From: a virus
Taxonomy: Duplodnaviria > Caudoviricetes
Virus record (IMG/VR): IMGVR_UViG_3300033120_001068
Span: 25,023-89,022 of that record
Length of the DNA: 64,000 nt
Direction: 5' to 3' (one strand)
In this document: positions 1-64,000 of the stretch, one piece after another
Layout of the letters: each line of letters begins with the position of its first letter
Numbering within the stretch: position 1 is the first letter of the stretch
Program-made: the position numbers and the translations under genes
Notes under the pieces: generated by a model
The model's database searches: none
Seen by the model: the letters and a program-made list of their open reading frames with translations, nothing else
What the model was told of the DNA's origin: nothing

Positions 1-2
1 GA

Positions 3-1487
3 AAAAATTCTATTTATGAATTTACAAGATTAGACGATTTTAAGTCACATATTAAAGGTGGACTTTTATGGTTGTTATCAGAAGCCTTATTTTTACCAGG
101 AGGTAGTGGTAGAGGAATTTCTGGTTGTTCCAAGTTGTATTATGTAAAAGCAGCAACCACAACTTCATCAGAAGTAGAGTTTGTTTTAGAAAATGGTTCT
201 TTTACTATTCAACCATTAGATGAGGGTACAGGAGCAAATGGTGTCTTAACATCTGGAAACTTATCAAAAGGGTATGCAATAAAATTAGTAAAAGGAAAGA
301 AAGATCCTTCAAAGTATAAACTTGAATTTTATTTAGGTACTTATAAAGGAGATGATATAGAAAATTCTTACAAACCATTAGATGGAATTTCTCCTGAAAA
401 AGCAATTCCAAGAAATGTATTAAGTTCCCCTGAATTTTCTTATATTTCCCAACTTGTAAACTGGATGGAAACTGACTATACTTTTTTGAGTTGGTTTAAA
501 CTTAAAAATGGTGCTTCTTATGAAAGTGGAGGTTTAGGATTAATTAACTTAACAGGAGGAGAAATAAAACCTGGTGACTTAACTTCTTATCCTGACTTCA
601 ATCTTGCAGTAGGTGGTACTGAAAATTATGGTTCTATTGATTTTGATACAGTTCTTCCTTTCTTGAAAGATCTTGATAATTCTTTTTATATCTCAACTGA
701 TTCTGGAGCTAATGGTAACAGTGTTGAGAATGGTAAGTTGTTAGACTTGTGTAAAAATGGTAAGTTTGAAAGATTCTTATACATTGCAGGAGGTTCTAAT
801 AAAACTGAATTTAAAGGAAGTTCTCTAAGTCAGTCAGAAGGGTTGGTGAAAGAATTAAACTCAGATATTGCAACTGTTGTCCATGGTGGAGTTTTAAAAA
901 GTAGAAGAGGGTTGCCAGTAATAAGGCAATACAATTCAATGTATAAAACTTTCTTGATTTGTGGAAGAGAAGCAGGGTTACCTCCACAAGTTCCTTTAAC
1001 TTTTAAATGGTTAGATATAGATGGTGAAACTCAACTACTTTCAGAGGAAGATCAAGAATTTTGCTTAGATAATGGTATAATGTACTCCTACTATGATACT
1101 GAGTTAAGTAGAATAGTTTGTGGTCAAGGAATAAACACTTTACAAGAAAATTCAAATTTAGTAAACCCTGATTCTACTTCTTTCTCAAAAGCATTAAAAA
1201 GAATCTGTTCTCAATTGAATAAAGAAATAATTTTCAACTGTAAAAGGGATTTATTTGCAACTGAGCAAGGACCAAATAGAAATACTATTTCTGAAATTGA
1301 TATTAAAACCTGGTTAGATGGATTCTTATCTACAAAAATTGCAACTTCAAAACAAGACAATTTAATTTTAAGATTTTCAAATATAAATGTAGAAACTACT
1401 CAAGATAATTACCATATTACTTATGAGTTTGTCCCTAATTTTGAAGTATCAAAAGCATTATTTACTGGATTTATCCTTGAAAAATAA
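3..1487 (+). CDS. Tail sheath protein (5'-truncated by the window)
   Basis: The frame stays open from base 3, upstream of the ORF caller's TTG at 72. The C-terminus (GQGINTLQ...ICSQLNKEI...YHITYEFVPN) fits a sheath fold and lies directly before the tube gene. Confidence 0.85.
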   Translation, partial: KNSIYEFTRLDDFKSHIKGGLLWLLSEALFLPGGSGRGISGCSKLYYVKAATTTSSEVEFVLENGSFTIQPLDEGTGANGVLTSGNLSKGYAIKLVKGKKDPSKYKLEFYLGTYKGDDIENSYKPLDGISPEKAIPRNVLSSPEFSYISQLVNWMETDYTFLSWFKLKNGASYESGGLGLINLTGGEIKPGDLTSYPDFNLAVGGTENYGSIDFDTVLPFLKDLDNSFYISTDSGANGNSVENGKLLDLCKNGKFERFLYIAGGSNKTEFKGSSLSQSEGLVKELNSDIATVVHGGVLKSRRGLPVIRQYNSMYKTFLICGREAGLPPQVPLTFKWLDIDGETQLLSEEDQEFCLDNGIMYSYYDTELSRIVCGQGINTLQENSNLVNPDSTSFSKALKRICSQLNKEIIFNCKRDLFATEQGPNRNTISEIDIKTWLDGFLSTKIATSKQDNLILRFSNINVETTQDNYHITYEFVPNFEVSKALFTGFILEK

Positions 1488-1492
1488 ACAAA

Positions 1493-2005
1493 ATGAGTGA
1501 AAAAGTACTTACAGGAGCCATTGCCTTGATTAAAAGTAAAGGTAAGGTTATAGGCAGGATGAAATCTGTTAGAATTCAAGAACAAATAAGAAGACAACCA
1601 GTTAGAGGAATTGGTACTATTCTTCCTTCTGAACAAGCAGCAACTGAGTGGGATGGAACTTTAAGTTGTGAATTTATGGAAATTAAATTTACAGGAGAAA
1701 ATGCAACTGGAATTCCACAAGGAATAAGAAGAAAATTTTCCTCAGCAGGTTCTCAAGTTTTTCAAGGTCTTGAATCTTTTGAAGACCAGATAGTACTGGA
1801 TAGTGATATTGGAGTACAGGTTGATATTTACAAAAAAGTTAGAGATGTTATTAATCCTGATGGAACTATAATTCCAAAAGCAGTTCCTCATGCAATAGTA
1901 AAACGTTGCTTGATTGAATCTGACTCTCTTGATATTTCAGAAGGTTCAATTGCTGGTCACTCACAATCCTTCAAGTACTTAGATCCAATATTAGAAACTC
2001 CATAA
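1493..2005 (+). CDS. Tail tube protein, SPO1/Twort-like
   Basis: VLTGAIALIK..GKVIGRMKSVR...PVRGIGTILPSE...WDGTLSCE resembles herellevirus-type tube proteins; position after sheath. Confidence 0.8.
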   Translation: MSEKVLTGAIALIKSKGKVIGRMKSVRIQEQIRRQPVRGIGTILPSEQAATEWDGTLSCEFMEIKFTGENATGIPQGIRRKFSSAGSQVFQGLESFEDQIVLDSDIGVQVDIYKKVRDVINPDGTIIPKAVPHAIVKRCLIESDSLDISEGSIAGHSQSFKYLDPILETP

Positions 2006-2030
2006 GAAATAATAAAACATTAGATAATTA

Positions 2031-2065
2031 AAGGCCACTTGTTTAAAAGGTGGCCTTTTGTTTTT
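2031..2065 (+). terminator. Intrinsic terminator after the tail tube gene
   Basis: Stem AAGGCCAC/GTGGCCTT followed by TTGTTTTT. Confidence 0.8.
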
Positions 2066-2087
2066 ACAATAAAAAACTTTAACTTTA
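2057..2087 (+). promoter_or_regulatory. Bacteroidota sigma70-like promoter
   Basis: TTTG (2057-2060), a 19 nt spacer, then TAACTTTA (2080-2087); host consensus is TTTG-N19-21-TAnnTTTG. Confidence 0.45.
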
Positions 2088-2105
2088 AAAATATAAACAA
2101 GAACC

Positions 2106-2468
2106 ATGAATCGTACAACAAAAATAGTATTTAGAGAAAAAGAATATGAAATTACTTTTCCTAATAATAGACAATATATTGAGATCCATTCATTAAAATC
2201 TAAACTTTCACCAAGATACCAAGAATTAGGATATAGTGGGATAGAGTCTGGATATGCTCAACAACTGGTTGATACTATTTCTCACTTTAAAATTCTTTGT
2301 CCTGACTTAGAAAAAACCATAAATGTTCCAATGAATGACCTTTCTTTAGAAGATGGATTAGAATTGGTTGGAATTTATACTAAACAATTTAGACCTTGGT
2401 ATGATGATTTACTTTCTTTTATATTTAAACCAAAGGTTGAAGATGTAAAAGAAAAAAATAATGAATAG
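2106..2468 (+). CDS. Tail assembly chaperone
   Basis: Small ORF between the tube and tape measure genes. Confidence 0.6.
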   Translation: MNRTTKIVFREKEYEITFPNNRQYIEIHSLKSKLSPRYQELGYSGIESGYAQQLVDTISHFKILCPDLEKTINVPMNDLSLEDGLELVGIYTKQFRPWYDDLLSFIFKPKVEDVKEKNNE

Positions 2469-2775
2469 ACAAAAGGAGTCAAGAGATTTCTTGTTAAGTT
2501 GGAATTATATGTTCCCATTTGACAGATTATGGAGAAAAAGATATAACATTTCATTTCTTTCAAAAGAACATCTTGATTCTTGTCAAATTGATATAACTTT
2601 AGAATTTCTTGAAGAAACTCTCTTTACCACAATTAAGGAAGAATCAATTGAAAGAAATAAAAATAAAACATCTTATGCAAAAGGAATTTTATTTAAGGAA
2701 GAATCAATTGAAAAAGATGAAAAAGAAAATGAAGATGCTTTCTTTAACTTAGATATAGATAAATTTAATGAGTAA
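2461..2775 (+). CDS. Second tail assembly chaperone-like ORF
   Basis: Overlaps the previous ORF and precedes the tape measure gene. Confidence 0.5.
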   Translation: MNRQKESRDFLLSWNYMFPFDRLWRKRYNISFLSKEHLDSCQIDITLEFLEETLFTTIKEESIERNKNKTSYAKGILFKEESIEKDEKENEDAFFNLDIDKFNE

Positions 2776-4810
2776 TCAAACTGTAAGTTTTAATGTTCAA
2801 GGCAGTAATGTCCTTTCTTATATGGATTCTGTAAGAGAGAGGTCAACTAATATGGCTAATCAATTTATAAGAGATTCTCAAAGACAAGGACAAACTGGAA
2901 AAGACCAATTAAAAGCAGTAGAAGAAAGAATAAAGGCTCTTGAGAGAGAAAGACTTTTAACTAGAAGGATTGCAGAGGAGTCAATTAGACAGGAGGCAAG
3001 AAACAGAATACAGTCTGTAAATTCAAGTTTAGATGCTAGGGCAGCTTTAAATGCTGAAAATAGAACTAATGGAAACATAACTCCTCAGCAATATAGGGAG
3101 GAGGAGGCAAGGATAGCACAGTCAAGAAACTTTCTAGATCCTGAAACAATTCTTAGAGATGCAGAAGATAGAGTTAGTGAACATAGAGAAGGAGAGAGGG
3201 ATGATAATCTTGTCTTGCAACAACTTAGATTAATTTTAGAAGGCATTAGAACAGGTTCTCAAGGTCAGATAGGAGCAATTATAAGTGGAAATGAAACTCT
3301 TGAGAACCTTCAAACAGAAAATATAGATGAACTTACTGATTTATCTAATAGAATAGTAACTGAGGGAGTTGGTGGAGAAAATCCATCTGATGAAGAAAAA
3401 AGACCTTCTCCTGCTCTTGCTAACATGATGTCAGTTGCTAATGGAATTTTAGTTGATAGATTAGGTTCTATGGTTTCAAGTATGCCAGGAGCAAAGAATG
3501 AACTTGAATATATCAAGCCTATGATGTCTATAATGGGAGCTTCAATTGCAGGAGTTTTAGGTAGTTTAGGTGATATGGTTTTAGGGGCCTCAGGAGCAGG
3601 ATTTGGTTTAGGTAACAGTTCTCTTGGAGTTCTTGGTATTCAGGCAGGAGGCAAATTAGGAGAATTTGCAGGGTCAGCCTTAGAAAGAACTTATAAAACA
3701 AGGGAAGATTTAACAATATCAAACTTGGCTTTAAAAGCAATGACTGGTGGATTAGGGTCAGTTGACAATAACAATGGACCTCTTGGTGGAAAAGGGTATA
3801 TTTCAGGATTAGGACAAGATTATTCACATTTAGGAAAGAGTTTTAATGAGATTTCTCAATTACAATATAATATAGCAAGTAGGAAAGGAAGTAGTAGTGG
3901 ATTAGGAAATTCTACAAGAGATGTTTTAGGGTTAGAAAAAGGGTATGGAGTAAAAGAAGAAACAAGTTTGTCTTTACTTGAATTACTTAGACACAATAAA
4001 AAGGGAGATAAAGATTTAGGGAATATAGTCAGTGGTGTTCTTGAAAAAGGAATAACTACAATGTTTAAGAATGATAGAACCTACTTAAATGAATTTTTAA
4101 CTAAAAACTATACTCAATTACAAAAAACTTTATTGAATACTCAATCCTCAGTTGCCTCAGGAACTGTTTATGATATTTTGAGTAAATTTAATGCAGTTGG
4201 AGGACAATTTGACGTAAAAGATAGTAGGTCAGGAGGCTTAATTAACTCAGTACAATCTTCTTTAGCTAACCCAAGCTCAGACACTATGAAGGCTTTATCT
4301 TTTCATTTAATGAAAAAAGAATATCCTGATATGAATCTTGCCGATATTGGAATAGAAACACAAAAAGGTCTTGGTTCAGAAAAGTATTTTGGTTCAGTGA
4401 TGAAATATTTAAGTGAGTTGGGAGGGGATGATTCTTATCAGACTTATAATGTAGCATCTGCTTTTGGTTTACAAGGTAACCTTTCAGCAGCAAGGGAACT
4501 TTTAACTGGATATAGAAATGGAACTTTTAATGGAGGAATGGACCAAAGTAATCTTTTAGGTTCAGGGTCACCAATGGGACTTGCAGAACAACAAACTTCT
4601 TATTATCAAAAATCAACTGCAGAAATAGAAAATGCTTTTATTGAAGGAGCAATAGACGGGATAAATGAAGTTAAAGGAAAAATGACTAACCTATTTGGGG
4701 TTATGATAGATGAGTTGGAAGAGTTTGTTAGATCAGAGATTAAAAAACTTATTTCTGGTGGAAAAAAACAATTGGTAGACAATACAACTAACATTCCTGG
4801 AAGAAAATAA
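2768..4810 (+). CDS. Tape measure protein
   Basis: 680 aa with a helical N-terminus and a Gly/Ala/Leu-rich middle; canonical synteny. Confidence 0.75.
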   Translation: MSNQTVSFNVQGSNVLSYMDSVRERSTNMANQFIRDSQRQGQTGKDQLKAVEERIKALERERLLTRRIAEESIRQEARNRIQSVNSSLDARAALNAENRTNGNITPQQYREEEARIAQSRNFLDPETILRDAEDRVSEHREGERDDNLVLQQLRLILEGIRTGSQGQIGAIISGNETLENLQTENIDELTDLSNRIVTEGVGGENPSDEEKRPSPALANMMSVANGILVDRLGSMVSSMPGAKNELEYIKPMMSIMGASIAGVLGSLGDMVLGASGAGFGLGNSSLGVLGIQAGGKLGEFAGSALERTYKTREDLTISNLALKAMTGGLGSVDNNNGPLGGKGYISGLGQDYSHLGKSFNEISQLQYNIASRKGSSSGLGNSTRDVLGLEKGYGVKEETSLSLLELLRHNKKGDKDLGNIVSGVLEKGITTMFKNDRTYLNEFLTKNYTQLQKTLLNTQSSVASGTVYDILSKFNAVGGQFDVKDSRSGGLINSVQSSLANPSSDTMKALSFHLMKKEYPDMNLADIGIETQKGLGSEKYFGSVMKYLSELGGDDSYQTYNVASAFGLQGNLSAARELLTGYRNGTFNGGMDQSNLLGSGSPMGLAEQQTSYYQKSTAEIENAFIEGAIDGINEVKGKMTNLFGVMIDELEEFVRSEIKKLISGGKKQLVDNTTNIPGRK

Positions 4811-4820
4811 AAACAAATAT

Positions 4821-7688
4821 ATGTCAAATTATGAAGTAACTGTCTGTTCACCAGAAATAAAAACATTAGGGGAATATACAAGCCTTCTTGAATCCCCTGC
4901 TTTTCAATTTCAAGGTAAGGAAGAGGAGTTTTTAAAAGTTGAAGATGAAGAAGGTAATTCTAATAAAAATTTAATTTACTTGCAATATAATGACTGGGAA
5001 TTAGAAGAAAATAAAGACAAAACTGCCTCAAAACTTCTTTTAAAAACAGGAACTAAACTTCTAATACCAACCTCAAAAATTAATACAGTAGCAACTCTTA
5101 CAGATGGTATTGAAGTAGTTTCAAGTAATTTTAAAGCATTTAAAGCCTCCAATCTTGTAAAACTTCAATCAGATACAAAATATGTTCAAAAGCATAAACC
5201 AATAAATGGAGAATTTACAGGAGTAAGTAAAGATTATTACCCTTATTTGAGTATTCAGATATGGTGTAAATCATTAAGTATAACTGATAAGTTAGAAGGA
5301 GGCTTACTTGATGTAACTCCTTTTATAGTAGCTTGCAATACAACAGTAGGCAAGAATGGGGGACAGTTCAACTTACAATTCCCTCCCACACCATGCACTA
5401 TTTTTAAAGATGGTTCACAAAATTTTCTAGGGTGGATTTGGGAAACAAAAGAAGGAGTTGAGATGTTTGCAGGGCCTTCTGGTAAAGTAGAATATTTTTC
5501 ACAAACTGAACTCTTTGAAAGAATTAATGATACTGACTGGGTTGGCACTCCTGACTTGATAAGAACACAATTTTATTTCCATAACATTATAAAAAGTAAT
5601 GACTTAGTTTTTATAAAATTTGAGGAACTTGAATTGGAAGAAAACAGAGAAAATACTTCATTGAAAAGGAGTGTTGTTACTGATTTAGCAGGAGGAGTTT
5701 ATGATATGATAGGACTTGTAGATTCTAATCAGCAATCAGTTGACCCTAACACAATGGAGGTTACTATTACAGTTTCAGGCAGGGACTTGATAAAACTATT
5801 TATAGAAGATGGAACTTATTTCTATAACCTTGAAAACATATCAGGACAATTTAGAGTAGCAGGAGAGGCAGCAAGGGAGTCTGAGTTAATGAGAAGATTG
5901 GTTGGTGATAACACCTTATACTATCTTAACCTTTATCAAAATACAAGTATAAAGCATGTTCTGCAATTTATCATTCAACAATTATCAACCATTAGAATTG
6001 CAGATGACTCAGTATTTCAAGGCTGGGGAACTTATGGTGGAAAAGACAGGAGAAATTATCGTATTAAAAGTGAAGATAAAGGCATTGAAAAGCAAAATAG
6101 ATTACAAGAACTTGAAGGAATCAAAACAACAAGTATAACCAATTTTGATGTTTTAATTTTAAAAACTGCACCAACTTACCATACACAGAATAAAGACATC
6201 TCTTTAATAGTTTGGAATGTTTTATATAGTTTTTTAACAGGACTTAGAACACAAAAGAAAAGAAAAGAAGGAAATCTTGGTTCAAAAACTGAAACTTTAG
6301 GATGGTCAGAATATGTCTTGTCTTATTCTTCTCCTTTTAATACAACTGAAAATTTAGATGAAAATGAGATACCTTATTTACTAACAATGTTAAATTTAGG
6401 AGAAGGAATCTATTCAAAAGTTGCAAACCCTGAAATATCTTCAATGTTAGGGATGGTGGATGAGTATATAGATTTTGAAAATTCAATAAAAGACAATCCT
6501 CAACAAACTTTCTCAACAGGATTGGCAAAAGGAGTTTGGCAAATAGTTAAACTTGTTATAGATGAAGGAATTACAGGAAGAAGAATTGTAGATAGTTCTA
6601 TGTCTTCTGCTAATGGTTCTTTGTTGAATTTTATAAGAAAAGTTTGCCAAGAGCCTTTTGTAGAATTTTTAACTGATACTTATGGTGACCAATTTTTTCT
6701 AATTGCAAGAAAGCCCCCTTTTGATAGAAAAAGTATAAAATCAATTTTATTAGGAGAAGTAACTTTTGATATGGATCTTGAAAGTAAAAAAACTATATAT
6801 AATGTTGAAGAAGCAGAGTCTTATATAAAAGCAACTATTATAGATGTAGAAATTGAAGATGTTCTAAAAGAAGATTTACAAATGAATGATGGAGAAGTTT
6901 ATTCTTGGTATAAGTTTGCTCCTCAGAATGTTTATGCAGGTGGAGGAAATATATTGCCTACTTCTTACACTCCTGCTTTGTTTTTTGAAGATTATGCTAA
7001 AATCTGGGGAAGTAAACCTCTTGAACTTGTCCATAATTATAATCCTTACTACCCATTGGTGAATGAGGAAGGAGTTCCTGATGTAGCAAGATTTGAAACT
7101 CAAGCAATTGAGGATTTAAAATATGTTGTAGAATGTAATTCTTATTTGCCTTTTACAAGAAAAGGTCAATTGACTATAAATGGAGATAGAAGAATAAAAA
7201 GAGGGGATTTTATTAGATATAAATCAACCGGGGAGATTTTTTATGTAGATCTTGTAACTCAATCTCACAGTATTTCAGATTCTTCAATTGACAGAATTAC
7301 TACTTTACAAGTATCAAGAGGGATGGTAGAGATTTATATTTATGGGGGAGAAGTGGTTTTTGATAAAGATGGAAAAGGTTGGTATCCTTCTTATTTTGAT
7401 ATAATAAATACAAATATTGAGATTCAGACAAGACAATATGGTGAAAAAGAAATTGAAAAAGAAGAACTTATAACTAACCCTGATGGAACTCAAACTAAAA
7501 GAAAATATAAGGAAAAAGTTCCTCAATATATTGGTTTAGATTTAGAAAAGTCTTTGGGAGTTATAAAAGTAAATAAACCTATTTTTGACTTTTTTGTGAA
7601 AGGGTTACAATTTGAAGCAAGTTTACTTAAAGAAAATCCAAATGGTTTTACTTTACCAGTTATAAATATGAATATTTCTAAAAAATAA
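4821..7688 (+). CDS. Baseplate hub / central tail protein
   Basis: 955 aa after the tape measure gene; VSGRDLIKLFIED and FLIARKPPFD segments and a C-terminal RGDFIRY...FYV segment typical of hub proteins. Confidence 0.6.
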   Translation: MSNYEVTVCSPEIKTLGEYTSLLESPAFQFQGKEEEFLKVEDEEGNSNKNLIYLQYNDWELEENKDKTASKLLLKTGTKLLIPTSKINTVATLTDGIEVVSSNFKAFKASNLVKLQSDTKYVQKHKPINGEFTGVSKDYYPYLSIQIWCKSLSITDKLEGGLLDVTPFIVACNTTVGKNGGQFNLQFPPTPCTIFKDGSQNFLGWIWETKEGVEMFAGPSGKVEYFSQTELFERINDTDWVGTPDLIRTQFYFHNIIKSNDLVFIKFEELELEENRENTSLKRSVVTDLAGGVYDMIGLVDSNQQSVDPNTMEVTITVSGRDLIKLFIEDGTYFYNLENISGQFRVAGEAARESELMRRLVGDNTLYYLNLYQNTSIKHVLQFIIQQLSTIRIADDSVFQGWGTYGGKDRRNYRIKSEDKGIEKQNRLQELEGIKTTSITNFDVLILKTAPTYHTQNKDISLIVWNVLYSFLTGLRTQKKRKEGNLGSKTETLGWSEYVLSYSSPFNTTENLDENEIPYLLTMLNLGEGIYSKVANPEISSMLGMVDEYIDFENSIKDNPQQTFSTGLAKGVWQIVKLVIDEGITGRRIVDSSMSSANGSLLNFIRKVCQEPFVEFLTDTYGDQFFLIARKPPFDRKSIKSILLGEVTFDMDLESKKTIYNVEEAESYIKATIIDVEIEDVLKEDLQMNDGEVYSWYKFAPQNVYAGGGNILPTSYTPALFFEDYAKIWGSKPLELVHNYNPYYPLVNEEGVPDVARFETQAIEDLKYVVECNSYLPFTRKGQLTINGDRRIKRGDFIRYKSTGEIFYVDLVTQSHSISDSSIDRITTLQVSRGMVEIYIYGGEVVFDKDGKGWYPSYFDIINTNIEIQTRQYGEKEIEKEELITNPDGTQTKRKYKEKVPQYIGLDLEKSLGVIKVNKPIFDFFVKGLQFEASLLKENPNGFTLPVINMNISKK

Positions 7689-7693
7689 AACCC

Positions 7694-8500
7694 ATGTCTT
7701 TTGTACCAGGATATAATTATAGTGTAGGTGTAGGATACATTGCTATACCAGTAGACATTGATAGAGACAAGTATATAGGACTTTGTTATAAGACAAATAC
7801 TGTAAGTATTTTGTGTGATGATGGAAGTTTTTTTAACAGAATCCCAATTCCAAGTTCAATTCTTGGTTTTATTGATTTCCCTAAAAATGTAAGAGATTTT
7901 GGTACTGCTGTCTTATATGTAAATGAGCCTATTAAAAATCAACTTTTTATAGTTTCATTAGTTGAGTCACCAATAGAAATTGGAGATATGACTGAGAATC
8001 AGTTTAAGTGGAAAAGAAAATGGGGAAATAATTTAGTTGAAATTTCAGGGAGTGGAAAAGAAAAATATGTCTCAATAACTGTAGATGGTGAGGAGGGAGA
8101 AAGTAATTTTATAGTATCAGTAAAAAATAAAAGTAAGACAGGAAAGGTTTTAATTGAAACTGATGGAGAAATTAAATTATCAACCAACCAAAAATTATCT
8201 CTTGAAACCTTTAAAGAATTTATTGTATCAACACTAAGTAAAAATGAGATTCTTGCTTTATATAAGCAATCAGAAGAAGAACACTATTTTGAAGGAAAAA
8301 AGTTTAGAATAAATAAAGGAGATGAAGCAATGCTGAAAGGAAATAAAACAAAAGATTTTCTTGAAGAACTTTTAACTACAATCTCAAAAATTACGGTAAC
8401 AACCTCTCTTGGGGTGATGCCAATAATGAATCTTCAAGACTTTATTCTTTTAAAAGAGAAATTAAAACTATTATTATCTGAAAAATCTTTTTTAGAATAA
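7694..8500 (+). CDS. Baseplate spike (gpV/gp5-like)
   Basis: Beta-rich C-terminus ending EAMLKGNKTK...TTSLG, placed after the hub. Confidence 0.5.
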   Translation: MSFVPGYNYSVGVGYIAIPVDIDRDKYIGLCYKTNTVSILCDDGSFFNRIPIPSSILGFIDFPKNVRDFGTAVLYVNEPIKNQLFIVSLVESPIEIGDMTENQFKWKRKWGNNLVEISGSGKEKYVSITVDGEEGESNFIVSVKNKSKTGKVLIETDGEIKLSTNQKLSLETFKEFIVSTLSKNEILALYKQSEEEHYFEGKKFRINKGDEAMLKGNKTKDFLEELLTTISKITVTTSLGVMPIMNLQDFILLKEKLKLLLSEKSFLE

Positions 8501-8521
8501 ATTCATTAACTTTAAAGCAAG

Positions 8522-9229
8522 ATGAGTAGTATTCAAGGCGTAATTGAAGAAAGAAATAGACTTCTAAGTACTATTGGAAAAGAGACTTTAAATATAATGT
8601 TTCCAAAAGAATTTGAGTTATATGTTATGGCTTTTGAGGTGGTGGATAGTTCAAATAAAACATTAGAATATTTCTTGTTTCCAGTAATGCCAGATGAATT
8701 TTCAGAGTCTATACCTTTCATAAATAGTATAAAGAAAACTTTAGGGGGTGTTACTGCAATAAGTAATAATACCTTTGTGCCTACTGATATTACACTTTCT
8801 GGATCTTTTGGAAGGAGTTTTAAAATTTCATTAGGAGGAGTTTTACTTGACTTAATTTCTTCTTATAAATCAAATAAACTTAGATCTTTCAGTAAACTTG
8901 CTAAGACTGGATATGGATATTGTAAAGTTTTACAGTCACTTATAAATGACAGTAAATTACCAGATTCTTTAGGGAACAGTAAACTTTTAATATTTCATAA
9001 CTTAGCCTTAGGTAACTCCTATCTTGTAAAACCTTCAAACTTGACTTTTAGACAGTCTCAACAAAATAATATGATATGGAATTATAGTCTTTCACTTAAA
9101 ACCATAGCACCATTAGAATCTTTAAATAAAAAGGGTCAGATTAAAAAGAAAAACTTACTTTTGGTTATGTCTGGTTTTATTCAAAAAAGAACAACAAATT
9201 TAATTTCTAATCTAAATTCTTTATTATGA
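8522..9229 (+). CDS. Baseplate / tube-initiator-like protein
   Basis: FLFPVMP...KTLGG...DITLSGSFG motif and synteny. Confidence 0.45.
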   Translation: MSSIQGVIEERNRLLSTIGKETLNIMFPKEFELYVMAFEVVDSSNKTLEYFLFPVMPDEFSESIPFINSIKKTLGGVTAISNNTFVPTDITLSGSFGRSFKISLGGVLLDLISSYKSNKLRSFSKLAKTGYGYCKVLQSLINDSKLPDSLGNSKLLIFHNLALGNSYLVKPSNLTFRQSQQNNMIWNYSLSLKTIAPLESLNKKGQIKKKNLLLVMSGFIQKRTTNLISNLNSLL

Positions 9230-10155
9230 TTTTAAAAAAAGAAATATTAGAGGAATTTAAAAGAATTACTGGAAAAGATATCCAAAGTTTTTTAAAAGAA
9301 ACTTCTGATTTTATGAATCAGAATTACCCTTACATTTTACAATATTTTTCTGGAAAAGCAAACACTTTATCTTCAATTCATTATAAAAAATTACAACTTC
9401 AAAAGGAGAAACTGGTAATTATGTTTGAAGGGTATTACTTTAACTCTCAGCAATTAGTTGGAACAAGATGGTGGGATTTATTGCAATTATTAGAAGACAT
9501 AGATAGTCAATTCAATACTATTGATAATATTCCAAAATGGTCAAGAAGTTCTATAACAGAAATAAGTTATTCCTCAACTGTAAATCTTGACTATACTTTG
9601 AAACAAAATCAGAGTTTAGAGAAAGTTGCAGTTGAAGTTATGGATGGTTCTGGAAATGATTGGACAAAAATTGCTTTATCAAATTCTTTAAAAGAGGAAG
9701 ATTATTCTTTAACAAGTCAAAACCTTTTGAAAATAGTTGGAAATAAAGCAGTGAAACCTATAAATATCATTAGTGTAGTTGATGTAATTGATAGAAAGAA
9801 AATTTATGGTAGAGATTTAATAAAGTACATTTCCTTTGAAGATGAAGATTTGGTCAGTTTAGATTATTGGGACACTATTTTACAAACGGTGGATATCTTA
9901 TCAAACTTGAAAAGAGGAGATAATCCAATGGAACCTAATGAAGGAGTACAATCTTCAATAGTAACAGGAGGAAATAGGGCAACTTTTAACTTCCCAATTT
10001 TAACAAGGCAGATGAGTCAAGTATTTTCAAGTGATGATACTTTAAAAGACTTTCAAGTACTTTCTTTGAAGATTGAGGAAGATAATTTAAATTTAGAATA
10101 CCAAGTCTATACAAGAGTTGATGAAGTTGAGATAAATAACACAGTAAACTTTTAA
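9226..10155 (+). CDS. Baseplate wedge protein (C-terminal gp25-like region)
   Basis: Precedes the baseplate J-like gene; C-terminal ILTRQMSQVFSSDDT...LNLEYQV segment. Confidence 0.5.
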   Translation: MILKKEILEEFKRITGKDIQSFLKETSDFMNQNYPYILQYFSGKANTLSSIHYKKLQLQKEKLVIMFEGYYFNSQQLVGTRWWDLLQLLEDIDSQFNTIDNIPKWSRSSITEISYSSTVNLDYTLKQNQSLEKVAVEVMDGSGNDWTKIALSNSLKEEDYSLTSQNLLKIVGNKAVKPINIISVVDVIDRKKIYGRDLIKYISFEDEDLVSLDYWDTILQTVDILSNLKRGDNPMEPNEGVQSSIVTGGNRATFNFPILTRQMSQVFSSDDTLKDFQVLSLKIEEDNLNLEYQVYTRVDEVEINNTVNF

Positions 10156-10157
10156 AA

Positions 10158-11360
10158 ATGTCTTTAAACATAAAACCAACTACAAGTGAGGAAAGGAAAT
10201 TACTGTTCCTTGAAACTTTTTTTAATACAACTTCTAAGGTTTCAAAATCTTCTCCTCACTCAATTGTAAGTGGTATAGCAGGAGGAATTGGAAAAATTTC
10301 AGGTAAGTCAGAAAAAGACATAATTCTTGCATTATCTCAATTATTTCCTGATACTGCTTATTCTCAAGAACTTGACCAAGTGGCAAGTAATTTTGGTTTA
10401 GCAAGTAGATTTACTTCTTCAGGAAGTTCTCTTTATATAAGAGTTGTAGGAAATCCAGGTACTGTATATATACAAGGATTACATATTTTTTCTTCTAATT
10501 CAGGAATACAATTTGAAATGGAAGAAACAACTTTCACTATACCAATACATGGTTTTGGATATATAAAAGTAAGATCTTTATTGCAAGGAGAAACCACCAA
10601 TATAAAGTCACTATCTTTGACAAGAATCTCTCCAATACCCTCAGGTCATAAATATTTAATAAATGAGTCTCCTGCTACAGGAGGAAGGGATGTTGAAAGT
10701 GATGAATTATTTAGAATAAGAATAAAAGATGGATCAAACATTTTAGCAAGAGGAACCCTTGCAATGTTAGAACAAGTCTTTATGTCTATCAATCAAAAAG
10801 TCTTAAAATGTATTTATCAAGGGATAAATTCAAAAGGGAAAATAAGAATAGCAATTGTAACTCAGAATGGTCAAGCTTTGTCTAATACAGAACTTGACTT
10901 ACTTTTAGAAAATTCCTATGAGTACTTCTGTTTAACTGATAATAAGCCTATTGGTGTAAACTATTATGGTGTTGAGTTAATTAATATAGACTATCAACCA
11001 ATAGACATTTCTTTTAGATGTTCTTACAATGGTAATCCTGATGAAATAAGACAAGCAATTCAGATAAATATCAATAAATATTTGGACCATAGATTTTTTG
11101 ACCCAAGTAAACAAAAAGTTGAGTGGGATAATTTATTAGAGATTGTAAAGAATACCAGTAACGTGAAATATGTTCCTGACCAATATTTCTTTCCAAGAAC
11201 TGATATTGTAGTTGATACTCATAAACTCCCAAGATTAAGAGGATTCTTGATGCTGGATTTAAATGGTTCAATTATACAAGATTTTCAAGGACTATTGAAT
11301 CCAGTTTATTACCCTTCAACTCCTGACTTTTCTTTACAGCAGTCTATTATAAATGGATAA
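10158..11360 (+). CDS. Baseplate J-like wedge protein
   Basis: ELDQVASNFGL and ATGGRDVESDELFRIRI motifs. Confidence 0.85.
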   Translation: MSLNIKPTTSEERKLLFLETFFNTTSKVSKSSPHSIVSGIAGGIGKISGKSEKDIILALSQLFPDTAYSQELDQVASNFGLASRFTSSGSSLYIRVVGNPGTVYIQGLHIFSSNSGIQFEMEETTFTIPIHGFGYIKVRSLLQGETTNIKSLSLTRISPIPSGHKYLINESPATGGRDVESDELFRIRIKDGSNILARGTLAMLEQVFMSINQKVLKCIYQGINSKGKIRIAIVTQNGQALSNTELDLLLENSYEYFCLTDNKPIGVNYYGVELINIDYQPIDISFRCSYNGNPDEIRQAIQININKYLDHRFFDPSKQKVEWDNLLEIVKNTSNVKYVPDQYFFPRTDIVVDTHKLPRLRGFLMLDLNGSIIQDFQGLLNPVYYPSTPDFSLQQSIING

Positions 11361-11365
11361 AAATT

Positions 11366-13105
11366 ATGATAGAAATTGGATATAGAAAAGATATAGGTAA
11401 TACAGTGGTTTTAGAAATGAAACCAGTAGTTGGAATAATTGGAATAATTTCATTGACTGAAAATATAAGTGGAACCTTTTTGAAAAGTTTTTCTTATAGT
11501 TTAGATGGTATTAATTATAGTGACCAGTTAGATTTGTCTTTAATAACCACAATACTTTTTAATAAAAAAGACACTGTTTGCATTACAATAATTTATACTA
11601 AGATAGATAATGGAGAAGTTGTAGATGTTTTTCTTACAGAACTTGTTTCTACCATTGATTATGACCAGACTTATTTTGATACAAGTAATTTTAAGAAGTT
11701 CTTTGAATCATCTGATAATGAGTTGGTGCCTTGGTTTATAAATGTTCTTAAAAAGACATATTCAGTTGATAATGATGTTTTACCTAAATTTATAGATAGA
11801 AAAAATAAAGAAGGGTTAGACAAAGATTTTATTGATTTTTGGTTAGCAATTTCTAAGTTTTTCAGTTTCTTTGTTATTTATTCAAGAAAATATCAAAAAT
11901 TTTATCTTCAAGAAGATTTATTGAGAGAATTTCTTTCACAGAGAGGAATGCTTATTTCTCAGTTTGACAGTTTAGAGGAACTTCAATATTTAATGGAGAA
12001 ATTTTACCATGAAGTATTTTTGAGAGGAACAAATAATATACAGTCAAGAAAGGTTATAGAAGATTTTAGTTTTGAAGGATTTTTAGATTATAACAATACA
12101 AAAGGAGAAGTTAATGGTGAATTATTAAGATTAATAAATTTCTTACCTAAGAATGAATTATTATTTAATTTACATGAGCCTCAAAATTTTGGATGGAATT
12201 TAGGAAACAGTTCTCCTCTTTACAGAGGATTAGGAATGAACAAGTCTTTATATAAGTTGACTGAATCTTCAAAAACTACTAAAATAAATATTTCTTTAAG
12301 TTATGAGATTAGTTTTAAAATTAAAACTGATAAACCAATAACTTTAAGACTTTTAGGCTTTGATTCTTCTCATGACCCTATAAAATTTATTTCTCAGAAA
12401 GATGGTTCAATTACAGATTACTTTTTTGAAGATCTTGAATTATATAGAGATGACATTTTTGTTTATATTAAATGCTATTTGTATAGAAAAGATTTTCCCA
12501 TAAACAACTTAAACAACCCTTTAAATCAAGGAAACAACTTAATTATTGGGTCTGAAAGTGTAAATTATATTAGACCAGTATTTTATATAGATGGGTTGGA
12601 GATGGTTTTAACAGAAGAAGAAGAATTTAGAATTAATCCTTTAGAAACAAGTTATTCCCATGGTATCCTGCAGGTTTATAATTGGATTAGTTGTTTTATA
12701 GTAAATAATAATTACTCTAAGAAACTGCATGATGTAAAACAAACAATAAGAAAATATTTAATCCCTTATAATTCACATTTAGAGTTAATTGGTTTATTTC
12801 CCAGCACTATTATTGAAATTGAAAAAGATAAGTGTGATTATTTGATTGATCTTTCTGAGTTGGAAATTGGAGATGATAGTTTTCAACTTAAAGTTTTAAT
12901 AAATGGTAACTGGGTGGATGTTACAGGAGAGGTGGTAGGGGATGTTTGGATTAGATTACAAACTTCTGATTTTATAAGTGAATATAGAGTTTTTGTTTCT
13001 GGTGAAATTATAATTGAGGACTTAGTTTCTAAATCAAACTGTACCAATGATTGTGGTTGTATTTATGTAGAATGTGGTTATTGGGATTGTTCTACCTATC
13101 CTTAA
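11366..13105 (+). CDS. Baseplate wedge / fibre-attachment protein
   Basis: Follows the J-like gene; LLREFLSQRG...KFYHEVFLRGT resembles the gpI-like region. Confidence 0.5.
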   Translation: MIEIGYRKDIGNTVVLEMKPVVGIIGIISLTENISGTFLKSFSYSLDGINYSDQLDLSLITTILFNKKDTVCITIIYTKIDNGEVVDVFLTELVSTIDYDQTYFDTSNFKKFFESSDNELVPWFINVLKKTYSVDNDVLPKFIDRKNKEGLDKDFIDFWLAISKFFSFFVIYSRKYQKFYLQEDLLREFLSQRGMLISQFDSLEELQYLMEKFYHEVFLRGTNNIQSRKVIEDFSFEGFLDYNNTKGEVNGELLRLINFLPKNELLFNLHEPQNFGWNLGNSSPLYRGLGMNKSLYKLTESSKTTKINISLSYEISFKIKTDKPITLRLLGFDSSHDPIKFISQKDGSITDYFFEDLELYRDDIFVYIKCYLYRKDFPINNLNNPLNQGNNLIIGSESVNYIRPVFYIDGLEMVLTEEEEFRINPLETSYSHGILQVYNWISCFIVNNNYSKKLHDVKQTIRKYLIPYNSHLELIGLFPSTIIEIEKDKCDYLIDLSELEIGDDSFQLKVLINGNWVDVTGEVVGDVWIRLQTSDFISEYRVFVSGEIIIEDLVSKSNCTNDCGCIYVECGYWDCSTYP

Positions 13106-13134
13106 TTTTTTTTTATTAAATTTATCTTATAAAA

Positions 13135-13394
13135 TGAGTATTTTAGTTAAATATAACGAAACAGGGAGAAAACTAACCACTGAAGAGGTGGATGGTAATT
13201 GGAGTAAAATAGAAGATAGATTTAATGTAATTGAATCTCCTGGAGTTTTACTTTTTAAAAAAACTGGAAATGGTAATTTAAAAAGTATTCAAATAGGGGA
13301 TGTTAGATTAGGATTTCTTGATTCTTCTTCTTTTGGATTTCAGCAATGGGATGGTACAGATTGGGTGGAACTTAATGCAATGACAATACAATAA
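13135..13394 (+). CDS. Short protein resembling a tail-fibre N-terminal anchor
   Basis: Likely ATG at 13135; GRKLTTEEVDGNW resembles the KGSxLTxxEVDxNF fibre N-terminal motif. Confidence 0.45.
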
Positions 13395-13400
13395 ATAATT

Positions 13401-16163
13401 ATGAAAAAAAGATTAGTGCTTTTATTTTTCTTAATAAGTTTTTTTACAACTTATAGTCAAGTCCCTACTGGGTCTTTAGGAATTGGTGTAAGACCTCCAC
13501 AAGCAATGCTTGATGTAAATGGGGAACTAAAAGTTGGTGAAATAAGATCTTCACCAATACAAGATGGTATGGTTCAATATAAAGATAACCAATTTTTATT
13601 TAGACAAAATGGTGAATGGATTCCTTTAAACTCAAACATTTCTCCATCTTGCATAGGCGAAATTACAAAAACTGTAGATGTTCCTACTCAATTTAACAGT
13701 AAGAGTGGTTATATTAGTATATATGAGTCAGGCGTAGTTCCTAATGCTAAGCAGTTTGTAACAACAGATTTAAGTAGTTTTAATGTAGAAATTACAATTA
13801 AATATTACTCAGAAGATGGTACACTTACAATTGGTTCTTCTAATTCAAATTTACCTTCTGGTAGTTCTTCAACTAACATAAGAGATTTAGTTGTGGGAAC
13901 TTTGTTTCCTGATGTAATAAGTCAACTTCCTTCAAATAGTATAGGGTATGGAAATTCTGCTTTTTCTATGCCGGGTTTTTATGTTCAAGGATTTAATAAT
14001 GATAATTATATTTTTGAGTTTGAAATTACTTCTACAACTGGAAATTTTACAACAGATTTAGATAATAATTTCAACAAGAATTATGGAGGGGAATATATTT
14101 CTTACTTCACATCTTCAAACTCAACTGAGTTCCTTCTTGTTAATGAGTTCTTTTCTAAATTTAATTTAAAATTAACTAAAAGTAATTCTACAACTCAATA
14201 CTTAAAATGGTGGGAATTAACTGAAGGAACAACTCTTGACCTAGATACCTCTGTAAATAAAGTTGAGAAAGTTATTGGATGGAATGGAACTTACACAATG
14301 GTTACTTACAATTTAGGAGAGTTACCAATAACTGAAGAACAAGTTGACTTAAATATTTGTGAAGAATTAATAAATCTTGATGATAAAATTAATAATATTT
14401 CTACTATTTATACTACCGATGGAGAAGCTACTGAGTTTCGAAATGCCACTTTTCCTGATGGTTTAGTAATTGGAAGAGATATAAATAATGATTTATTGAC
14501 TTTTAATTCAGGTGGCTATGAAGGTAAAAATATTACAGGTTTATCTTCAAGTGGAAATATGGAACTTGTTACAAAAGATACTTTAGTATTACAATCTTCA
14601 GGGGAAGAAGGATTAATTTGGTTCTCTGATGGAAATTTAGATGGTTTAAATGATTTAAGTGTAAAATTTTATGAATTACCAATTATAGGAGAAATTGATT
14701 CTTTAGAATATATATATGGAGAAGGTTTAGATGGTCATTTGAAAAGAATAGAGACTTCCTTATTAGGAGGAGATTATATTCCTCTTGCAGGTACAGAAAG
14801 TGGGAAACCAGTTACAGGAAATATATATTTTACAGAAGAAGGAAACGACGAAGATACTCTTAATTATATAGGATGGGTTGGTAATAATGATAGTCCGGCT
14901 ATTGTTCGCCATAATCCTTCAACTAACACTGATATACAAACAGGTGCAGGATATATAATTCTTAAAAACGATACAGCGATAAACCAAGTAAATCTTGGAG
15001 CAGATAAATTAGAAATAAGTTCAGGCATAACTAATTTTAGTGGCATATTGGGGAATGTTTCTTTTATAGATTATTACACAGATGGATCTTTTGTTCAAAA
15101 GAAATATGTAGATAGTTTATTCTCAAGTAGTAGTGGTGGTTCATCATACTCTGCAAAGAATGGCATTTATATAAATAGTGATACTATTAAATTAGGTGGA
15201 AATATTACAGAACCAACAGTTATAAACTTAGATACTAATTATATAGTGTTTAAAGGAGAAAATAATGGTTTTCATTTAAACAGTTCTGATACTACTATAT
15301 TTCCAGTAAACTTATATGGTTCTACTTCTAAAGATACTATAAGTGGTTTTAAGACTATAAATGGTTCGGCGCAAATTAGTGATTATTTTCCTGATTTATA
15401 TATACCTATTAGTGGAGTTCTAAGAGGCAATCCAATTGGAGATGATTTAGATCCTGGTTCTGAAATGTCTACATTTATAGCAGATATAGATGTCAATGAA
15501 GATGATATAACAGATACAGCCACAGTTGCAAGAATAATGGGTATCTACACAAGTCCAGCAAGTGATTATGTTGTTCAAACTGTAGATGATTTAAATGCTA
15601 AAAAAGGTGTTAGTTTACTTAGAGTAAGACAAAGTTTATTAGATGGGGGTATTAAAAGTATTAGTTATTCACTTAATGAAAATACAGGTTTTAATCTAAG
15701 TCTATCAAGGCAAGATGCAATGATGAATCCATTTTATATTTCAAGAATAAATGCTGATAGTAATGGTGTTTTTAATGTTTATGTGGATACTAAACTTGGA
15801 TCATCTTCATCTTCAACATTCCTTGGTAAAAATAAATTTGATATTTCTGTAGGTGCTAATGGAGATGCTTGGGAAAATAGATATTTTAATTTTAATCAAA
15901 GTGGTTTAACTATAAAAAATAAAGATACAACTAATTATAGTTCTGCAGTTTTTGACTTAAATAATATTACATTTTCAGCAGATCCTTCAAATTACACTAG
16001 AATAACTCCAGCTACAATGACGGGGACTAATACAATAACAATACCCAGCAAAACAGGCACAATGGCAACTTTAGATGATATAGAAAACCTTCCTACACCT
16101 CCACCAACTGGCACCTATATACTTAAATCAGTTGATGGAGTTGTACAATGGGTGGAAGAGTAA
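13401..16163 (+). CDS. Tail-fibre-like beta-rich protein with a Sec signal peptide
   Basis: MKKRLVLLFFLISFFTTYS|Q signal; GSLGIGVRPPQAMLDVNG, YIPLAGT, NGIYINSDTIKLGG and TITIPSKTGTMATLDDI are Bacteroidota fibre-like motifs. Confidence 0.55.
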   Translation: MKKRLVLLFFLISFFTTYSQVPTGSLGIGVRPPQAMLDVNGELKVGEIRSSPIQDGMVQYKDNQFLFRQNGEWIPLNSNISPSCIGEITKTVDVPTQFNSKSGYISIYESGVVPNAKQFVTTDLSSFNVEITIKYYSEDGTLTIGSSNSNLPSGSSSTNIRDLVVGTLFPDVISQLPSNSIGYGNSAFSMPGFYVQGFNNDNYIFEFEITSTTGNFTTDLDNNFNKNYGGEYISYFTSSNSTEFLLVNEFFSKFNLKLTKSNSTTQYLKWWELTEGTTLDLDTSVNKVEKVIGWNGTYTMVTYNLGELPITEEQVDLNICEELINLDDKINNISTIYTTDGEATEFRNATFPDGLVIGRDINNDLLTFNSGGYEGKNITGLSSSGNMELVTKDTLVLQSSGEEGLIWFSDGNLDGLNDLSVKFYELPIIGEIDSLEYIYGEGLDGHLKRIETSLLGGDYIPLAGTESGKPVTGNIYFTEEGNDEDTLNYIGWVGNNDSPAIVRHNPSTNTDIQTGAGYIILKNDTAINQVNLGADKLEISSGITNFSGILGNVSFIDYYTDGSFVQKKYVDSLFSSSSGGSSYSAKNGIYINSDTIKLGGNITEPTVINLDTNYIVFKGENNGFHLNSSDTTIFPVNLYGSTSKDTISGFKTINGSAQISDYFPDLYIPISGVLRGNPIGDDLDPGSEMSTFIADIDVNEDDITDTATVARIMGIYTSPASDYVVQTVDDLNAKKGVSLLRVRQSLLDGGIKSISYSLNENTGFNLSLSRQDAMMNPFYISRINADSNGVFNVYVDTKLGSSSSSTFLGKNKFDISVGANGDAWENRYFNFNQSGLTIKNKDTTNYSSAVFDLNNITFSADPSNYTRITPATMTGTNTITIPSKTGTMATLDDIENLPTPPPTGTYILKSVDGVVQWVEE

Positions 16164-16197
16164 AACTTAATTAACTAATTACCTTAATAAAGAATTC

Positions 16198-17358
16198 ATG
16201 AAAAATCTTAAACAAGCATTACTATTCCTGGCATTTATTTTTGCCACAACAAGCCTTTCGGCACAACAATTACCAACTTATAAGTTACAGACTTATAAGT
16301 TAGCACAATTACAAACCATTAAAGAACAAAAAGACACTTTTACACAAGGTTTCAACTTAGGGACTTTATTTCAATTTATTGCTGTAAAGTATAACAAGCA
16401 AGAAGATATTCCACAGGACTTACTAGATAAAATAAATAAAGTAGTTCCTCGTAGATTACTTAATACTATAAGAGTAACAGGGACAATGGGTAACTATATG
16501 TCGATTAAGCAAAAAGGTTATGGAGAGAACAAGGATCTTTGGAAAATTTGGCAAATGTTAAGCTCCAAACTTTCTTTTGGGGACAAGTTAAAATATACAG
16601 GGTATTATTTTACTAATAATATGGTTGGAGTAGTCAACATGCTTTCTAAGTATGTTGATAGGTCGTTTCTTTACAACTTTGTAAAGGCTTATAAACAGTT
16701 AAATGCAAAAGAGGTGGAGTTTACATTTAATAGCTTGTCGCCTTTTTTAGACTTTATGTCATTATCAGAATCCCTTGAAAGTTTAAAATATATCAAGGAT
16801 AATACAAACCTGACAAGACTAGAATTAGTTAATGAAAGCTACTTTGACGACCGAATAATCAAAAAGGATAACAATGAGCAAAAAGGATATGAAAATACAA
16901 AAAGGTTTACAGACTATCTTTATAGCATAGTTCCAGAAATTACAAAGATTGTAGGCAAAAATACTCCCCTTGGTCTAAATGTCGCTAATTATAGAAGTGG
17001 TGCAAAGTTCAAAGGTCATAATAGAGCATTCACAGAATTAGCGGATAAGCTAATTGCAGATGGATATAAAGTATATTTAGTGCCTCATATTTATTTTGAT
17101 TCTTACGATTTAGTAGAAATTGAAGCAGAAATTAAAGACCTTATTTCTCCATTTGTGGGTAAATACGAAATAAGAGTTACAGAATTTAATGTAGACCCTA
17201 AAGTTAAATTACCAAATGGTAAAAAACTTACTCAAGCAGAATACACTATTTTCATGGATAATATCTTAGCTATATTCCAAAAATTAGGAGTGTCGGGAGC
17301 ATTTATACATAGCTTGTGGGAATTGGATAATACTCAGTTTTCATATATAAAAAATTAA
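16198..17358 (+). CDS. Secreted clan GH-A TIM-barrel glycoside hydrolase (GH79/51/39-like)
   Basis: Signal peptide ...TSLSA|QQ; IRVTGTMGNY, LELVNESY (acid/base), PHIY and IRVTEFN (nucleophile). Confidence 0.65.
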   Translation: MKNLKQALLFLAFIFATTSLSAQQLPTYKLQTYKLAQLQTIKEQKDTFTQGFNLGTLFQFIAVKYNKQEDIPQDLLDKINKVVPRRLLNTIRVTGTMGNYMSIKQKGYGENKDLWKIWQMLSSKLSFGDKLKYTGYYFTNNMVGVVNMLSKYVDRSFLYNFVKAYKQLNAKEVEFTFNSLSPFLDFMSLSESLESLKYIKDNTNLTRLELVNESYFDDRIIKKDNNEQKGYENTKRFTDYLYSIVPEITKIVGKNTPLGLNVANYRSGAKFKGHNRAFTELADKLIADGYKVYLVPHIYFDSYDLVEIEAEIKDLISPFVGKYEIRVTEFNVDPKVKLPNGKKLTQAEYTIFMDNILAIFQKLGVSGAFIHSLWELDNTQFSYIKN

Positions 17359-17361
17359 GTT

Positions 17362-17706
17362 ATGCAATTAATTATAAACTTATCTTGGGTTTTACTAGGG
17401 ATATTATTCTATAAACTTTTATCTTTTAAAAAAAATAAAGTAACTGGTAAGTTTGACTTAAAGTTTTGGATTTTAGATAATTGGAGGGATGTCTTATTAA
17501 ATTTATTGTTGTCTTTTATAATTGTTAGATTTTATGATAATATTGTATATTTAGTAGGTGCTTTATCTTTTGTTGATACTGGTTTACTTCTTAGAATAAA
17601 GGAAATTGAATTTTCTTTCTTTTTAATGGGATATTGCCACCAAACTATTTTCAGTTATTTAAGACATACAGAGTTTAAAAAAGTGTTAACAGAAAAAGAA
17701 AATTAG
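17362..17706 (+). CDS. Small membrane protein, holin candidate
   Basis: 114 aa with about three hydrophobic segments and a charged C-terminus. Confidence 0.45.
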   Translation: MQLIINLSWVLLGILFYKLLSFKKNKVTGKFDLKFWILDNWRDVLLNLLLSFIIVRFYDNIVYLVGALSFVDTGLLLRIKEIEFSFFLMGYCHQTIFSYLRHTEFKKVLTEKEN

Positions 17707-20280
17707 ATGAAAGTTAATTTTGTTCCAAACCTATTTCTTGAAGTTATAGAACTTGAGAAATTTAAAGATTCTTTAGACAAAGAAGGATTTAGAAAAAATA
17801 TCTTAGAAAATTCTGAAAGTTTTGGTTTTATAAAAAATAAGTATAAAGACCCAAATTTTCTTAATTGTAAAGTTTCAAGAGATGTAGATGATAGTTTTGG
17901 AAATAAGACAGTCAAGGTTGAGGAATTTTTTGGAATAGATTCAACAGGAAATTTCTTGTATAAAGAACCTTTAAATTCAATAGTAATACCTAATGATGGG
18001 TCTTGGTATTGGTTGAGAACTTCTTATCAAGAATCTTCAATTGAAAAAGGGTTGTTTTCAATAAGTCAAGAAGGAAATTTAGTTGGTAATTTTGATTCTA
18101 AATTATTATCAATATTTAGAGGGCAACCAAACTTTCCAACAAGAATTAAGTTTGAGAATAGTATTTATAATACCCAGGAGTATGATGTGGTTGAAGTTAT
18201 AAATAACCAAAATGCTATTATTTCACATCCAGGACTTAGTTATTTAGGGGCATCTCAATTTATTCCTGAAACTGGTTTAAAAATATCTCTTGTAGGAACT
18301 TTTACTCCTGGAATTTTAGTTCCTCCTTCTGATAAGTTTCCTTTTAAATATGATTCTTCTTTTTTACAAGTTTTAAAAGAAACTTCTTTTAATACTCCTC
18401 CCCCATATATAAAAGACTCAACTTTTTATATTGCAAGATGTAGAGTTGTTTCTGGTCAAGTTATTATTCAAGATAAAAGATCTCAGTATTGGAAGACAGA
18501 AGGAACAGACTGGACAACAGAATTAAAAGAAACTCCAAACCCATTAATAGGGATTGAGGCAATTAAATGGAATCATAAATATACTCCTGCTGATAAAAAT
18601 ATAGTAGAAGTTAGTTGGGGCATGAGATCTTTAAACTGGACAATTGATACCAGTTCAAATACTGTAACTTTTTATGGAGGGTCAGAAGGAGGCAGAATAA
18701 AGGCAATTGAAGATTTTATTAATGGAGATTTTGATGGGTGGAGACTTTATACAGAAAATGGTGAGTACAGTAAAGTGTTGTCATCTGTAAAGCAAGGAAG
18801 TTCTATAAATTTACTTCTTGATGTTTTAGAGGTTAACAATTATTCAAGCAATGGAGGTAACAGTTTAGACAGTGGAACTAAACAACTTTTAGTTGTCCCT
18901 GATTGTGAAGAAATTGAAATTAAATTTGAGCCCATAAATAATGTAAATACTTCTTTTATAGAAAAGACATTTAAGTTTTCAATAAATACTTTTCTTGCAA
19001 GATGTGAACTGGTTGTCTTTAAAGATATTTGTGAATACAAAGTTTCTTATAGAAACAAATTGTTAAAAGAATATACTGAGTTTCTTTTAATTCCTGATGA
19101 TACCACAAAAGGATACTTAACAGAAATTTCTTTTAATAATGGAGTCATAAAGCCTTTTGAAGATAGATCTTATAAAACTTACCAAAATGGTATTATTCAA
19201 CTTATACTTGCAAGTTATTCTTATATAAATTTTGTAGACAGGGTTGATAGAGGAGACTTATATAAAGTTAGAACTTTCCTTGAATTATCTCAGCCTTCTT
19301 ATGAATTACAAGTTGGTGTTTCTGAAATGTATAACCATTTTATTGGTGATACTATTCAACTTGCAAGTAACACAAAGTTTATTTTATCTAATCAAGGAGT
19401 TAGGGATTTAAATGAATTTACTTTCCATTTTGACTGTTTAACTTTAAATTTAAACAACTTTACCTTAACTATTGAGGAACCAACCTCAGATCCTCTTGTA
19501 AATAAAGTTCTTAAAGAAATAAAACCTGGAGATATTTTCCAAATGATGAATCAAGATAAAGGTATTTCCATTAAATTTGTCTGGGATTCTTTAAAAGATA
19601 CTTGGATACCTACTCAAAATTATAATCTTGGAGCTCCAACAGAAATTAAGATTCTTGATGGTCAGCCTGGAGATTTATTCAATGTTCAAGGGTGGGGTAA
19701 AGTTAGAGGGTTATTTGGTTACCATATTTGTAATGGAGAAGATGATGCTCCTGATATGAGAAAACTTTTTGTAGTTGGATATGACTCAGATGACTCAGAT
19801 TATGATTCTGTAGGTAATACCAATGTTCCTCAAACTTCAGAAGAAGAAGAAAAAGGGTATAGACTTATTGACGGAGGAAAAAGAATGGTTTTAAGGTATG
19901 GTTCACTTCCTCCTCACATACATATCACTCCAACCACAACTAGACTATTTGAAAGTGGTTCTGAACCACCAAGACTTATTAGAACTATATCTGATAATTC
20001 TGTATCAGACGGGGATAGAGAATTGTATTTAGGAGCATTTGACGATAGGGGGACAGTTATTGGTGTCAATGATGTAGTGACAGGACCAATGATTCATGAG
20101 GATTTAGGAGTCCCTGAGGATAATATGGAAAAGTATAGAATGCTTAGATTTATTAATAACAGGGATACACAAGAAGAAGGGAATTCTGCTAGACAAACAT
20201 ATTTAAATATGGACCCTGCTTTTTCTATTGATAGAAGACCTCCTTACTATACTGTTCTTTATGCTAAAAAAATGTTTTAA
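17707..20280 (+). CDS. Tail fibre / baseplate protein with a C-terminal tail-collar domain
   Basis: GYHICNG..APDMRKLFVVGYD...GG...LPPHIH...RRPPYYTVLY is the collar-type signature. Confidence 0.7.
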   Translation: MKVNFVPNLFLEVIELEKFKDSLDKEGFRKNILENSESFGFIKNKYKDPNFLNCKVSRDVDDSFGNKTVKVEEFFGIDSTGNFLYKEPLNSIVIPNDGSWYWLRTSYQESSIEKGLFSISQEGNLVGNFDSKLLSIFRGQPNFPTRIKFENSIYNTQEYDVVEVINNQNAIISHPGLSYLGASQFIPETGLKISLVGTFTPGILVPPSDKFPFKYDSSFLQVLKETSFNTPPPYIKDSTFYIARCRVVSGQVIIQDKRSQYWKTEGTDWTTELKETPNPLIGIEAIKWNHKYTPADKNIVEVSWGMRSLNWTIDTSSNTVTFYGGSEGGRIKAIEDFINGDFDGWRLYTENGEYSKVLSSVKQGSSINLLLDVLEVNNYSSNGGNSLDSGTKQLLVVPDCEEIEIKFEPINNVNTSFIEKTFKFSINTFLARCELVVFKDICEYKVSYRNKLLKEYTEFLLIPDDTTKGYLTEISFNNGVIKPFEDRSYKTYQNGIIQLILASYSYINFVDRVDRGDLYKVRTFLELSQPSYELQVGVSEMYNHFIGDTIQLASNTKFILSNQGVRDLNEFTFHFDCLTLNLNNFTLTIEEPTSDPLVNKVLKEIKPGDIFQMMNQDKGISIKFVWDSLKDTWIPTQNYNLGAPTEIKILDGQPGDLFNVQGWGKVRGLFGYHICNGEDDAPDMRKLFVVGYDSDDSDYDSVGNTNVPQTSEEEEKGYRLIDGGKRMVLRYGSLPPHIHITPTTTRLFESGSEPPRLIRTISDNSVSDGDRELYLGAFDDRGTVIGVNDVVTGPMIHEDLGVPEDNMEKYRMLRFINNRDTQEEGNSARQTYLNMDPAFSIDRRPPYYTVLYAKKMF

Positions 20281-20282
20281 AA

Positions 20283-20858
20283 ATGATTTTATATTATTCA
20301 GGTTCCTCAGCACCAAGTCAGTCTTCTAATTCTATAAAATCATTAGGAGGATATATTTCAGGAACTCAGATTCCTAACTCAAGTATTGGAAATTTATTTG
20401 GTCAATTGACACTAAGTTCAATTTTAAGAAATAGAAGAGATACCAAACTAATTGTTTTTAAAAATATTAGTTCAGAAACAAAAGTTTTTTCAATCTACAC
20501 AGAATTACCAGTTGATTCTTTATATAGATTAAAAATAGGAGTTTGCCTTCCTGCAGAAGACCCATGTGGAATTAAATACTTTGAACAAATAAATTCCTCT
20601 GACCAACTCCCTTATACTGCAATTTTACAAGAACATGAAGGGGTTGGAAATAAAATTGAAATGGGATCTCTTTCTCCTGGAAAAATTGTAGGTGTTTGGA
20701 TTACAAGAGAAGTACTTCCTGAAACCGTTCAGACTTATACTACAATGAGTACAGATGGAAATGTAACTGGTTGTACTGAGGAATCAATAAGTAAATTAGA
20801 AAACAGACTTTTAGAAAATAAGACAGTAGAACCAAAAATTATCATTTCTTGGAACTAA
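20283..20858 (+). CDS. Putative virion-associated protein
   Basis: SLGGYIS...NLFG motif at the end of the tail module. Confidence 0.4.
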   Translation: MILYYSGSSAPSQSSNSIKSLGGYISGTQIPNSSIGNLFGQLTLSSILRNRRDTKLIVFKNISSETKVFSIYTELPVDSLYRLKIGVCLPAEDPCGIKYFEQINSSDQLPYTAILQEHEGVGNKIEMGSLSPGKIVGVWITREVLPETVQTYTTMSTDGNVTGCTEESISKLENRLLENKTVEPKIIISWN

Positions 20859-20907
20859 TAATTTCAAAAAGAAACCTTATATTTAAAACCAACTTAAAAT
20901 CTATATA

Positions 20908-21213
20908 ATGAGAAGTTTAGTATTTACAGACCAAAACTCAACAATCAAAGTTGAGTATGTTACAGACATCATTGACCCTACTTCACAAAACTTTACTGTA
21001 ATGGAGGTGAAGGGAGAAGATACGGCATGGGAAAAGAAAAATTTACCTTTTAAAAAGGTTGAAACCAATGTACAATCCTTTGTAAAATTTGCCAAAGAAA
21101 ATGATTTAAAATTAACTTTGGTTGATTATCAAAAACCAATCTCAGATATCATTGTCTTGCAAGACTTTACTAATCAGTATTATAATGGAGGCCTAGGAAC
21201 AGATAATTTATAA
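20908..21213 (+). CDS. Hypothetical protein
   Basis: Intact ORF preceded by TATATTTA at 20878-20885. Confidence 0.6.
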   Translation: MRSLVFTDQNSTIKVEYVTDIIDPTSQNFTVMEVKGEDTAWEKKNLPFKKVETNVQSFVKFAKENDLKLTLVDYQKPISDIIVLQDFTNQYYNGGLGTDNL

Positions 21214-21269
21214 TTAAATTAGGTTTATTTAAATAAGGTTTATATATTTACTTATAACCCTTATTTAAA

Positions 21270-21903
21270 ATGGACTTAAATACTATTTCTAATTATCAAT
21301 CTATCATTTCAAGAACAAGGTTACTTGAAGGACAAGATACTTTTAACACCAGAAAATTAAATAAAATAGTTAATTCTTTTTTTATGAAAAACTCAACCAT
21401 TATAGAAATCTTAGATAAACCAGTTTCTCTTGATATAATTAAGTCTCTTGATGATTCTTCCTTAATTAAGTTACATAGTCTTTGTAAATCAAATCTTCAT
21501 TTAAACAACCTTAGAAATAAAAATAGGTTTGATTATGAACCAGTAGTTGCACAAGAAATAGTTTCAAGACAGAAAACTTGAAAGAATTGGAAATTTTTGA
21601 GAAAGGGAGGAGAAGGTTCTCGGGGAGGAAAGATAATTGGTCATACAAAATCTGGAAAGCCAATTTACAAAACATTATCTCACACTGGATTTAGTCCTAA
21701 GTATTCAGGGGGAATATCACATAAAAAATAAAAGAAGATTATTCTGCAGAAGATCACAAAGATGCAGCAGAAGCTTATCGCAAACAAGCAGAGTCTCTTA
21801 ATAAGGAAAACGACCCTTATGACCATGAAGGTGCAGCTAATCGTATAACTGCTTCTTTTCATGAAGGTCACCACAAAGAAAAAGAAATGAGGAAGAAAAA
21901 GTA
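21270..21903 (+). pseudogene. Frameshifted gene carrying GEGSRGGKIIGHTKSGKPIY and EDHKDAA motifs
   Basis: The ORF stops at TGA 21579-21581. Coherent coding continues if three single-base homopolymer indels are corrected (TT 21578-21579, GGG 21605-21607, A6 21723-21728), ending at TAA 21902-21904. Confidence 0.55.
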
Positions 21904-21924
21904 ATAATTAACCCCATTGAAATT

Positions 21925-21963
21925 AAAAATAAAGTAAGTATTAATATTTACTTTATTTTTTTT
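21925..21963 (+). terminator. Intrinsic terminator between the structural and replication modules
   Basis: AAAAATAAAGTAA / TTACTTTATTTTT hairpin with a T tract. Confidence 0.65.
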
Positions 21964-22003
21964 AACTAAAATTTATTTAATTTTATTAAATTAGTAAAAC
22001 TTC

Positions 22004-22573
22004 ATGGAAGATTTCTTAACTGAAAGAAACTTAAATAAAGGATACCAGTATTTTAATGGAAAACATTATAATACTAAGTTCACTCCTACTGAAAGTTCAA
22101 AAAAGATAGGGGAGAAATTTATTTTATTGTGTGATAAAAAACTTAAAGGAACTTTAAAAGTAGGGTTTCTTTATAAATACCTTTTATTTCAATTCTCTTA
22201 TTGGAATTCTTGTACCATTGAACAGTATAACAAAAGAGTAAATTATTCCTTCATTTATGGAGAGAAGGCCTTTAAAAGGTATTTAGAAAGGAATATTTCA
22301 ATGGACTTCTTATTGCATAGTGTAGATTTTCTTTATTTACAACAACTTAAGATTTCAGAAAGAGAATTTAAGCAATTATTCAAGACAAAATTAGTTAGGC
22401 AAACAAAAAGGGTTCCTTATAATAATCCTATAAGAAAAATTAGACTAAATACTGATTTAGGGTTATTTACTTGTAGTTCGAACTATTTATTTTTTACAGA
22501 ATTAGATGAGTCATGTAAAGTGTGTATTTTTAAAGAAGATTGTTTAACATTAAAAAAAGAAAACAACCTATAA
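22004..22573 (+). CDS. Hypothetical protein upstream of the helicase
   Basis: Intact ORF with C-terminal Cys residues (C...CKVC...C). Confidence 0.6.
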   Translation: MEDFLTERNLNKGYQYFNGKHYNTKFTPTESSKKIGEKFILLCDKKLKGTLKVGFLYKYLLFQFSYWNSCTIEQYNKRVNYSFIYGEKAFKRYLERNISMDFLLHSVDFLYLQQLKISEREFKQLFKTKLVRQTKRVPYNNPIRKIRLNTDLGLFTCSSNYLFFTELDESCKVCIFKEDCLTLKKENNL

Positions 22574-22576
22574 ACT

Positions 22577-23920
22577 ATGAAAGTTTTAACCAAAGATTTT
22601 GTTGTTGAATTGTTTAGTGCAATATTAAGAGATGAAAAAATATTGCTTATTTGTAAAGAGTATTTAAAATATCAGTATTTATATGATGATTCTCAAAAGA
22701 AAGTTTTCAAATACATAATAGAAACTTATACTTTGACAGGAGTAAGTCCTACAATTGGTGCAATAGGACAAACTTTTTCAATTGATGAAGAGACTCTAAA
22801 TTTTCTAACAAAAGTCAAAAAAGTTACAGTAACAAAAGATGATGTTGGAACACTTTTGTCTACTTTTGAAATTTTTATAAAAGACAGTAGATTTAGACTG
22901 CTTTATGATAAAATAACTGACTTATATAATGAAGGAAAAAAAGAAGGAGCAATTAAATACTTAGAAGAAGAATCTGCTTTAATAAGTTCCTTCTCATTGA
23001 AAGACAATACTTATACTACTGTTTTTAAAGGGTTTGCAGATAGACAAGAAAAAAGGATTAATAGTAGTGATGATATTTTACTGGAAAAACTGACTTTTGG
23101 AGTTCATGAGTTGGACGATTTAACAAGAGGAGGATTTAATAAAGGGACTTCAGTCTTATTGATGGCATTATCAGGAAAAGGAAAATCAACTTTTTTAAGA
23201 TGGATTGGTTTATGTAATGCTAGATTGGGTAGAAGAGTTGTTCATTTCCAAGCAGAAGGGACAGAACAAGATTGTCTAAATGCTTATGATGCTGGTTGGA
23301 CCTCAGTTAATATTTATGATATGGAAACTGGCAGTCTTCCATCTGATAAAAAAGACAAGATTTTAAAAGCACAAAGAGACATTTTAGCAACAGGAGGAGA
23401 GATTTATGTTTATGCAAGTGAGAGTTTTGATTCTATGTCTATTAATAAATGTAATGATGTTTTAGATGATATAGAAAAAATTCATGGACCAGTAGATTTA
23501 GTTATTTTTGACTACCTTGAAATTTTTACAGTAAAAGGGCAATATGGTTCCTCAGAGGCAAGTGAAAGAAAAAGGAGAGAAGAAATTTCTAATAAAATAA
23601 CTAATATTGCAGTTCAGAGAAAATGTGGGACAGTTGCTGCTACACAAGCTCAAGATATCTCAAAAGATAAAGTGGATAATGAAGAATTTGTCTTGACCAG
23701 AAATCATATTTCAGAATTTAAAGGGTGTGTAAAGCCTTTTTCTTACTTTATAACAATCAACCAAACCTCAGATGAGTATGAGTCTGAAATAATAAGACTG
23801 TATTGTGATAAGTTTAGAAAATACAAGTCAGGACAAGTTGTTAAAGCATTCCAGTCCTTGAGTAATGGAAGGTTCTATAATGCCATGAAAACTTTACAGT
23901 ACATTTATAAAGTAAAATAA
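22577..23920 (+). CDS. dnaB: Replicative DnaB-like helicase
   Basis: Walker A ALSGKGKST, VIFDYLE, AATQ and CDKFR motifs. Confidence 0.9.
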   Translation: MKVLTKDFVVELFSAILRDEKILLICKEYLKYQYLYDDSQKKVFKYIIETYTLTGVSPTIGAIGQTFSIDEETLNFLTKVKKVTVTKDDVGTLLSTFEIFIKDSRFRLLYDKITDLYNEGKKEGAIKYLEEESALISSFSLKDNTYTTVFKGFADRQEKRINSSDDILLEKLTFGVHELDDLTRGGFNKGTSVLLMALSGKGKSTFLRWIGLCNARLGRRVVHFQAEGTEQDCLNAYDAGWTSVNIYDMETGSLPSDKKDKILKAQRDILATGGEIYVYASESFDSMSINKCNDVLDDIEKIHGPVDLVIFDYLEIFTVKGQYGSSEASERKRREEISNKITNIAVQRKCGTVAATQAQDISKDKVDNEEFVLTRNHISEFKGCVKPFSYFITINQTSDEYESEIIRLYCDKFRKYKSGQVVKAFQSLSNGRFYNAMKTLQYIYKVK

Positions 23921-24919
23921 ATGAAACTTTCAAGACAAGAATTGGAAAAATTGATACAAGTAACTGGAACTGATTATTCCAAAAAGAATCTAACAGGAAA
24001 ATGTCCAAAATGTAACCAAAATGAGTTTGGAATCTCACTTGATGAAAATCACAAGTTTGGTTGTTATAGATTAAAGAAATGTGGTTTTTCAGGAAACATT
24101 TTTACTTTATTAAAATTCTTAGGCAAATTAGAGGAATATACAAAAGATGATTCTCGGTATAAAAACTCAATAGGTAAACTTATTTCAGGCATCCAAGAAC
24201 CAGAAAAAATTGTAGAAGAAGTACTCCTGCAAGAAGTATATAAACCAGTTGGTTGGAAAAGAATTTATTACCATGACTACCTTGAAAAAAGAGGATTTAC
24301 AAAAAAATACTATGAAAAATATTATATAGGCACAACTCACTTGGATCCCTATTTAAAAGATTTTTACATTATTATATTGATAGTCCAAAAAGGCTTAGTG
24401 GTTGGTTATGTTTCAAGACATATTTGGGATAAAAAACAAATTTTAGAACATAACAAGAAAAATCCTAAAAATCCAATTTTAAGATATAAAAACTCAACTT
24501 CTCAACTTTCTCTTTTCTTATATGGAATAGAAGAATGTAATAGTAATACTCACACTATAATTATAGTAGAAGGTTTCTTTGACAAGACAGTAACAGAAGA
24601 AATAGTAGGAGGAGAAGGAGTGGTGGTTTGTTGTACTTGGAAATGTGATATTAGTCCTTCTCAGATTGAGGACATTAAAAAAGTTAAAGGATTAAAAAAT
24701 ATCATTTTACTTTATGACCCTGATGTCTTGCAACAAGTAATAAGAACAGGAAATAAACTAAGTGATAGTTTCAATGAGCTTAACATTTATATAGGATGGA
24801 ATGAAAATGGGAATGACCCTGGTGATATGGATGAAAAAGAGTTTATAGAAGTGATAGATAATATGGAAAAGATAGAAAAATTTGCTTATAAAAAAATTAG
24901 TAAGAAAGAATTAAGATGA
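23921..24919 (+). CDS. dnaG: DNA primase (Zn finger plus TOPRIM)
   Basis: CPKC...CYRLKKC; VEGFFD; YDPD; DPGD. Confidence 0.9.
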   Translation: MKLSRQELEKLIQVTGTDYSKKNLTGKCPKCNQNEFGISLDENHKFGCYRLKKCGFSGNIFTLLKFLGKLEEYTKDDSRYKNSIGKLISGIQEPEKIVEEVLLQEVYKPVGWKRIYYHDYLEKRGFTKKYYEKYYIGTTHLDPYLKDFYIIILIVQKGLVVGYVSRHIWDKKQILEHNKKNPKNPILRYKNSTSQLSLFLYGIEECNSNTHTIIIVEGFFDKTVTEEIVGGEGVVVCCTWKCDISPSQIEDIKKVKGLKNIILLYDPDVLQQVIRTGNKLSDSFNELNIYIGWNENGNDPGDMDEKEFIEVIDNMEKIEKFAYKKISKKELR

Positions 24920-24947
24920 TTTTGTTAAAAAAAACTTATTTTAAAGT

Positions 24948-25430
24948 ATGGAACAGTTAGAAAAAAAGAAAACAAGGCATCTAACCACTTATGAATTTTT
25001 TGAAGCAATCCAAGTAGAATATATTTGTTGTCTATTAAGAAGTAAGATTTATAAGAAAGTTAGAGATAAGATTTATTGGTCAAAAGTAGCAGAAGGAAAA
25101 AAAGCAGTAATAGAAAGTATATCTTCAAGAAATGGAGATTTACCAACTATTTTCAGTGATAGTGACTTATTGCAAGCACTACAAAGAAGAGTTTACAATG
25201 ACAATGGTACTCCCTATTTTTCTTATAAAGACAAGGACCATAAATTGGTACAAGAATATTTTGATTTATTATACTACTACTCTCTTGGAAGTCAAGTTAG
25301 GTATGATGTTGGTTTAGGACTTCAAATTGGTAAAATTATATCTTATAAACCATTTTCTAAAACTATAACAGTTGAGACAAATGAAGAAAAGATTGACCTT
25401 GAAGTTTTTAAAGTAGTTAGAATTTTATAA
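24948..25430 (+). CDS. Hypothetical protein
   Basis: Intact ORF between primase and polymerase. Confidence 0.6.
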   Translation: MEQLEKKKTRHLTTYEFFEAIQVEYICCLLRSKIYKKVRDKIYWSKVAEGKKAVIESISSRNGDLPTIFSDSDLLQALQRRVYNDNGTPYFSYKDKDHKLVQEYFDLLYYYSLGSQVRYDVGLGLQIGKIISYKPFSKTITVETNEEKIDLEVFKVVRIL

Positions 25431-25475
25431 TTTTATTTAAAATAGTTTTATTTAAAAAAATAAACCTTATATTTA
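25431..25475 (+). promoter_or_regulatory. Copy of the phage promoter repeat (short variant)
   Basis: TTTTATTTAAAATAGTTTTATTTAAAAAAATAAACCTTATATTTAAA upstream of the polymerase. Confidence 0.6.
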
Positions 25476-25496
25476 AAAGGTTATTAAAAAAATCGT

Positions 25497-28400
25497 ATGT
25501 TAGAAATTGAGGAATTATTTCTCTCTTGGTGCCAGGAGAATTTAATTAAATTTGAAAAATTAGAAGAAAATATTTTCAATATTCCAAGTTTTGGTAAAAT
25601 ATATTTAGTAGGTAAAGACAGAAATGAAAGAGACAGTACATTAGATACTTCTATGAACTTACTTTTGACTGACTTTGAGTATGAGGATATTGATAAAAAA
25701 GATCCTGATTATTTAGTTTATAAGTTTGGAGATAGATTTTATTACACCGAAACTGTTCAATCTCAAAAATTAATTCCCTTTTTATATGTAGGCGAACCAG
25801 ATTTAGTTTTTGGTCCTATTGATTTTCCTTATCTTGGTATTCATTCAGGATTTGAACTTCTTTCAGGAAGTAGAAGATATAAGGATTATGTCCAAAAAAT
25901 AAAATGGTTAGGCAGTACAATGGCAGGAGTTTGTGAAGAAAATACTCTTTCAGGAGTTATTTCTTTTCAAGAACAATGTGAGAAAAAGGGAATAAAATCA
26001 ATTATTGGTGAAACTCTTTCTTTTTCATTAGTTGGTGATGAAATTAATAAAATTAAGTTCTATGTAAAAAATAAAGAAGGATGGACCAATTTACTTAAAA
26101 TTCATAGACTTGCAACTACTGTAAATAAATTTATTTTATACAAAAAAGATTTAGACTATGACTTACTAAAAGGATTAATAGTTGTAATTACACCAAGTAT
26201 TGAATGTAGTTTAAGAACTATTTATAACCATTTCATAAAGGTCTTAAACCATAATGATACTTATTTTCAATTAGATTTTACAGAATGGACTTCACAAGAT
26301 AGAGAAACTGCTTCCTTGTCAATTTTACAAGAATATATCTTGAATAAAGAAAACATTAAGTCAGTTCTTATAAATGATTATTACTACTTAGAAAAAGGAG
26401 ATTCTCATATAAAGAAAAAACTTGAATTTATAGGAGGAGGTGCTTTTAATTATTCTTCTAATGACCAATATTTAAAAAGTATTGACCAATATATTTTAGA
26501 ACCTTTAGAATTAATAGAAAATGAAGAGTTTGTCTATTCTTTAATTGTAGATGCTTTGACCAATACAATTGATGCTTTTAAAGACATTGATTTTAATATT
26601 TTGACAAAAAAATTCTACTTACCAAAATTTCCAGTTGAGGGAAATGATACACCTGAAAGTTTACTTCTTGGTTATATAAGAAAAGGGATGCAAGAGAAAG
26701 TTGAGCCTTATAAAACAAGTACACAATTAGTTGAGTATTGGGAAAGAGTAGAAAGAGAATTTGATGTAATAAGTAGGGGTGGTTTTATTGATTATTTTCT
26801 TATCTTAATTGACTTATATCAATTTGCAGACAGAGAAGGAATATGGTATGGTATTGGAAGAGGGTCTTCTGCAGGATGTTTAATATCTTATTTAACTGGC
26901 ATTGTAGGTGTAGATCCTATAAAGTATGACTTGTTCTTTGAAAGGTTCTTGAATGAAGGGAGACTTGGTAAATCTTTGCCTGATATTGATACTGATTGGC
27001 AAGGAAGTAGAAGAGAAGAAATAAAAAAATATTTAGAACATAAATATGGAAGTGACCAAGTAATAGGAATTGGTACTTATGGTACATTTAGACTAAGAAA
27101 TGCTTTTAGAGATGTAGCAAGAGCAAGTGGTATTGATATTGCAACTATAAATTTGGTTTCAAAGAATCTTCCTGATACTGGTCAAAGGCAAGGAAGAGAC
27201 CATTTTTATTGGGAACTTTTTCAATATTGCAGTTCAAGTATATTTTATGCTTTTTTACAGAAGTATCCTAATGTCTTAGAAGATATTTATCTGGTTTTAA
27301 TGCAACCAAAAAATGCTTCAACTCATGCAGCAGGGGTGGTAATTACTCCAATAGAATTTGGAAAATCTTATGAGCAACTCCCCGTAAAACTCATGGATGG
27401 TCAACCAGTATCAGAATGGGAGGGAGTTTTTGTAGATGAGGCAGGGTTTTTAAAAATAGATATTTTAGGAATTAAGCAATTAGATAAACTTGCAGACATT
27501 TCTAAAATGATATTTGAGAGATATTCAAAAAATATAACTTTTAATGATATTGAGTTAGATGACCTTGAAGTATTTGAAAAGTTTAAGGGAGGATGGAATG
27601 AAGATGTCTTCCAATTGCAAGGAGTTGGTTTAAAAGGGTATTCAAAAGATCTTCAGCCTGATAACATTGAAGATATTATAGCAACTGTTGCTTTATATAG
27701 ACCAGGACCAATAGAAAGTGGCTCACATTTGAAGTATATTAAAAGAAAAAATGGAATTGAAGACATTGAGTTTTATCCAGGTATTGAAGAAATAACTAAA
27801 AGAACCTATGGTCTTGTGGTTTATCAAGAGCAAGTTATGCAGATATGCCAAAAACTTGCAGATTTCACATTAGTGGAAGCAGATGATATTAGAAAAGCAA
27901 TGGGTAAGATGAAACCTGAGTTAGTTAGTGAGTACAAAATTATTTTCATGAAAAGAGTTAAAGAAAATGGTTATTCTGAAATTCTAATGGAAAGATTATG
28001 GGAGGAAATGGCAGCCTTTGCTAAATATGCCTTTAACCGTTCTCATGCTGTCTGTTATGCAATTACGGGGTATTATTGTCAATGGTTTAAAGTTTATTAT
28101 CCATTAGAATTTTGGACCATTTCTTTACAGTATTCAAATGATGATGAAAGACCAAGTAGATTAACAGAAATTTATAAAACTTCTACTATTAAAATAAAAT
28201 CAGTTGATATTAATTATAGTTCAGTAGGGTTTAGGTCTGAGGTTAAAACAAATACTATTTACTGGTCCTTGGTGTCTGTTAAGTTTGTGGGAGAGAAAGT
28301 AGTTGAAGGTATTTTTGAAGAAAGAGAAAAAGGAGGATTATTTTATTCTTTTGAAGAATTTTTAAGTAGAATAAAAAAATATTCCTCAGTAAATAAGAGA

Positions 28401-28949
28401 GCAATAACAAACCTTATAATCTGTGGAGCTTTTGATGAAATTGAAAAAATAAATGAACCTCAGGAAAGGTTTAGATTGTTTGACCAATTACATGGGAATG
28501 AAATAAAAGAAGATTTAAAGGAACTTAGGCTTTCAGACAACCACACCTGGGCTTTAAAAGAATATGATTTAACAGGATTTGGTTTCTTTGACTTTGAAAA
28601 ATTAATAGTAAAATCAACTTTATTCTCTAAAATTTCTTCTTATAAAACTAATCAAGAAATTCTTGAAAATGAAGAATTTATAGAACAACTAACTCATGTC
28701 TTGGTTGCAGGGTTATTAGTTGGTTTTGTTGAAAGGGAATCTAAAAATGGTAAGTTTTGTGAACTTCAATTAAGAGACAATACTGACTTACTTTACATCA
28801 CTGTATGGTCTGATTTTTATGATACAGAAATAATGAATGAAAAAAACATAGGAAAAACCATACTTTTTTATGGTCAAGTTACTTATGATACTTATAAAAA
28901 AAGCAATGTACTGCACAGTTGTAAAAAAACAAAAATTGACTTAATATGA
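25497..28949 (+). CDS. dnaE: DNA polymerase III alpha subunit (family C)
   Basis: PHP domain; GRGSSAGCLISY; FERFLNEGR; PDIDTD; YRPGP; FNRSHA; C-terminal OB fold. Confidence 0.95.
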   Translation: MLEIEELFLSWCQENLIKFEKLEENIFNIPSFGKIYLVGKDRNERDSTLDTSMNLLLTDFEYEDIDKKDPDYLVYKFGDRFYYTETVQSQKLIPFLYVGEPDLVFGPIDFPYLGIHSGFELLSGSRRYKDYVQKIKWLGSTMAGVCEENTLSGVISFQEQCEKKGIKSIIGETLSFSLVGDEINKIKFYVKNKEGWTNLLKIHRLATTVNKFILYKKDLDYDLLKGLIVVITPSIECSLRTIYNHFIKVLNHNDTYFQLDFTEWTSQDRETASLSILQEYILNKENIKSVLINDYYYLEKGDSHIKKKLEFIGGGAFNYSSNDQYLKSIDQYILEPLELIENEEFVYSLIVDALTNTIDAFKDIDFNILTKKFYLPKFPVEGNDTPESLLLGYIRKGMQEKVEPYKTSTQLVEYWERVEREFDVISRGGFIDYFLILIDLYQFADREGIWYGIGRGSSAGCLISYLTGIVGVDPIKYDLFFERFLNEGRLGKSLPDIDTDWQGSRREEIKKYLEHKYGSDQVIGIGTYGTFRLRNAFRDVARASGIDIATINLVSKNLPDTGQRQGRDHFYWELFQYCSSSIFYAFLQKYPNVLEDIYLVLMQPKNASTHAAGVVITPIEFGKSYEQLPVKLMDGQPVSEWEGVFVDEAGFLKIDILGIKQLDKLADISKMIFERYSKNITFNDIELDDLEVFEKFKGGWNEDVFQLQGVGLKGYSKDLQPDNIEDIIATVALYRPGPIESGSHLKYIKRKNGIEDIEFYPGIEEITKRTYGLVVYQEQVMQICQKLADFTLVEADDIRKAMGKMKPELVSEYKIIFMKRVKENGYSEILMERLWEEMAAFAKYAFNRSHAVCYAITGYYCQWFKVYYPLEFWTISLQYSNDDERPSRLTEIYKTSTIKIKSVDINYSSVGFRSEVKTNTIYWSLVSVKFVGEKVVEGIFEEREKGGLFYSFEEFLSRIKKYSSVNKRAITNLIICGAFDEIEKINEPQERFRLFDQLHGNEIKEDLKELRLSDNHTWALKEYDLTGFGFFDFEKLIVKSTLFSKISSYKTNQEILENEEFIEQLTHVLVAGLLVGFVERESKNGKFCELQLRDNTDLLYITVWSDFYDTEIMNEKNIGKTILFYGQVTYDTYKKSNVLHSCKKTKIDLI

Positions 28950-29422
28950 CCAACCAAATTAAAACCAAAGCACCTAAACAGGTGGTTGTTAGACAAATCT
29001 CAGAAGGGATTGTAACCAATGATAAAAAGACAACTTATAAAAAAATACTTTTCAAATGCCTTGCAGGGAATGACTGGTTGATGTATGTTAGAAAGGATTA
29101 TGGGAGATATCTTTATGACTCAATAAAAGTAGGAGATATTTATACCAATGTTCAACTTTCTGATAAAGGGTCAAGAGTGAATCAACTTAGTTCAAAATTG
29201 AATACCCCATTAGGTAATACTAAAGATTGGATTGATGAAGGACATAAAGGAAGTGGTGTGCACTGTTATAGACATTCTGAAAAACCAGAAAAAACTATTC
29301 TTATAATACCAAAAACTGATAATCCAGGATTTAAGTTAGTTATTTTTCAAGATGGTTCCAATATTATTCCATATACTTTGAGTAAGGTTGAAATATTGAA
29401 TAAATTTTGTATTTTTTTATAA
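28946..29422 (+). CDS. Hypothetical protein
   Basis: Intact ORF with a 4 bp overlap. Confidence 0.55.
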   Translation: MTNQIKTKAPKQVVVRQISEGIVTNDKKTTYKKILFKCLAGNDWLMYVRKDYGRYLYDSIKVGDIYTNVQLSDKGSRVNQLSSKLNTPLGNTKDWIDEGHKGSGVHCYRHSEKPEKTILIIPKTDNPGFKLVIFQDGSNIIPYTLSKVEILNKFCIFL

Positions 29423-29496
29423 TTTTTTATTTAAAATACTTTTATTTAAATAAACTTTAATTATATTTATACTAACAACTCAAACACAAATAAAAA
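29423..29496 (+). promoter_or_regulatory. Phage promoter repeat copy (identical to 53243-53316)
   Basis: 74 bp containing the palindrome TTTATTTAAATAAA, TATATTTA and AACTCAAAC. Confidence 0.8.
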
Positions 29497-29516
29497 CTCA
29501 AACAAAAACTGAACCC

Positions 29517-31448
29517 ATGAAAAAAAACAATACCATACTTAGAAAGTATCAAAAAAATGACCTTCAACTAGTACTTGAAAGTCTTGAAAAAAATGATGGA
29601 GTATTATATCAATTGATGACTGGGGGAGGGAAATCAGTTATTATTTCTGAAGTTATTCAAACTTATAAAAACAAAAAAATCCTCTTCCTTGCTCATAGAA
29701 GAGAACTGCTTCTACAAATGAGGAGAAGACTTCAAGAGTCAGGATTAAAAGTTGGAGTAATGATGTCTGAAATGGAAGAAGAATTAGAAGACAATATAGT
29801 TATTGCTTCCATTCAAACTGCTACAAGAGAAAAGAGATTAAGTTCCTTATTGGAACATAAATGGGATTTAATTGTAATTGATGAAGCACATCATTTAAGA
29901 TCTCCTTCTTATGATAAATTACTTGATGCTTTAAAAAGTGAAAATGAAGGCATTAAAATCTTTGGAGTAACTGCAACTCCATACCGTTCTGATAAGAAAG
30001 AATTTACTCCTTATTTCCAAGATTTGATTACTTCCCTCCCTGCAGAAGAATTAGTTGCACAAGGATATTTAGCAGGAGTTACTACTTTTTCTATGAAATT
30101 AACAGACATAGAAACAGAAGTTGTAAGATATGAAAATGACTACCAAACATCTTCACTTTCTGAATATATGAGAAAACCAAAGTATCTCCAATACTTGGTT
30201 GATATGTATAAAGAAAAAGCAGATGGTAAGCAAATGATAGTTTTCTGTGTAGACATTAAACATGCTAAGTCAGTAATGGAAACTTATATAAACAATGGTT
30301 ATACTTCTATTGGTTATATAGATTCATCTGTAACTAATGAGGAAAGGGACTCTATTTTGTTAGCATATAGAAACAAAGAACTTGATATAATTGTCTGTAT
30401 TGAAACTTTAACCGAAGGTGTAGATTTACCAGAAACCAGTGTTGTTCAAATTGCAAGACCTACTAAATCAATTATTTTATTTTCTCAAATGGGAGGAAGG
30501 GGAACTAGGCCAAAAGAAGATGGCAGTAATTTAATACTTTTAGATTGTGGAGATTGTATGAATGAACATGGTCATCTATATTCAAAAAGGGAATGGACAC
30601 TTGATTCTTCCAAAGATCCAAATAGTTTAAGAAAAGGAAATAAGGTGGTTGCAAAAAGGAATGGTGAGTTTATAGAATTTTCAGAAGTAGAAGATGGTAG
30701 TTTTGACGAATTAGTTGAACTTTCCATGGAAGAATATTTAATGAATTTTTCTGGTTCTATTGAAAAAATGAAAGAAAAAAACAGTCAGTTAGATGATGAA
30801 ATTTCAGAAATTCTAAAAAATACACATAAAAAAATACTTGAAAAATTTCTAAAAGAACATGCTACTCTCTTTATCGAATCATCTGTATCTGAACGTTACT
30901 TTGATTTTTCTTTGAAAACAAATAAGTATAATCCCATAATTACAATAGGAAGTTATAGTAAACCTGAAGAAATACTTATAGGAGGAGTAAAAGGGACAGT
31001 TGAAGAAGTTCAGAATCAAGTTAATCTTACTCAGATTTTTACAAAAAACTTGCTTGAAATACTTAAAATTACTTCTTCTGCAAGAAAGGAAATTGCAGAA
31101 ATTAAAAGTAAGAAAGTTGATATTTATGAGTTAAAAGAAAAAGTTTTAGTTCTGAAAGAAGAAAAAAGACTTCTTGAGTTACAAGATTTACTTTCAATTA
31201 CAGATGGATCTCTGTTCTTAAAAAATGAACAGTCAATAGGACAATGGTTTTCAAATAGTTATGGTTGGGTGAATGAAATTAAGTTCAGTAGAAATAAATT
31301 GCTTTCCACAAATGATGTAACTTTTATCAAAAAAACAGAAGAGAAGTCTAAAAAAATACACCATGTTAAATTCTTGGAAAAGAAAAAAATACTTGAAATC
31401 TTTTCCACTAAATTACTAACTGAAATAAGAGAAAATTTAAATAATTAA
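29517..31448 (+). CDS. SF2 DEAD/DEAH-box helicase
   Basis: LMTGGGKS, DEAHH, TATPYR and QMGGRGTRP. Confidence 0.9.
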   Translation: MKKNNTILRKYQKNDLQLVLESLEKNDGVLYQLMTGGGKSVIISEVIQTYKNKKILFLAHRRELLLQMRRRLQESGLKVGVMMSEMEEELEDNIVIASIQTATREKRLSSLLEHKWDLIVIDEAHHLRSPSYDKLLDALKSENEGIKIFGVTATPYRSDKKEFTPYFQDLITSLPAEELVAQGYLAGVTTFSMKLTDIETEVVRYENDYQTSSLSEYMRKPKYLQYLVDMYKEKADGKQMIVFCVDIKHAKSVMETYINNGYTSIGYIDSSVTNEERDSILLAYRNKELDIIVCIETLTEGVDLPETSVVQIARPTKSIILFSQMGGRGTRPKEDGSNLILLDCGDCMNEHGHLYSKREWTLDSSKDPNSLRKGNKVVAKRNGEFIEFSEVEDGSFDELVELSMEEYLMNFSGSIEKMKEKNSQLDDEISEILKNTHKKILEKFLKEHATLFIESSVSERYFDFSLKTNKYNPIITIGSYSKPEEILIGGVKGTVEEVQNQVNLTQIFTKNLLEILKITSSARKEIAEIKSKKVDIYELKEKVLVLKEEKRLLELQDLLSITDGSLFLKNEQSIGQWFSNSYGWVNEIKFSRNKLLSTNDVTFIKKTEEKSKKIHHVKFLEKKKILEIFSTKLLTEIRENLNN

Positions 31449-31454
31449 TATATT

Positions 31455-32219
31455 ATGCCTAAAACATTAATAAGTAGTGAAAGTGCTACACATCCAATCC
31501 CTGAAGGATATAAAGAAGGAAAACTTATGATTTCTGAACTCTTCATTGATACAATACAAGGGGAAGGAAGGACAATTGGATTCCCTTGTATCTTCATAAG
31601 ATTTACAGGATGTACTTTAAATTGTAGTTGGTGTGATACCACAGAAGTATGGAGAAAAGGACTTTACTACACTTTTGAAGATTTATTTACTATGCTTGAA
31701 ATAAGTGGAACAATTGGTAAGTTGAAAACTGGTCAACACTTAATTTTAACAGGAGGTAGTCCTTTAAAACAACAAAAAAGTATAGTAGAATTTTTGATGC
31801 AATTTATTTCTAAATATGGTTTTAAACCTTTTATAGAAGTAGAAAATGAGTGTGTTTTAATGCCTTCAAGACACTTGATTTCTTTGGTTGACCAATGGAA
31901 TAATTCTCCAAAATTAGCTAATTCAAACATGAAAGTTAAAGCAAGAATGAAACCTGATATAATCTTAGCAACTGCTTTACTTCCAAACTCATGGTTTAAG
32001 TTTGTTGTTTATTGTCAAGAAGACTGGAATGAAATACTTTCTGATTTTGTTGAAACCGGACTTGTAACCATGGATCAAATAATACTTATGCCTCTTGGAA
32101 TAAATCAAGAAGAGTTAAGTAAATCAAGAGAATTCGTTGTAAATTTATGTACTGAAAATTCAGTACTTTTTTCTGATAGGTTGCATATAACAATATGGGA
32201 CAAAAAAACTGGTGTATAA
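31455..32219 (+). CDS. queE: 7-carboxy-7-deazaguanine synthase (radical SAM)
   Basis: TIQGEG, IRFTGCTLNCSWCDT (CxxxCxxC), LTGGSP and SPKL. Confidence 0.9.
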   Translation: MPKTLISSESATHPIPEGYKEGKLMISELFIDTIQGEGRTIGFPCIFIRFTGCTLNCSWCDTTEVWRKGLYYTFEDLFTMLEISGTIGKLKTGQHLILTGGSPLKQQKSIVEFLMQFISKYGFKPFIEVENECVLMPSRHLISLVDQWNNSPKLANSNMKVKARMKPDIILATALLPNSWFKFVVYCQEDWNEILSDFVETGLVTMDQIILMPLGINQEELSKSREFVVNLCTENSVLFSDRLHITIWDKKTGV

Positions 32220-32449
32220 TGAAAAACTTAGAAGTAGAATTAAAAGAATTGGTATTAGATACTGCTAATGCAACCCTTATTATTTCAGTAAATAAAGAAG
32301 GGAAATGGTATGCAACCATTGGAGATAAAGGAGCAAGAGTGGAAGAAGAGGGTTTAAAACAACTTGTCCCTTCAATAATTTCTTATTTAAAAGAAAATAG
32401 AAAAGTTAAAGAACCTACAAAAAGATCACTTAAAAACTTTACATTGTAA
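32219..32449 (+). CDS. Hypothetical protein inside the que cluster
   Basis: Likely ATG at 32219, overlapping the queE stop. Confidence 0.5.
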   Translation: MKNLEVELKELVLDTANATLIISVNKEGKWYATIGDKGARVEEEGLKQLVPSIISYLKENRKVKEPTKRSLKNFTL

Positions 32450-32452
32450 CGT

Positions 32453-32902
32453 ATGTATGAATCAACTAAATTTTTTAAAGGGTACTCATGTGCTATCAGA
32501 CAATGGAGAGCAAGTCATTCTCATTGCCAATTGGTGCATGGATATTCTTTTTATTTTCAAATAACTTTTTCTCCTATAAATGGAAAGTTAGACGAAATGA
32601 ATTGGGTTCAGGATTTTGGTTCTTTTAAAAGAAATGGTCTTAAAGAATGGTTAGATGAAATGTTTGACCACACCACTTTAATTGAAAAAGATGACCCTTA
32701 CCTTGAATGGTTTCAATGGGCAGATTCTGAAAAGATTTTAAAGTTAGTTATACTTGACCAGATGGGTGCAGAATCAGTAGCTAAACTTGTTTTTGATAAG
32801 TTCAATGAAAGACTTAGTTTAATTGAGGGAGGAAGAGTTGAAGTTGTCAAAGTAGAATGTTTTGAAAATGAAAATAATTCAGGAATTTATAAAAAACAGT
32901 GA
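32453..32902 (+). CDS. queD: 6-carboxy-5,6,7,8-tetrahydropterin synthase
   Basis: HSHCQLVHGYSF, DFG, FDHTTL, AES and ENENNSGIY. Confidence 0.9.
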   Translation: MYESTKFFKGYSCAIRQWRASHSHCQLVHGYSFYFQITFSPINGKLDEMNWVQDFGSFKRNGLKEWLDEMFDHTTLIEKDDPYLEWFQWADSEKILKLVILDQMGAESVAKLVFDKFNERLSLIEGGRVEVVKVECFENENNSGIYKKQ

Positions 32903-33253
32903 ATGAAAAAAGAAGAACAAATAAGTAGACTTAATCAATTGGATAAAGATACAATTGAGTTGATAAAAACTAAATCTGAGGATTATGCAAAGGATATAGA
33001 TGTTCTTTCAAACTTCAAAATAGTTTCAAAACTGATTGAGTTAATTGGAGTTGATGTCACCAAACCAGAAGGGTATGCAATGTTAATGGTACTTTTAAAA
33101 ATAGTAAGAATTTGGAACTTAAAATCAGCAAATAAAATTCCAAACAATGAGTCACTTTTAGATTCTTATAAAGATCTAATAAATTATGCTAAATTATCAT
33201 TACTTAACGAAATAGAATCTAATAAAAATGTCACTACAGAAAACAAAAACTAA
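32903..33253 (+). CDS. Nucleotide-modification-associated domain protein (DUF1599/Nmad1-like)
   Basis: K..DY....NF...LKIVRI.NL...NESLLDSYKDLINYA. Confidence 0.7.
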   Translation: MKKEEQISRLNQLDKDTIELIKTKSEDYAKDIDVLSNFKIVSKLIELIGVDVTKPEGYAMLMVLLKIVRIWNLKSANKIPNNESLLDSYKDLINYAKLSLLNEIESNKNVTTENKN

Positions 33254-33899
33254 TCCTGAATTAGGGAAAAAAGTTGAAAAATACTTAAAAGAAAAAGGAG
33301 TCCAAACTCCCATGTCCAATTTTGAAATCTTGGATGAAGAAAAAAAAGAAATAATAGAAGACAGTTTTAGAAAGATAATGCAAGTTTTAGGACTTGATTT
33401 ATCAGATGATTCTTTAGAAGACAGTCCTAAAAGAGTTTCAAAAATGTATGTAGATGAAATATTTTGGGGATTAAATCCTTCAAACTTTCCTAAATGTACT
33501 GCAATTGACAACAAGATGAATGTAGATGAGATGGTCATAGAAAGAAACATAAATGTCCAAAGCAACTGCGAACACCATTTTGTTATAATAGATGGCACTT
33601 GTGATGTAGCATATATCCCAAAAAACAAAGTTTTAGGATTATCAAAAATGAATAGGATAGTTGAATATTTTTCAAAAAGGCCTCAAGTTCAAGAAAGACT
33701 TACAAGTCAAATTTTTCATACCTTATGTTTCATTTTGGAAACAGAAGACGTAGCAGTTAGAATAAAGGCTCAGCACTTTTGTGTTAAGTCAAGAGGAGTT
33801 GAGGATACTGGTTCAGACACAGTCACTTCAAAGTTGGGAGGTTCTTTTAAAAATGAGCCTGAATGTAGATCTGAATTTTTCTCACTTCTTAACAAATAA
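33228..33899 (+). CDS. folE: GTP cyclohydrolase I
   Basis: SPKRVSKMY, CEHH, GLSKMNR, RPQVQERLT and HFCVKSRG. Confidence 0.95.
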   Translation: MSLQKTKTNPELGKKVEKYLKEKGVQTPMSNFEILDEEKKEIIEDSFRKIMQVLGLDLSDDSLEDSPKRVSKMYVDEIFWGLNPSNFPKCTAIDNKMNVDEMVIERNINVQSNCEHHFVIIDGTCDVAYIPKNKVLGLSKMNRIVEYFSKRPQVQERLTSQIFHTLCFILETEDVAVRIKAQHFCVKSRGVEDTGSDTVTSKLGGSFKNEPECRSEFFSLLNK

Positions 33900-33901
33900 G
33901 A

Positions 33902-34321
33902 ATGCCAAAAGTAACTCATGTTAAAAGTTGCAATAAAACTATTTTTTTTATCAATTCAAAAGGAGAAGAAAAAGTTTTAGTTGAAAAAGGGAAAGAATAT
34001 TGGTGGTGGAAATTTAGAAATTTTCCAAGACAAGTTTCTTCAACAAAACCTAAACCAAGAGATGTAAGACATCCTAATAAATCTACTTGGGATCTTGATA
34101 TTCAAAAGTACCAAGAAGAAGTCAATGATTTAGAAGAATGTCTTGATTTAGAACTTATTGAGAACTTGATTTCTGAATTAGAAGAACAAGTTGAAACTAT
34201 GCAAGATTCTTTATCTAATATGCCTGAGCAATTACAAGAATCAAGTATTCTTAATGAAAGAATAGAAGAACTGCAAGAATTTATTTCCACTTTGGAAGGA
34301 ATTGATTTAGAAGAAAGATAA
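33902..34321 (+). CDS. Hypothetical protein with an acidic coiled-coil C-terminus
   Basis: Intact ORF; SLSNMPEQLQES motif. Confidence 0.55.
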   Translation: MPKVTHVKSCNKTIFFINSKGEEKVLVEKGKEYWWWKFRNFPRQVSSTKPKPRDVRHPNKSTWDLDIQKYQEEVNDLEECLDLELIENLISELEEQVETMQDSLSNMPEQLQESSILNERIEELQEFISTLEGIDLEER

Positions 34322-34328
34322 ATTAAAA

Positions 34329-34613
34329 ATGGAAACTACCGTTGACGAATACCAAAATAAAGTGACCTTAGTAAAGAAATATGTAAAAGGCCAAGAAGAT
34401 TTATATTTATTAGCCAAACTTACTGAGGAAGCAGGCGAGGTTGCAAAAGAAATAAGAAGGAAAGTAGAAGGAATAGATACTTGTAAAGATCTTACAAGTG
34501 AGTTGGGAGATTTACTTTGGTGTATCACTGCAATAGCAGAAAGAAATGACATTGCAATGAGCAAAGTTATTGAAGCTAACCTTGAAAAATTAAAACAAAG
34601 AGGCTTATTATGA
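34329..34613 (+). CDS. mazG: MazG-like nucleoside triphosphate pyrophosphohydrolase
   Basis: KLTEEAGEVAKEIR...ELGDLLW. Confidence 0.85.
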   Translation: METTVDEYQNKVTLVKKYVKGQEDLYLLAKLTEEAGEVAKEIRRKVEGIDTCKDLTSELGDLLWCITAIAERNDIAMSKVIEANLEKLKQRGLL

Positions 34614-35428
34614 AAATAGCTCATGAATCACCAACTTCTATTTTTAAAGAAGTTCAGAAACTTACAGACTATGACTATTGTTTAGTTCACCTTTTAGAAG
34701 AAGATTCAAATTATTTAGAAAATTTTCTGTCTTCAAAAAAAGAAGGAAGGGAAATAATTTTAGATAATTCAATTTTTGAATTAGGAGTAGCATTTGATTC
34801 CAAAAGTTTTTCTAAATGGGTTGAAAAATTAAGACCTGACTGGTATATTGTTCCAGATGTTTTAGAAAATTGTTATTCAACTGTCTTGAATTATCATAGT
34901 TTTATAAGAGAATATCCTGATTTGCCAGGCAAGAAAATAGGAGTTTTACAAGGGAAGACTTATGAACAACTTTTATATTGCTATGTTAATCTGGTTGATC
35001 TTGGAGTTGATAAGATAGCAATTTCTTTTGACTACTCTTATTATGTTGATTTATATCCCAATGAAAACAAGTTAGTTTCTTGGTGTGAAGGTAGAAAGAT
35101 GTTCATTGATAAAATAATAGAAGATGTAAGATTTGACTCCTCCATTCCAATACATTTATTAGGATGCTCACTACCTCAAGAATTTAATCATTATAGAAAT
35201 AATGAAATTATTGAAAGTATGGATTCTTCTAATCCAGTAGTTTGTGGTTTATATGGAATAGAATATAATGGTTTGCAAGGATTACAAGAAAAGCCTTCTA
35301 AAAAACTTTTTGAATTGATTAGAGAAAAAGTAAATGAGGATTCTCTAAGTAAAGTAATAAAAAACATATTGACTTTTAAAAAAATAGTAAATGGGAAAAC
35401 TAATATCAATCTCAGGAACTCATTGTAG
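34610..35428 (+). CDS. dpdA: TGT/DpdA-like guanine transglycosylase
   Basis: ILDNS, VPDV, GVLQG, IAISF, IHLLG and SMDSS mirror the TGT barrel motifs; located among que genes. Confidence 0.7.
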   Translation: MKIAHESPTSIFKEVQKLTDYDYCLVHLLEEDSNYLENFLSSKKEGREIILDNSIFELGVAFDSKSFSKWVEKLRPDWYIVPDVLENCYSTVLNYHSFIREYPDLPGKKIGVLQGKTYEQLLYCYVNLVDLGVDKIAISFDYSYYVDLYPNENKLVSWCEGRKMFIDKIIEDVRFDSSIPIHLLGCSLPQEFNHYRNNEIIESMDSSNPVVCGLYGIEYNGLQGLQEKPSKKLFELIREKVNEDSLSKVIKNILTFKKIVNGKTNINLRNSL

Positions 35429-35978
35429 TGGAAAAACTACTTTATTAAAAGAACTTGAAACTTCATATTCTGTAAATAGAAAAGATGAAGATTTTAAAGT
35501 TTTATTTGTTGACTCAGTAACAAGGAGTTTGAAGAAAAAAGGGTATCCAATCAATAATGAGGAAAGTTCTAATTATGATGGTACTCAAATTGCTTGTCTT
35601 AAACAAGATTTAAGAAATATTCAAACTGCCTTTTTACTTGATGGAACCTATATTTTTGATAGAAGTTTACTTGATACTTTTGTTTATACAACTTATCTGT
35701 TTAGGCAAAAGAAAGTTTCAACTGAGGCTTATGAAGAAATTAAGTCCAGGTGGGAAGGAAATAAAAATTCTTTTGATGTAATCTTTCTTTTAAACCATAC
35801 AGAAATCCCTTTTGATAATGATGGAGTCAGAAGTCCTAATTTACTTTTTAGAGAAGAAATTGCATTGATTTTTAAAGAAATTTTAGGAGAAAGCAACATA
35901 GTTCTTGAAATAGTTTCAGGAAGTAAAGAAATTAGATTATTAACAGTAATTAAAAAGATATGGAAAATAAATCAATAA
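35391..35978 (+). CDS. P-loop (deoxy)nucleotide monophosphate kinase-like protein
   Basis: ISGTHCSGKTT, FDRSLLD and DGVR. Confidence 0.75.
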   Translation: MGKLISISGTHCSGKTTLLKELETSYSVNRKDEDFKVLFVDSVTRSLKKKGYPINNEESSNYDGTQIACLKQDLRNIQTAFLLDGTYIFDRSLLDTFVYTTYLFRQKKVSTEAYEEIKSRWEGNKNSFDVIFLLNHTEIPFDNDGVRSPNLLFREEIALIFKEILGESNIVLEIVSGSKEIRLLTVIKKIWKINQ

Positions 35979-36907
35979 ATGACTTTGCATCTAAGTCACT
36001 TGGTAGTGAGAATAGTTATGCAATATACAGTGAGAAGTATGACCCTTCCTTACTTGTAAAAATGCCAAGATATTTGGCAAGGCAGGAAATAAAAGTTTCC
36101 AATTCTCCTTTTGGAGTTGATGTTTGGCATGGTTATGAATGTACTTTTTTATTGAATAATGGTTTACCAATTTCAGGAATTCTAAAATTTGTCTATCCTT
36201 CAAGTAGTTTTTTTATGGTTGAGTCAAAATCTATGAAACTTTACTTGAATACTTTTGATATGTGTAAATTAGGAGAAGAGGAAGTTGAAGCAGTAGAAAA
36301 TTATCTGCACCTTGTGGGGAGTCACTTAAGTGAATGTCTTGAAATTCTCCCTTCTTCTCTAATTTTAAGTTTCCATTCTGACTCTAATTTTATTTTGCCT
36401 AAACTTGATCTTAATTCTTTAATCAACTTAGAGTCTCTTGTTTCTAAAGATGATAAGTTTAATTATAGTGAACTTGTTGAAATAAATAATCACATTAAAA
36501 CTCTTGAGATTAAAGAAGTAGAAGAAAGAACAAAAAATTGGACTTTTTATAAAACTAACATTCTAAGATCAAGATGTAGACACACTAAACAAAAAGACAC
36601 AGGATATGGTTTCTTCTTTATAAAAACTTCTATTGATGTTACCATAGATCCATTATCTTTATTGAAGCAAGTATTAGCATTAAGAGAAACAAATGAGTTT
36701 CATGAATTTTGCAGTGAAAAGTTATATACTGCAATAAAAGAGACAGAAGGAGTTGAGGAATGTTGTGTGGTATTAATGTATGTAAGAAGGGGAGGCTTGG
36801 ATATTAATCCTATCAGATCTTCTTTACCTTTTAAAGACATCCCTCACCATTTACCTGAATATTTAAGTCTTGGTAAATTTTTATTTGAAAGAACTTTTAT
36901 TCAATAA
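35960..36907 (+). CDS. queF: NADPH-dependent preQ0 reductase, bimodular (type II)
   Basis: DVWHGYE, VESKSMKLYLN, LRSRC...QKD, EFHEFC and YVRRGGLDINPIRS. Confidence 0.85.
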   Translation: MENKSINDFASKSLGSENSYAIYSEKYDPSLLVKMPRYLARQEIKVSNSPFGVDVWHGYECTFLLNNGLPISGILKFVYPSSSFFMVESKSMKLYLNTFDMCKLGEEEVEAVENYLHLVGSHLSECLEILPSSLILSFHSDSNFILPKLDLNSLINLESLVSKDDKFNYSELVEINNHIKTLEIKEVEERTKNWTFYKTNILRSRCRHTKQKDTGYGFFFIKTSIDVTIDPLSLLKQVLALRETNEFHEFCSEKLYTAIKETEGVEECCVVLMYVRRGGLDINPIRSSLPFKDIPHHLPEYLSLGKFLFERTFIQ

Positions 36908-36914
36908 ACAATTA

Positions 36915-36988
36915 TTTTATTTAAAATGCTTTTATTTAAATAAACTTTCATTATATTTATGCTATCAACTCAAACAAAAACACAAACC
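36915..36988 (+). promoter_or_regulatory. Phage promoter repeat copy
   Basis: TTTTATTTAAAATGCTTTTATTTAAATAAACTTTCATTATATTTATGCTATCAACTCAAAC. Confidence 0.8.
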
Positions 36989-37411
36989 ATGGAATCACTT
37001 GAAATTAAGTCAGTTGTAGAAATGCAAATCATCATGGAAATGAGGCAGCATTTTACAGATGAAGACAGCATCAAAATCTTCAATTCTTTATGTCTAAGTC
37101 AAACTCATTTTCCAAACATATCTTTAGAAGAACTTTGGAAGAAAGAAAAATTGTTCTATTTAATTCACAAAGAATCTTCTATTCAATGCATAAGAATGGG
37201 GTTAAATATTTCAGGGTTATTTAGGGAAGACATCTTCCAGTCTTTTGAGAAAATTAAAAAAAGCATTTTATCTTCAAAAAATACTGAGCATTTAAAATCA
37301 TGCAAGGAACTTCTTGTTCTTTTCAATGATAAATTTAGTTCTCATAAAGCCATTTCTACTTTTAATCTTGAGTTGGATTTTTTATGGAATACAACTTACT
37401 ATAACCTATAA
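36989..37411 (+). CDS. Hypothetical protein inserted between queF and queC
   Basis: Likely ATG at 36989, just after the promoter repeat. Confidence 0.55.
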   Translation: MESLEIKSVVEMQIIMEMRQHFTDEDSIKIFNSLCLSQTHFPNISLEELWKKEKLFYLIHKESSIQCIRMGLNISGLFREDIFQSFEKIKKSILSSKNTEHLKSCKELLVLFNDKFSSHKAISTFNLELDFLWNTTYYNL

Positions 37412-37420
37412 ATCATAAAT

Positions 37421-38224
37421 ATGAAAAAAGCAATTCTTGCACTATCAGGAGGAATGGATTCAACCTGCCTTTTACTAAGATTACTTAGAGAGAATTTTGA
37501 AGTAACTTGTATTCTTTTTGACTATGGTCAAAAGCATAAAGTTGAATTGGAAAGGGCTCTTAGAAATATAAACCATTTGAAAAAAAATGAACTTCCTGTC
37601 TCTTATCATAAAGTAGATTTAAGTTTCATGTCTGACTTTGGTTCATCTTTGACTTCTTCTTCATGTAAAGTTCCAGAAGGGCATTATAGTGAAGATAACA
37701 TGAAAAGCACAGTTGTCCCTAACAGGAATGCTATTTTTTCTTCCATAATATATGGATATGCACTTTCTTTATCAAACTCATGTAATAATGAGGAAGTAGT
37801 AATCTCACTAGGTATTCATTCAGGAGACCATGCTATTTATCCTGATTGTAGACCAGAATTTAGAGATTCACTTGAAAAAGCATTTAAACTAGGAAATTGG
37901 GGAGGAGATAAAGTTTCATACTACACTCCATTTATTGATTTTGACAAAACAATGATTTTAAGGAGTGCTATGGACTCATGTGAGTATTTAGGCCTTTCAT
38001 TTGATTTTATCTTAGGAAATACTTTAACTTCCTATAATCCTGATTCTCTTGGTCGTTCATCTGGAAAATCTGGTTCTGATATTGAAAGAATTGAAGCATT
38101 TATGAACATTTCTAGAATAGACCCAATCCAATACCAAGAACCTTGGGAGGCAGTAAAGAAACATGCTCTTAAAATTTTAAATAAATTTAAAGATGAGGGA
38201 AATACCAATAAGTCAGGAAATTAG
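37421..38224 (+). CDS. queC: 7-cyano-7-deazaguanine synthase
   Basis: ALSGGMDS, YGQKH, VPNRN and YPDCR. Confidence 0.92.
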   Translation: MKKAILALSGGMDSTCLLLRLLRENFEVTCILFDYGQKHKVELERALRNINHLKKNELPVSYHKVDLSFMSDFGSSLTSSSCKVPEGHYSEDNMKSTVVPNRNAIFSSIIYGYALSLSNSCNNEEVVISLGIHSGDHAIYPDCRPEFRDSLEKAFKLGNWGGDKVSYYTPFIDFDKTMILRSAMDSCEYLGLSFDFILGNTLTSYNPDSLGRSSGKSGSDIERIEAFMNISRIDPIQYQEPWEAVKKHALKILNKFKDEGNTNKSGN

Positions 38225-39155
38225 TCAATGTACAACTCTTAAAAAAAGTTATGAGTTGTGTTCTGAGATTCAGAAAATGGTATTAACTTTACTTAAAGTA
38301 GATAGAAGGACAATTCCAAGAGAAGAACTCTCAAAGTTTAAAGGAAGATTAAGTCTTTATTCAAAACTTTATAATCAGGCTTATGATAAATATTTCTTGT
38401 TAAGACTAACTTGTCTTGAAGAAAAACCTTATGTAAAAGTACCAGAAGAATTTTCTGAACTTATAAAAGAATATAACTGGAAAAAAATAACTGGTAATTG
38501 TCTACCACTTAAAAAAACAAATTATTTAAAAACAGAATTAAACATTGAAAAAATTATGGCACAAAAATCTTTTTTTTATCGAAATGACCCACAAGTAGTT
38601 GTGGACACACAAAGTTTAGACCTTGAAGTATTTTTAGAAAAATATTCAAGTCAAACAAAACAAGAAGTTTTAGAAAAAGTTTGGAAAGAAAACCAAAAAA
38701 CTATTGAACAAAAAGTTAAAGATAGAGTTGGTGTTGAAAAAGAAACTGAGCCTTTGGTTGCAATTGCAGGGAAAGGAAAAACTTCTAAAAAGAAGGAAAC
38801 AACCACAGTTGATGGAGTTAAAATAATTGCAGGGAAAACAGTTTATGAGGCTCCTGAAAGTGAAATAAAACAAGCCTTCAAGGAAATTGAAAAGCCTAAG
38901 TCAACTCAGAAAGAAGTTGAAAAGTCTGAATCTGAACCAACTAAAAAATTGGAAGAAGAAGTTGTTGAAGACTCAAAACTAATTAAATTCAAAACCCTTT
39001 CAACTGAGGAAAGAAAGAAAATAATTCAAGAATTTTTGGATGCAGGAGTAATCTCAGTTGCAAAAATGAGAAAGAGTTTAATTTCAAAAAACTACCTTGT
39101 TAGTTATGATGATATTTATTCTCCTTATGAGGCAATGAAAAAAGTTTCTAAATAG
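38193..39155 (+). CDS. Hypothetical protein
   Basis: Intact ORF, Lys/Glu-rich C-terminal half. Confidence 0.55.
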   Translation: MREIPISQEISQCTTLKKSYELCSEIQKMVLTLLKVDRRTIPREELSKFKGRLSLYSKLYNQAYDKYFLLRLTCLEEKPYVKVPEEFSELIKEYNWKKITGNCLPLKKTNYLKTELNIEKIMAQKSFFYRNDPQVVVDTQSLDLEVFLEKYSSQTKQEVLEKVWKENQKTIEQKVKDRVGVEKETEPLVAIAGKGKTSKKKETTTVDGVKIIAGKTVYEAPESEIKQAFKEIEKPKSTQKEVEKSESEPTKKLEEEVVEDSKLIKFKTLSTEERKKIIQEFLDAGVISVAKMRKSLISKNYLVSYDDIYSPYEAMKKVSK

Positions 39156-39163
39156 CATTAACT

Positions 39164-39697
39164 ATGAACTTAGGTTATGACGATGTAATAATAGAAGTAC
39201 CTTATTTGAAAAATAAGATGGTAATACTCAGATTACAAGAATTTGACCCTGAAATTGATGTAGATGATATTTTAAGAATTGATTATGGAAATATTATGGG
39301 GGAGGTTTTGACTTTCCCTCTAATGTTTAATCGAATCTCAAATTTAAGATCTGAAATTGCCTCAGTTGTTTCAACCTCAAAAATGGAACTTGATATATTT
39401 GAAGCAGAATTAGCAGAAGAATATAAAAGAAAAATTGAAGCAACTGAAAAGTCAACTGGTGATAAAGTTATTGCTGCAATAAGGAGGGATCCAAGATGGA
39501 AAGCAAAAGTTTCTTATCATATAAAAATGCAAAAACAGTTTGATATGGTAGAAGGATTATATTGGTCAGCTAAATCAAAAGATGGTAAGTTGGATAGATT
39601 TTCAGAAAAGTTCCATCCATCTGAAATGGAAAAGGAATTGGTGGAAGGGACAGTTAATGGTATTTTAATAAAATTTTCTAAAAAAGCAATAATATAA
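39164..39697 (+). CDS. UvsY-like recombination mediator
   Basis: Helical protein with AAIRRDPRW, upstream of SSB and SbcCD-like genes. Confidence 0.55.
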   Translation: MNLGYDDVIIEVPYLKNKMVILRLQEFDPEIDVDDILRIDYGNIMGEVLTFPLMFNRISNLRSEIASVVSTSKMELDIFEAELAEEYKRKIEATEKSTGDKVIAAIRRDPRWKAKVSYHIKMQKQFDMVEGLYWSAKSKDGKLDRFSEKFHPSEMEKELVEGTVNGILIKFSKKAII

Positions 39698-39703
39698 ACA
39701 CAA

Positions 39704-39895
39704 ATGGTAGGAGAAAAAGTAAGATTTTCTAAATCAAAAGAGGAGGAAGAAATCGGTATTGTTAAAGATAAGGTGAGAGGGATTTTAATGGTTAAAGGAG
39801 ACTCAAAGTTGGTTGACTATTATGTGGTTGAAGATAGGAATGGTAAAATATATCCTAACATTCTTCCTTGGAGAATTTATGAAATTTTAAAATAA
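39704..39895 (+). CDS. Hypothetical protein
   Basis: Short ORF in an operon context. Confidence 0.45.
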   Translation: MVGEKVRFSKSKEEEEIGIVKDKVRGILMVKGDSKLVDYYVVEDRNGKIYPNILPWRIYEILK

Positions 39896-39919
39896 TTTTA
39901 AACAAATAAAAAAAGAATT

Positions 39920-41287
39920 ATGAGTATTAGTGATTTAAGACAAAGATTGAAACCAGTTCCAGTTTCTGCAATTGAAGAACAAGACAAGGAACTTGACCAA
40001 CAGATGGGGAGGAGCCATGATAACCCAGATAGATTATCAGTTGAACATGGAAAAAATGTTTTTAGAATTTACCCTCCTCATGACTCATTTGATGAAAAAG
40101 GAAGAGTAAATCCTTTTGCAGAACCAAAAGTGATAACTTACTTACCAGGCATGGTTTATGATAGAACAGTTGACGGTGAGATTAAGAAAGATCCAGAAGG
40201 CAAACCATTGTATAAAACTGGCATGAAACCAGTATTTAATTCAAAAATACATGGTAAAAAAGATAATTCTGGATATCCAGTAAGTGAGGATTTAGTAGAT
40301 GAGTTTATTAGAATTGCACAAGAGAGAGGAAGAGAAATGGACGATTCTTCAAGAAAACAATTCATGCTACCTATTTATGGTTTCTATTCAAAAGATCCTA
40401 ATAAAAGGATTAATGGAGTGACATATTCACAAACTTGGGAATGCTATGCAAATAAAATTTCTAATGATGGTTCTTCTAAGTTTGGTTTACTTGAACTTAA
40501 GAAAGCAGTAAAGAATAGGATAAATAAGATTTCAAGTAATGAAAGTTCAAATGAACCTCTTGGAACTGACCCTTTTACTGATATTGTAGAAGGAAGGGGA
40601 TTGATTATTATCTACAATAAAGATGCTGATAAGCCTGAGGATTACTATACTACTGAAATTGATTCTTCTACTGAGATGGAAGACATAGGAGGAAGGATGG
40701 TTAAGGTTTTAAAAACTTACCCTTTATCAGACGAGCAAATTGAGACTTTCTTTAAAAAGGACCCTTTATCTAAAATTTACAGAAATGTATTTACAAGAAG
40801 GGACTTTGACTTACAATTAGCAGGCTTGACTATCATAGATAGAAAATATGATATGAAAATAGTTGATAGTGACGAATTTATTAGAATTGCAGAAAAAATT
40901 TCTTCCTTTTATCCAAAAGAGGAAAGTTCACAAGAACAAGAAGAAACCAACTTGACTCCAATAATTAAACCATCTGAGCCTGCTAAAAAAGTAGATGTTA
41001 AATCTGACTTGCCTTTTGAAGTAGAAGAAGACTTTTTCACAACCATGACAAGAGAGGAATTAAAAGATTTTTGTAAAGACAATTCTACAGGAATAATGGT
41101 TCTTCCAGTAAGTAAAATGTCTGATGAAAAATTAAGACAAGAACTTAGACATTGGTTGAGAGCAAGTGAGGGGAAAGATATACATGAGTCTGAAGAGGTT
41201 TCTGACCCTACTTTATTATTTGAGGAAGAAAAAACTCCTCCAATGACTGCAAGACAAAAGTTAGAAGCACTGAAAAATAAAATATAA
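39920..41287 (+). CDS. Single-stranded DNA-binding protein (T4 gp32-like)
   Basis: GKNVFRIYPP, DPFTDIVEGRGLIIIY, acidic tail with DLPF; synteny. Confidence 0.65.
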   Translation: MSISDLRQRLKPVPVSAIEEQDKELDQQMGRSHDNPDRLSVEHGKNVFRIYPPHDSFDEKGRVNPFAEPKVITYLPGMVYDRTVDGEIKKDPEGKPLYKTGMKPVFNSKIHGKKDNSGYPVSEDLVDEFIRIAQERGREMDDSSRKQFMLPIYGFYSKDPNKRINGVTYSQTWECYANKISNDGSSKFGLLELKKAVKNRINKISSNESSNEPLGTDPFTDIVEGRGLIIIYNKDADKPEDYYTTEIDSSTEMEDIGGRMVKVLKTYPLSDEQIETFFKKDPLSKIYRNVFTRRDFDLQLAGLTIIDRKYDMKIVDSDEFIRIAEKISSFYPKEESSQEQEETNLTPIIKPSEPAKKVDVKSDLPFEVEEDFFTTMTREELKDFCKDNSTGIMVLPVSKMSDEKLRQELRHWLRASEGKDIHESEEVSDPTLLFEEEKTPPMTARQKLEALKNKI

Positions 41288-41298
41288 CCATTTAGAAT

Positions 41299-41330
41299 AA
41301 TTAGGCAGTTTAAAAACTGCCTAATTTATT
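41299..41330 (+). terminator. Intrinsic terminator after SSB
   Basis: AATTAGGCAGTT / AACTGCCTAATT hairpin followed by TATT. Confidence 0.8.
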
Positions 41331-41340
41331 TAAACTAAAA

Positions 41341-41751
41341 ATGAACAGTTGTAAGACCTTATATTGCAGAAATAAAGTTGAAAAAAAGAATCAGCATTGT
41401 AATACTTGTAAAGGTAAAATATGGAGAGAAAAGAATCCTTTAAAATACACTTACAATAACCTCAAAAATAATTCTAAAAGGAGAAACAAAGAGTTTGACT
41501 TAACCCTTGAGCAATTTAAAGTTTTTTGTGTAAAAACAGATTATATCAAAGGAAAAGGGAGAACAAGAAATTCTTACTCAATTGATAGAATAGATTCTGA
41601 AAAAAGATATAATATTGATAATATCCAAATCTTGACAGTTTCAGAAAATAGTAGAAAACAAAAGTATTTAAAGTATGATTATGAAACCAAAGAAGCAATT
41701 GTAGAAACTTTAAATCCACCAATTATAAACGAAAATGAGGACCTTTTTTAA
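41341..41751 (+). CDS. HNH-like endonuclease
   Basis: SIDRIDSEKRYNIDNIQILTVSENSRK; N-terminal Cys motifs. Confidence 0.7.
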   Translation: MNSCKTLYCRNKVEKKNQHCNTCKGKIWREKNPLKYTYNNLKNNSKRRNKEFDLTLEQFKVFCVKTDYIKGKGRTRNSYSIDRIDSEKRYNIDNIQILTVSENSRKQKYLKYDYETKEAIVETLNPPIINENEDLF

Positions 41752-42789
41752 ATGAAAAAACCATTAATTGCTATTATTACAGACACTCACCTTAGTGAAA
41801 GTAACATTGATTTAAACATTGATATTTTTAGACAAGCAAGGAGGTATTGTCTTGAAAATAATTTGACTTATTTATTTCATGGAGGAGATATTTTTCACAG
41901 CAGAAAATCTCAGTCTCTAAGTGTATTAAACACTTTTCTTAAAATACTGGATGAGTTTACAGAAGATGGAATTATTCTTGTTGCAATTCCAGGAAACCAT
42001 GATAAAACTGATTACCAATCTACTGCCTCCTTCCTGGATCCATTTAAGAATCATCCTAATTTTAAATTGCATAAAACTCCAACTTTCATTTATCTTAATG
42101 AAATTCCTATTTTACTCTTTCCTTTCTTTTCAGATGAAGAATATCTAAAATACTTTTCAGATTTGAGTCATGAAAAAGTGTCTTTAAAAGATTGTCTTGT
42201 CCTAACTCACATTGGTTTCTCAGGAGCAGTGATGAATAATGGAGTAAGTGTTAAGTCAATTTCTCCTTCTTTATTTTCCAAATTTAAAAAAGTATTAGTT
42301 GGACATTACCATGACTATCAAGAAGTAGGAGAAAATATAGTTTATATAGGCTCAGCATATCAACACAATTATGGTGAAAGTTGGGAAGATAAAGGGTTGA
42401 CTGCAATTGAGGAAAATGGTAATTTAAAACTAATTCCTCTAAATTTTCCTAAGTATATAAATTTGGAAGTTGATATTGATAAACTCACTCCAATTGAAAT
42501 TAGAGAAATAGTTTTAGAAAAAGAAAATAGTATTGATAATTTAAGAGTTACTTTAATGGGAAGTGAAGAAAAACTTAAATCTTTCAGTAAAAAAGAATTA
42601 GTTGAAGGGGGAATATCAATACAAGTAAAACCTACAAAAATATCAATTGAGGAAGTTTCTTCAAATATTGAGCCTTTTACACACTCAACTTTAATTGAAC
42701 ATTTTAAAGAGTTTTGTAAGAAAAACAAATTAGAAAATATTGATAAAGGGTTGAATTATTTAGAAAAAGCTTTAAAAATTAAACAATAA
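41752..42789 (+). CDS. sbcD: SbcD/Mre11/gp47-like nuclease
   Basis: DTH, GGDIFH, PGNHD, THIG and GHYH. Confidence 0.9.
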   Translation: MKKPLIAIITDTHLSESNIDLNIDIFRQARRYCLENNLTYLFHGGDIFHSRKSQSLSVLNTFLKILDEFTEDGIILVAIPGNHDKTDYQSTASFLDPFKNHPNFKLHKTPTFIYLNEIPILLFPFFSDEEYLKYFSDLSHEKVSLKDCLVLTHIGFSGAVMNNGVSVKSISPSLFSKFKKVLVGHYHDYQEVGENIVYIGSAYQHNYGESWEDKGLTAIEENGNLKLIPLNFPKYINLEVDIDKLTPIEIREIVLEKENSIDNLRVTLMGSEEKLKSFSKKELVEGGISIQVKPTKISIEEVSSNIEPFTHSTLIEHFKEFCKKNKLENIDKGLNYLEKALKIKQ

Positions 42790-44867
42790 TGTGGATATCA
42801 AAAAAACTAATAATTAAGAATTTTCTTAGTCATAAAGACACAGAATTTGAATTTTCAGTTGGAAAAGCAAAAGTTGTAATTGGTGAAAATCTGGATGATT
42901 CTGGTCAAAAAGGAAATGGTGCAGGAAAATCATCTTTAAATGAAGCAATTTCTGTCTGCATAACAGGAGGGAGTATTAGGCCAGTTTTAACAAGGGAGTT
43001 GATTAGAAATGGAGAAGAAAGTTGTGAATTAACCTACATACTTGACAATAAAGTTCTTGGTAAAGAACTTAGTATAAAAAGAACTTTATACAGTAAAGCT
43101 TCTAAATCCTCAAAATGTTCAATACTTATAAATGATGAAGAAGTTATAAAATCAGATATAACTGAGTACAACCGTTTTATTTTAGAATTGATTGGAATAA
43201 CTAAGGATGACTTCTTCAATTATTTTTTAATAACCAAGGAGCAATATAAGCCTTTCCTTCTTGTTGGAGATAGAGAAAAAAAAGAAACTATAAATAGATT
43301 TTCAGGTGCAAATAGTATTGATGAAGTTTTTGGTTTTATAGATAAGGATTTATCTGAAAAAACTACTAATCTTCAAACCAAATCTAATTCTACTTTTACA
43401 ACTGAATCTGAAATAGAATTCTATAAAAACAGAATAGTAGAGGAGGAGGAGAAGGTTAAAGATACTTATATTGACCAATTGGTGAAAAATTTAGAAAATG
43501 AATTGCAAGATCTAATTAGTCAAAAAAATGAAGTTAGGGCCTCAATTCTGTCTTTAAACTCAAAACAAGAGACTAACAATAAATTAGTTGATTTGAAGAA
43601 TTCTAAACTAATTGAATTAGAAAATTTAATTAATCCTTATTCAATAAAGATAAATGAATTACAGACACTTATTGAAAAATATAGTGAAGATTCTAAAAAA
43701 GTTGCAAGTAAATATAAGTCTGAGGTTGATGAAATTCTTAAAACAGAAAAAGAAACTGAGTTACTTAAAACTGAGTTTGAGTCTGAATTGACTAAACTAA
43801 ACTCATTGAAGAAAACCATAGAAAACAAACTCTTAGGAATAATAGTTTGTCCAAAATGTTCTCATGAATTTATAACCTCTGAAAAGGAATTTGATGTAGA
43901 AAAAGGAAAAATAGAAGTTCTTTCTTTAAAAAACAATATACAGGAAAATAAAGAACTTTTATCTGATATAACAGGACTTTATGGGCAAATTGAGATAGAT
44001 AAAGAAAGTATTAGGAAAAAAGTGTCTTTTGATAAAGAGAATATAAATAAGGAAATTTTAAAATTCAATGACCAGATTTCTATTCAACTAAAAACTATTC
44101 AAAACTATAAGTTAGAAATCTCAGAAATAAAATCTGAAATTTCTTTACTCCTGCAATCCAACTCAGGAATTGAGAAAGAAAAGCAAATTGTGAACAAGCA
44201 AATAGAAAGACTCTCTATTGAAATACTTTCTTATAATGAAACCTTAATTCCAAATGCAAAAATAAAGGATAGGAAAACTATTGAACAGTTAGAAATAAAA
44301 CTATCATCTTTAAGAAACTCTTTAGACACTATTCAAAAGGAAAAAGATGTATTGGTTCAAGAAACAAAAGAAATTGAAAATTGGGAACAGTATTTTAAAA
44401 GTTTTAAATCAAACTTAGCCAACCAATCTATTCAGACTATTGCAGACTATACAAATTTTTTCTTAGAAAGAATGCAGTCAAATATAACCATAAATATTGA
44501 AGGATATAAAGTGCTTTCTGATAAAAGAGTGAAGGAACAAATTATAACTAAGGTTTTCAAAGATGGTTTTGAAGAAGGAAGTTATGGTAAGTTTTCTGCA
44601 GGAGAAAGAGGTAGGATAGAAATTTGTTGTATCCTTGCCTTACAAGAACTTATAAACCTAAACACAGAAGGAGGAGGATTGGATTTACTGATATGTGATG
44701 AAATTTTAGATTCCCTTGATACAATGGGACTTGAAAATATAGTTAATTCTCTACAAACTTTAGAAAAGACAATAATGATAGTTTCTCAAAATGAGATAAA
44801 CTCATTATCTTCATCTACTATAATGATTACAAAACAAAACAAAATTTCAACTGTCTATGTCAATTAA
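42789..44867 (+). CDS. sbcC: SbcC/Rad50/gp46-like ATPase
   Basis: GNGAGKSS, coiled coil with a CPKC hook, FSAGERGR and ICDEILD. Confidence 0.92.
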   Translation: MWISKKLIIKNFLSHKDTEFEFSVGKAKVVIGENLDDSGQKGNGAGKSSLNEAISVCITGGSIRPVLTRELIRNGEESCELTYILDNKVLGKELSIKRTLYSKASKSSKCSILINDEEVIKSDITEYNRFILELIGITKDDFFNYFLITKEQYKPFLLVGDREKKETINRFSGANSIDEVFGFIDKDLSEKTTNLQTKSNSTFTTESEIEFYKNRIVEEEEKVKDTYIDQLVKNLENELQDLISQKNEVRASILSLNSKQETNNKLVDLKNSKLIELENLINPYSIKINELQTLIEKYSEDSKKVASKYKSEVDEILKTEKETELLKTEFESELTKLNSLKKTIENKLLGIIVCPKCSHEFITSEKEFDVEKGKIEVLSLKNNIQENKELLSDITGLYGQIEIDKESIRKKVSFDKENINKEILKFNDQISIQLKTIQNYKLEISEIKSEISLLLQSNSGIEKEKQIVNKQIERLSIEILSYNETLIPNAKIKDRKTIEQLEIKLSSLRNSLDTIQKEKDVLVQETKEIENWEQYFKSFKSNLANQSIQTIADYTNFFLERMQSNITINIEGYKVLSDKRVKEQIITKVFKDGFEEGSYGKFSAGERGRIEICCILALQELINLNTEGGGLDLLICDEILDSLDTMGLENIVNSLQTLEKTIMIVSQNEINSLSSSTIMITKQNKISTVYVN

Positions 44868-45390
44868 ACTTTTTATTGGAATCGACCCAGGAAAAATGGG
44901 AGGAATTTCTGTAATAACTGAAAATTTAGAAGTTATTCATACTCAATCTTGCCCGGTTATAAAAACTGAATTTGATAGATTTGGAATGGTTGAATTGTTG
45001 ACAAGATTTACAAAAGATTCTAAATATTCAATACACCATGTAGTCTTGGAGGATATTCATGCAGTTCAAGTTTCTGGCAGGACAGGGGCCTTTACAATGG
45101 GAGAAGGGAAGGGAATATGGGAAGGAATTTTACCCTCCTTGAACCTAAGACATTCTTTAATACAGCCTAAGGAATGGCAGGCTTTGGTTTGGAAGGGAGT
45201 TAAGAAGGTTATGGTTACATCTTCAAGTGGGAAAACTAAAGTTTGTGATACCAAGTCAACTTCTTTACTTTCAGTAAAAAATTTATTTCCAGGACTTAAA
45301 TTAACTTGTCCAACTAAACCAAGATCTTCTATTCCACATGATGGAATAGTTGATTCTTTACTTATTGCTTATTATGCTTCAAAAATGTAA
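44857..45390 (+). CDS. RuvC-like Holliday junction resolvase
   Basis: IGIDPG, VVLED and HDGIVDSLLIA. Confidence 0.8.
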   Translation: MSIKLFIGIDPGKMGGISVITENLEVIHTQSCPVIKTEFDRFGMVELLTRFTKDSKYSIHHVVLEDIHAVQVSGRTGAFTMGEGKGIWEGILPSLNLRHSLIQPKEWQALVWKGVKKVMVTSSSGKTKVCDTKSTSLLSVKNLFPGLKLTCPTKPRSSIPHDGIVDSLLIAYYASKM

Positions 45391-45395
45391 AAAAA

Positions 45396-45655
45396 TGAAT
45401 AAAGAAGAGAAAGATTTTATAAAGAAAGATTCTGCTATTGCTTTAAATGAGATTGATTGGTTTGTAATTCAAACCAATGTAATTCCTGAGAACAGTGAAG
45501 ATGAAGAAAACAAACTTTTAAGAATAAAGAAACAACTTCTAAAATTAGAAAAAGAAGAAATAGTTGACTTATTTTTTAAAGTTTTAGAAGCAGAAAGGTT
45601 ATCAAATGAATACCTTGAAATTTTTTTAAAACTATTAAATTTTGAGCATGTATAA
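45396..45655 (+). CDS. Hypothetical protein
   Basis: Likely start at MNKEEKD. Confidence 0.45.
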
Positions 45656-45950
45656 CTATTGGTGTGTTAACAGAAAAAATAACCCAAATTGTGAATTTTG
45701 TACCATAAAAGGGGATTTACAAATTGAAGAAGAAAAAGAACATTTATGTCCAAATAATGAAGAAATTAAACTAAAATTATTAGGAAGAACTGTTACTGGA
45801 ATATTAGGAAATAAAATGACTAAACTTGAAATAAAACAAGACAGACAGAAAAGATCTTCTCAAAACTTTAAAAAGGAAGTTTTACCAACCTTTGCAAAAG
45901 GGTCAGATGAAGCAATTCATTTTAGAAAGAAATATGGATATAAAGGATAA
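45642..45950 (+). CDS. Hypothetical Cys-containing protein
   Basis: Intact ORF with C...CEFC...C. Confidence 0.5.
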   Translation: MSMYNYWCVNRKNNPNCEFCTIKGDLQIEEEKEHLCPNNEEIKLKLLGRTVTGILGNKMTKLEIKQDRQKRSSQNFKKEVLPTFAKGSDEAIHFRKKYGYKG

Positions 45951-45977
45951 ATAAAACCTTTTAAGGTAAGAAAAAAA

Positions 45978-46012
45978 GGTAAATTTCAATAAAATTGAGA
46001 TTTACCCTATTT
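45978..46012 (+). terminator. Probable terminator hairpin
   Basis: GGTAAATTTCAAT / ATTGAGATTTACC with one G-U pair. Confidence 0.55.
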
Positions 46013-46030
46013 CTGTTAGGCTTTATTAAA

Positions 46031-46101
46031 TTTTTTATTTAAAATATTTTTATTTAAATAAACTTTCATTATATTTATACTATAAACTCAAACAAATAAA
46101 A
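46031..46101 (+). promoter_or_regulatory. Phage promoter repeat copy
   Basis: Same palindrome, TATATTTA and AACTCAAAC elements. Confidence 0.8.
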
Positions 46102-46111
46102 ACTACATATT

Positions 46112-46806
46112 ATGAAAGAAGTATATTTCAAAAGTTCTTATAAAATAGGAAAAAGAACTGAAAAAAGAACTGGTTTGATAGTTATCAATGCACAAGGCAA
46201 AATTTCAGTTTCAGTTAATGAATCTAAATATCATTCAGGAGCAAGTAATTATTTTATTAAAAACCTTGCTAAAGAAATAATAGAATCAGACTACAACCAC
46301 CCTGCTATCACCAATAAGTTTGGTTTTGAAAAAGAAATTGAAGATTTAGTAGTTTCTTTAACTGAACAAACAAAAGTTTCTTTAACTGAATATCTTGAAA
46401 GAGTAGAAGAATGGTCAGAAAAAACTTTAATGATATTGTAAATAGACTATCTTGGTCTGAGGAAAAATGGGAATTTATATTATCAGAAGGTAAGTATAAA
46501 GGCATAGCACATCCAAAGTATAATTCTATGATGAATGAATCTCATAAAGTTAAAAATATGGGTTTTGAGAAATTTCTTGAAATAAAATTAGAAGAAGCAA
46601 ACTCACATTACTTAAATTCAGTATATAAATTAGCAAGAAGGGTATTTGATAATGAGTTTAATTTTTCCAATATTCAAGTTGTTAAAAGTAAAGTAGAGGA
46701 AAATTTAACCATTACTATTACTGATGGTGTAAAAACCTTGAATGCTTACACAATAATAGCAAGTGGTCCTATTCAATGTCCTCATTATCGTTGCCTAATT
46801 AAATAA
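46112..46806 (+). pseudogene. Probable single gene split by a frameshift (ORFs 46112-46441 and 46411-46806)
   Basis: Adding one A to the A6 run at 46419-46424 gives the continuous reading ...ERVEEWSEKNFNDIVNRLSW... Confidence 0.4.
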
Positions 46807-46814
46807 ATTGAAAA

Positions 46815-47970
46815 ATGAGCACTTTAAAAGTAGTGTGTAATTTCATTGAAGGCAAGGAGATTATCATTGAAGGCAAGGAGATTATGAAATTGAAAGATGA
46901 AGGCTTCTTTATTCTTGACAATTGCATTATATGGGCAACTCATTTACCAACTTGCACACTTGAAAGTCTTGATAAATCATTAAGTAATTTTCCAGATGGT
47001 TGGGTGTATTATAATAAAAAAAATTATTATAAGTATTCAATATTTGCAGAGGTGGTACAAGTAAATGGATATATGTTTTTATCATTAAAAAATAAACTAA
47101 AAGAAATAAAATGATTACAAAGTATTTAATTGAAGGAGGCTTTATAGAAGTCTTTTTTGAAAAAGAAACAGAAACAATTGAAGTTGTTGAAAAAATAAAT
47201 GGTGAGAAAGAAACTTTATTTCTACTTTCAAGAAAGATAGTTGAGATAAATAGTATTTTAGAACTTTTTCCTAGAGTTTTATTGAATGATGAAGTTTATA
47301 AAATACAAGACAAAGATATAACTTTATCCAAGATTTTAGTTGAGATTGTCCACAAAGTGAATAGAAAATGTTTGACTTTTCAAATTTCAGTTATAGAAAG
47401 GGCAATCTATTCTTGGGAAGTAAAGTTTGGAATACAATGCAATGCAATTCTTATAAACTCAAACAAATTTTCTTTATTTAGAGATAAAGTTAAGTTAGAC
47501 TCAGTTCGTGCTAACAGTATTTTGTCTTACAAAGGGTGTTTAGTTTATTTTACTTCTTGCAACAATGACTTAGATACTCTTGAAATATCAAAGGATGACT
47601 ATAAAGTGGGGTTAGTAGGCTAGAATTGAAAACAATTAAAGAAAACACTTTTTATTAAAGAAGTAAGGATATTTTATCAATCAATCTAATAAATAGAATA
47701 ATGAGTTCACAAAAAAATAAAGAAATAAATTCTCTTTTATCAAAGTTTGATAATGGAATTGAACTTTACCAAACTAATGCTATTTTTGCAAATTGCATTG
47801 AACATTTACTTAGAGGAGGAGATGTTTACAAAATACTTGAACAAATTATAGTTCTTCAATACAATCAAGAAAAGTACTTAAAAGGTATTATTCAAAATGG
47901 AAATACTACTCAAAGGATAATTCTTTCAAAAGAAAAGTATGATGAAGTACTTAAAGAGCTGCAAAAGTAG
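46815..47970 (+). CDS. Three hypothetical ORFs (46815-47114, 47111-47623, 47701-47970)
   Basis: Intact, closely spaced accessory ORFs with no recognisable motifs. Confidence 0.5.
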
Positions 47971-48227
47971 TTCTATTTTTTTAAGGTGGTTGTATATATT
48001 TTAAAACTAGTATAGTTTTATAAATATACTTTAATCTTATAACTTTAATCTTATTATATACAAGGTAAAAGTTTTAAGGGTTGCAAGCTTTAAAAATTAG
48101 AGATAGGGAAATTGATTTTTAACCGCCTTTTGCATATAAAAAGAGAACCAGACTATTTTAATTAACTAAATTTTATTTAAAGAACTTTTTGTTAATTAAT
48201 CAAATTAAATTAAATTAACTTTCTACA
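47971..48227. other. AT-rich intergenic region with an inverted repeat and tandem ACTTTAATCTTAT repeats (origin candidate)
   Basis: AAAACTA-GTA-TAGTTTT hairpin and two ACTTTAATCTTAT copies at about 48028-48053, upstream of a wHTH initiator-like ORF. Confidence 0.3.
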
Positions 48228-48605
48228 ATGAAGTTTAATTCTGACTTATACCTTGAATCATTAGTTTCCTCAGACTTTTTGATGTTAAATAGAAAATTAC
48301 TTAGATCTTTTAAGTTGGTTAAGGGAGTTTATATTTCTGAGTTAATTTCAAGACAAAGATTTTGTAGAACAACTAATCAACTAATTGAAATTGAAGGAAA
48401 GGGTGGAAATTGGTTTTATGCACAAAGAGACTCAATAACTTTTAGTACCACCTTGTCTGAACACCAGCAGAGGGTATGCACTCAATTTTTTGAGGAAGAA
48501 GGAATGCTTGAAATAACTTTTAAAGAATCAACAGACAGAAAAGCATTTTATAGATTAAATTCAAAACTAATACTAAAAAAAATCGAAGATGAAGTCATCA
48601 ATTGA
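48228..48605 (+). CDS. Winged-helix protein resembling phage replication-initiator N-termini
   Basis: NWFYAQRDSI...TTLSEHQQR...LEI...FYRLN pattern. Confidence 0.55.
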   Translation: MKFNSDLYLESLVSSDFLMLNRKLLRSFKLVKGVYISELISRQRFCRTTNQLIEIEGKGGNWFYAQRDSITFSTTLSEHQQRVCTQFFEEEGMLEITFKESTDRKAFYRLNSKLILKKIEDEVIN

Positions 48606-50040
48606 ACAGCAAGCAGTAGAAAAAGCAGTAGTGGAAACTAACTTTAATATTTGTGTAGAGGCAACGGCAGGTAGTGGTAAAACTACAACTGCATTAAGAT
48701 GCTTAACATTACTTCCAAAATTTAAAAGAACAATTTTTTTATCTTTTTCAAATACTATTGTTAGTGAGTTAAAGGAGAAGGTTCCATTAGGAGTTACTGC
48801 AAGTACATTACATTCATTAGGATTTAGATCTATTATAAAATCTCATAAAGTTAAGGTGGAGGAGAATAAGTATTTCAAAAAATGTTTATTTACTTTTTTT
48901 GCTGATAAAAAAGAAAAAGAAAAAGAAGATTATAAAGACTGTTATAGAACTCAAGACATCTGTTCTTATGCAAGAATGACACTCACCCCTTTTATTAAAA
49001 GTCCACTTATTGATATGTGTAACTACTATGGAATTGACTACACAGAAGAAAGTTTAAATTATGCAGTTGAGTTATTAAATACTCCTGAAAAATATTTAAG
49101 AGAAGTAGATTTTACAGATATGTTATATTTGCCTATAACCATGCCTGGTTTAATTAAAGATAAATTTGATTATGTTTTTCTTGATGAGGCACAAGATTTA
49201 AATGAGTGCCAGTCAAAGTTTATACAAATGATTCTTGCTAAAAATGGAAGACTATTTGCTTTTGGAGATTCTTACCAGTCAATCTATTCTTTTGCAGGAA
49301 GTTCTATTGATAGTTTTCAAAAGTTGCAACAAAAAGAAAACACCATAACCCTACCCTTATCAGTCACATATAGATGCTCTAAAGACATTGCAATTGAAGC
49401 ACAAAGAGTATGCCATTCCATAAAACCATTTGAAGGCAATGAAAAAGGGATAGTAAGGAATGGGGAAATTTATGAAATAGTTTCAGGTGATATGGTTTTA
49501 GGAAGAACCACTAAGTCACTTATTTCACTTTATTTTATTCTTTTAAAAGATGGAAAAAAGGCTAAAATATGGGGAAAGGATATTGAAAAAGGATTAGTTG
49601 AATTGGCAAAAAAGACAAAAGGATATACTTTTGATATGGTTAAAAATAATTTTAAAAAAGAACTTGAAAAATGTATTGAAGAACTAAAAAAACTTGGAAT
49701 TAAAAATTATTCTTATCATCCTAAATTTGAGTCTTTAACTGAGAAAGTTCAAGTTTTAGAAGTAATTTTAGATAATACGACTGACCCTTATTTACTGCCT
49801 GAAAAAGTATCAGAAATATTTAAAGAAAGTGAAGAAGGGATTTCTTTAATGACTTTACACCGTTCAAAAGGATTAGAAAGAGATAGGGTATTTATGATAA
49901 CAAAATATAATGGAAAGTCTACCCTACCACATTCAAGAGCAATACAGCCTTGGGAATTAGTTCAAGAAAGAAATTTAGAATTTGTAGGACTTACAAGAGC
50001 AAAAAGGGAATTAGTTTTTTTAAATTTAGAAGATGAGTAG
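48589..50040 (+). CDS. uvrD: UvrD/Rep-like SF1 helicase
   Basis: ATAGSGKTT, LDEAQD, GDSYQSIY, TYRC, HRSKGLE and VGLTRAK. Confidence 0.92.
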   Translation: MKSSIEQQAVEKAVVETNFNICVEATAGSGKTTTALRCLTLLPKFKRTIFLSFSNTIVSELKEKVPLGVTASTLHSLGFRSIIKSHKVKVEENKYFKKCLFTFFADKKEKEKEDYKDCYRTQDICSYARMTLTPFIKSPLIDMCNYYGIDYTEESLNYAVELLNTPEKYLREVDFTDMLYLPITMPGLIKDKFDYVFLDEAQDLNECQSKFIQMILAKNGRLFAFGDSYQSIYSFAGSSIDSFQKLQQKENTITLPLSVTYRCSKDIAIEAQRVCHSIKPFEGNEKGIVRNGEIYEIVSGDMVLGRTTKSLISLYFILLKDGKKAKIWGKDIEKGLVELAKKTKGYTFDMVKNNFKKELEKCIEELKKLGIKNYSYHPKFESLTEKVQVLEVILDNTTDPYLLPEKVSEIFKESEEGISLMTLHRSKGLERDRVFMITKYNGKSTLPHSRAIQPWELVQERNLEFVGLTRAKRELVFLNLEDE

Positions 50041-52009
50041 GAGAAAGAATGGTAGAAGACCAAAATTAATTGATACCTCAGGAATACCTATCACTGTCCA
50101 ATATGAAGTCTTTGACTTTATTATAAAGTGTGTAGTGGAGGGAATACCTAAATCAGAAATTGAAGTAGAAGTAAAAAAGGAATTTAATAAAATAAAAACT
50201 CAAGAAAACTTTAATAAACTGTATTCAAAAAGTCTAAATTTTTTTAAAGACAATGCAGTAGATTTTTTACAGTTAGATGAGATTATAGTTTCTCATATTA
50301 GTATTTATGAGAAAGTTTATAAGTTCTTTTCTGACTTAGGTTATATACAAGGCAAGAGACAAGCAATGTTAGGAAAAGAAAAATTGCTTGGTTTTCATTC
50401 ATTCAATGTAGTTGATTATATTGAGGAGGTTGAGGTGCAAGAAGAATATAATCTAAGTTTACTATCAATTGAAGAAAGAAAATGGTTGTTTGAAAAAATT
50501 GCTCTTACTGGACTTCCTGATTTAACAAAAGAACTGGAATTACAATTAAGGAGAGATGTTTTAACAGATAGCTACTTTGAGTTCTTTAAATGGTCATTCA
50601 CTATTTTATTTCCTAATGAAAAATATGAAGATACTTTCCACATAAAATACCTTTGTGATTTATATCAGTCAGAGGTTGAAAGAATTATAAGAAGAGAAGA
50701 AAAAACAAAAGATATCATTGTAAATATCCCTCCAAGAACTTCAAAATCTCTTATAACTTCTGTTTGCTTGCTTGCTTGGATGTGGATTAAAGATCCTACT
50801 TTACCAATGATTAGTATTTCTTTTGATGAAGATTTAGTATTGTTAAATGCTCAATATTGTAAAGATATTATAAACTCAGTTGAGTATCAAGAATTATTTG
50901 GTCATATATTTCAAATAAGAAGAGATACAGATTCAAAGAGTTTCTTTATGAACTCAAAAGGTGGTTTTAGATTAAGTAAGACAACAGGGTCAAATATTAC
51001 TGGACACAAAGGGGTGGTGATAGTTATAGATGACCCACAAAACCCTAAAACTGCAGAATCAATTCTTAAAAGAAAAGAAACCATTGATTACTACACCAAG
51101 TCACTTTATAATAGATTAACTCCAATTGATATAGGGTTAAGAATCTTGATAATGCAGAGATTACATCAAGGAGACTTAACAGGGAATTTACTTGAAACTG
51201 CACCTGAGGATTATTACCATATTTGTTTACCTGCAATCCTTCAAGAAGTTGACCAAAAAGACTCACAAGGAAATTTAATAAAATCAATGGTTAGAGTTTT
51301 GCCTGAAAAACTTAAAGAAGGCTATATAGATAGATTATTGGATCCAAAAAGACTTTCACTTAAAACTTTAACTTCTTTTAAGAAAGTTTTAGGAACAAGA
51401 GGGTACTCAGGACAATATCAGCAAACCCCTTCTGATGAAGAAGGGGGAATCTTAAAAGCAGCATGGTTTGATATTGTTAGACCTGAATTTATAACAAGAG
51501 ACCCTCAGCAATCTCCTATACACTTTTTCCTTGATACTGCCTATACTGATAATAACGAAGATAATGACCCTACTGCAATACTTGTAGGATTTGAGAAGGA
51601 AGGCTACCTTTATATTCTTGATGTGATAGAAGTATATTTGACTTTCCCTGATTTAGTGAAATTTATTCCAGAATATTGTGGAAGATTTCAGTATTCAACT
51701 CAATTATCAAAAATCTATATTGAACCAAAAGCAAGTGGTAAAAGTATTGCTCAACAGTTAAGAAGTACCACAAAACTAAATATAATAGAACTCCCTCCTC
51801 CTGTGGATGACAAAGTGACAAGGGCTAACTCAATTTCTCCTATTTGTGAAGGTAGAAGAGTTAAATTGGTAGAAGGGTCATATATTCAAAACTTCCTTGA
51901 CCAAGTTAGACTTTTCCCTAATGCCGTTCATGATGACATGGTGGATGATTTAGTTAACTTTGTAAATACTTTATTGGTAAATGATAACCCTGATGTCTTA
52001 TGGATGTAA
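50033..52009 (+). CDS. terL: Terminase large subunit with an extra N-terminal domain of about 170 aa
   Basis: NIPPRTSKS, VIDDPQNP, IMQRLH, GQYQQTP, FLDTA, IEPKASG and HDDMVDD. Confidence 0.92.
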   Translation: MSRRKNGRRPKLIDTSGIPITVQYEVFDFIIKCVVEGIPKSEIEVEVKKEFNKIKTQENFNKLYSKSLNFFKDNAVDFLQLDEIIVSHISIYEKVYKFFSDLGYIQGKRQAMLGKEKLLGFHSFNVVDYIEEVEVQEEYNLSLLSIEERKWLFEKIALTGLPDLTKELELQLRRDVLTDSYFEFFKWSFTILFPNEKYEDTFHIKYLCDLYQSEVERIIRREEKTKDIIVNIPPRTSKSLITSVCLLAWMWIKDPTLPMISISFDEDLVLLNAQYCKDIINSVEYQELFGHIFQIRRDTDSKSFFMNSKGGFRLSKTTGSNITGHKGVVIVIDDPQNPKTAESILKRKETIDYYTKSLYNRLTPIDIGLRILIMQRLHQGDLTGNLLETAPEDYYHICLPAILQEVDQKDSQGNLIKSMVRVLPEKLKEGYIDRLLDPKRLSLKTLTSFKKVLGTRGYSGQYQQTPSDEEGGILKAAWFDIVRPEFITRDPQQSPIHFFLDTAYTDNNEDNDPTAILVGFEKEGYLYILDVIEVYLTFPDLVKFIPEYCGRFQYSTQLSKIYIEPKASGKSIAQQLRSTTKLNIIELPPPVDDKVTRANSISPICEGRRVKLVEGSYIQNFLDQVRLFPNAVHDDMVDDLVNFVNTLLVNDNPDVLWM

Positions 52010-52731
52010 AGAAAACAAGAATTAAAAAAACAATTCCTAAAAAAGGGTCTTATGATGATTTAACTCAACAAGCAGTTGAGTTATTTAGAAAAGGATGGTT
52101 GAGAGAGAAAATAGTAAAAAAAATAGTTGAAGAAAGTAATCTTGCACTTGATACTGTTTACTCAGTTATAGTTGTAAGAGCAGCACAGATTTTAGCAGAT
52201 GAGCATATTATAAAAGGAGAAGAATTTATAGGCTTACATATTGAGAGGTATAATAAAGATATTGAGTCACTTTTAGAAAAAGACTATTCAAATATTGAAG
52301 ATCTTGGTAAAAGAATATCAGCAGAGATTAGAGATAAGTTTGAATTGTTAAATCTACTTTATCAGAAAGAAAAGTTTTTACAACTTCATTCAAAGACAAC
52401 AGTCATAAAATTGCAGAATAGCAAGAAGAAAAATATTAAAATAAACTTTTTTAAGTTATCAATTTTAACTAAAATTAAAATGCTACAAATAATTGACAAG
52501 TCAAAAGGGATTGGTCAGTTAAGTACAATTATAACTTCTAAATATACTGATAAAGATATTGAAGAAGCAGAGGTTGTGGAAGAAACAGAAACTAATATTT
52601 CAAAAATTAAAATGCTTCAAATTTCTCCTGCCTCACCAATTGAAGAACCAGGAACCTTACTTTCTGTAACTGAGAAGATAAGACAAGCCTTGGTAAAGAA
52701 GGCAATGAAAGACTTTAATATAAAGGAGTAA
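52000..52731 (+). CDS. Possible terminase small subunit, paralogous to the TerL N-terminal domain
   Basis: Helical HTH-like start; LHIERY and QKEKFLQLHS motifs; adjacent to terL. Confidence 0.45.
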   Translation: MDVKKTRIKKTIPKKGSYDDLTQQAVELFRKGWLREKIVKKIVEESNLALDTVYSVIVVRAAQILADEHIIKGEEFIGLHIERYNKDIESLLEKDYSNIEDLGKRISAEIRDKFELLNLLYQKEKFLQLHSKTTVIKLQNSKKKNIKINFFKLSILTKIKMLQIIDKSKGIGQLSTIITSKYTDKDIEEAEVVEETETNISKIKMLQISPASPIEEPGTLLSVTEKIRQALVKKAMKDFNIKE

Positions 52732-53240
52732 TGAGAGAGGAATGTTTAGGATGTAACTTAGAAAAGTTTTTAGTTAATAGAAAATATAAGTTATGTGAAG
52801 ACTGCAACCATTTTAGATTACATGGTAAAACTAAGTATGAGTCATTGCAAGAACAACAAACAAAGTCTTTTCTTAAAAAAAATACTTCTAAACCAAAACA
52901 AATAAGACAAGTTGGTTCTAAACAGTCAGTTGTAAATGGTTTACTTTCTAAACTTAAAAACAAGGTTAGAAAAGAGGCACAAGACCAAGATATGTATTAC
53001 TGTTGGGGTTGTGGAATAGCAGGAGAACAATTAGACTGTTCTCATATTTTATCAGTAAAACAAAGGAAGGATTTAGAATTAGATCAAGAAAATATTAATC
53101 TGTTTTGCAGAACCTGCCACAACAAATGGGAACATGGAAATATAGTTCAACAAACCTCCCTACTAACTTTTGAAAAAGACTTACTTTATATCAAAGAAAG
53201 AGATGAAATGAGGTATAATAAAATAATTGAAAAGATTTAA
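52731..53240 (+). CDS. HNH endonuclease
   Basis: CWGCG...CSHIL...NINLFCRTCHNKW. Confidence 0.8.
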   Translation: MREECLGCNLEKFLVNRKYKLCEDCNHFRLHGKTKYESLQEQQTKSFLKKNTSKPKQIRQVGSKQSVVNGLLSKLKNKVRKEAQDQDMYYCWGCGIAGEQLDCSHILSVKQRKDLELDQENINLFCRTCHNKWEHGNIVQQTSLLTFEKDLLYIKERDEMRYNKIIEKI

Positions 53241-53242
53241 TT

Positions 53243-53316
53243 TTTTTTATTTAAAATACTTTTATTTAAATAAACTTTAATTATATTTATACTAACAACT
53301 CAAACACAAATAAAAA
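53243..53316 (+). promoter_or_regulatory. Phage promoter repeat copy (identical to 29423-29496)
   Basis: 74 bp exact match. Confidence 0.8.
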
Positions 53317-53324
53317 TTAAAGTT

Positions 53325-54854
53325 ATGAAAAAAGTAATTGGATTTGCTACACAGTTTTACACCCTTTGGGATTACGAAGCAGTACCTAAGTATAAAACTG
53401 ATAGTTATGGAAACCACCACCAAACAGGTGTTAACCATAATTACTACTACATAAAGAACGTATCAACTGATATTGACAAGGTTAAAGCATTATTCCCAAA
53501 TGTTGAGATTGATACCGAGTTGAAGGGTACAAGTTCATTTACTAAAAATGAAAAAATGGATTTGCCCGAAGGATATTTTTGGAGTGGAAAATATGCAGGT
53601 AAATTGATTAATGAAATTATAGAGAGTGATTTTGAATACTGCCTTTGGAGTGCAGAAAATTATAATATGCCATACATCATTAACCATCCAAAATATATTG
53701 CTTATTTTGAAGCTATTGAGCAAAAAAAGAGATTGGATATTGAAAATGCACCGACAGTAAAAGTAGGCGATGTAGTTGAGTTGGAGTTTTTAAGGAATGG
53801 TTATAATGCAGATGAAGAATATACTGAATGCTGGACAGAAGCAAGACTTGGAGAAGTTGAGTTGAAAGTATTGTGTAGTGGAGTAAAACCAGTTGGTGGG
53901 TTATATCCATACCTTATGCCTACAGTGAATGGTAAAAGTCAGAAAACAAAAGGTAAAACTATTGAAGTAAAGATATTGGAGGTTTTTAATACCAATATCT
54001 ATGAAGGAATGGTTGAACAACAAATAAGAATAGCATAGTCAAACTCAAATAAATAAAAAAAATCGAAATGCAAGTAAAAACTCAAAGTCAAATAACAGCA
54101 GCAGCAAGTCAACTTATAAACTTAGCATGTTGTGAATTAGGAATTAACTTAATCTCTTTCAATCAAGTGAAGATAGTTGGAGACAGAATTTTGTTTAACA
54201 GTAAATTCCAGTTAACAAAGAGGAGTATTGAAATTCCAAGTGAAATTTTCATTTTCCCTATTGAAGCAAGAAGACAATCTTCTTTATATAAAAATTTCTT
54301 TAAACATGGTTTCAGGACAAATGTACTTTCCAATAAAGCAGAATCAACTTTGAAAATAAGATTGGAAACAAGTTTAGGAGACCTTTTCAATAAATACAGT
54401 TCTTTTTTGAATGGTGAAGATTTAGGACTTTTAAAATTTTAGTTATGAAAAACTGGATGAGAAGACATAGAATAAAAATGGAAACCAATGAGATTTATAG
54501 AATTGTAGTTTGTGCAATTATTGGTTCCATTTTTGCAGTAATTGCTTTTATTTGTGCAATTATATTTTTCAAGATAGTTTGTTGGTATATAATAAATCTT
54601 GATGATATAGTAAACTGGTTTAAATGTTTAGTGTAAAGACAGTGAAAGTGAAAAGAAACAAAGATATAAATTGGTATTCTGATTGTGTAGGATTAGTGTT
54701 TTTGGTGCTCTTTATTGAGGGCACCGATTTTTACCAACTAAGTCCTAATCTTCTTCTTTCTATACATGATGTAGAAATAGTTAAAAAACAAGATTCAAAT
54801 TTTGGAATCTTTAATTTTGAGGCTATACAAAATTTTCAAAAAATCCAAAATTAA
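53325..54854 (+). CDS. Accessory hypothetical ORFs (53325-54038, 54068-54442, 54445-54636, 54624-54854)
   Basis: Intact ORFs; 54445-54636 has one transmembrane helix. Confidence 0.5.
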
Positions 54855-55197
54855 TACAATGAAAAAGTATTTTAGTAGTATTTTAGTAGTATCTTTTTTG
54901 ATGCCTTTGTTTTCTTTTTCAGAGCCTCCTTCTGAAATTATTGAAAGAAAAATAGTTCCATTTGGTCAACAAGAAAATACTATCAGTTCAACAAGTGAGA
55001 AATTACAGGATATTAATATAATTTCTGAGGAATTGTCTTATAGGATTGAAAATGATGAAGGACAAAAGTTTAATCTTTGCTTTGCAGAAGATGGAGAAAT
55101 AAAGGCAGTTTTTAATATGACATTAGAAACTTTTATTTTGAGATATGACAGAATAGAAGACACTTATTACATAATAGTAAATAAAAAAACAAAATGA
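54819..55197 (+). CDS. Secreted/periplasmic hypothetical protein
   Basis: Likely start MKKYFSSILVVSFLMPLFSFS, which reads as a signal peptide. Confidence 0.45.
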
Positions 55198-56378
55198 AAA
55201 AGTATTTAGATTTATTGGAAACCATTTTAGAAAATGGAATCTTAAAAGAAGAAGCAAGAACAGGAATGCCTAACACCATTTCCATATTTGGGGAACAGTT
55301 GAGATTTGATTTATCAGAAGGGTTTCCTTTGTTAACCACCAAACCAATGTTTTTTAGAGGCATAGTGGTAGAGTTGTTATGGTTCATGAAAGGTGATACT
55401 AACATCAAGTTTCTTGTTGATAATAGATGCAATATTTGGAATGAGGATGCTTATAATTATTATCTCAAAAAGTGTAAGGAAAGTTATTTTATAATGGATC
55501 AATCCATTGAAGAAGGTCCAGATGGTTTTTATCCATTATGTTTCGATATGTTTATTGAAGAAATAAAAAATACTGAAGGTGTAGTTACTTGTTTAAAAGA
55601 TAAAAACTATACTTTTGGTGATTGTGGTGAACAGTATGGTAAGTTGTGGAGAAAATGGTCTAAGGGTAATCAATATGAATTTGAAGGAGAATTTACTCCA
55701 TCTGAAGAAGTAGATCAGTTAAAGGAACTTCTTGAAGGATTAGAAAAGAACCCTATGTCAAGAAGACATATAATTACTGCTTGGAATCCAGCAACTTTAG
55801 ATGATATGGCATTAAATGCTTGCCATGTCTTGGTACAGTTTAATTGTAGACCATTAACTTGGGAACAAAAACTCGAATGGGCTAAAAGAAATATTAATCC
55901 TGATTATTTTGAGAATCTCTATATCACCGAATTAGCAAGTAGTGATAGATGCCCAAAATATTATCTTGACTGCCAATTGTATCAAAGAAGTGCAGATGTT
56001 GTCTTAGGTGTCCCTTTCAATATTGCTTCTTATGCTTTATTAACAATGATAATTTCAAAAGTTGTTAATATGGTTCCAGGTGACTTTATACACACTTTTG
56101 GAGATGTTCATATTTATGAATCTCATATAGAGGCAGTTAAAGAACAAATACAAAGAAAGCCTATGGAACTTTCAAAATTGAACATAAACACAGAATTCTG
56201 GGCTACTGAAAGTGGAAGTTGTGGGGAAGGAAAATTGAGTGTTAAAAGATTTTTAGATGACTTGAAAGATTCAAACTTTATTAAATGTCTTATAGAACAA
56301 GACATCCAACTTGAAAGTTATGTAAGTCATCCTAAACTTGAAAACCCAACTGAATTATTTACAGGATTAAAAAAGTAA
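55194..56378 (+). CDS. thyA: Thymidylate synthase with insertions
   Basis: FPLLTTK, ELLWF, SRRHIITAWN, ALNACH, YQRSAD, PFNIASY and GDVHIY. Confidence 0.95.
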   Translation: MKKYLDLLETILENGILKEEARTGMPNTISIFGEQLRFDLSEGFPLLTTKPMFFRGIVVELLWFMKGDTNIKFLVDNRCNIWNEDAYNYYLKKCKESYFIMDQSIEEGPDGFYPLCFDMFIEEIKNTEGVVTCLKDKNYTFGDCGEQYGKLWRKWSKGNQYEFEGEFTPSEEVDQLKELLEGLEKNPMSRRHIITAWNPATLDDMALNACHVLVQFNCRPLTWEQKLEWAKRNINPDYFENLYITELASSDRCPKYYLDCQLYQRSADVVLGVPFNIASYALLTMIISKVVNMVPGDFIHTFGDVHIYESHIEAVKEQIQRKPMELSKLNINTEFWATESGSCGEGKLSVKRFLDDLKDSNFIKCLIEQDIQLESYVSHPKLENPTELFTGLKK

Positions 56379-56380
56379 AC

Positions 56381-56581
56381 ATGAAATCATTTTTAATACT
56401 ACTCTTACTCTTACTTACAATTAGTTGTAAGAGTAGTAATAAAGTCATCTCAGACAAAGTAGAATACTTTGATGATATTTGTTCTGTATGGTTGATTGAA
56501 AGAGATAGTACAGGTGAGGTGAAGTTAATTTTAGTTAATTATATTGGTTGTCCAGGCAACCCAGATTCAAAAAGAAAATAA
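56381..56581 (+). CDS. Small lipoprotein
   Basis: MKSFLILLLLLLTIS|C lipobox. Confidence 0.65.
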   Translation: MKSFLILLLLLLTISCKSSNKVISDKVEYFDDICSVWLIERDSTGEVKLILVNYIGCPGNPDSKRK

Positions 56582-56583
56582 TT

Positions 56584-57088
56584 ATGAATATTTTAGAAGT
56601 AGCTAATTTAGAACCAAATACAAAAGTGTATAGGGTAGCTGGGACAAAGGTAGATTCTTTTATAGTTTTAGGAAAACACCCAGATAGTTCTAAACATTAT
56701 GTTTATTTAATAAGTGGTTACAGTGTGTCAGAAGTAGTTTCTTTCTACTTGAAAAATTCAATTGAGAATAATACTTTCTTTACTACTTCTTATGAGGAGG
56801 CTAAGAAAAGAATGTGGGAAAATTTAAAAGAAGAAGTTTCTTCTAAAAATAGAATATATATGGGAGGAAAAGAAAGTTTAGATTTTACTAAAAAATAACT
56901 ATATGTCCAAATTACTTTTAAAAAGAAAATTGTGTGAAGATAATAAGTTGATACTTAAACTATTCAAAGAAGAAAGAAATAAACTTGAACAAAAGCTATC
57001 TGTAAATACTAAAAAATACATTAAACCAATAGAAACAAAACTTGAAATATTAAGACTAAAAATTGATGAACTTGAACTAAAAAAATAA
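56584..57088 (+). CDS. Two hypothetical ORFs (about 56584-56898 and 56903-57088)
   Basis: Intact ORFs between thyA and DHFR. Confidence 0.45.
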
Positions 57089-57091
57089 TTT

Positions 57092-57706
57092 ATGAAAGCA
57101 ATAATGGCAGTAAACAAAAAAGGATTTATAGGCCTTAATGGAAAACTCCCTTGGTCATGTAAAGAAGATTTAAAACATTTCAAAAAGTTAACTTCAACCT
57201 CTGAAATAAATGAAGTCCCAATCCTACTTGTAGGTCATAACACTGCACTTACTCTTCCACCTTTAAAAGGCAGGGAAGTAAAAGTGTATAGAAGAAATGA
57301 GATAATTGGTATGAAAAATATTGATTGGTGTATAGGAGGAAAAGCAACTTATGAGAAATTTTGTCACCTTTTTACTGAACTTCACATTTCTTATATCAAT
57401 GATTATACCATTGGAGATACCCTTCTTCCCGATTTAAAAACACTTCCCACAACTTGTAAGATTTTTAGATATGGTTTTGAGGCAGATGAGTCATGGGGAG
57501 GGACAGAAGAAGCTTCAATATTTGAAGAATCACAAAATGAAGTATTAAAGGAAGATAAAGTGTTAACTAACCTTGATGAAGCAAAGAGACTCTTGGAAAT
57601 TGAAAGACTAACCAATAATTCAAAAGAGTTATCAGTTACATTAACTAATCTTGAAACTTCAATTTTATGGAGAAAGGAGGATGTAAAGATAAAAGGCATG
57701 AGATAA
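57092..57706 (+). CDS. folA: Dihydrofolate reductase with a C-terminal helical hairpin extension
   Basis: IGLNGKLPW..KEDLKHFK, PLKGR, CIGG and GDTLLP, plus about 60 extra residues. Confidence 0.85.
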   Translation: MKAIMAVNKKGFIGLNGKLPWSCKEDLKHFKKLTSTSEINEVPILLVGHNTALTLPPLKGREVKVYRRNEIIGMKNIDWCIGGKATYEKFCHLFTELHISYINDYTIGDTLLPDLKTLPTTCKIFRYGFEADESWGGTEEASIFEESQNEVLKEDKVLTNLDEAKRLLEIERLTNNSKELSVTLTNLETSILWRKEDVKIKGMR

Positions 57707-57752
57707 GTATAAAATTCACATCAGAAAGGTTAAACAAGACTAATTAACATAA

Positions 57753-58070
57753 ATGGAAACAGAAAAAGAGTATTTTAGAAAGAGGTTTGATGAAGTTGTA
57801 AAAAGATATAATTTCAAAGTTAAACCAATGGAATGGCCAAATAGTGAAAGAACACCTTGGAGTCCTGAGTATATTGAACCAATTAAGTCTAAAATGAGAA
57901 CAAAAGTTATTCATTCTGAAACTGATTGTTCTTGGAAAGTTGTGAATAAACAACTGGGAGAGGAATATGAAATTGCAGTAGTCCCTTATGTAGAAAGCAC
58001 ACACCCTTTTACCAAACAAGAGTCTTATAACCATGCAATCTTTATTTCCAATTGTTTTAATAGTAAGTAA
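57753..58070 (+). CDS. Hypothetical protein
   Basis: Intact ORF. Confidence 0.45.
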   Translation: METEKEYFRKRFDEVVKRYNFKVKPMEWPNSERTPWSPEYIEPIKSKMRTKVIHSETDCSWKVVNKQLGEEYEIAVVPYVESTHPFTKQESYNHAIFISNCFNSK

Positions 58071-58165
58071 TCTAAATTTTCTAAAATGAAACTTTGTTTA
58101 AAAGCATATAAATGTGCTTTTCCTGACTTTTTGTAGATACCTATAATTTTTATATGTGGTAAGCA

Positions 58166-58240
58166 TTTTTTATTTAAAATAATGTTATTTAAATAAACTT
58201 TAATTATATTTATACTAACAACTCAAACAAAAACACAAAC
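58166..58240 (+). promoter_or_regulatory. Phage promoter repeat copy
   Basis: TTATTTAAATAAACTTTAATTATATTTATACTAACAACTCAAAC. Confidence 0.8.
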
Positions 58241-58247
58241 TCAGATT

Positions 58248-58526
58248 ATGAAAATCACAACAGAAAATAACAGCTACTTAATATATACAATATTTGAGGA
58301 TAGAATTGATATTGACAATATTAAGTTTTATTCTAAAAGTGATGGAAGTAAACTTATCAAAGAACTGAAAAATATAGCTTACGAAATGGGGTTGCCTATT
58401 GAGTTGTATGCTGAACCTCAAGATGACACTATTTCACAAGAAGGTTTAAACGCTTTTTATGAGAAAAACGGATTTGAACTACATCCTGATGATGTTGATT
58501 ATTCTTACTATATATGGGGGAATTAA
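58248..58526 (+). CDS. Minimal GNAT-fold acetyltransferase-like protein
   Basis: GSKLIKEL..IA...G.PIELYA......LNAFYEKNGF. Confidence 0.6.
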   Translation: MKITTENNSYLIYTIFEDRIDIDNIKFYSKSDGSKLIKELKNIAYEMGLPIELYAEPQDDTISQEGLNAFYEKNGFELHPDDVDYSYYIWGN

Positions 58527-58580
58527 TTATGAAAGACTTGATTGAAATAATAAATACAGATAACTAACAAAATATAATTT

Positions 58581-61475
58581 ATGAAACGATTTAAAATTAT
58601 TGATCCAAGTGGAAGGAGAGAAACCACAAAGCACGACACGATACTTGAAGTAATCAAAGAACTAAACTCAAGTAGTTGTGATTTATCTTTACAAAACTAC
58701 TTTGTTGAGTGCGTTATTGATGATATTGAAATTAGTGCAGACGAATTATTAGAGGCATGGAGAGAAGGAGAAAGACCCGAAGATTTGCAAATGTTTTAAT
58801 TATGAGAAAAAATTATAATAATCCTAATTAAAAACTTAGAAACACATGAATAAGATAAAAGCAATACAAAAAGGAACAGCAGAGGATGGGATTTATTTCA
58901 GAACTTTCAAAACCAGTTATGAAATTAAAAATAATCCAAACCCAGATAATGTAGTAGATGAAATCAAAGAAACTTTCAAAATTACTTTGTTAGGGGAAGG
59001 ACAAACAATAAAAGAAAAATCTTTAGTTTATGAAGGATTTAAAGATAATAAACTTGTGTTTACTATGACTAAGGATAACTTAATTATTTGGTATGAATTA
59101 TCTAATCAAGGGAGAAGCGAACAGTTTACTTGCTCTTGTGGAATACCTCCTGCTATCAGATTATGTGAAGGTATTGAAACTTGCTTAAAATGTGGAGACG
59201 AATTGAGCAAGTAAATTGCCTACAATGATAAAAATAAATACAGTAACGACATGTTAACCAATCTAAAATAAAAGAACAACCCCAATGAGTCACATTAGAA
59301 CAGAGGAGGAGGAGGAATATTCCTATTTAGTTAATCTTTACAAAAAAGGTAAGAATAAAACCATCACTTGCCAATGTTGTGGTAAGGATTATGAAACCAA
59401 CATCAATAGACTAAGATGTTCTGAGAAATGTTCCAAGATAATGAAGTTCAGAAGACAAAAAGAAAATAAAAAACTTAGGTTATGAAACAACAATTATTAG
59501 AAAAGGCTCTTAAATTAGGATTTAAGAGTAAAATATCAATTGTACATGAAAATCTTAAAGTTTCTGATGGAGGAATAACAGAAAAATTGCTTTATTATTT
59601 ATGGTTATGTGAATTACAAAAATGGATTAGAGAAGTTCATGAAATTCATATTAATATAGATAGAAGTTATGAAAGAGGTTTTTATTTATATGAATATTTT
59701 ATAGATAAAAATTATCAAGAATTTGGATTTAAAACTTATGAAGAAGCTTTAGAAGAAGGATTACTTACGGCATTAAATTTACTACCATGAAAGAGAAAGT
59801 TAGAATAAATCATTTAGCTACAGGCAAACCAAGTCAATTATATTTTGATATAAAAGGAAAGTTAGGCTTCAGTGAAGACTATAGAGTACTCCCTTTTGGA
59901 AGAAAAAACCAGCATTTGTATTTTACAAGTTATCGAGATCTTGAAGTAGGGGATTATGTATTGTCTAAACTATATGGATTGGGCAAAGTTGTCTCCGATA
60001 ATTGGGCAGACAAAGATGGTAAAACACCAATGTTAGTTCAATTTAAAGAGAAGGCTATTATGTTCGGAAAAGATGGTTCTTACAAGGATGATGGAAATAA
60101 GATATATGATAATGACTGTTATAAAATAGTTGCAACAAATGATACTTCTTTATGGGAACATGATGATATGGTTCCGTATCCTAAAACAAGACCTGCTTTG
60201 CCTAAAATACAGCAGTCTTTTTTAAAAAACTATGCTAAAGCTGATGGTAAAATTGATGAAGTAGAAGTTGAGTTTCATGAAATTTATATTGATGAAAAAA
60301 CAGGAAATCAGATAAATTATTTTGGGTATGAATTTGATGAAGCAGTTCATGAAGGGTTAATGGTGCCTAAGAAGATAATTAAAATCAAAGTAGATCTTAA
60401 CAACTGTGTTAGTACTCATCCAGTTAAAGATAGTTGGAATAGAAAAGACTGTGTTGACAATATTAAAAACTTTGCAAAACATTTTGTAGCAAATGCAGAT
60501 ACAGAATATTGGCAAAAAGAGTTTGATGAATGGATTGAAAAAAATTTATAAAACAAAAATTATAGTAATATGAGTGAGCAAGAATTATATGAACTGAACT
60601 CTTTGAAGAAAAAGATAGAAGACCTTAAATTAGAATTATCAAAGAATGATATTTCTAACTTTAAAAAAAGATATGCCACAAAAGTTATTTCTTTTCCTAA
60701 GAATGTTAATGTAAGAGTACAAGTTGACATACTTCCAGGGAATTTAAGTTCTTTCACCTCTGAAACAATTACTATTCCATTAGACGAATCACAAATTAAA
60801 TTTCTCTACAATCAGCATATTAATAAACTGAGAGGCGAGTTGTATTATGCAGAAAATAAGTTTGAGAAAATAAAAGTTGAGAAGGGATGAAGTCAGCAAT
60901 GGAAAAGTTTTTTAAGGATAAAAGTGTCAAATTAGCTGGCTTAGAATCTTAAATAAAGGGAATAAAAAAGGTGGTTATAAAAGTTATGATTGATTCTAAT
61001 ATATGAAAGCCTCAGTGTTCATTGAATATAAGATGTAAGGTCTTGGTAAAATGAAAAAGTTTTATTAATATTAGAATTATTTATTTAAAAGTTAGTCAAA
61101 AGTATGGGAAATTTAGAGGAAGAAAAGGGTGACTTTATCCCTTTATTAGAATGGGAAGAAGGTTTTATGACCATTCCAGAATTTAGAGATGAGTTGTTAT
61201 CCCTTTATGGATCCACCAATTCTGGAAAGGCAGTGAACATAAATTTTACTCATTATTTAATTCAACAAGGAAAACTCCCTTTTTACATGGGTGGTAATGA
61301 ATTGGAGGTTAGAATATGGAGAAGTCAAAAGGTGGTTAGGGTTTCTAATGTTGTTAGGACTGCAAGTAAAGGGAAAGGGAGAATTAATTATTCTACAATC
61401 AGGAGAATGGGAGGTATGCTGAAATACAAAGGAAAAGCATACAAACCAACCATCTTTGAAAAAGAAGAAGTATAA
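58581..61475 (+). CDS. Accessory hypothetical ORFs (58581-58799, 58846-59214, 59285-59485, 59482-59790, 59787-60551, 60570-60890, 61104-61475)
   Basis: Intact, co-oriented small ORFs; several carry Zn-finger-like Cys pairs. Confidence 0.5.
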
Positions 61476-62158
61476 TGGCAGAAAATCCATATATAATCCT
61501 TGACTTTGAAACAGGAGGATTTAATGCAAGCAAAAATGCTGTAACTCAGATTGGAATGCTTTGTATTGACGGTGAAACTTTACAGGAAGTAGGGAGATAT
61601 GAAAGTTACATAAAACCCTACAACTACCAATATGATAAGGCAGCATTAGATTTTACTGGTCTTTCTCTTGACTTTTTAGAGAATAAAGGAAAGGAATTGA
61701 AAGAGGTGGCAAGGGAGGTTTTTGAATTGATTAAGGAATGGCACCAAAAAACCTCTAAAACCTATACTAAAAAACCAATCCTTGTAGGCCATAATTTAAA
61801 GTTTGATGTCCCTTTTATGCAACAAATAGCAAAAGAGACTAAAAATGATTTAAGTAAACTACTTGAAGGGCAATTAGACTTTTATGGAAACTTCTACCCT
61901 GGTTATATTGATACAATGTATCTTGCTAAACTTTCTCATGGTAATGATATATCTTTTCCTTCCTATACCCTTGGAAATTGCTGTTCAAAGATGGGGGTTG
62001 AGTTAGTAAATGCTCATAATGCCATTAATGATGTTATAGGCACAAAAGAACTTCTTATCTCTTATGTAAATAGGTTGAGAAATATCAATACAGGAGAGGG
62101 AGTTCAGGAGAAAATTAGAGTAAGAGATAAATTTCATTTTAAGATCAGCAATAAGTAG
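61475..62158 (+). CDS. dnaQ: DEDDh 3'-5' exonuclease (DnaQ/epsilon-like)
   Basis: ILDFETGG, GHNLKFD and AHNAIND. Confidence 0.88.
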   Translation: MAENPYIILDFETGGFNASKNAVTQIGMLCIDGETLQEVGRYESYIKPYNYQYDKAALDFTGLSLDFLENKGKELKEVAREVFELIKEWHQKTSKTYTKKPILVGHNLKFDVPFMQQIAKETKNDLSKLLEGQLDFYGNFYPGYIDTMYLAKLSHGNDISFPSYTLGNCCSKMGVELVNAHNAINDVIGTKELLISYVNRLRNINTGEGVQEKIRVRDKFHFKISNK

Positions 62159-62168
62159 GTAAGACTTT

Positions 62169-62441
62169 ATGGCAACAACTTTAAAAGACATCATTGTAAA
62201 AATAAGAAAACAAAAGCATTGCTTTTGTTGTTTTAGAACTTTTGAAGTTGGAACCAGAATGAACTATTGGGTAGGAGTGGTAGAGGGAGATTTTAACTAT
62301 GCTTATTCTTGTCTAACTTGCCAAGAAATAATGCAATTAAATAAAGAAGATTATTACCCAGAAGGCTATGTTGCTGAAATGATGGAAGAAAATATAATTC
62401 CAGAAAATTATTTAGAAAGTTTAAAATTAAATAAGTCATGA
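62169..62441 (+). CDS. Hypothetical Zn-binding protein
   Basis: HCFCC...CLTC. Confidence 0.5.
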   Translation: MATTLKDIIVKIRKQKHCFCCFRTFEVGTRMNYWVGVVEGDFNYAYSCLTCQEIMQLNKEDYYPEGYVAEMMEENIIPENYLESLKLNKS

Positions 62442-62884
62442 AAGAGAAGACAAAAGAAGATATGGCAATTGAGTTTATGCAATTGTTTAAAGTGAATGGA
62501 GAGAATACAAAACAAAATAGACTACATTTCTTCCAACTACTTTTGGAAGAGTTGTGTGAGTTAGGAAATGCAATGGGGATAACCACAAGGGAACAAGCAG
62601 ATAGTTTTTATAGAACCAAGGAATCTGAATTCTTTGAGGCAGGAGATAAAGAGGCCACTTTTGATGCTTTGATAGATATGGAATATTATCAAAATCAAAT
62701 TAAAATAGTTCTTGGAATCCCCGAAAGTAAATTTGATGAAGGGTATAGAAGGGTTCATAATTCTAATTTAGAAAAAAGTATAAATGGTGAGATTTTGAAG
62801 TCAGATGGTTCAGATGGGATTCCAATAGGCAAGGTTATAAAACCTGAGGGATGGAAATGTGCTTCTTTGAAGGACTTATTGTAG
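62438..62884 (+). CDS. All-alpha NTP pyrophosphohydrolase (MazG superfamily, PRA-PH-like)
   Basis: LLEELCEL...DALID...RVHNSNLEK...GKVIKPEGW. Confidence 0.8.
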   Translation: MKEKTKEDMAIEFMQLFKVNGENTKQNRLHFFQLLLEELCELGNAMGITTREQADSFYRTKESEFFEAGDKEATFDALIDMEYYQNQIKIVLGIPESKFDEGYRRVHNSNLEKSINGEILKSDGSDGIPIGKVIKPEGWKCASLKDLL

Positions 62885-62899
62885 TTTTAAATCAATCAT

Positions 62900-62934
62900 A
62901 AAAAAAGCAATTCTATATCAGTTTTGCTTTTTTT
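62900..62934 (+). terminator. Terminator hairpin overlapping the next promoter repeat
   Basis: AAAAAAAGCAA / TTGCTTTTTTT. Confidence 0.7.
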
Positions 62935-62976
62935 ATTTAAACTATCATTATTTAAATAAACTTTTATTATATTTAA
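62929..62976 (+). promoter_or_regulatory. Phage promoter repeat copy (short variant)
   Basis: TTTATTTAAA...TTATTTAAATAAACTTTTATTATATTTAAA. Confidence 0.7.
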
Positions 62977-62999
62977 AACCAAGTGTAAAAAAATCGAAA

Positions 63000-63975
63000 A
63001 TGAAATACTTTTTATCAGTAGAATTTGAAAATCAAGGAGGACCTGCCAATTATAAAATTGGAGATATAATCACTTTTATATCATTGAAAGGCTTTTTAAA
63101 AAACGGCATTATCAAGGAAATAAAATGTATAAAAGATACTGATATACTAATGGAGTATAAAGTTGATTGTAATGGTAAAGATTTTATAGCTGTTTCTGAT
63201 TATGTTTTGAAATCGAATTCAAGGGTTTTAAATTTAAAGTCAAGGATATCGGAATTAGATGAAGGTTTTCCTTTAAGAACGTAAATATAGTCTTTCACAT
63301 AACGGACGAGTGTATGAGTAGTAAACCCAAACGTGCAGTGGGACGCACATAAATTATATATAAAATGTGGATTAACAGACAAGAGCAAAAACCAAAATTT
63401 GACGGTATTTATACAGTGTATGGAACTGTAAACAAAGGAACTGAACACAAAACTAATTGCAGATTTACTGCATATTGGGATAATGTATTAGAAGTCTTTA
63501 CAGATAAATATGGTGAAGATCTGACTTATATTGATGAAGGAGTTAAATTTTGGTTTGACTTTAATGAAGTGCCTGACCCTGTTTAGGCGCATTGGCTTGG
63601 GTTTATTACTTATACACATTGTTAGCATTTCGTTTTTTTGAGAAATGGCATTTAAAAGACTAAATAAAAATGGAAGATATAATTTACAAAGCAAGTGATG
63701 GTAGTTTAGAAATAAGATTGCAATTTATAGTTAAAAACAGACTTAAATATACTCACTTAGGTAAAGGATGGCCAAAGCATACACAATGCTTAATGTACTC
63801 AAACGGACTATTAGATTGCTTTGAAACTATTGTTAAACACAAGAAAGACGAAGATAATCAAGTGTATGCATATAGGTTAGTAGCAGAAAAATGCATGAAA
63901 ACCATAACTAATAAATGGTTACGAAGCCAAGTTAGAATAGAACTAAATAAAGCATTGGCAAATGAAAATAATTAA
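63000..63975 (+). CDS. Three accessory hypothetical ORFs (63000-63284, 63365-63586, 63670-63975)
   Basis: Intact ORFs, comparatively CpG-rich. Confidence 0.55.
63298..63626. repeat. attC-like imperfect inverted repeat enclosing ORF 63365-63586
   Basis: Left arm GTGTATGAGTAGTAAACCCAA (63310-63330) pairs with right arm TTGGGTTTATTACTTATACAC (63597-63617) with two G-T pairs; outer ends are TAAC and GTTA. Confidence 0.6.
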
Positions 63976-64000
63976 AGGCTGTACCTATTGGTATGAAATC

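Follow-up and report, generated by a model that had tools for sequence, protein, structure and literature searches.

An uncultured phage carries a gene cluster in which a transglycosylase of the DpdA3 subfamily stands next to a nucleotide kinase and an NTP pyrophosphohydrolase, and the recurrence of this pairing across unrelated phages suggests that the new base is made on free nucleotides, before replication. We give about an even chance to the reading that such a pre-replicative, nucleotide-pool route is how the cluster produces a 7-deazaguanine genome. The phage is known as an IMG/VR contig (an 89-kb record). The window, that is, the whole stretch of DNA analysed here, comprises 64,000 nucleotides of this record.

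Gene layout of the preQ1 cluster

The ORF table of the window places all named genes on the + strand (Table 1). According to the family assignments, a full preQ1 pathway set surrounds the DpdA3 gene within 31455-38224, namely QueE, QueD, FolE, QueF and QueC; FolE had not been mentioned in the original prediction. The QueE-like ORF is homologous to the QueE ORFs of related loci. The overlaps of the transglycosylase gene with both the MazG gene (4 nt) and the P-loop kinase gene (38 nt) were confirmed, and the kinase gene in turn overlaps QueF by 19 nt. At the junction of the MazG and DpdA3 genes, the letters ATGA hold both the stop of the one and the start of the other, and an AAAGAGG box lies upstream. 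The phage Pol III that had been invoked for incorporation is also present, as an alpha subunit with PHP, NTPase, finger and HhH domains in Pfam.

Table 1. Features of the cluster and of the phage replicase, with positions in the window
Feature	Position	Strand	Evidence
DNA polymerase III alpha, 1150 aa	25497-28949	+	Pfam DNA_pol3_alpha E 1e-58, finger E 5e-46, PHP E 1e-11
QueE-like radical SAM enzyme (7-carboxy-7-deazaguanine synthase)	31455-32219	+	Fer4_12 and Radical_SAM matches
QueD (6-carboxytetrahydropterin synthase)	32453-32902	+	PTPS E 6e-16; PHROG QueD-like E 1e-34
Nmad1/DUF1599-like small helical protein	32903-33253	+	DUF1599 E 7e-5, 23.5 bits (cut-off 25)
FolE (GTP cyclohydrolase I)	33228-33899	+	PF01227 E 9e-59
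Acidic coiled-coil ORF, 139 aa	33902-34321	+	No Pfam or PHROG family
MazG-type all-alpha NTP pyrophosphohydrolase, 94 aa	34329-34613	+	PF03819 E 5e-13, 49.6 bits
DpdA3-subfamily transglycosylase, 272 aa, minimal TGT (beta/alpha)8 barrel	34610-35428	+	PHROG 19058 E 2.5e-45; fold
P-loop kinase, 195 aa	35391-35978	+	AAA_28 E 3e-18, 66.8 bits; dNK E 1e-4
Bimodular QueF (preQ0 to preQ1 reductase)	35960-36907	+	QueF_N E 6e-22; QueF E 7e-8
150-aa ORF within the cluster	36959-37411	+	No Pfam or PHROG match
QueC (preQ0 synthase)	37421-38224	+	PF06508 E 2e-40

No homologue of DpdN or DpdM was found in the genome, and the predicted final base is therefore preQ1 itself. Our literature search returned no report of plain dPreQ1 as the end product of a DpdA3 phage.

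The Nmad1-like gene, which had been placed on the flank of the transglycosylase, does exist, with a score below the DUF1599 cut-off, and it is not adjacent to DpdA3. Its product has DUF1599-type and DUF6378 viral clusters among its atlas neighbours, with DUF1599 in 14-18% of members, and hhalign detected no similarity between this protein and the NTP-PPase alignment. In relatives, a comparable place is occupied by DUF3310 proteins. The close relative L061 encodes a dUTPase where the window has the 139-aa coiled-coil ORF.

The transglycosylase belongs to the DpdA3 subfamily

The 272-aa ORF is a member of the DpdA3 subfamily as published by Cui/Hutinet et al. (NAR 2023, PMC10516641). In tblastn searches, it was 53% identical to the annotated DpdA of Flavobacterium phage immuto over 97% of its length (E 4e-79) and 38% identical to gp056 of Campylobacter phage CP220 (E 4e-41); phiST was not among the matches at E <= 1e-3. 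Pfam returned no match of any kind for the protein, and a search with PF01702 (TGT) found nothing in the protein or anywhere in the 89-kb record at a threshold as loose as E <= 10. That the ORF is TGT-like, as originally proposed, was revealed by its structure model. The AF2 model (pLDDT 95.1) matched TGT and DpdA in Foldseek with E about 1e-7, and VIA aligned it with ArcTGT, DpdA 7ui4 and Z. mobilis TGT with Z of 18.0-18.2 over 235-237 residues (rmsd 3.1-3.4 A).

The lack of a Zn site and of a PUA domain was borne out. In a 58-sequence alignment of the family, no Cys is invariant and a CxCxxC motif is missing, and the protein stops after the barrel. This is weak evidence about the substrate, because DNA-acting phage DpdA1 proteins are also short. 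The same alignment showed D52, S54, E57, H182, L184, G185, D205 and S207 to be invariant, D83 to be at least 90% conserved, and Q114 and G115 to be near-invariant or invariant. In the DpdA of phage 9g (gp03), the residue aligned with D52 lies in the motif "LDSGAF", in keeping with the LDxxxF acid/base motif. The spacing of D52/F56/D83/L184/D205 in the sequence mirrors that of D95/F99/D130/L236/D256 in DpdA. The putative catalytic Asp triad and base-stacking residues appear to be kept with DpdA-like spacing, which is compatible with either substrate, polynucleotide or free nucleotide. Whole-protein charge did not separate DpdA3 from the DNA-acting 9g DpdA, being -8 for both.

The likeness to bacterial DpdA (PDB 7UI4) lies in the TIM barrel (Z 18.0, 235 residues aligned), with an identity of about 13%. 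DpdA has 413 aa against the 272 aa of DpdA3, and only 235 of its 413 residues align. Judging by length, DpdA3 is without most of the large Ins8 insertion, which makes up 30% of DpdA (PMC10164549). The window also differs from the bacterial system in having no DpdB.

The MazG-like protein and the P-loop kinase

The MazG-like protein exceeded the PF03819 cut-off of 22 bits, and its metal motifs EExxE (EEAGE) and ExxD (ELGD) are visible in the sequence. In the PDB, it is related to YpjD and to MazG-like NTP-PPases. No similarity specific to MazZ was detected (no PF18909 match, and PDB matches with E <= 1 that included no MazZ chain), nor any specific to dGTP_diPhyd_N.

The AF2 model of the P-loop protein (pLDDT 90) found its best Foldseek matches in dAK, dCK and dGK (TMq 0.73) and in TMPKs, with E between 2e-9 and 4e-7. 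The modelled fold is that of a deoxynucleoside/thymidylate kinase, of the small-molecule type, and not that of a polynucleotide kinase or DNA-binding ATPase. The protein matches the PHROG family "thymidylate kinase" (E 8e-26), and its Pfam dNK score of 22.5 bits falls under the cut-off of 27 bits. G9, G14, K15, T17, T44, R45, R91, D95, Y99, D144, R147, S148 and R182 are invariant and D90 is at least 90% conserved; the P-loop, the DR motif and a LID-like DDGxRS are kept. The DR motif presumably resembles that of TMPKs, as opposed to the ERS motif of dNKs; the hhalign match to E. coli Tmk was weak (E 0.007, probability 5.5%). ThyA and DHFR genes are found in the window 20 kb from the kinase, which sets the kinase apart from any thymidylate module. 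Firehammerviruses encode two paralogues of the DpdA3-linked kinase family.

Kinase and NTPase genes recur next to DpdA3 across phages

Co-occurrence across phages, which the original prediction had named as a check, came out clearly positive. Of 33 dereplicated DpdA3 loci, all flanked on both sides by 4.5 kb or more, 30 carried the kinase, the same count as for QueF (30/33), with FolE in 27 and an NTP pyrophosphatase in 19, the latter being a PRA-PH-like NTP-PPase in immuto-type loci. Since in most of the 33 loci the DpdA3 proteins are 47-55% identical and gene order is conserved, part of this count reflects common descent and not independent selection. As a control, 17 DpdA1 (9g-type) loci were examined; they carry FolE, QueD, QueE and QueC, and neither a kinase of this kind nor an NTP-PPase or small P-loop ORF.

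In the Campylobacter phages CP220 and CC_R7, the DpdA3 and kinase genes are adjacent while most que genes lie elsewhere, and in CP220 a protein with HD and AAA_33 domains is encoded upstream of DpdA3. With remote DpdA3 homologues, both partner slots are filled by non-orthologous kinases and NTPases. The homologue of Aeromonas phage Ahp1 (recognised by hhalign at 98%) is followed by a T4 gp1-type dNMP kinase (PF21448, E 1.7e-17) and then by a gene of the DCD/dUTPase fold. Chryseobacterium phage MA9V-3 has an AAA_18/33 kinase gene directly 5' of its DpdA3 homologue and a DCD-like gene nearby. One metagenome contig has the order NUDIX-DpdA3-AAA_28 with 4-nt overlaps, and another has MazG, the MazZ-named dGTP_diPhyd_N (Pfam "dATP/dGTP diphosphohydrolase") and DpdA3, in that order.

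Neither kinase nor NTPase was in view in the "type B" loci (DpdA3-DpdN-DUF3310-QueF). No kinase was seen on the contigs P0143 and P0136, and P0127 has NTPases but no kinase. A search for DpdA3-kinase fusions returned none. The nucleotide-level route put forward originally is favoured by the linkage and by the kinase fold, and disfavoured by the several DpdA3 architectures that are without kinase and/or NTPase nearby.

A proposed pre-replicative route and its alternatives

Complete base substitutions known in phages (T4 hmC, SPO1 hmU, S-2L Z) arise at the dNMP level. We propose that DpdA3 may be a dGMP:7-deazaguanine transglycosylase whose partners are a pyrophosphohydrolase of dGTP and a dNMP kinase dedicated to the pathway, an assignment for which we see the chances as evenly balanced. 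MazG would hydrolyse dGTP to dGMP and PPi, lowering the canonical dGTP pool and supplying the acceptor nucleotide. In the key step, DpdA3 would swap guanine for preQ1 on a free deoxynucleotide, most likely dGMP, by the double displacement of TGTs, with D205 as the putative nucleophile and D52 as the putative acid/base. The kinase would then phosphorylate dPreQ1-MP to the diphosphate, host NDP kinase would yield the triphosphate, and the phage Pol III alpha would incorporate it instead of dGTP. A modified-dGTP route had been proposed for Campylobacter phages by Crippen in 2019, before DpdA3 was known (PMC6884629), and MazZ provides dGMP for PurZ in Z-genome phages (PMC8342488). We found no paper demonstrating a nucleotide-level DpdA3 route.

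The published model, which we regard as possible and rather unlikely, sees in DpdA3 a very efficient, sequence-unspecific DNA transglycosylase that puts preQ1 into newly replicated DNA. MazG and the kinase would be general pool genes in an early or middle operon shared with the que genes, the first for house-cleaning or for rebalancing the pool, the second, of thymidylate or dNMP type, for bulk dNTPs. MazG and Tmk-like genes are indeed frequent in phages for general purposes, and the PHROG name of the kinase family, the loci where kinase and/or NTPase are missing near DpdA3, and the fold and the probable DpdA-type catalytic residues of DpdA3 all fit such a model. Every characterised TGT/DpdA enzyme works on RNA or DNA (PMC10164549, PMC10516641), which counts for it and against the proposed route, and post-replicative insertion is what the definers of DpdA3 propose (PMC10516641). 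Nonetheless, the E. coli assay of DNA modification that works for DpdA1 and DpdA2 yielded no product with DpdA3, whether on its own or together with DpdL; moreover, 100% of G is replaced in DpdA3 phages, against 0.1-30% for DpdA1/DpdA2, DpdA1 reaching about 30% at most (PMC10516641). Full replacement by post-replicative exchange has no known precedent. The published model also leaves unexplained that the kinase tracks DpdA3 as tightly as QueF does, that the pair is kept in Campylobacter phages apart from other nucleotide genes, that non-homologous kinases and NTPases take the same slots, and that both partners are absent from DpdA1 clusters. The distance of the kinase from ThyA and DHFR argues against it as well.

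Two further explanations assign other roles to the P-loop protein. DpdA3 could act on deoxyguanosine, like a nucleoside 2'-deoxyribosyltransferase, with the kinase as a dN kinase making dPreQ1-MP and host kinases finishing the synthesis. The dAK, dCK and dGK matches, the weak Pfam dNK match and the two Firehammervirus paralogues, which could be two successive steps, would suit this variant, as would the ADG nucleoside detected in the cytoplasm of CP220-infected cells (PMC10516641). We consider it improbable, given that the recurrent NTP pyrophosphohydrolases yield dNMP and not a nucleoside, that thymidylate kinases score nearly as high as dNKs in the fold search, that the Ahp1 slot holds a dNMP kinase, and that the DR motif is presumably TMPK-like, as the weak Tmk alignment also hints. 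It is very improbable, in our judgement, that the P-loop protein serves DpdA3 as an ATPase cofactor, in a role comparable to that of DpdB. Bacterial DpdA does require the ATPase DpdB for inserting preQ0 into DNA (PMC10164549), and a missing cofactor would account for the inactivity of DpdA3 alone in E. coli (PMC10516641). DpdB, however, is ParB-like (PMC10164549), whereas the P-loop protein shows the dNK/TMPK fold, conserves motifs resembling a substrate site and carries no additional domain; a gp1-type dNMP kinase takes its slot in Ahp1, and the linked NTP pyrophosphohydrolases would be left unexplained.

Relation to known systems

The window shares with the DpdA3 phages (PMC10516641) an orthologous DpdA3, the same preQ pathway genes and a linked kinase of the same AAA_28 family, and with immuto in particular the order DpdA3-(DpdN)-kinase-QueF. 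It differs in being without the DpdN formyltransferase and a DpdM-like gene, in its NTPase (MazG, against a PRA-PH-like protein in immuto and HD in CP220) and in its replicase (Pol III alpha, against PolA in immuto or a T4-type polymerase). The word "kinase" has 0 occurrences in the paper that proposes post-replicative insertion by DpdA3 (PMC10516641).

The combination of an NTP pyrophosphohydrolase, a base-changing enzyme and a nucleotide kinase resembles the layout of the S-2L Z cluster (DatZ, MazZ, PurZ) and of the T4 hmC pathway (gp56 dCTPase, gp42 dCMP hydroxymethylase, gp1 dNMP kinase). One DpdA3 locus has dGTP_diPhyd_N directly upstream and another has a gp1-type DNMK directly downstream, whereas in the window MazG is not detectably MazZ and the kinase is not gp1-like. 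The central enzyme is also different, a TGT barrel and not a PurA-like or ThyA-like protein, and its action on a dNMP is predicted.

If the pre-replicative route is true, the post-replicative model that has been published for these phages would be wrong, and the window would represent a minimal system of MazG, DpdA3, kinase and QueF, in which a tailoring enzyme is absent. DpdA3 would be the first TGT-superfamily enzyme active on a free mononucleotide, and together with its two partner enzymes it would add a third general way of making fully substituted phage DNA to those of the ThyA-like dNMP hydroxymethylases and of PurZ.

Organization of the DpdA3 gene cluster

Bases 25023-89022 of a viral IMG/VR contig of 89 kb (~29% G+C) make up the window. 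A search for near-identical phage records found none. Nearly all genes of the window are carried on the + strand. The original prediction was built on a MazG-like gene, a transglycosylase-like ORF and a kinase gene in tight succession, and this arrangement was borne out: the end of MazG and the start of the 272-aa ORF share an ATGA, and this ORF overlaps the kinase gene by 38 nt. The kinase and QueF genes overlap by 19 nt. The Nmad1-like gene, which had been described as a flank of the transglycosylase, is present in the interval but lies four genes away from it; FolE and an unassigned ORF are found in the same interval. The genome encodes a single kinase of the DpdA3-linked family and a single MazG. 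No DpdN (formyltransferase) or DpdM-like gene was found in it, so preQ1 is the predicted final base.

Features of the window relevant to the DpdA3 cluster
Feature	Window position	Remark
Pol III alpha and helicase genes	within the 25.5-45 kb region	
QueE	31455-32219	
QueD	32453-32902	
Nmad1/DUF1599-like small protein	32903-33253	23.5 bits, slightly below Pfam cut-off
FolE	33228-33899	
Coiled-coil ORF	directly after FolE, before MazG	no assigned function
MazG	34329-34613	
272-aa ORF (DpdA3)	34610-35428	no Pfam match
P-loop kinase	35391-35978	
Bimodular QueF, then unassigned ORF	between kinase and QueC	
QueC	37421-38224	
Mre11/Rad50-like genes	beyond QueC, within the 25.5-45 kb region	
Thymidylate synthase (ThyA)	55194-56378	394 aa
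DHFR-like gene	57092-57706	match covers first 70 residues only

The coiled-coil ORF between FolE and MazG (139 aa), considered as a dUTPase like that of L061 (the closest relative of the window), had no family match and is acidic. A promoter scan gave 50 hits against 49.7 expected, that is, chance level. A 473-aa protein encoded upstream of the window, in the region of lysis and structural genes (G000:C1:8661-10082, L142), carries both DUF6734 (E 4e-47) and a class I methyltransferase domain. The FolE of the cultured Bacteroides phage BS162P1 (OP172706.1, 88.9 kb) is 58% identical to that of the window; this phage, which was not among the matches of the DpdA3 search, may be distantly related and so hint at the phylum of the host.

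The 272-aa protein is a DpdA3 with a probably conserved active site

The 272-aa protein is a DpdA3. It is matched (38%, E about 1e-41) by gp056 of Campylobacter phage CP220 and its relatives, which are among the founding members of the subfamily (PMC10516641). The family is large: the protein library contains 1547 clusters of it at 50% identity, and IMG/VR no fewer than 543 loci. No Pfam TGT match was obtained anywhere in the contig, and E. coli TGT, used as a seed for phage DpdAs, recovered true tgt genes only. The AF2 model built from 58 homologues (pLDDT 95) is a bare (beta/alpha)8 barrel, which matched archaeosine TGT, the DpdA of bacteria (7UI4) and Z. mobilis TGT with a Z of 18, some 235 residues being aligned at 3.3 A (11-13% identity).

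The family alignment revealed invariant or near-invariant D52 (in LDNSxFEL), D83, Q114-G115, H182-x-L184-G185 and D205-T-S207; R47, R162 and K228 are conserved as well. In phage 9g DpdA, the counterpart of D52 in the alignment is the acid/base motif LDSGAF, and the spacing of D52/F56/D83/L184/D205 parallels the active site D95/F99/D130/L236/D256 of Salmonella DpdA (PMC10164549). Based on these motifs and spacing, the base-exchange chemistry is very probably intact, the equivalences being drawn at the level of motifs and spacing rather than of superposed residues; single-sequence hhalign comparisons with TGT yielded no more than partial alignments of low probability.

The Zn site and PUA domain, not visible to the original prediction, are indeed missing, and no conserved Cys cluster was present in the family alignment, but their absence does not discriminate between models. 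The same holds for protein charge: the family median (net charge -8, pI 5.5) was rejected as a sign of a protein that does not bind DNA, since the DNA-acting 9g DpdA (-8) and E. coli TGT (-6) are alike in this respect.

None of the 153 collected proteins was a DpdA3-kinase fusion, and searches for longer DpdA3 or kinase-profile proteins, of limited sensitivity, detected none either. The fusions seen instead were DpdA3-QueF, DpdA3-DpdN, DpdA3 with a GNAT-like tail, and kinase-NADAR. The DpdA3 fusion proteins are P0152 and P0153 (566-568 aa), P0060 and P0063 (447 aa) and P0045 (419 aa); the kinase-family member fused to a NADAR domain (PF08719) is P0155 (410 aa). The C-terminal domain that resembles a GNAT acetyltransferase by eye, with no Pfam match, could point to an acetylated preQ1 derivative, as yet undescribed.

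A kinase and an NTP hydrolase often accompany DpdA3 across phages

We have gathered 137 DpdA3 loci from IMG/VR, GenBank phages and metagenome contigs, and neighbours were marked with profiles made from the window proteins and their relatives. Dereplication at 85% DpdA3 identity, with at least 4.5 kb required on either side, left 33 loci. Co-occurrence across phages, put forward as a check in the original prediction, was observed within 4.5 kb of DpdA3 for the kinase (30/33 loci) and for a MazG/PRA-PH-type NTP-PPase (19/33); QueF was found in 30, FolE in 27 and DpdN in 25 of the 33. The common order was FolE ... NTP-PPase ... DpdA3-(DpdN)-kinase-QueF. The 33 loci are rather closely related (47-55% identity), so that shared descent inflates the counts, and remote lineages are more telling.

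In CP220 only DpdA3 and the kinase remain paired, preceded by an HD and AAA_33 protein. This protein, encoded directly upstream of DpdA3, joins an HD phosphohydrolase to a kinase-like AAA_33 domain. Firehammerviruses have two AAA_28 kinase paralogues, one adjoining DpdA3 (in CP220, NC_027997.1, they lie at about 5.4 kb and 55.5 kb), and Campylobacter phage CC_R7 has the order QueC-DpdA3-kinase-DNA polymerase. In the T4-like Aeromonas phage Ahp1, the DpdA3 homologue (confirmed by hhalign, 98%) is followed by a T4 gp1-type dNMP kinase (PF21448, E 1.7e-17) and then by a protein of the DCD/dUTPase fold. In Chryseobacterium phage MA9V-3 (hhalign 99%), the gene immediately upstream encodes an AAA_18/AAA_33 kinase, and a DCD-like gene is close by. 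Bacillus phage BSTP12 carries an unclassified P-loop ORF upstream of DpdA3, and one metagenome contig shows NUDIX-DpdA3-AAA_28 with overlaps of 4 nt. A small temperate-looking phage encodes a YhhQ-type transporter (Vut_1), MazG and a dGTP_diPhyd_N protein (dATP/dGTP diphosphohydrolase in the Pfam description), then DpdA3; no que genes and no kinase were found at this locus. Altogether, the NTP hydrolase partners belong to at least six families.

Vut_1, of the YhhQ-type preQ0/preQ1 transporter family, adjoins DpdA3 at L165:3671-5801 and L164:4343-5068, which suggests that these DpdA3 phages, with few or no que genes, import the base rather than make it. The order in L061 is FolE-DUF3310-dUTPase-MazG-DpdA3-(CxxCxxCC protein)-AAA_28-QueF. 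Its DpdA3 (P0002, L061:8001-9761) has 586 aa, with an N-terminal extension of 317 aa of no known family. The 236-aa CxxCxxCC protein (weak PF03692 match), whose slot between DpdA3 and kinase is empty in the window, is possibly DpdM-like.

As a control, we have inspected 17 phage 9g-type DpdA1 loci with FolE, QueD, QueE and QueC, a narrow set from about six lineages, and none contained a kinase-family member, an NTP-PPase or a small P-loop ORF. Exceptions occur among the DpdA3 loci. In those with the order DpdA3-DpdN-DUF3310-QueF-QueC (2/33 dereplicated loci, about two dozen of the 137), neither kinase nor NTPase was seen within 12-14 kb, on contigs of 18 kb or shorter, so that these genes may lie elsewhere; the kinase was not seen nearby in two further representatives. 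DUF3310 holds the slot of the kinase between DpdN and QueF in about two dozen such loci (e.g., L036:6783-7061); in the window and L061, DUF3310 or DUF1599-like proteins adjoin FolE, before or after it. A hidden MazG-like NTPase in Nmad1/DUF3310 would have rescued these loci, but hhalign detected no similarity and there were no Pfam cross-matches at E <= 5.

The window kinase and MazG

The kinase matched AAA_28 and, weakly, dNK, and its PHROG family is named "thymidylate kinase". Its AF2 model (pLDDT 90) resembled deoxyadenosine/deoxycytidine/deoxyguanosine kinases (TMq up to 0.73) and thymidylate kinases, and the family alignment conserves the P-loop, a TR pair, a DR motif and a LID-like DDGxRS motif. 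Judged by its modelled fold, the protein is a small-molecule deoxynucleoside/deoxynucleotide kinase. ThyA and DHFR are 20 kb distant, which places it outside any thymidylate module. The Pfam match of the ThyA spans residues 2-383 against a 266-position model, implying an insertion of roughly 120 residues. MazG scored above the Pfam threshold and retains the acidic metal motifs; it did not specifically resemble MazZ, the dGTP-specific enzyme.

Discussion

For a DNA transglycosylase that works on completed DNA, both an enzyme converting dNTP to dNMP and a dN/dNMP kinase are dispensable; a route that changes the base on the free nucleotide requires both. Different lineages have filled the kinase and NTPase slots from unrelated protein families, a pattern that classically marks a functional requirement and not an inherited gene order. 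The best reading, which we hold at about evenly balanced confidence, is the pre-replicative route originally proposed: MazG would convert dGTP to dGMP, DpdA3 would exchange guanine for preQ1 on the nucleotide, the kinase and the host NDP kinase would raise the product to the triphosphate, and Pol III alpha would incorporate it. Production of Z-DNA in vivo has been achieved with DatZ, MazZ and PurZ. T4, with its dCTPase, dCMP hydroxymethylase and gp1 kinase, has this layout of partners around a base-modifying enzyme. It is shared by Z-genome phages, in which MazZ supplies PurZ with dGMP (PMC8342488).

The published DNA-level model, with MazG and kinase as bystanders, is the strongest rival, though we consider it rather unlikely. 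It follows the conclusion of the 2023 paper, which leaves the kinase unmentioned, that all these modifications are post-replicative; the same paper reports 100% G replacement in DpdA3 phages versus 0.1-30% for DpdA1, DpdA2 and bDpdA, no product in an E. coli assay with DpdA3, and ADG nucleoside in the cytoplasm of CP220-infected cells (PMC10516641). A modified-dGTP route was suggested for Campylobacter phages prior to the discovery of DpdA3 (PMC6884629). Our literature search found no paper demonstrating or explicitly proposing DpdA3 action on nucleotides. To our knowledge, DpdA3 activity has never been demonstrated, and its post-replicative role in the literature rests on analogy. A variant in which exchange takes place on the nucleoside, compatible with the likeness of the kinase to deoxynucleoside kinases, seems improbable, and slighter still is the chance that the P-loop protein, despite its kinase fold, is a DpdB-like ATPase cofactor.

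The conserved partners, a dN/dNMP-kinase-fold kinase and an NTP hydrolase, make the question approachable by three-enzyme reconstitution, for which the window is convenient, as it offers a compact, tailoring-free system (MazG, DpdA3, kinase, QueF) in a Pol III-type phage. Should the nucleotide-level route prove wrong, one would still have to explain why a small-molecule kinase is so tightly linked to a DNA transglycosylase. If it is true, the accepted mechanism of 7-deazaguanine substitution would change, TGT chemistry would extend to mononucleotides, 7-deazaguanine dNTPs could be made enzymatically, and a compact cassette would be at hand for producing DNA in vivo with full deazaguanine substitution.
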